A stretch of DNA of 13,845 nucleotides from Candidatus Micrarchaeota archaeon (GTDB lineage Archaea; Micrarchaeota; Micrarchaeia; Norongarragalinales; SBBD01): positions 1-13,845 of the forward strand of contig JBBSVW010000105.1 in the NCBI GenBank assembly GCA_038046605.1. The letters are read 5' to 3'. The notes below the pieces were generated by a model. The model was not told the origin of the DNA. It saw only the letters and a program-made list of their open reading frames with translations, and searched no databases. Below, piece after piece: positions 1-13,845 of the stretch (position 1 is the first letter of the stretch; each line of letters begins with the position of its first letter). Made by a program: the position numbers and the translations under genes.

Positions 1-102
1 CGTAACGTCGGTTTTCCTGGCAAGCATTGGAAGCGTTTCCTGCAGATAGGTCGCAACGCCGTTATTTTGCTCGAAGGTGTCCGAAAACCATGCGATTTTC
101 AT
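1..102 (-). CDS. Glycosyltransferase family 4 (GT-B fold), N-terminal 34 aa only; continues beyond the left edge
   Basis: Manual translation from ATG at 102: MKIAWFSDTFEQNNGVATYLQETLPMLARKTDVT, matching the GT4 N-terminal pattern MKI-x-x-F-(S/T)-D-T-(Y/F)...NGVA. TATA-like TTTTTAAC on minus strand at ~124-131. Not in the ORF track. Confidence 0.85.
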   Translation of the reverse strand, partial: MKIAWFSDTFEQNNGVATYLQETLPMLARKTDVT

Positions 103-135
103 ACTTGAAATTAGGCGGGGGCGGTTAAAAAACTG

Positions 136-552
136 CTACTTGGGTAGCCCATCCAATTTTCTTTCAACAAGCCGAAGGTAATACCTCTCCAACTTGCGTT
201 TTTCATTCAGGAGGCGAATTAATTTTGACTTATCGGCTATGCCCTCCGCATGGTAGGTGGCAAGTTTTTCAATAAGTGCGCCTGCCCTTCGGTTTAGCAA
301 TTGTGGGATTTCCGGATAATGAATCGATTGGGGCACTCTTTTTCGTGTAATTTCCAATTCCGATCCCGGGAGCGAAATTGCATGAAGAAGTTGGGTGGGT
401 ACGTGTTCTGGCCTTTCCCCCTTTTTCAATTTATCCAAATTTTCCTCAGTTATCCTGATATTGCCCCATGCAAATTTTACCTCCTCCCTCAAATCCCTTC
501 TGGCTATGTGTTTTAGATTAACAACCATGATATTCGGATATCTGTTGCCCAC
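136..552 (-). CDS. Hypothetical basic, helical protein (GTG at 552 or ATG at 528)
   Basis: 138-aa ORF filling the gap between rnpB and the GT4 gene, same strand as both; no recognisable motif. Confidence 0.6.
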   Translation of the reverse strand: MGNRYPNIMVVNLKHIARRDLREEVKFAWGNIRITEENLDKLKKGERPEHVPTQLLHAISLPGSELEITRKRVPQSIHYPEIPQLLNRRAGALIEKLATYHAEGIADKSKLIRLLNEKRKLERYYLRLVERKLDGLPK

Positions 553-568
553 TAGAAATAAAAAATAA
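553..568 (-). terminator. Probable oligo-T terminator of rnpB
   Basis: TTATTTTTTATTTCT on the minus strand just after the 3' strand of P1; archaeal terminators are T-rich tracts. Confidence 0.45.
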
Positions 569-574
569 GTGGTT

Positions 575-862
575 GGGCGGCGGGCCGTAGTCCCCCTTCT
601 GTTTTTGGCAGCATTGTTCTAAGCGGCTCTAAATGGCCTTGCATCGTGCCAAAACGCTTTGGCATGCACAGATTGACCGTTTCACTTGAAAAAAGGGAAT
701 GTTCGTATTCCTCATCACTTTTTTCCCAATTCCCAATATCGTTTCTGTTCCAACCCTTTGCCTAAGGCAAGCATATTGCAGCTTGTGCAAGACATGACTT
801 ATCCCGATGGGGGGAACTTCCTCACTACCATTGCTGGCGTGTTAGCTGTCCACCCACCGCCC
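575..862 (-). ncRNA. rnpB: RNase P RNA (archaeal, structurally atypical)
   Basis: All five conserved regions in order on the minus strand: CR I GAGGAAGUUCCCCC (823-810), CR II ACAGAAAC (748-741), CR III GUGAAACGG (685-677), CR IV GCUUAGAACAAUG (624-612), CR V AACAGAAGGGGGACUAC (603-587). P4 pseudoknot GUUCCCCC/GGGGGAC; P1 GGGCGGUGGGU (862-852)/GCCCGCCGCCC (585-575); P5 CAUCG/CGAUG; P7 UGCACA/UGUGCA. Confidence 0.95.
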
Positions 863-884
863 GCAATGAATATGGCGCCCTTGG

Positions 885-899
885 TATATATTTGTTTTG
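885..899 (-). promoter_or_regulatory. BRE/TATA promoter of rnpB
   Basis: CAAAACAAATATATA on the minus strand; TATA ends ~23 nt upstream of the P1 5' end (862). Confidence 0.65.
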
Positions 900-970
900 A
901 AAAGGAGCCAAGTTTGGGAATGCCCTGCCCTCTTGGAATGCTTTGCATTCCCTCCCATTCGCAAATTAAA

Positions 971-3769
971 CTATTGCGGCGCTCCCGGGCACGTCTGCAG
1001 GCACGTTGGGTTCTCCCCCGGGCAATCACTGCAGGCATGCATCACAACTTTCCTGCAACAGCAGCTATATGAATTAGCCGTCCAGCTCCAGCTTTGGTAT
1101 TTGATATAATTGCATGTGGTGAAGCAGGCGGTTGGTTCGCCCTCATTCCCAAGCGTTGTGCATGTGAGCTGTGTTATTGCAGAACCAATTACTTCCGGAT
1201 AGCCTACGCTTGCGCAATAGGATGCGCAATTTACTGCAGAGGAATCGCAAACATCCCCAAGTCCATCGCCATCCATGTCGCTTTGGTCGGGATTGTAGGA
1301 GTTGGGGCAATTGTCCTGCGCATTCAAAATTCCATCACCATCAAAATCATTGGCATCCTGCGTTGGTGATGGGGAAGCGCTTGGTGAAGTTGTTGCTGAA
1401 GGCTGAACATATGTTGTTGGAGTGGGCGTTGGCGATGGGCTTGGATAAACATATGGCGTTGGTGAGGGGGGTTTTGAGGTCGTTGTGGGGAATGGAGTTG
1501 GGGAAGGGGGCCGCGTCGTTGTTGTTGGGAATGATGATGGGGATGCGGATGCATAAATTGAAGGTGTAGGTGAAGGGGGCCTTGTTGTGGTAGTTGGGAA
1601 TTTGGTCGGTCTAGTGGTTGTAGTCGGGTATTCCGTTGGCCGCTCAGTTGTTGTTGGAATCCCAACTGATGGATCCGGATAATCATAACCTACTTGAGGG
1701 GTTGTAAGCCTCCATTTGATATCAAGTGATATTTCATATTTTGGCGAGGGTTCAACTGATGGATATTCCGATGGCTGCGGCGAGGGGCTTGGCAGATGCA
1801 CATATGGCGAAGGTGTCGGTGAAGGAATTGCAATCCTTGGCGAAGGTGAAATTGTCACATTGCAGCAGTTGCATTCCTTGCTTTTGTAGCCCGTTGCCGT
1901 CTGCTTCCCATCAGAGACTACGCCCGCCCTGGTTTTTGCGAATTTATAGGCCTCAATTATATCAACCTGGCCATTCCCATCCTCATCTGCCACTATTCCG
2001 TTTTGCATCGCTAATATGAATGATTGCGTGAAATAGCCCCCATTTGAATTCGCCCACGAGGATTCCGTGGATTTTGCAGCTGATATGGCAATTTTGCACT
2101 CTCCGGTTGATACGACCTCAAGGGCCATCAGCTCCGAATGGCAAGTATCAAAAATTATGGTCTTGTCGCAATTGCGCATCCGATCAAGCCAGCCATTGAG
2201 GGTAGAAACATACATGTCCCCGCCCTCCTTTGAGCCATGGCCCTTGCTGAAGATTTTCAGGAAGGGAGTCTCAAAATATGGGTTTACGGTAAATGAGAGC
2301 TCCTTCACATTCGCATCAAAATCATACTCCTCGCGTAATTTGGCATATCCCGAATCCGTCAGGCTTGCTATCTGATCCGAACTCAATTCCATTTTGTCCC
2401 CATTGATCCTGTTCACAAAAAGCGCATTCGATTCATTTAGGCCGTGGGCAGCCGTATAAAAAACAAACGTGTCGCACTTTTCGAGGACTCCTGCCATAGT
2501 TATGAGCCCATCGACAAAGCTATTGATTGTCGTTATTCCATCCACGCCAGCAGTGACCGAAGTTGAAAGGTAGATAATGTTTCCCGGATCAAAACCCTGG
2601 GTCGTCAAAAGATTGTAGAAATCATCCGTATCCTTCTTGAAGGGCTCTTCATCGTATCCGGTAACAACCATCGCATATTTCTTTCCTAGCCCATCGCAGC
2701 ATGGCGGCTTGTTGCAAAGGGGGGATGCTGGCGCCTCGAAATATAATGAGGGAACCTTGGAATTTTTTGAATCGGAATATTCATCAAAGCGCAAAACGCT
2801 TCCTCCAACTGAGAGCTCCATTTTCTTGTCTTTCATGCTCAAATCCGGATTCTTTGGGTAAGCGATCAATTCCTTGCTTAATCGCTCATCAAAGCTCGCC
2901 CAATACTGCTTTCCATTAACCGTTGGCCACCAATCCTCATCCATCACAAAATACCTTCCGGTTTCCGGCTCCACGAAAACGTACTTCACCGGATGGGAGA
3001 ATCTGGAAAATGGTTCTTCATCAATGAAAAAGAAGAGGTATTTCCTTCCAACCTTGAATCCGCTTTCCTTCGCAGAACTTATGGCATCTCCGGCTGCCAG
3101 CACCTTATCAAATGAATAAACGAATTTTTTTGGATCCCCTCCCGCAACCTGACCATGCACCAATTTTGCCCCTGCCTCATAATCCAATGGCAGTTTTTCG
3201 CTTAGGAGAAGGAGATTTTTCAAGTTGGGGCAATATTTTGCAAATGCCGCCTTGAATGCCTCATCAAAGAATTTGATCTCTTCATCCTTTAGGGGGAATT
3301 TATCGATGCTCCTTGATTTCTTGAGAATGTTGGAAAGGGTTTGCATCATTTTTTTTGATTTTTCATTCCTTCCAATTGCCCCGCCCACCTTTTCGCTGTA
3401 TAATATTCCGGCATATATGCACTCGGCTTCATTCCTCTCGAATTTTCCTAGCGCCCGCTGTGTTTCCGTTATGGAATCATCCGTTTCAAGCACGCTTTCC
3501 ACATAATCCGCCGCACCCGTGAATTCGGGATTTGATGCCCGGAGTTTGGCAAGCTCAATCTTGGCGGTTTTCCGCGGCTCTTTTGAAGCAAAAATCCTAT
3601 CCAGAGCGTTGTCCAAAAGTGCGGTATTGATTGAGATTTCAATGCCTTCATCAGTAGGGGCGATGCTTGCCTTTGCCTGGAATTCCGGCGCTGGCAGCTG
3701 CGTCTTTTGCTGGACGCACCCGAATAAAATTACGCCCAATAGGATCAGTGCAATGATGATTTTATTCAT
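971..3769 (-). CDS. Large lipoprotein: clan CD cysteine peptidase (C13 legumain-like / caspase-like), EF-hand-like loop, Pro/Thr/Ser linker, thrombospondin type-3 repeat, Cys-rich C-terminal domain
   Basis: Likely start ATG 3769 (preceded by GGGGGTG RBS; the track start 3787 is a GTG adjacent to it). Signal peptide with lipobox MNKIIIALILLGVILFG|C. Dyad motifs FVFYTAAHG (His codon 2446-2444) and IIFDTCHS (Cys codon 2143-2141), followed by ISAAKSTESSW...GGYFT. DEDGNGQVDIIEAY loop; TSP3 DFDGDGILNAQDNCPNSYNPDQSDMDGDGLGDVCD. Confidence 0.85.
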   Translation of the reverse strand: MNKIIIALILLGVILFGCVQQKTQLPAPEFQAKASIAPTDEGIEISINTALLDNALDRIFASKEPRKTAKIELAKLRASNPEFTGAADYVESVLETDDSITETQRALGKFERNEAECIYAGILYSEKVGGAIGRNEKSKKMMQTLSNILKKSRSIDKFPLKDEEIKFFDEAFKAAFAKYCPNLKNLLLLSEKLPLDYEAGAKLVHGQVAGGDPKKFVYSFDKVLAAGDAISSAKESGFKVGRKYLFFFIDEEPFSRFSHPVKYVFVEPETGRYFVMDEDWWPTVNGKQYWASFDERLSKELIAYPKNPDLSMKDKKMELSVGGSVLRFDEYSDSKNSKVPSLYFEAPASPLCNKPPCCDGLGKKYAMVVTGYDEEPFKKDTDDFYNLLTTQGFDPGNIIYLSTSVTAGVDGITTINSFVDGLITMAGVLEKCDTFVFYTAAHGLNESNALFVNRINGDKMELSSDQIASLTDSGYAKLREEYDFDANVKELSFTVNPYFETPFLKIFSKGHGSKEGGDMYVSTLNGWLDRMRNCDKTIIFDTCHSELMALEVVSTGECKIAISAAKSTESSWANSNGGYFTQSFILAMQNGIVADEDGNGQVDIIEAYKFAKTRAGVVSDGKQTATGYKSKECNCCNVTISPSPRIAIPSPTPSPYVHLPSPSPQPSEYPSVEPSPKYEISLDIKWRLTTPQVGYDYPDPSVGIPTTTERPTEYPTTTTRPTKFPTTTTRPPSPTPSIYASASPSSFPTTTTRPPSPTPFPTTTSKPPSPTPYVYPSPSPTPTPTTYVQPSATTSPSASPSPTQDANDFDGDGILNAQDNCPNSYNPDQSDMDGDGLGDVCDSSAVNCASYCASVGYPEVIGSAITQLTCTTLGNEGEPTACFTTCNYIKYQSWSWTANSYSCCCRKVVMHACSDCPGENPTCLQTCPGAPQ
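1361..1858 (-). repeat. Intragenic low-complexity region with imperfect tandem PTTTTRPPSPTP / PSPSP units
   Basis: PTTTERPTEYPTTTTRPTKFPTTTTRPPSPTP...FPTTTTRPPSPTPFPTTTSKPPSPTP in the 938-aa ORF. Confidence 0.85.
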
Positions 3770-3824
3770 TTCCGCCACACCCCCCACAATGATTAGGATT
3801 CCCTAAAAAAATCATGTTTATGCA

Positions 3825-3956
3825 TTATAAGCCTTTGCACCGGCACGCCTTTTTGAGTGCCAAATTCCATATGGGCGTTTTGCATGGCCTTGGTGCGGGA
3901 TATTCTTGCACATCCAAATGCCCATCTGCCTCCCCAAAATGGCAAGCCTTATATAG
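3825..3956. promoter_or_regulatory. Back-to-back TATA boxes of the divergent surface-protein genes
   Basis: TTATAA at ~3825-3830 (minus-strand gene) and GCAAGCC-TTATATAG at ~3942-3956 (plus-strand gene). Confidence 0.5.
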
Positions 3957-3995
3957 GAATTTTCATTTCTCTATGTGTTGGGAGTGGGTGACAAT

Positions 3996-6221
3996 ATGCC
4001 AAACGTGAAGCTAACCGTTATTATAGCAATTATTTTAGCCTCATTTTCTACCGCCACCTGGGATGTCTACGGCCAGGCATTGACAAATGATCCGAATGCC
4101 GATTTTGCGCCCGGCGTAGATGGGAATTACTTGACATATGTGAGCGGCCGGTCCGGCAATTTTTCATTAATACTTCAGGACCTTACTACTGGCGATGAAA
4201 CACAACTAACGGACGGCCTAACTGAGCAGCCATACCCGCTAAATCCCTCAATTGATGGCACAAAAATCGTCTACCAGTACTACGTGAATGGCCAATCCGA
4301 AATTTACCTGTACGATATTAGTGCAAGGTTCAATCAGCGGCTAACCACTGATGCCATCGACCAGTTGAACCCCAAGATAAGCAAGGACAAAATAATCTGG
4401 ATCGAGTATGGCAAGGGCGGCTCTTATGTTGTGTATTACGATATGAATTTCGTGCTAAGCAAGCCCCTAACCGATCCGGCATTAAACGTGCGATATGCCT
4501 CTATCGAAAACAATATCGTCGTTTATGCCTACGAGACAAATGGCCAGTACGATTTGCACTTATATGATCTTAGCACGAATACTGAAACTCCCCTTGCTGC
4601 CACTGCGGATAATGAAGTTCTTCCCCAGATTAAGGGCGGCCAAGTGGCATACTTGTCATATCCCCAAGGAGGAAGTTCCGCATCTGTTTATGTTTACGAT
4701 ATAGCTTCCCAAATAGCCAGGAAAATCACCCCTGACGGCGCAAATGCATCAATGCCCGCAATTGGAAATGGGATTGTTGCATATCCCGATGATCGTAACG
4801 GAAATTGGGATATTTATGCATACGATTTGAACACAAGTGAGGAAGTGCGCGTCACTTCAAGCGCCTTGGGCGAGAGCTATCCGCAAATCAGCAGAAAAGC
4901 AATTTATTATCACCAATTTGATCCAAATGTCGGATTAGGAATCGATATCCACAAGGCCACTTTGGTTGGGAATATGTCCGGCTCTGGCATGTTCCTTAAG
5001 GGGGATGCGGATTGGGATGGTGAATTGAAGCAGGCGGATGCGACGGCAATTTCGAGCTATGTGAACACCGGATCCCCGGTGCTTTCTCCGCTCCTTTTTT
5101 CCGATGCAAACGGGGATGCCAAAGTGGATGCATCCGATTCCAGCTACATATCTGCCCATCTAACGGGCGGGCCATCCCCTCCTGGCAATTACTACGGCCT
5201 TTTGGGCGTTGTGATGAGGGGGGATGTAAATTTTGATGGGGTGATCAATGTTTTCGATGTTACCCTGATCAACAAGATCGCCTTCCAGAATTTTCCAGCG
5301 CCGGATCCGTCCATTGTTGCAGATGCAAAGCCGGATGGGAAAGTCGACATTTTCGATGTGGCAATGGTTAATGATGCCGCCTTCAAGAACGGCGCCCTTC
5401 CCCTTCCAATTTTCAGGGGCGATGTAAATAACGATGTCAAAATCACCAAGGCGGATGTTGCTTTCCTGGAAAGTTACCTATCCGGCGGCCCTGCACCAGC
5501 TCCCATTGTTTTGGGAGATGCAAATGGGGATGGTTCCGTAAACCGAAAGGATGTGAATTACATTCTCGAATACCTATCCAATTTCGGCCCATGGCCAGTT
5601 GGCCCATATTACGGAGTTCCGCTCGTGCCAACGCCAACCCCGGGTGTTACCGCAGCCCCAACAGCCCCGCCTGGGGGGAATAACAATGGCGGCGGCTCAA
5701 GCAATCCTGGAGGGGATACGGCGCCAAAACCATCGCCTTCGCCAAATGCAACAGTAAAGCCTTCCCCAACTCAAAACCCCTCACTTGTGGGCATCGACAC
5801 GGAAACAGATGAGATTCTAAGGGAGCTCCATGAAAACGGGAAGGATACAACTGATGTTGAAGAACAGCTCCTTGTTGCGCAGGATTTGGAAATGCAGGGC
5901 AGGATTGAGGAATCCGAGCAGGTAAAGCTTGGAGCCCTTGCAAGGCTTAAGGTGATGCTTGCCAACTTGAAGGCGGGGAAAATTTCCACCAGTTGGCTGA
6001 TTGTTGGCGCTTTGATAATCCTGATTTTGGCCGGCACTGCCTACTATTATTTTGCCATGAAAAAGAAGGATGAAAACGCGGAAAAATCCGTCCTATCGGT
6101 TAGTGTCCTTGGGAATTCATCCGCAGGCCCGAGTATTGAAATGCCATCCGGTTTTGAAAAGCCAGAAGTGCTTGAGCCAATCAAGCTGGATTTGATGGAT
6201 AAGAAAATAATGAAAAAATAG
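3996..6221 (+). CDS. Secreted, membrane-anchored cell-surface protein: TolB-like/Methanosarcina-type beta-propeller repeats, three tandem type I dockerin-like domains, Pro/Gly linker, C-terminal TM helix
   Basis: Likely start ATG 3996 (RBS GGGTGA). Signal peptide; about seven repeats of the P-x-I-x-G-x-x-I-V-Y...G-x-x-D-I-Y-x-Y-D-L type (e.g. PAIGNGIVAYPDDRNGNWDIYAYDL). Six paired Ca-loop motifs at ~5001-5580 (GDADWDG/DANGDAKVD, GDVNFDG/DAKPDGKVD, GDVNNDV/GDANGDG). TM helix WLIVGALIILILAGTAYYYFAM followed by KKK. Confidence 0.88.
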   Translation: MPNVKLTVIIAIILASFSTATWDVYGQALTNDPNADFAPGVDGNYLTYVSGRSGNFSLILQDLTTGDETQLTDGLTEQPYPLNPSIDGTKIVYQYYVNGQSEIYLYDISARFNQRLTTDAIDQLNPKISKDKIIWIEYGKGGSYVVYYDMNFVLSKPLTDPALNVRYASIENNIVVYAYETNGQYDLHLYDLSTNTETPLAATADNEVLPQIKGGQVAYLSYPQGGSSASVYVYDIASQIARKITPDGANASMPAIGNGIVAYPDDRNGNWDIYAYDLNTSEEVRVTSSALGESYPQISRKAIYYHQFDPNVGLGIDIHKATLVGNMSGSGMFLKGDADWDGELKQADATAISSYVNTGSPVLSPLLFSDANGDAKVDASDSSYISAHLTGGPSPPGNYYGLLGVVMRGDVNFDGVINVFDVTLINKIAFQNFPAPDPSIVADAKPDGKVDIFDVAMVNDAAFKNGALPLPIFRGDVNNDVKITKADVAFLESYLSGGPAPAPIVLGDANGDGSVNRKDVNYILEYLSNFGPWPVGPYYGVPLVPTPTPGVTAAPTAPPGGNNNGGGSSNPGGDTAPKPSPSPNATVKPSPTQNPSLVGIDTETDEILRELHENGKDTTDVEEQLLVAQDLEMQGRIEESEQVKLGALARLKVMLANLKAGKISTSWLIVGALIILILAGTAYYYFAMKKKDENAEKSVLSVSVLGNSSAGPSIEMPSGFEKPEVLEPIKLDLMDKKIMKK

Positions 6222-6230
6222 CCCAACTGG

Positions 6231-6896
6231 CTACAATTCAATTGTTACCCCAACCTCATCCTTGTTTTTGAGGGAAAGTAGCCTTCGCAGGTTTTCCTTG
6301 CTTATTATTTCCAATATGTCCGCGCCGTAGTGGGATTTTGCGGGTATTATGGCGGCTCCAAATGCGCCCCCCTTTTTCCCATCTATTTTTGCCCGAAAAA
6401 CCTTTGCCCCCCCAAGTACCCTGCCATTTTTCTTGAAGCCCCGTATTTCAATTCCAGCAAGGCCCATAAGGCGGCGTTTTCCATCCGCGTTTTGCACTCC
6501 TTCGAGTTTCAAATTGAGCGTTCCTGGGAAAACCTCAAATCCAAGTGCTTTTGCAATTTGTTTTTTGTATTCGGGTATTGACAAATAAAACCTTCCCTCA
6601 TGCATCCCGGATATTACCCTGCCAGTTAGGCCTAATTCCTTCTTCGATTTTTCAAAAAGCGCTGTAAGGTCATCCCTTAGCTTGACGAGCATATCCCTGC
6701 CGTTTTGGGTGAGCCCAATTTTTCCGGATTTGCGGGAAATAAGCCCCTGGGATTCCAGATTTGTAAGCCACCTTGAAACGGTTTGCTGTGAAACGGATAG
6801 CTCTGATGCAAGCATGCCCGTTGTTGCCTTTGCCGTGTTCAAAAGCCCGCCTCGCCTGGCAATGGCCATTATGACCGCAAGTTTTTCATCACCCAT
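6231..6896 (-). CDS. ribK: CTP-dependent riboflavin kinase with N-terminal winged-HTH (bifunctional RbkR/RibK)
   Basis: HTH LASELSVSQQTVSRWLTNLE; kinase motifs GRVISGMHEGRFYL, FPGTLNL, IIPAKSHY...LEIISKENLR; RBS GGAGGGGG upstream. Confidence 0.93.
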   Translation of the reverse strand: MGDEKLAVIMAIARRGGLLNTAKATTGMLASELSVSQQTVSRWLTNLESQGLISRKSGKIGLTQNGRDMLVKLRDDLTALFEKSKKELGLTGRVISGMHEGRFYLSIPEYKKQIAKALGFEVFPGTLNLKLEGVQNADGKRRLMGLAGIEIRGFKKNGRVLGGAKVFRAKIDGKKGGAFGAAIIPAKSHYGADILEIISKENLRRLLSLKNKDEVGVTIEL

Positions 6897-7179
6897 TTAG
6901 TTCCCCCTCCAAAAGAAAATTCCTGCAGGTTTAAATAACCCAGCTAAAACGGATGGAAAATATTCGTGTGTGGAGGAGCTAAACTTGCGCATGCGCCCCA
7001 AAAACCGCCAAGCCCGTTTTTTTCCATATGTTCCATATCCCCCATATCCGGCATCACAGTAAACCCGCTTCCAAAAATTCCCCCAATCCAGGCCAAATCG
7101 CGGTTTGGCAGGCCCATCCCATTTCCCCCATTTTACCTTCCAAAAATCCCTTTAAATTCTTTTGCGGTTTAAGGGCTGT

Positions 7180-7734
7180 ATGCGCATCCTAATTGCCTTC
7201 GCATCCAAGAGCAAATCCGCAGAATTGCTTGCCTCCCACATAGTTGAGGGATGCCGGATTGCCGGAATTGAGCCCGAAATGCTTAATCTGGGGGATAGCT
7301 ACAAGCTTTTTGATTACCTCCCAATCCGGTCCCTTTTGCCCAAATCAAAAATCCAGATGCCGCATGACTTGTCATCCTATGATATTATTTTCATTGGCTT
7401 TGAAATCCATAACGCATCCGAAAGCGGCAAGTTCCTTGATTTCATTGAATCCCATGATTTTTCAGGCAAGCGGGTGGCGCTTTTCTGCTCCTATTATGTC
7501 AACCGCAAGTATCTTGACCGGATCGTTAAGAAGCTCGAGGGGAGGAATGCGCAGGTTTTCAATACCATAAGCCTAAAGCGCAAGGGGCTATCCGCCTTCA
7601 TCGGTTTTGGCTCGCTTGATGAAAACGACCTGGTCCGCGCGGAGGCATTTGCCGAGCGCACAATCAACAACACGCTTGGAAGGAAGGTCTGGAAGGATTC
7701 GGAAAAATCGCAGATAAAAGGATACCGTAAATGA
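7180..7734 (+). CDS. Flavodoxin-like protein
   Basis: ATG 7180 with TTTAAAT at 7151-7157. MRILIAFAS...LASHIVEG, DLSSYDIIFIG, DFSGKRVALFCSY, DLVRAEAFA fit the flavodoxin fold; the FMN-phosphate loop is degenerate. Confidence 0.8.
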   Translation: MRILIAFASKSKSAELLASHIVEGCRIAGIEPEMLNLGDSYKLFDYLPIRSLLPKSKIQMPHDLSSYDIIFIGFEIHNASESGKFLDFIESHDFSGKRVALFCSYYVNRKYLDRIVKKLEGRNAQVFNTISLKRKGLSAFIGFGSLDENDLVRAEAFAERTINNTLGRKVWKDSEKSQIKGYRK

Positions 7735-7830
7735 GGGTAAAAAAGAAGCCAATTCTGTTTTTCAACTTAACGCCAATAAGCCGATATATCCATATCGCAA
7801 AACATTATTTTCCATGCATAAAGCCAACCC

Positions 7831-7838
7831 TTTTAAAT
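7831..7838 (+). promoter_or_regulatory. TATA box of the KaiC-like gene
   Basis: AACCC-TTTTAAAT ending 30 nt before ATG 7868, suggesting a short or absent leader. Confidence 0.55.
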
Positions 7839-7867
7839 CGGGATTTCATAATCGCTTCGTGATTTGA

Positions 7868-8620
7868 ATGGATAGGACCACTTCGGGAATTTACGGGCTT
7901 GACGACCTCATGGGTGGGGGAATCCCAAAGAAGCGCACACTGCTTGTTTCCGGCGCTTGCGGAACAGGAAAATCCATTTTTTCGATGCAATTCATCTACC
8001 GGGGCATCCTTGAAGCCGAAGAACCGGGCGTTTTTGTGACCTTTGATGAGATGCCCGAAAAGATCCGCCAGGATATGCTCAATTTCAAATGGAACCTCAA
8101 GGAACTCGAGGATAACGACCTTCTGGCGATTGTGGATGCGACATCTGCCCGCGCCGGCGTTCCATCTGAAGAGGAGCATGCGATTTTGCCGGGGCAATTG
8201 GATATTGACAAGCTCCTCGTTGACATTTTAGGCGTATGCAGGAATATAGGCGCAAAACGGCTCGTGATTGATTCCATTCCAGCAATGGCCTCCCAGCTCG
8301 AAACCGAATCCCAGATCAGGCGCGCGGTCCTGAAACTTGCATACATAGTTTCCCGCTCCGGCCTTACGACTATCATGACTTCCGAAATCCCAGAACAATC
8401 ACTTGGCTCGGGCGCCGCCCTCCAATTCTCAAAATATGAGGTTGAGGAATATGTGGCCGACGGTGTCATAATTCTTAATTTCCTTGGCGTTGGCACCGGC
8501 GCAACCCGTACCCTCTACATCAGGAAAATGCGTGGAACAAAGCACTCACTTGAGATCCATCCGCTTGAAATTACGGAAAAAGGCATTGTCGTCAAGAAGA
8601 TTGAGGAAGTGTTCAAGTAA
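7868..8620 (+). CDS. Single-domain KaiC/RAD55-family (RecA-superfamily) ATPase
   Basis: SGIYGLDDLMGGGIP, Walker A GACGTGKS, Walker B RLVIDS, TSE, EEYVADGVI, IRKMRGT. Confidence 0.93.
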   Translation: MDRTTSGIYGLDDLMGGGIPKKRTLLVSGACGTGKSIFSMQFIYRGILEAEEPGVFVTFDEMPEKIRQDMLNFKWNLKELEDNDLLAIVDATSARAGVPSEEEHAILPGQLDIDKLLVDILGVCRNIGAKRLVIDSIPAMASQLETESQIRRAVLKLAYIVSRSGLTTIMTSEIPEQSLGSGAALQFSKYEVEEYVADGVIILNFLGVGTGATRTLYIRKMRGTKHSLEIHPLEITEKGIVVKKIEEVFK

Positions 8621-8632
8621 CTAACACCCCAC

Positions 8633-8650
8633 AGGGGACCTAGGTCCCCT
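8633..8650. repeat. Perfect 18-bp palindrome between convergent genes
   Basis: AGGGGACCT-AGGTCCCCT, with outer AACAC (8623-8627)/GTGTT (8656-8660) arms. Confidence 0.8.
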
Positions 8651-8673
8651 CCCACGTGTTGCCGCCCACCCCC

Positions 8674-9168
8674 CTAATTTTGTTTGCTAATTGATTTTGA
8701 AGTTGAATTCCATTTTGCTTTCATGCCAATTATTATGAAAACTCCAACAGTAATAATTTGCGCGGCAATTTTGGCCATTTTATCCTCCAAAATGAAGCTT
8801 AAAGCGAATTGGACAGCTTGGGATATGTTAAGGTATGAAAAATAAATCATGCCCATTATGATCATTATAATCGATAATGCATAAGCGAAAATGTATATGA
8901 TATGGCCGGCGAATATTAGCTGGTTGCTTGGGAACTTTTTGGGAAACATTTCGATTTTGCCATGCAGGAAATAGATGACAAGCAGTGCAATTACTGCAAG
9001 GCAATAAAGCCAGATTATCCCCCAAAGCTGCTTGCCTCCCGTTTGATATCCCGATGCTAACGCCCAAAACACTGATAGAGCTAGCAATACGGGGCTTGAC
9101 AATTTATCGAGGACGGATTTGAAAAAATCCTTGTGTAATTCTGTGGCGAACTCCTCACCTGATTTCAT
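8674..9168 (-). CDS. Hypothetical membrane protein (about 4 TM helices)
   Basis: ORF 8674-9180; ATG 9168 preceded by GGTGA is the likelier start. Four hydrophobic stretches; more AT-rich than its neighbours. Confidence 0.7.
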   Translation of the reverse strand: MKSGEEFATELHKDFFKSVLDKLSSPVLLALSVFWALASGYQTGGKQLWGIIWLYCLAVIALLVIYFLHGKIEMFPKKFPSNQLIFAGHIIYIFAYALSIIMIIMGMIYFSYLNISQAVQFALSFILEDKMAKIAAQIITVGVFIIIGMKAKWNSTSKSISKQN

Positions 9169-9240
9169 TTCATTCACCAAGCCGGTTTCCTAATAAGTAT
9201 TCATGGCGCATTATTTATTCTTATGCGTATTTATTGGTCA

Positions 9241-9963
9241 ATGCTTGTTAATCGCTATATCCGCCAAATCAAATTGCTTGGCGAAAAAGACCACGCGAAA
9301 CTCTCAAATCTAACCGTTGGGATCATTGGCTGCGGGGGGCTTGGGAGCAATTCGGCATTGCTTTGCGCCCAACTGGGGGTAAAAAAGCTAATTCTGATGG
9401 ACCGCGACAAGGTTTCGCAAACGGATTTCAACAGGCAGCAATTCTCCGAATCAGATTTGGGGAGGGCAAAGGTTGAGGCGCTCAAGGAAAAAATTGGAAA
9501 AACGAATTCAAATGTTTTGGTGGAGGCGCATTTCGAGCAATTTGGTGAGGGGAAATCAAAAGGGGCATTTAGGAATGCAAATGTTATTCTTGATGGCACC
9601 GATAACTTTTCGACGCGCGTTGCTATAAACCGCTTTTGCCTTCAAAACAAGATTCCCTGGATTTTTGCATCCGCCCTCAAATTCGAAGGCATGCTTTCCA
9701 CAATCCTTCCGCTAAAATCCGCATGCTTTGAATGCTGGGCAATTAGGCCCAAAAACGAGCTCTCATGCGAGGATGCGGGGATCATGAATACGGCGGTTGC
9801 GGCAATTGCCGCCCTGCAGGTGCAAGAGCTGATCAATCTCATTTGCTTTAATAAGCCAAATTATGCTAACAAATTGCTTAGGGTGGATTTAAGATCGGGT
9901 TTGTTCGAATCCATCGCCCTTGAAAGGAGCACCAAATGCCCCACTTGCTCGAAAAAGCGATAA
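9241..9963 (+). CDS. ThiF/MoeB/HesA-family E1-like adenylyltransferase (UbaA-like)
   Basis: RYIRQ, GCGGLG nucleotide loop, DRDKVSQTDFNRQ, KVEAL, DGTDNF, zinc pairs CFEC and CPTC, catalytic-position Cys in SCEDAG. Start 9241 or 9223. Confidence 0.93.
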   Translation: MLVNRYIRQIKLLGEKDHAKLSNLTVGIIGCGGLGSNSALLCAQLGVKKLILMDRDKVSQTDFNRQQFSESDLGRAKVEALKEKIGKTNSNVLVEAHFEQFGEGKSKGAFRNANVILDGTDNFSTRVAINRFCLQNKIPWIFASALKFEGMLSTILPLKSACFECWAIRPKNELSCEDAGIMNTAVAAIAALQVQELINLICFNKPNYANKLLRVDLRSGLFESIALERSTKCPTCSKKR

Positions 9964-9965
9964 TT

Positions 9966-10202
9966 ATGCAAAAGATATCGAAAGCGAAGGCAGGGGAACC
10001 ACAAATCCCCTCTGACCAGAATTCAAATGCCGGAACCGATCCCGGCGATGAAATCCGCATCCTGAAGGAGAAGAACCGGGAACTCGAGCGCCGGCTGAAC
10101 ATGATAGAGCAGAAGCTCAACGACCACAACGAGCAATTCGTGGAGGAATTCGGCGAGGATTTCGAGGAGAATAATGAGGAGGAGGAAGAAAAGAAAAAAT
10201 AA
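9966..10202 (+). CDS. Small hypothetical coiled-coil protein with acidic tail (78 aa), possibly a gene remnant
   Basis: ATG 2 nt after the ThiF stop; EIRILKEKNRELERRLNMIEQKLND heptads; Glu-rich tail. Confidence 0.55.
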   Translation: MQKISKAKAGEPQIPSDQNSNAGTDPGDEIRILKEKNRELERRLNMIEQKLNDHNEQFVEEFGEDFEENNEEEEEKKK

Positions 10203-10203
10203 G

Positions 10204-11067
10204 TCAGTTCCAAATATTAACTTTCCAAGGCTGAAATTCTATATAGCATTTTTTATCTTGCCCGGGTATTTTATTACATATCCACTCGGTCATTTGATTT
10301 CCCACAATTCCGATTTTATAAGGATAATTGCACATTCCGCTTTTGTTTTCTGTTATAAATATTGCATCATTAGCCTCGATTTTCATAGGAAATTTTCCCT
10401 CATTTGGCATCGTTGTAAAGATATTGCTACAATTCCCTAAAAGATACTGAATAAATATCGGATTTTCTTCGTTATTACTTACTATTAGGTCTAAATTGGT
10501 CGTATGGTCTATTAGTATTGCCGAAGTAGTAGGATGATGGAACACAATTACGAATAAATTTCCGAATAAATTAATTATTCCAACGAGAAATTTAGCTAAA
10601 TAATAAGGAGGGCTGAAGAATCCCCAAATAAAATATATTATTATAAATCCTAATAGTAAGTAGGCAAATAGAGGAACTATTTTTTTCAAATATTCGTTGT
10701 TAATTTTTTTGGTGTAATTTTCAATTTTTTTATCAAACATGTTCCAGATAATTAATGAGCAAAATACAAGAATAATCAATTTATACAAATGAGCTATTGT
10801 GTAGTATGGCAGGTCTAGTGGCAGTATTTCTTTGTTGTATGTAGTTACTTGAATACTTGCAAAAAGGAATTCGATAAGTCCTATAATGAAAATAATTATT
10901 ATTTTATGAAAGTTTTTTCCAATTATATCGATATCAGAGGCAATCTCATGAAAATGATTTTTTAATAAAATAAAACTAAAATAGCCTGGAATAAATATTC
11001 CAAAAAACAGCACAAAAATGTTAAAATTCATTATATTTGGGTCAAAAAATAAAAAGTCCGAAGACAT
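10204..11067 (-). CDS. Hypothetical AT-rich membrane protein (about 4-5 TM helices plus Cys-containing C-terminal soluble domain)
   Basis: 287-aa ORF; four 60-nt lines I counted were 17-37% GC, clearly below the flanks; AGGTAAT RBS-like sequence upstream. Confidence 0.75.
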   Translation of the reverse strand: MSSDFLFFDPNIMNFNIFVLFFGIFIPGYFSFILLKNHFHEIASDIDIIGKNFHKIIIIFIIGLIEFLFASIQVTTYNKEILPLDLPYYTIAHLYKLIILVFCSLIIWNMFDKKIENYTKKINNEYLKKIVPLFAYLLLGFIIIYFIWGFFSPPYYLAKFLVGIINLFGNLFVIVFHHPTTSAILIDHTTNLDLIVSNNEENPIFIQYLLGNCSNIFTTMPNEGKFPMKIEANDAIFITENKSGMCNYPYKIGIVGNQMTEWICNKIPGQDKKCYIEFQPWKVNIWN

Positions 11068-11082
11068 ATTGATTACCTAATA

Positions 11083-11239
11083 AGCGGGGAGTGAGAGTTG
11101 AACTCACCTACTCCGCTAGCTGCTCTCCTTTTCTAATTCTCCGATCAAAACCCCTTTCTTTATTCTCCCAGGGGTCTTTTTCTTTCGGGAAAGAAAAAGA
11201 GGCCTGCAGGCGGATACATGGCCGATCTGTCATCCCCGC
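11083..11239 (-). tRNA. tRNA-Cys(GCA) with an 86-nt intron at canonical position 37/38; CCA not encoded
   Basis: 5' exon 11239-11204 GCGGGGATGACAGATCGGCCATGTATCCGCCTGCAG; intron 11203-11118; 3' exon 11117-11083 AGCGGAGTAGGTGAGTTCAACTCTCACTCCCCGCT. Acceptor GCGGGGA/TCCCCGC with U73; anticodon stem TCCGC/GCGGA; anticodon GCA at 11207-11205; T arm GTGAG-TTCAACT-CTCAC; BHB central helix CUGC/GCAG. Confidence 0.93.
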
Positions 11240-11304
11240 ATCGGCGTCGTGGGACGCATCCCCCTTGAGCCGATCGCTCGTTCCCCCTCCTTATGGTTTG
11301 TGAA

Positions 11305-11315
11305 CTTTAAAAAAA
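11305..11315 (-). promoter_or_regulatory. Probable TATA box for tRNA-Cys (the T-tract may also terminate the rhomboid transcript)
   Basis: TTTTTTTAAAG on the minus strand just after the rhomboid stop, ~65 nt upstream of tRNA G1. Confidence 0.45.
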
Positions 11316-11321
11316 CTCGCA

Positions 11322-12164
11322 TCAGGCGCTTTTTTGCTTCCGTTTGGGCGCCTTGCCTTTTTCCTTTCCTTTGAGCATCTCCTGCAGCGAATCGAGCTTC
11401 CCAAAAATGAATGCGCCTATTGTTACGAACTCATCCTCGGATGCCAACAATTCCTTTCGCTTGAAGAAATAAATGTAAAATCCGCCAATCATTGCGCCAT
11501 AAACGTGCACCAGGAAATCGGATGGCGTTGCCGCCTCCCGCTGCCTGCCATCCTGGGTAACCTCGATTTTTGTTTGAGTCTTTTCAAGGGATTGATTTAT
11601 TTGCATGATAACTTCGGGAGTTTTGTTTTGCTCAACTGCCACTTTAAGCTCCTCTTTTAGCGCAACCTTTTGGGATGCCAGATTTGAATCATACCATTTG
11701 CCGGCATAATCAATGCCTGGGAAAATTACGAAGCTGATAAGCAGGGGCGTTGCAATGAGCAGCGCAAGGGCCGCTTTTGGCCTCAAAAGCATAACACTGG
11801 TAAGTATTCCCGAAATCCCCGCGCTTGCGCCAATCAGGGGGACGCCCGGGTTTACAATTGAAAATAGCAGGGATGCGCCTGTTCCTGCCATCAGGAATAT
11901 CAAAACCACATCGATGGATAGCACTGCCGCCTCAAGCGCAAGCCCAAAAAGCAGAAGTGGTATCAAATTGCCAATCAAATGGAATATCCCAACGTGGATG
12001 AATAGGTGGGAAATGATGGAAAGCGGGTTTTGGCCATTTAGGGCAAGGCCCCTAAGCGATGAATCCGTAATGTAGGGGGTTCCTAGCGATAGGAAATAAT
12101 AAAGCGCCAGGATTATTCCGGCTAAAACCGCGCTTCCATATGGAAACTTCCGTAGCCCAAACAT
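11322..12164 (-). CDS. Rhomboid-family intramembrane serine protease with a long soluble insertion
   Basis: HLFIHVGIFHLIGNL (HxxxxHxxxN), GASAG (Ser codon 11825-11823), catalytic His in VHVYGAMIG (11507-11505). Start uncertain: ATG 12164 or 12203; the track start 12236 is TTG. Confidence 0.9.
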   Translation of the reverse strand: MFGLRKFPYGSAVLAGIILALYYFLSLGTPYITDSSLRGLALNGQNPLSIISHLFIHVGIFHLIGNLIPLLLFGLALEAAVLSIDVVLIFLMAGTGASLLFSIVNPGVPLIGASAGISGILTSVMLLRPKAALALLIATPLLISFVIFPGIDYAGKWYDSNLASQKVALKEELKVAVEQNKTPEVIMQINQSLEKTQTKIEVTQDGRQREAATPSDFLVHVYGAMIGGFYIYFFKRKELLASEDEFVTIGAFIFGKLDSLQEMLKGKEKGKAPKRKQKSA

Positions 12165-12309
12165 GTTAGCTTTACCTATCGCTTCCAAAATAAACCTTTC
12201 CATATGCTGATGCAGTATCCAATTCCGAATTATCAACTCCCCTTTCCATCCGCTTATATTGAATCCGGCTGTGGATGGGTTTTGCCCTTACCATAAGTTG
12301 ATGTTGAAA

Positions 12310-12459
12310 TGTCCAATATTTTAGGGTTTATTTATAAATAATTGGACAAATGTTCGATTATTGCAATAAATAACAAAAATATTTCCCATTTTTCTCCCAA
12401 ACCTTTAAATATACGTTCGTGTTTTTAATTGCAAACTTTACAAGCGAAAGCTTTTATCC
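12310..12459. promoter_or_regulatory. AT-rich divergent promoter region (rhomboid/glnA) with TATA boxes and dyad elements
   Basis: TTTAAATA 12404-12411 and GAAAGC-TTTTAT 12446-12457 facing glnA; inverted repeat TGTCCAAT/ATTGGACA; palindromes at 12328-12341 and 12358-12369. Confidence 0.55.
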
Positions 12460-12490
12460 GCACATAATTGTTTGTCGAGGTGGTGGGAAA

Positions 12491-13845
12491 ATGACTCATA
12501 CGAATGAATTGGAGCTTACTTCGCAGGTCCAAAGGGCCGCCTTCAAGGCTCCGCATGTCAATTCGCTCAAATTCATGGGCGCCACAATTGATTCGCTCAT
12601 GGATTTTGCCGGCGAGCGCGGGGTTTTGATGGTCGATTACAAATTCATAGATCTTCCAGGGCAGTGGCAGCACAAGACCGTTCCAATTGCGCAGTTTTCG
12701 CAGGCCGTTTTCACCGATGGCGAGGGGTTTGATGGTTCATCCATTAGGGGGTTCCAAAGCATAGAGGAAAGCGACATGCTGCTTCTTCCGGATCCAAAGA
12801 CCGCCTTCATCGATCCCTTCATGAAGGATTCCACGCTTTCGATCACATGCGATGTGGCAATGCCCGGCGTGACTAAGGATCGCTATCACAAGGATCCAAG
12901 GCATGTTGCGCAAAAGGCTGAGCAATACTTGATGGGCACTGGCCTTGCCGATGTAAGCTATTGGGGGCCAGAGCTTGAATTTTTCATCTTTGATGCGCTA
13001 AAATACCATCATGGCCAATTGGGAACTGGATATGAGATTTTCACCGGTGAATCGCATCTTTCAAGCCCGGATATTGAATCGCACGACAAGGGCAATTTGG
13101 GCCATAAGATCCGCCCCAAGGAGGGGTATTTTCCAGTTGCGCCGGCGGACACACAAAACGACATCCGTGCCGAGATGACCAAAACACTTGAGGCAACCGG
13201 CATCCATGTGGAAACGCAGCACCATGAGGTTGCATTTGCGCAGGCTGAAATAGACATGCGCTTTGATGCGTTGACCGCGATGGCGGATAAGGCAATGCTC
13301 TATAAATATGTGGTAAAAAACGTTGCAAGGAAGTTTGGCAAGACGGCAACTTTCATGCCAAAGCCCATCTTTGGGGACAACGGCTCGGGGATGCATGTGC
13401 ACCAATCCCTATGGAAGGGTGGGAAAAACCTCTTCTTTGATGCGGCTGGGTATGCGGAGCTTTCCCAAATGGCCATGCATTATATCGGCGGCCTTCTCAA
13501 GCATGCCGATGCGGTTTTGGCTTTCACCTCCCCTACCACAAATTCATACAAGCGCCTGGTTCCCGGCTATGAGGCGCCGGTGAACATTGCTTTTTCGCAA
13601 AGGAACCGCTCCGCTGCGATTCGAGTGCCAATGTATGCGCAGGGCGAAAAATATGCGAAGAGCAAGAGAATTGAGTTCCGGCCGCCCGACGCAACCGCAA
13701 ACCCCTACTTGGCGTTTTCGGCAATGCTGATGGCCGGGCTCGATGGCATCCAGCGGAAAATCGATCCCGTTGCCGAAGGCTACGGCCCTTGGGACAAAAA
13801 CATCTACAAGCTAAATGAGGAGGACAAAAAGAAGATCAAATCCGT
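12491..13845 (+). CDS. glnA: Glutamine synthetase type I (beta-like), 3'-truncated by the window edge
   Basis: Manual translation from ATG 12491 (RBS GAGGTGGTG): VDYKFIDLPGQWQH, FDGSSIRGFQSIEESDM, GPELEFFIFD, HHEVA, ATFMPKPIFGDNGSGMHVHQS, SYKRLVPGYEAP, NRSAAIRVP, RIEFRPPDATANPYLAF, DKNIYKL. Absent from the ORF track because there is no stop in the window. Confidence 0.98.
   Translation, partial: MTHTNELELTSQVQRAAFKAPHVNSLKFMGATIDSLMDFAGERGVLMVDYKFIDLPGQWQHKTVPIAQFSQAVFTDGEGFDGSSIRGFQSIEESDMLLLPDPKTAFIDPFMKDSTLSITCDVAMPGVTKDRYHKDPRHVAQKAEQYLMGTGLADVSYWGPELEFFIFDALKYHHGQLGTGYEIFTGESHLSSPDIESHDKGNLGHKIRPKEGYFPVAPADTQNDIRAEMTKTLEATGIHVETQHHEVAFAQAEIDMRFDALTAMADKAMLYKYVVKNVARKFGKTATFMPKPIFGDNGSGMHVHQSLWKGGKNLFFDAAGYAELSQMAMHYIGGLLKHADAVLAFTSPTTNSYKRLVPGYEAPVNIAFSQRNRSAAIRVPMYAQGEKYAKSKRIEFRPPDATANPYLAFSAMLMAGLDGIQRKIDPVAEGYGPWDKNIYKLNEEDKKKIKS

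Follow-up and report, generated by a model that had tools for sequence, protein, structure and literature searches.

The window, that is, the whole stretch of DNA analysed here (13,845 nucleotides), carries on its minus strand a gene that matched the archaeal RNase P RNA family RF00373 from end to end (Rfam covariance model; score 88.6 bits, gathering score 84, E = 7.8e-24). An RNase P RNA had been claimed here in an earlier note made from the letters of this DNA. A genome-wide search (1.64 Mb in 106 contigs, 90.7% complete) returned this match as the sole one, and positions 576-861 on the minus strand are the single-copy archaeal RNase P RNA of a Micrarchaeota genome. P1-P5, P7-P12 and P15, together with the motifs GAGGAA..UCC, ACAGAAACG, UGAAACG, GCAAG and ACAGAAGG, were all aligned to RF00373, and the flanks of the P4 pseudoknot, GAGGAA..UCC and ACAGAAGG, were aligned at high posterior probability. 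Pop5, Rpp30, Rpp21, Rpp29 and L7Ae are encoded by the same genome (Pfam PF01900, PF01876, PF04032, PF01868 and PF01248, respectively, all above the cut-off, with the Pop5 match truncated by a contig end), and no match to the protein-only HARP enzyme was obtained in this 90.7% complete genome. Judged by these sequence matches, the RNA would provide the catalysis in an ordinary archaeal RNase P with five proteins, with the cleavage of pre-tRNA 5' leaders as its presumed activity.

The neighbouring long frames, 971-3787 (minus strand) and 3975-6221 (plus strand), seem to encode large proteins, secreted or on the cell surface, that have nothing to do with RNase P; a thrombospondin type 3 repeat, accompanied by a weak match to peptidase C13, and three stretches of dockerin type I were seen in them. 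No tRNA gene was found in the window. Complete copies of the stretch occur in groundwater metagenome runs, from which it may originate, and sediment metatranscriptome contigs with a likeness of 90-95% or lower span about 575-855; the latter are a weak hint that the RNAs of relatives are abundant and no proof of transcription. The contigs of four sequencing runs gave no informative additional stem variants. The features of the RNA are as follows.

576 to 861, minus strand: RNase P RNA gene, 286 nt, matching model positions 1-288 of the 288 of RF00373
810 to 815, minus strand: P4, 5' strand, pairing with 591-596; 100% paired, 3/6 pairs changed on both sides
805 to 809, minus strand: P5, 5' strand CAUCG, pairing with 642-646
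790 to 804, minus strand: H1, the 5'-side hairpin between P5 and P7, GGAUA-AGUCA-UGUCU, 5 pairs (2 of them G.U) and a 5-base loop
784 to 789, minus strand: P7, 5' strand UGCACA, forming 6 pairs with 665-670
770 to 783, minus strand: P8 hairpin with the 8-base loop UGCAAUAU, its stem differing among family members
758 to 770, minus strand: P9 hairpin UUGCC-UUA-GGCAA, 100% paired and almost invariant in the family
665 to 670, minus strand: P7, 3' strand UGUGCA (script mapping)
647 to 664, minus strand: H2, the 3'-side hairpin between P7' and P5', UGCCAAA-GCGU-UUUGGCA, 7 pairs and the loop GCGU
642 to 646, minus strand: P5, 3' strand CGAUG, with the conserved CAAG of J5/15 directly after it
625 to 638, minus strand: P15, a short hairpin GGC-CAUUUAGA-GCC of 14 bases with no P16/P17 after it

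The strings and the coordinates that had been given earlier for P5, H1, P7 and H2 proved exact when the minus strand of 642-809 was mapped by script. On the 3' side of P5' the order is CAAG, the P15 hairpin (638-625), J15/2, P2', P4' and P1'; J15/2 (GCUUAGAACAAU) begins directly after P15, and P16 and P17 are absent from the window's RNA. In type A RNAs the P6 pseudoknot ties the catalytic domain to the P5/P7 hinge. Here P15, a 14-base hairpin without P16/P17, leaves the P6 strand without its usual partner, and the 5' linker, correctly named in the earlier note as the strand that makes P6 in type A, has nothing to pair with in that way. The P8 stems read by eye in the family were AGC/GCU, GGC/GCC, GGCC/GGCC and UCG/CGA. 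In the full-length minimum-energy fold of the window's RNA (z only -1.57), H2 was present and H1 was absent.

The host family consists of 11 species genomes in 4 genera, of which 10/11 gave an RNase P RNA match and 7/11 a match above the RF00373 cut-off, so that the family comparison covers 10 sequences from 4 genera only. Pairs were counted on a plain MAFFT alignment of these 10 RNAs with own structure imposed, in which some rows are out of register. For the whole structure, 92.2% of cells were paired, versus 79.7% in shuffles and 38-47% with the partners slid. P5, which in the form used here ends directly before CAAG, covaries (3/5 pairs changed on both sides, 98% of cells paired). When the two hinge segments and the P5-to-P5' domain were aligned separately with MAFFT, genera 2-4 and G006 came out of register, and these alignments were not used for pair counts. 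Pattern scans with a 21-letter degenerate motif lacked specificity and matched at least 120 genome stretches and at least 118 metagenome stretches; among the matches listed only one (L066) was RNase P RNA, and it lies on the same contig as the RNase P RNA of G008. Another stretch from these scans, L244, turned out not to be RNase P.

The strands of P7' and P5' are contiguous in the RF00373 consensus, which agrees with the earlier note, and the model has no positions for the 18-base insert that makes H2. Because positions are lacking there, H2 is forced by Infernal onto those of P5', J5/15 and P15 at low posterior probability, and in G004 and G002 its first four bases are taken as P5' and the next ones as the GCAAG motif. 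When the family RNAs were parsed by script, an uninterrupted hairpin of 5-12 bp was found directly before P5' in 10/10, with the stems UGCCAAA/UUUGGCA, UGCCCGC/GCGGGCA, GGCGCA/UGCGCU, GAUGCG/CGCAUU, CAGCGCU/AGCGCUG, GGCGCG/CGCGCC, AGCGC/GCGCU and GGUGC/GCACC, and a 12-bp form. The loops (GCGU, GAAA, AAAAAAA, UUCA, UCCG and others) are unrelated, and the length of H2 ranges from 14 to 33 bases. All of its pairs (7/7) were changed on both sides among the 10 RNAs, and 81% of cells were paired despite the misregistered rows. Folded in isolation, H2 gave a perfect hairpin in 10/10 (-4.9 to -15.3 kcal/mol, z from -2.3 to -4.4); the one in the window reached -7.1 kcal/mol (z = -2.28) and was equalled by 2/200 shuffles. 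RNAalifold did not predict H2 on the full family alignment and did so on a 9-sequence alignment of the P5-to-P5' domain, from which G006 was omitted for its much longer hairpin. H2 is real and family-wide, and the earlier proposal of a 3' hairpin is borne out by its presence in 10/10 members and by the covariation of 7/7 pairs, as counted on the MAFFT alignment.

The misreading of H2 by Infernal in G004 and G002 counts in favour of a possible two-state switch, by which the 5' strand of H2 would swap with the true P5', so that the canonical P7'-P5' continuity would alternate with the four-way junction. Pairing of H2 with the 5' strand of P5 appeared possible by eye in 5/10 (G004, G003, G002, G008 and G009) and impossible in the other 5/10, the window's RNA included; moreover, the distal P5', which immediately precedes the conserved CAAG, covaries and has 98% of its cells paired. 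Such a switch is considered scarcely credible. The 5' half and the loop of H2 (647-664) resemble P5' plus CAAG (637-646), and likewise in L010, L011, L027 and L018; because of this resemblance H2 is aligned by Infernal to the P5'/CAAG positions. As a speculation, H2 may stem from a local duplication of the P5'-CAAG segment.

H2 could also serve as a binding platform for an RNase P subunit or for a lineage-specific protein. Expansions of P12 and P3 in archaea are reported to add protein-binding sites (in the part of PMC12974513 consulted). By eye, H2 holds neither a K-turn nor another conserved motif, and the sequences of both its stem and its loop turn over, so that a platform of this kind is thought very improbable.

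On the 5' side, 4-5 pairs of H1 are possible in 10/10 family RNAs, and H1 is the minimum-energy fold of the isolated segment, with only -0.4 to -2.6 kcal/mol. The H1 of the window alone gave -1.0 kcal/mol (z = -1.03) and was matched by 17/200 shuffles, and 70/200 shuffles folded as well as the H1 of G003. By itself, H1 in the window's sequence is not beyond chance, and the case for the four-way junction therefore comes from the relatives. Its 3' strand is the same in 10/10, and its 5' arm varies by transitions only (G/A opposite U, U/C opposite G), by which G.U or U.G pairing is kept by default; in the 10-RNA family alignment no compensatory change was found, as no H1 pair was changed on both sides. 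Between the arms lie 3-5 hypervariable bases, with 9 different loops among the 10 RNAs, and the arms are complementary in 10/10. RNAalifold predicted H1 and P7 on neither the full nor the domain alignment, and gave as alternatives UUGCA/UGCAA (with L8) on the full alignment and UGUCUUGCA with the P9 region on the domain alignment. Neither pairing of the invariant stretch, with L8 or with the P9 region, shows covariation, and both conflict with P8 or P9.

The invariant stretch is AUGUCUUGCA, composed of the 3' arm of H1 and the start of P7 (784-794 of the window) and identical in 9/10 family RNAs, with freely varying helices beside it; it was also seen in L010, L011, L014, L016, L018, L024, L027 and L029. 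Sequences complementary to it occur in L8 (UGCAA) and in the 3' half of P9 (AAGGCA), and the GUCU of the stretch also fits, by eye, a family-specific AGAC in J15/2. Such conservation, together with the marginal stability of H1, would be expected if the 13-15 bases from P5 to P7 were single-stranded or paired elsewhere and conserved for a sequence-specific contact, leaving a three-way junction of P5, P7 and H2. The 5' linker is indeed only 3-6 unpaired bases long in two RNAs of a distant family (G082 and G134) that have H2-like hairpins. Against this stand the hypervariable centre of the segment between arms that are complementary throughout the family, and the clear hairpins at this site in other families. 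In addition, the alternative partners are taken, since P9 is universal and P8 covaries, no covariation was seen in any alternative, and the L8 pairing is impossible in G006 while P7 still forms there. The three-way arrangement is regarded as rather improbable, and H1 is preferred as the more probable structure of the linker.

For the ten other families of the order, P5-constrained folding predicted a local hairpin no more than 2 bases away from P5 in 29/37 RNAs; P5 was set in 37 of the 42 order RNAs outside the family, was mis-set in some of them, and was found in none of the remaining 5. These hairpins are unrelated in sequence and between 12 and about 97 bases long, and a 5' hairpin is common across the order. 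Neither a P6-like pairing of H1 or its loop with L15 nor a loop-loop pairing of H1 with H2 was found when sought by eye, the loops being neither conserved nor complementary. The 5' hairpin of the earlier note stands in so far as it can form in 10/10 family RNAs, and it is weakened by its marginal stability, its invariant 3' strand, the lack of compensatory changes and its absence from the RNAalifold predictions. H1 is accordingly plausible but weak.

In the window's RNA there are zero unpaired bases between P5, H1, P7 and H2, and two four-way junctions are placed in series, P5/H1/P7/H2 and then the universal P7/P8/P9/P10. As parsed by script, zero unpaired junction bases were present in 5/10 family RNAs (the window's RNA, G005, G004, G003 and G002) and 1 to 3 in the other five; the script was wrong for G009, and for G008 it took a sub-optimal H1 (a 3-bp stem with an 8-base loop, where visual reading gives a 4-bp stem). 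Read by eye, G007 too is flush, provided that P5 is closed by a G.U, a G stands opposite a G next to P5 in G008, G009 and G010, and one to three bases are spare in G006. P7 keeps a UGC(A)/(U)GCA core of 3-6 bp in the family; G006 differs there and yet still pairs. The perfect four-way junction that had been described before is exact for the window's RNA, and no more than about half of the family share its flush form. There is support for H1 and for the flush junction, but it is weaker than that for the identity of the RNA, H2, P5 and the absence of P16/P17.

Altogether 119 RNase P RNAs were read: 10 belong to the family, 42 to the order's other families and 67 to 20 further families of the class. 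RF00373 matches were obtained in 53/68 genomes of the order (36/68 above the cut-off) and, at E <= 1e-5, in 134/151 genomes of the class sample (86/151 above the cut-off), a tally that includes one unpublished genome outside the set that was read. Many Micrarchaeia RNase P RNAs are only 191-250 nt long, and many of them are probably missed by routine annotation. No hairpin of at least 5 bp was present between P10'/P7' and P5' in the 37 RNAs of the order's other families; at the position of H2, 3-4 bp would be possible in three RNAs of a single genus. Among the families of the order, only this one has the 3' hairpin. In L002, L006, L005, L012 and most RNAs of the families f2, f7, f9 and f11 of the order, a single helix lies between P4 and the P8/P9/P10 junction. 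In these RNAs P5' follows the 3' strand of P10/11 without a break, GAAAC and CAAG being 23-25 bases apart; there the separate P7 seems to have been lost and the 5' hairpin to stand within a five-way junction. A P7 of its own is lacking in the majority of the order's RNAs outside the family.

Elsewhere in the class, hairpins at the position of H2 were found in 3/8 RNAs of one distant Micrarchaeia family (GCAGGC/GCCUGC, UGCCGC/GCGGCA and CCCCC/GGGGG), which have a normal P7 and, in G082 and G134, the short, unpaired 5' linker given above; the five relatives without a hairpin have an 8-base linker there. Because this family has H2-like hairpins of its own, the 3' hinge strand gained a hairpin more than once. 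Four-way parses of 77 non-family RNAs were almost all spurious, with large loops that hold conserved motifs, and the sole clean one (G087) was, on closer reading, a three-way junction with a normal P7.

This distribution bears on the possibility that H2, like H1 wherever it is formed, is a neutral expansion segment, that is, an insert in a hinge strand tolerant of insertions that survives only if it folds on itself and that adds no function. The spread of H2 lengths and its unrelated loops, its absence from the order's other families (0/37 with at least 5 bp), the wide range of lengths of the 5' hairpins in the order, and the look of an insertion hot spot that the distant family gives, with unpaired flanks in two of its three hairpins, are all consistent with such an origin. 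However, H2 is kept in 10/10 across 4 genera despite a complete turnover of its sequence, and in at least half of the family no bases are left over between it and P7' or P5', a fit that is not required of a random insertion. A merely neutral origin is held to be unlikely, and a structural role of the two hairpins at the hinge is preferred.

When compared with the known types, the RNA shares P1-P5, P7-P12, P15 and the conserved motifs with type A (as given by the RF00373 consensus) and differs from it by having no P6, P16 or P17, by an 8-base insert that forms H1 together with the linker, and by the 18-base insert between P7' and P5'. It resembles type M in having no P16, no P6, a short P15 hairpin and Pop5, Rpp30, Rpp21, Rpp29 and L7Ae, and it differs in keeping P8 (770-783), with a stem that varies among relatives; to our knowledge, no helix is present on either strand between P5 and P7 in type M, and likewise in the RF00373 consensus. 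Type M, of Methanococci and Archaeoglobus, is described as lacking P16, P6 and P8 (PMC4919922, as far as its text was available). In type P/T (Thermoproteaceae) the specificity domain is almost wholly missing, whereas the window's RNA has P7-P12. Since P6/P16/P17 are absent, P8 is kept and the specificity domain is present, the RNA fits neither type A, nor type M, nor type P/T, respectively.

The bacterial type B is similar in that its P5.1 hairpin stands between P5 and P7 on the 5' strand of an RNA without P6, the same position as that of H1; type B has nothing at the position of H2. Other helices of type B are P10.1 and P15.1. For type B helices there is no room after P15 here, and only RF00373 reached its gathering score in the window, with overlapping clan matches suppressed. 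Unlike P5.1, H1 has no docking partner here, is only 4-5 bp long with a loop that is not conserved, and belongs to an archaeal, protein-rich enzyme; the likeness of H1 to P5.1 is one of position only, to be read as an analogy and not as membership. P5.1 has been described as an alternative bridge to the interdomain junction (PMC12974513), with a docking partner that is named L15.1 in PMC5066622 and P18.0 in PMC12974513, and the loss of P6 coincided with the gain of P5.1 in Bacilli, according to the portions of these papers at hand. The same part of PMC12974513 states that the losses of P6, P16 and P17 in archaea generally occurred without added RNA segments, as proteins take over.

No literature on the structure of RNase P RNA in Micrarchaeota or DPANN was found; in the available part of PMC6380272, DPANN are mentioned for HARP and proteins only, and the supplements of PMC12974513 may bear on the claim. 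As the earlier note had suspected, no publication that describes this hinge was found, and its layout is apparently undescribed, as a variant of a known ribozyme.

The reading that is favoured, with some reserve, is that the hinge was rebuilt after the loss of P16/P17 and P6, and that the P5/H1/P7/H2 four-way junction most likely acts as a rigid X-shaped brace. P16 and P17 would have been lost in the lineage, and the P6 pseudoknot would have been lost as a consequence; H1 would then fill the former P6 strand on the 5' side, and the stable H2 would have been inserted between P7' and P5'. P5, H1, P7 and H2 would thereby meet in a four-way junction, flush in the window's RNA, in which only neighbouring arms could stack. 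In the Thermotoga maritima RNA, P1/P4/P5 and P7/P10/P11/P12 form separate coaxial stacks, and P6 stacks with P15-P17 (PMC4919922, in the part consulted). In the window's RNA, P5, at the end of the first stack, and P7, at the start of the second, would each be prolonged by one of the hairpins. A crossing of these two stacks at a fixed angle could then stand in for the lost P6 bridge, with P5.1 in Bacilli as the precedent. This stacking and bracing role is inferred. No docking partner can be named because the loops of H1 and H2 are not conserved, and their variability argues against a specific docking contact. Nor is H2 needed simply because P6 was lost, since sister families of the order without P16/P17 have no H2 and often no separate P7.

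The RNase P RNA types (A, B, C, M and P/T) are a textbook case of a conserved ribozyme core with a changing scaffold. It is possible, although held with slightly less than even confidence, that the RNA of this family is a distinct structural type, in which the P6/P16/P17 brace was replaced by a second four-way junction a few bp below P7/P8/P9/P10, that is, by an RNA-only, type B-like convergence, an exception to the rule of no RNA expansion, and that the hinge of Micrarchaeia is an evolvable module. If so, this module would comprise 5' hairpins, 3' hairpins and K-turn-like loops in different lineages. This lineage lost P6/P16/P17 yet gained RNA at the hinge, on a strand without any consensus bases. 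If the junction does fix the angle between the domains, the RNA, with its 286 nt, its five known proteins and two hairpins that can be deleted, would be a small natural model that could reveal how a protein-rich RNase P sets the orientation of its domains. Annotation pipelines may miss or misdraw these RNAs because the scores lie at or below the Rfam cut-off and the hinge is misaligned by Infernal.

Several further observations were made in the class. In the families f14, f15 and f18 of other orders (L296/G163, L311/G142, L298/G086 and relatives), the RNAs of which are about 230-270 nt long, a conserved asymmetric internal loop lies between P5 and P7, with 5' AGA versus 3' N-G/A-U-G-A (for example GGUGA, UGUGA or AAUGA); the 3' motif was present in 1/1 RNA of f14, 6/6 of f15 and 5/7 of f18, and the loop resembles a K-turn with one extra A. 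If L7Ae binds it, it would be a K-turn at the domain hinge, which is not known from the described RNase P RNAs. Second, partial or weaker RF00373 matches (G021:C26:1376-1500, G035:C46:9383-9562, G090:C8:640-964 and G145:C3:32634-32807), some of which cover the specificity domain only (model positions about 40-190), may derive from fragmentation, contamination or duplication. P3 is enlarged by inserts of about 40-60 bases in L011 (G002; 1359-1417) and L014 (G003), both of the window's genus. Extra hairpins in J2/4, between P2' and P4', were seen in L030 (G017), L013/L022 (G038/G022), L272/L274 (G023/G065) and L341 (G135), and J2/4 is an apparent further insertion site in the class.
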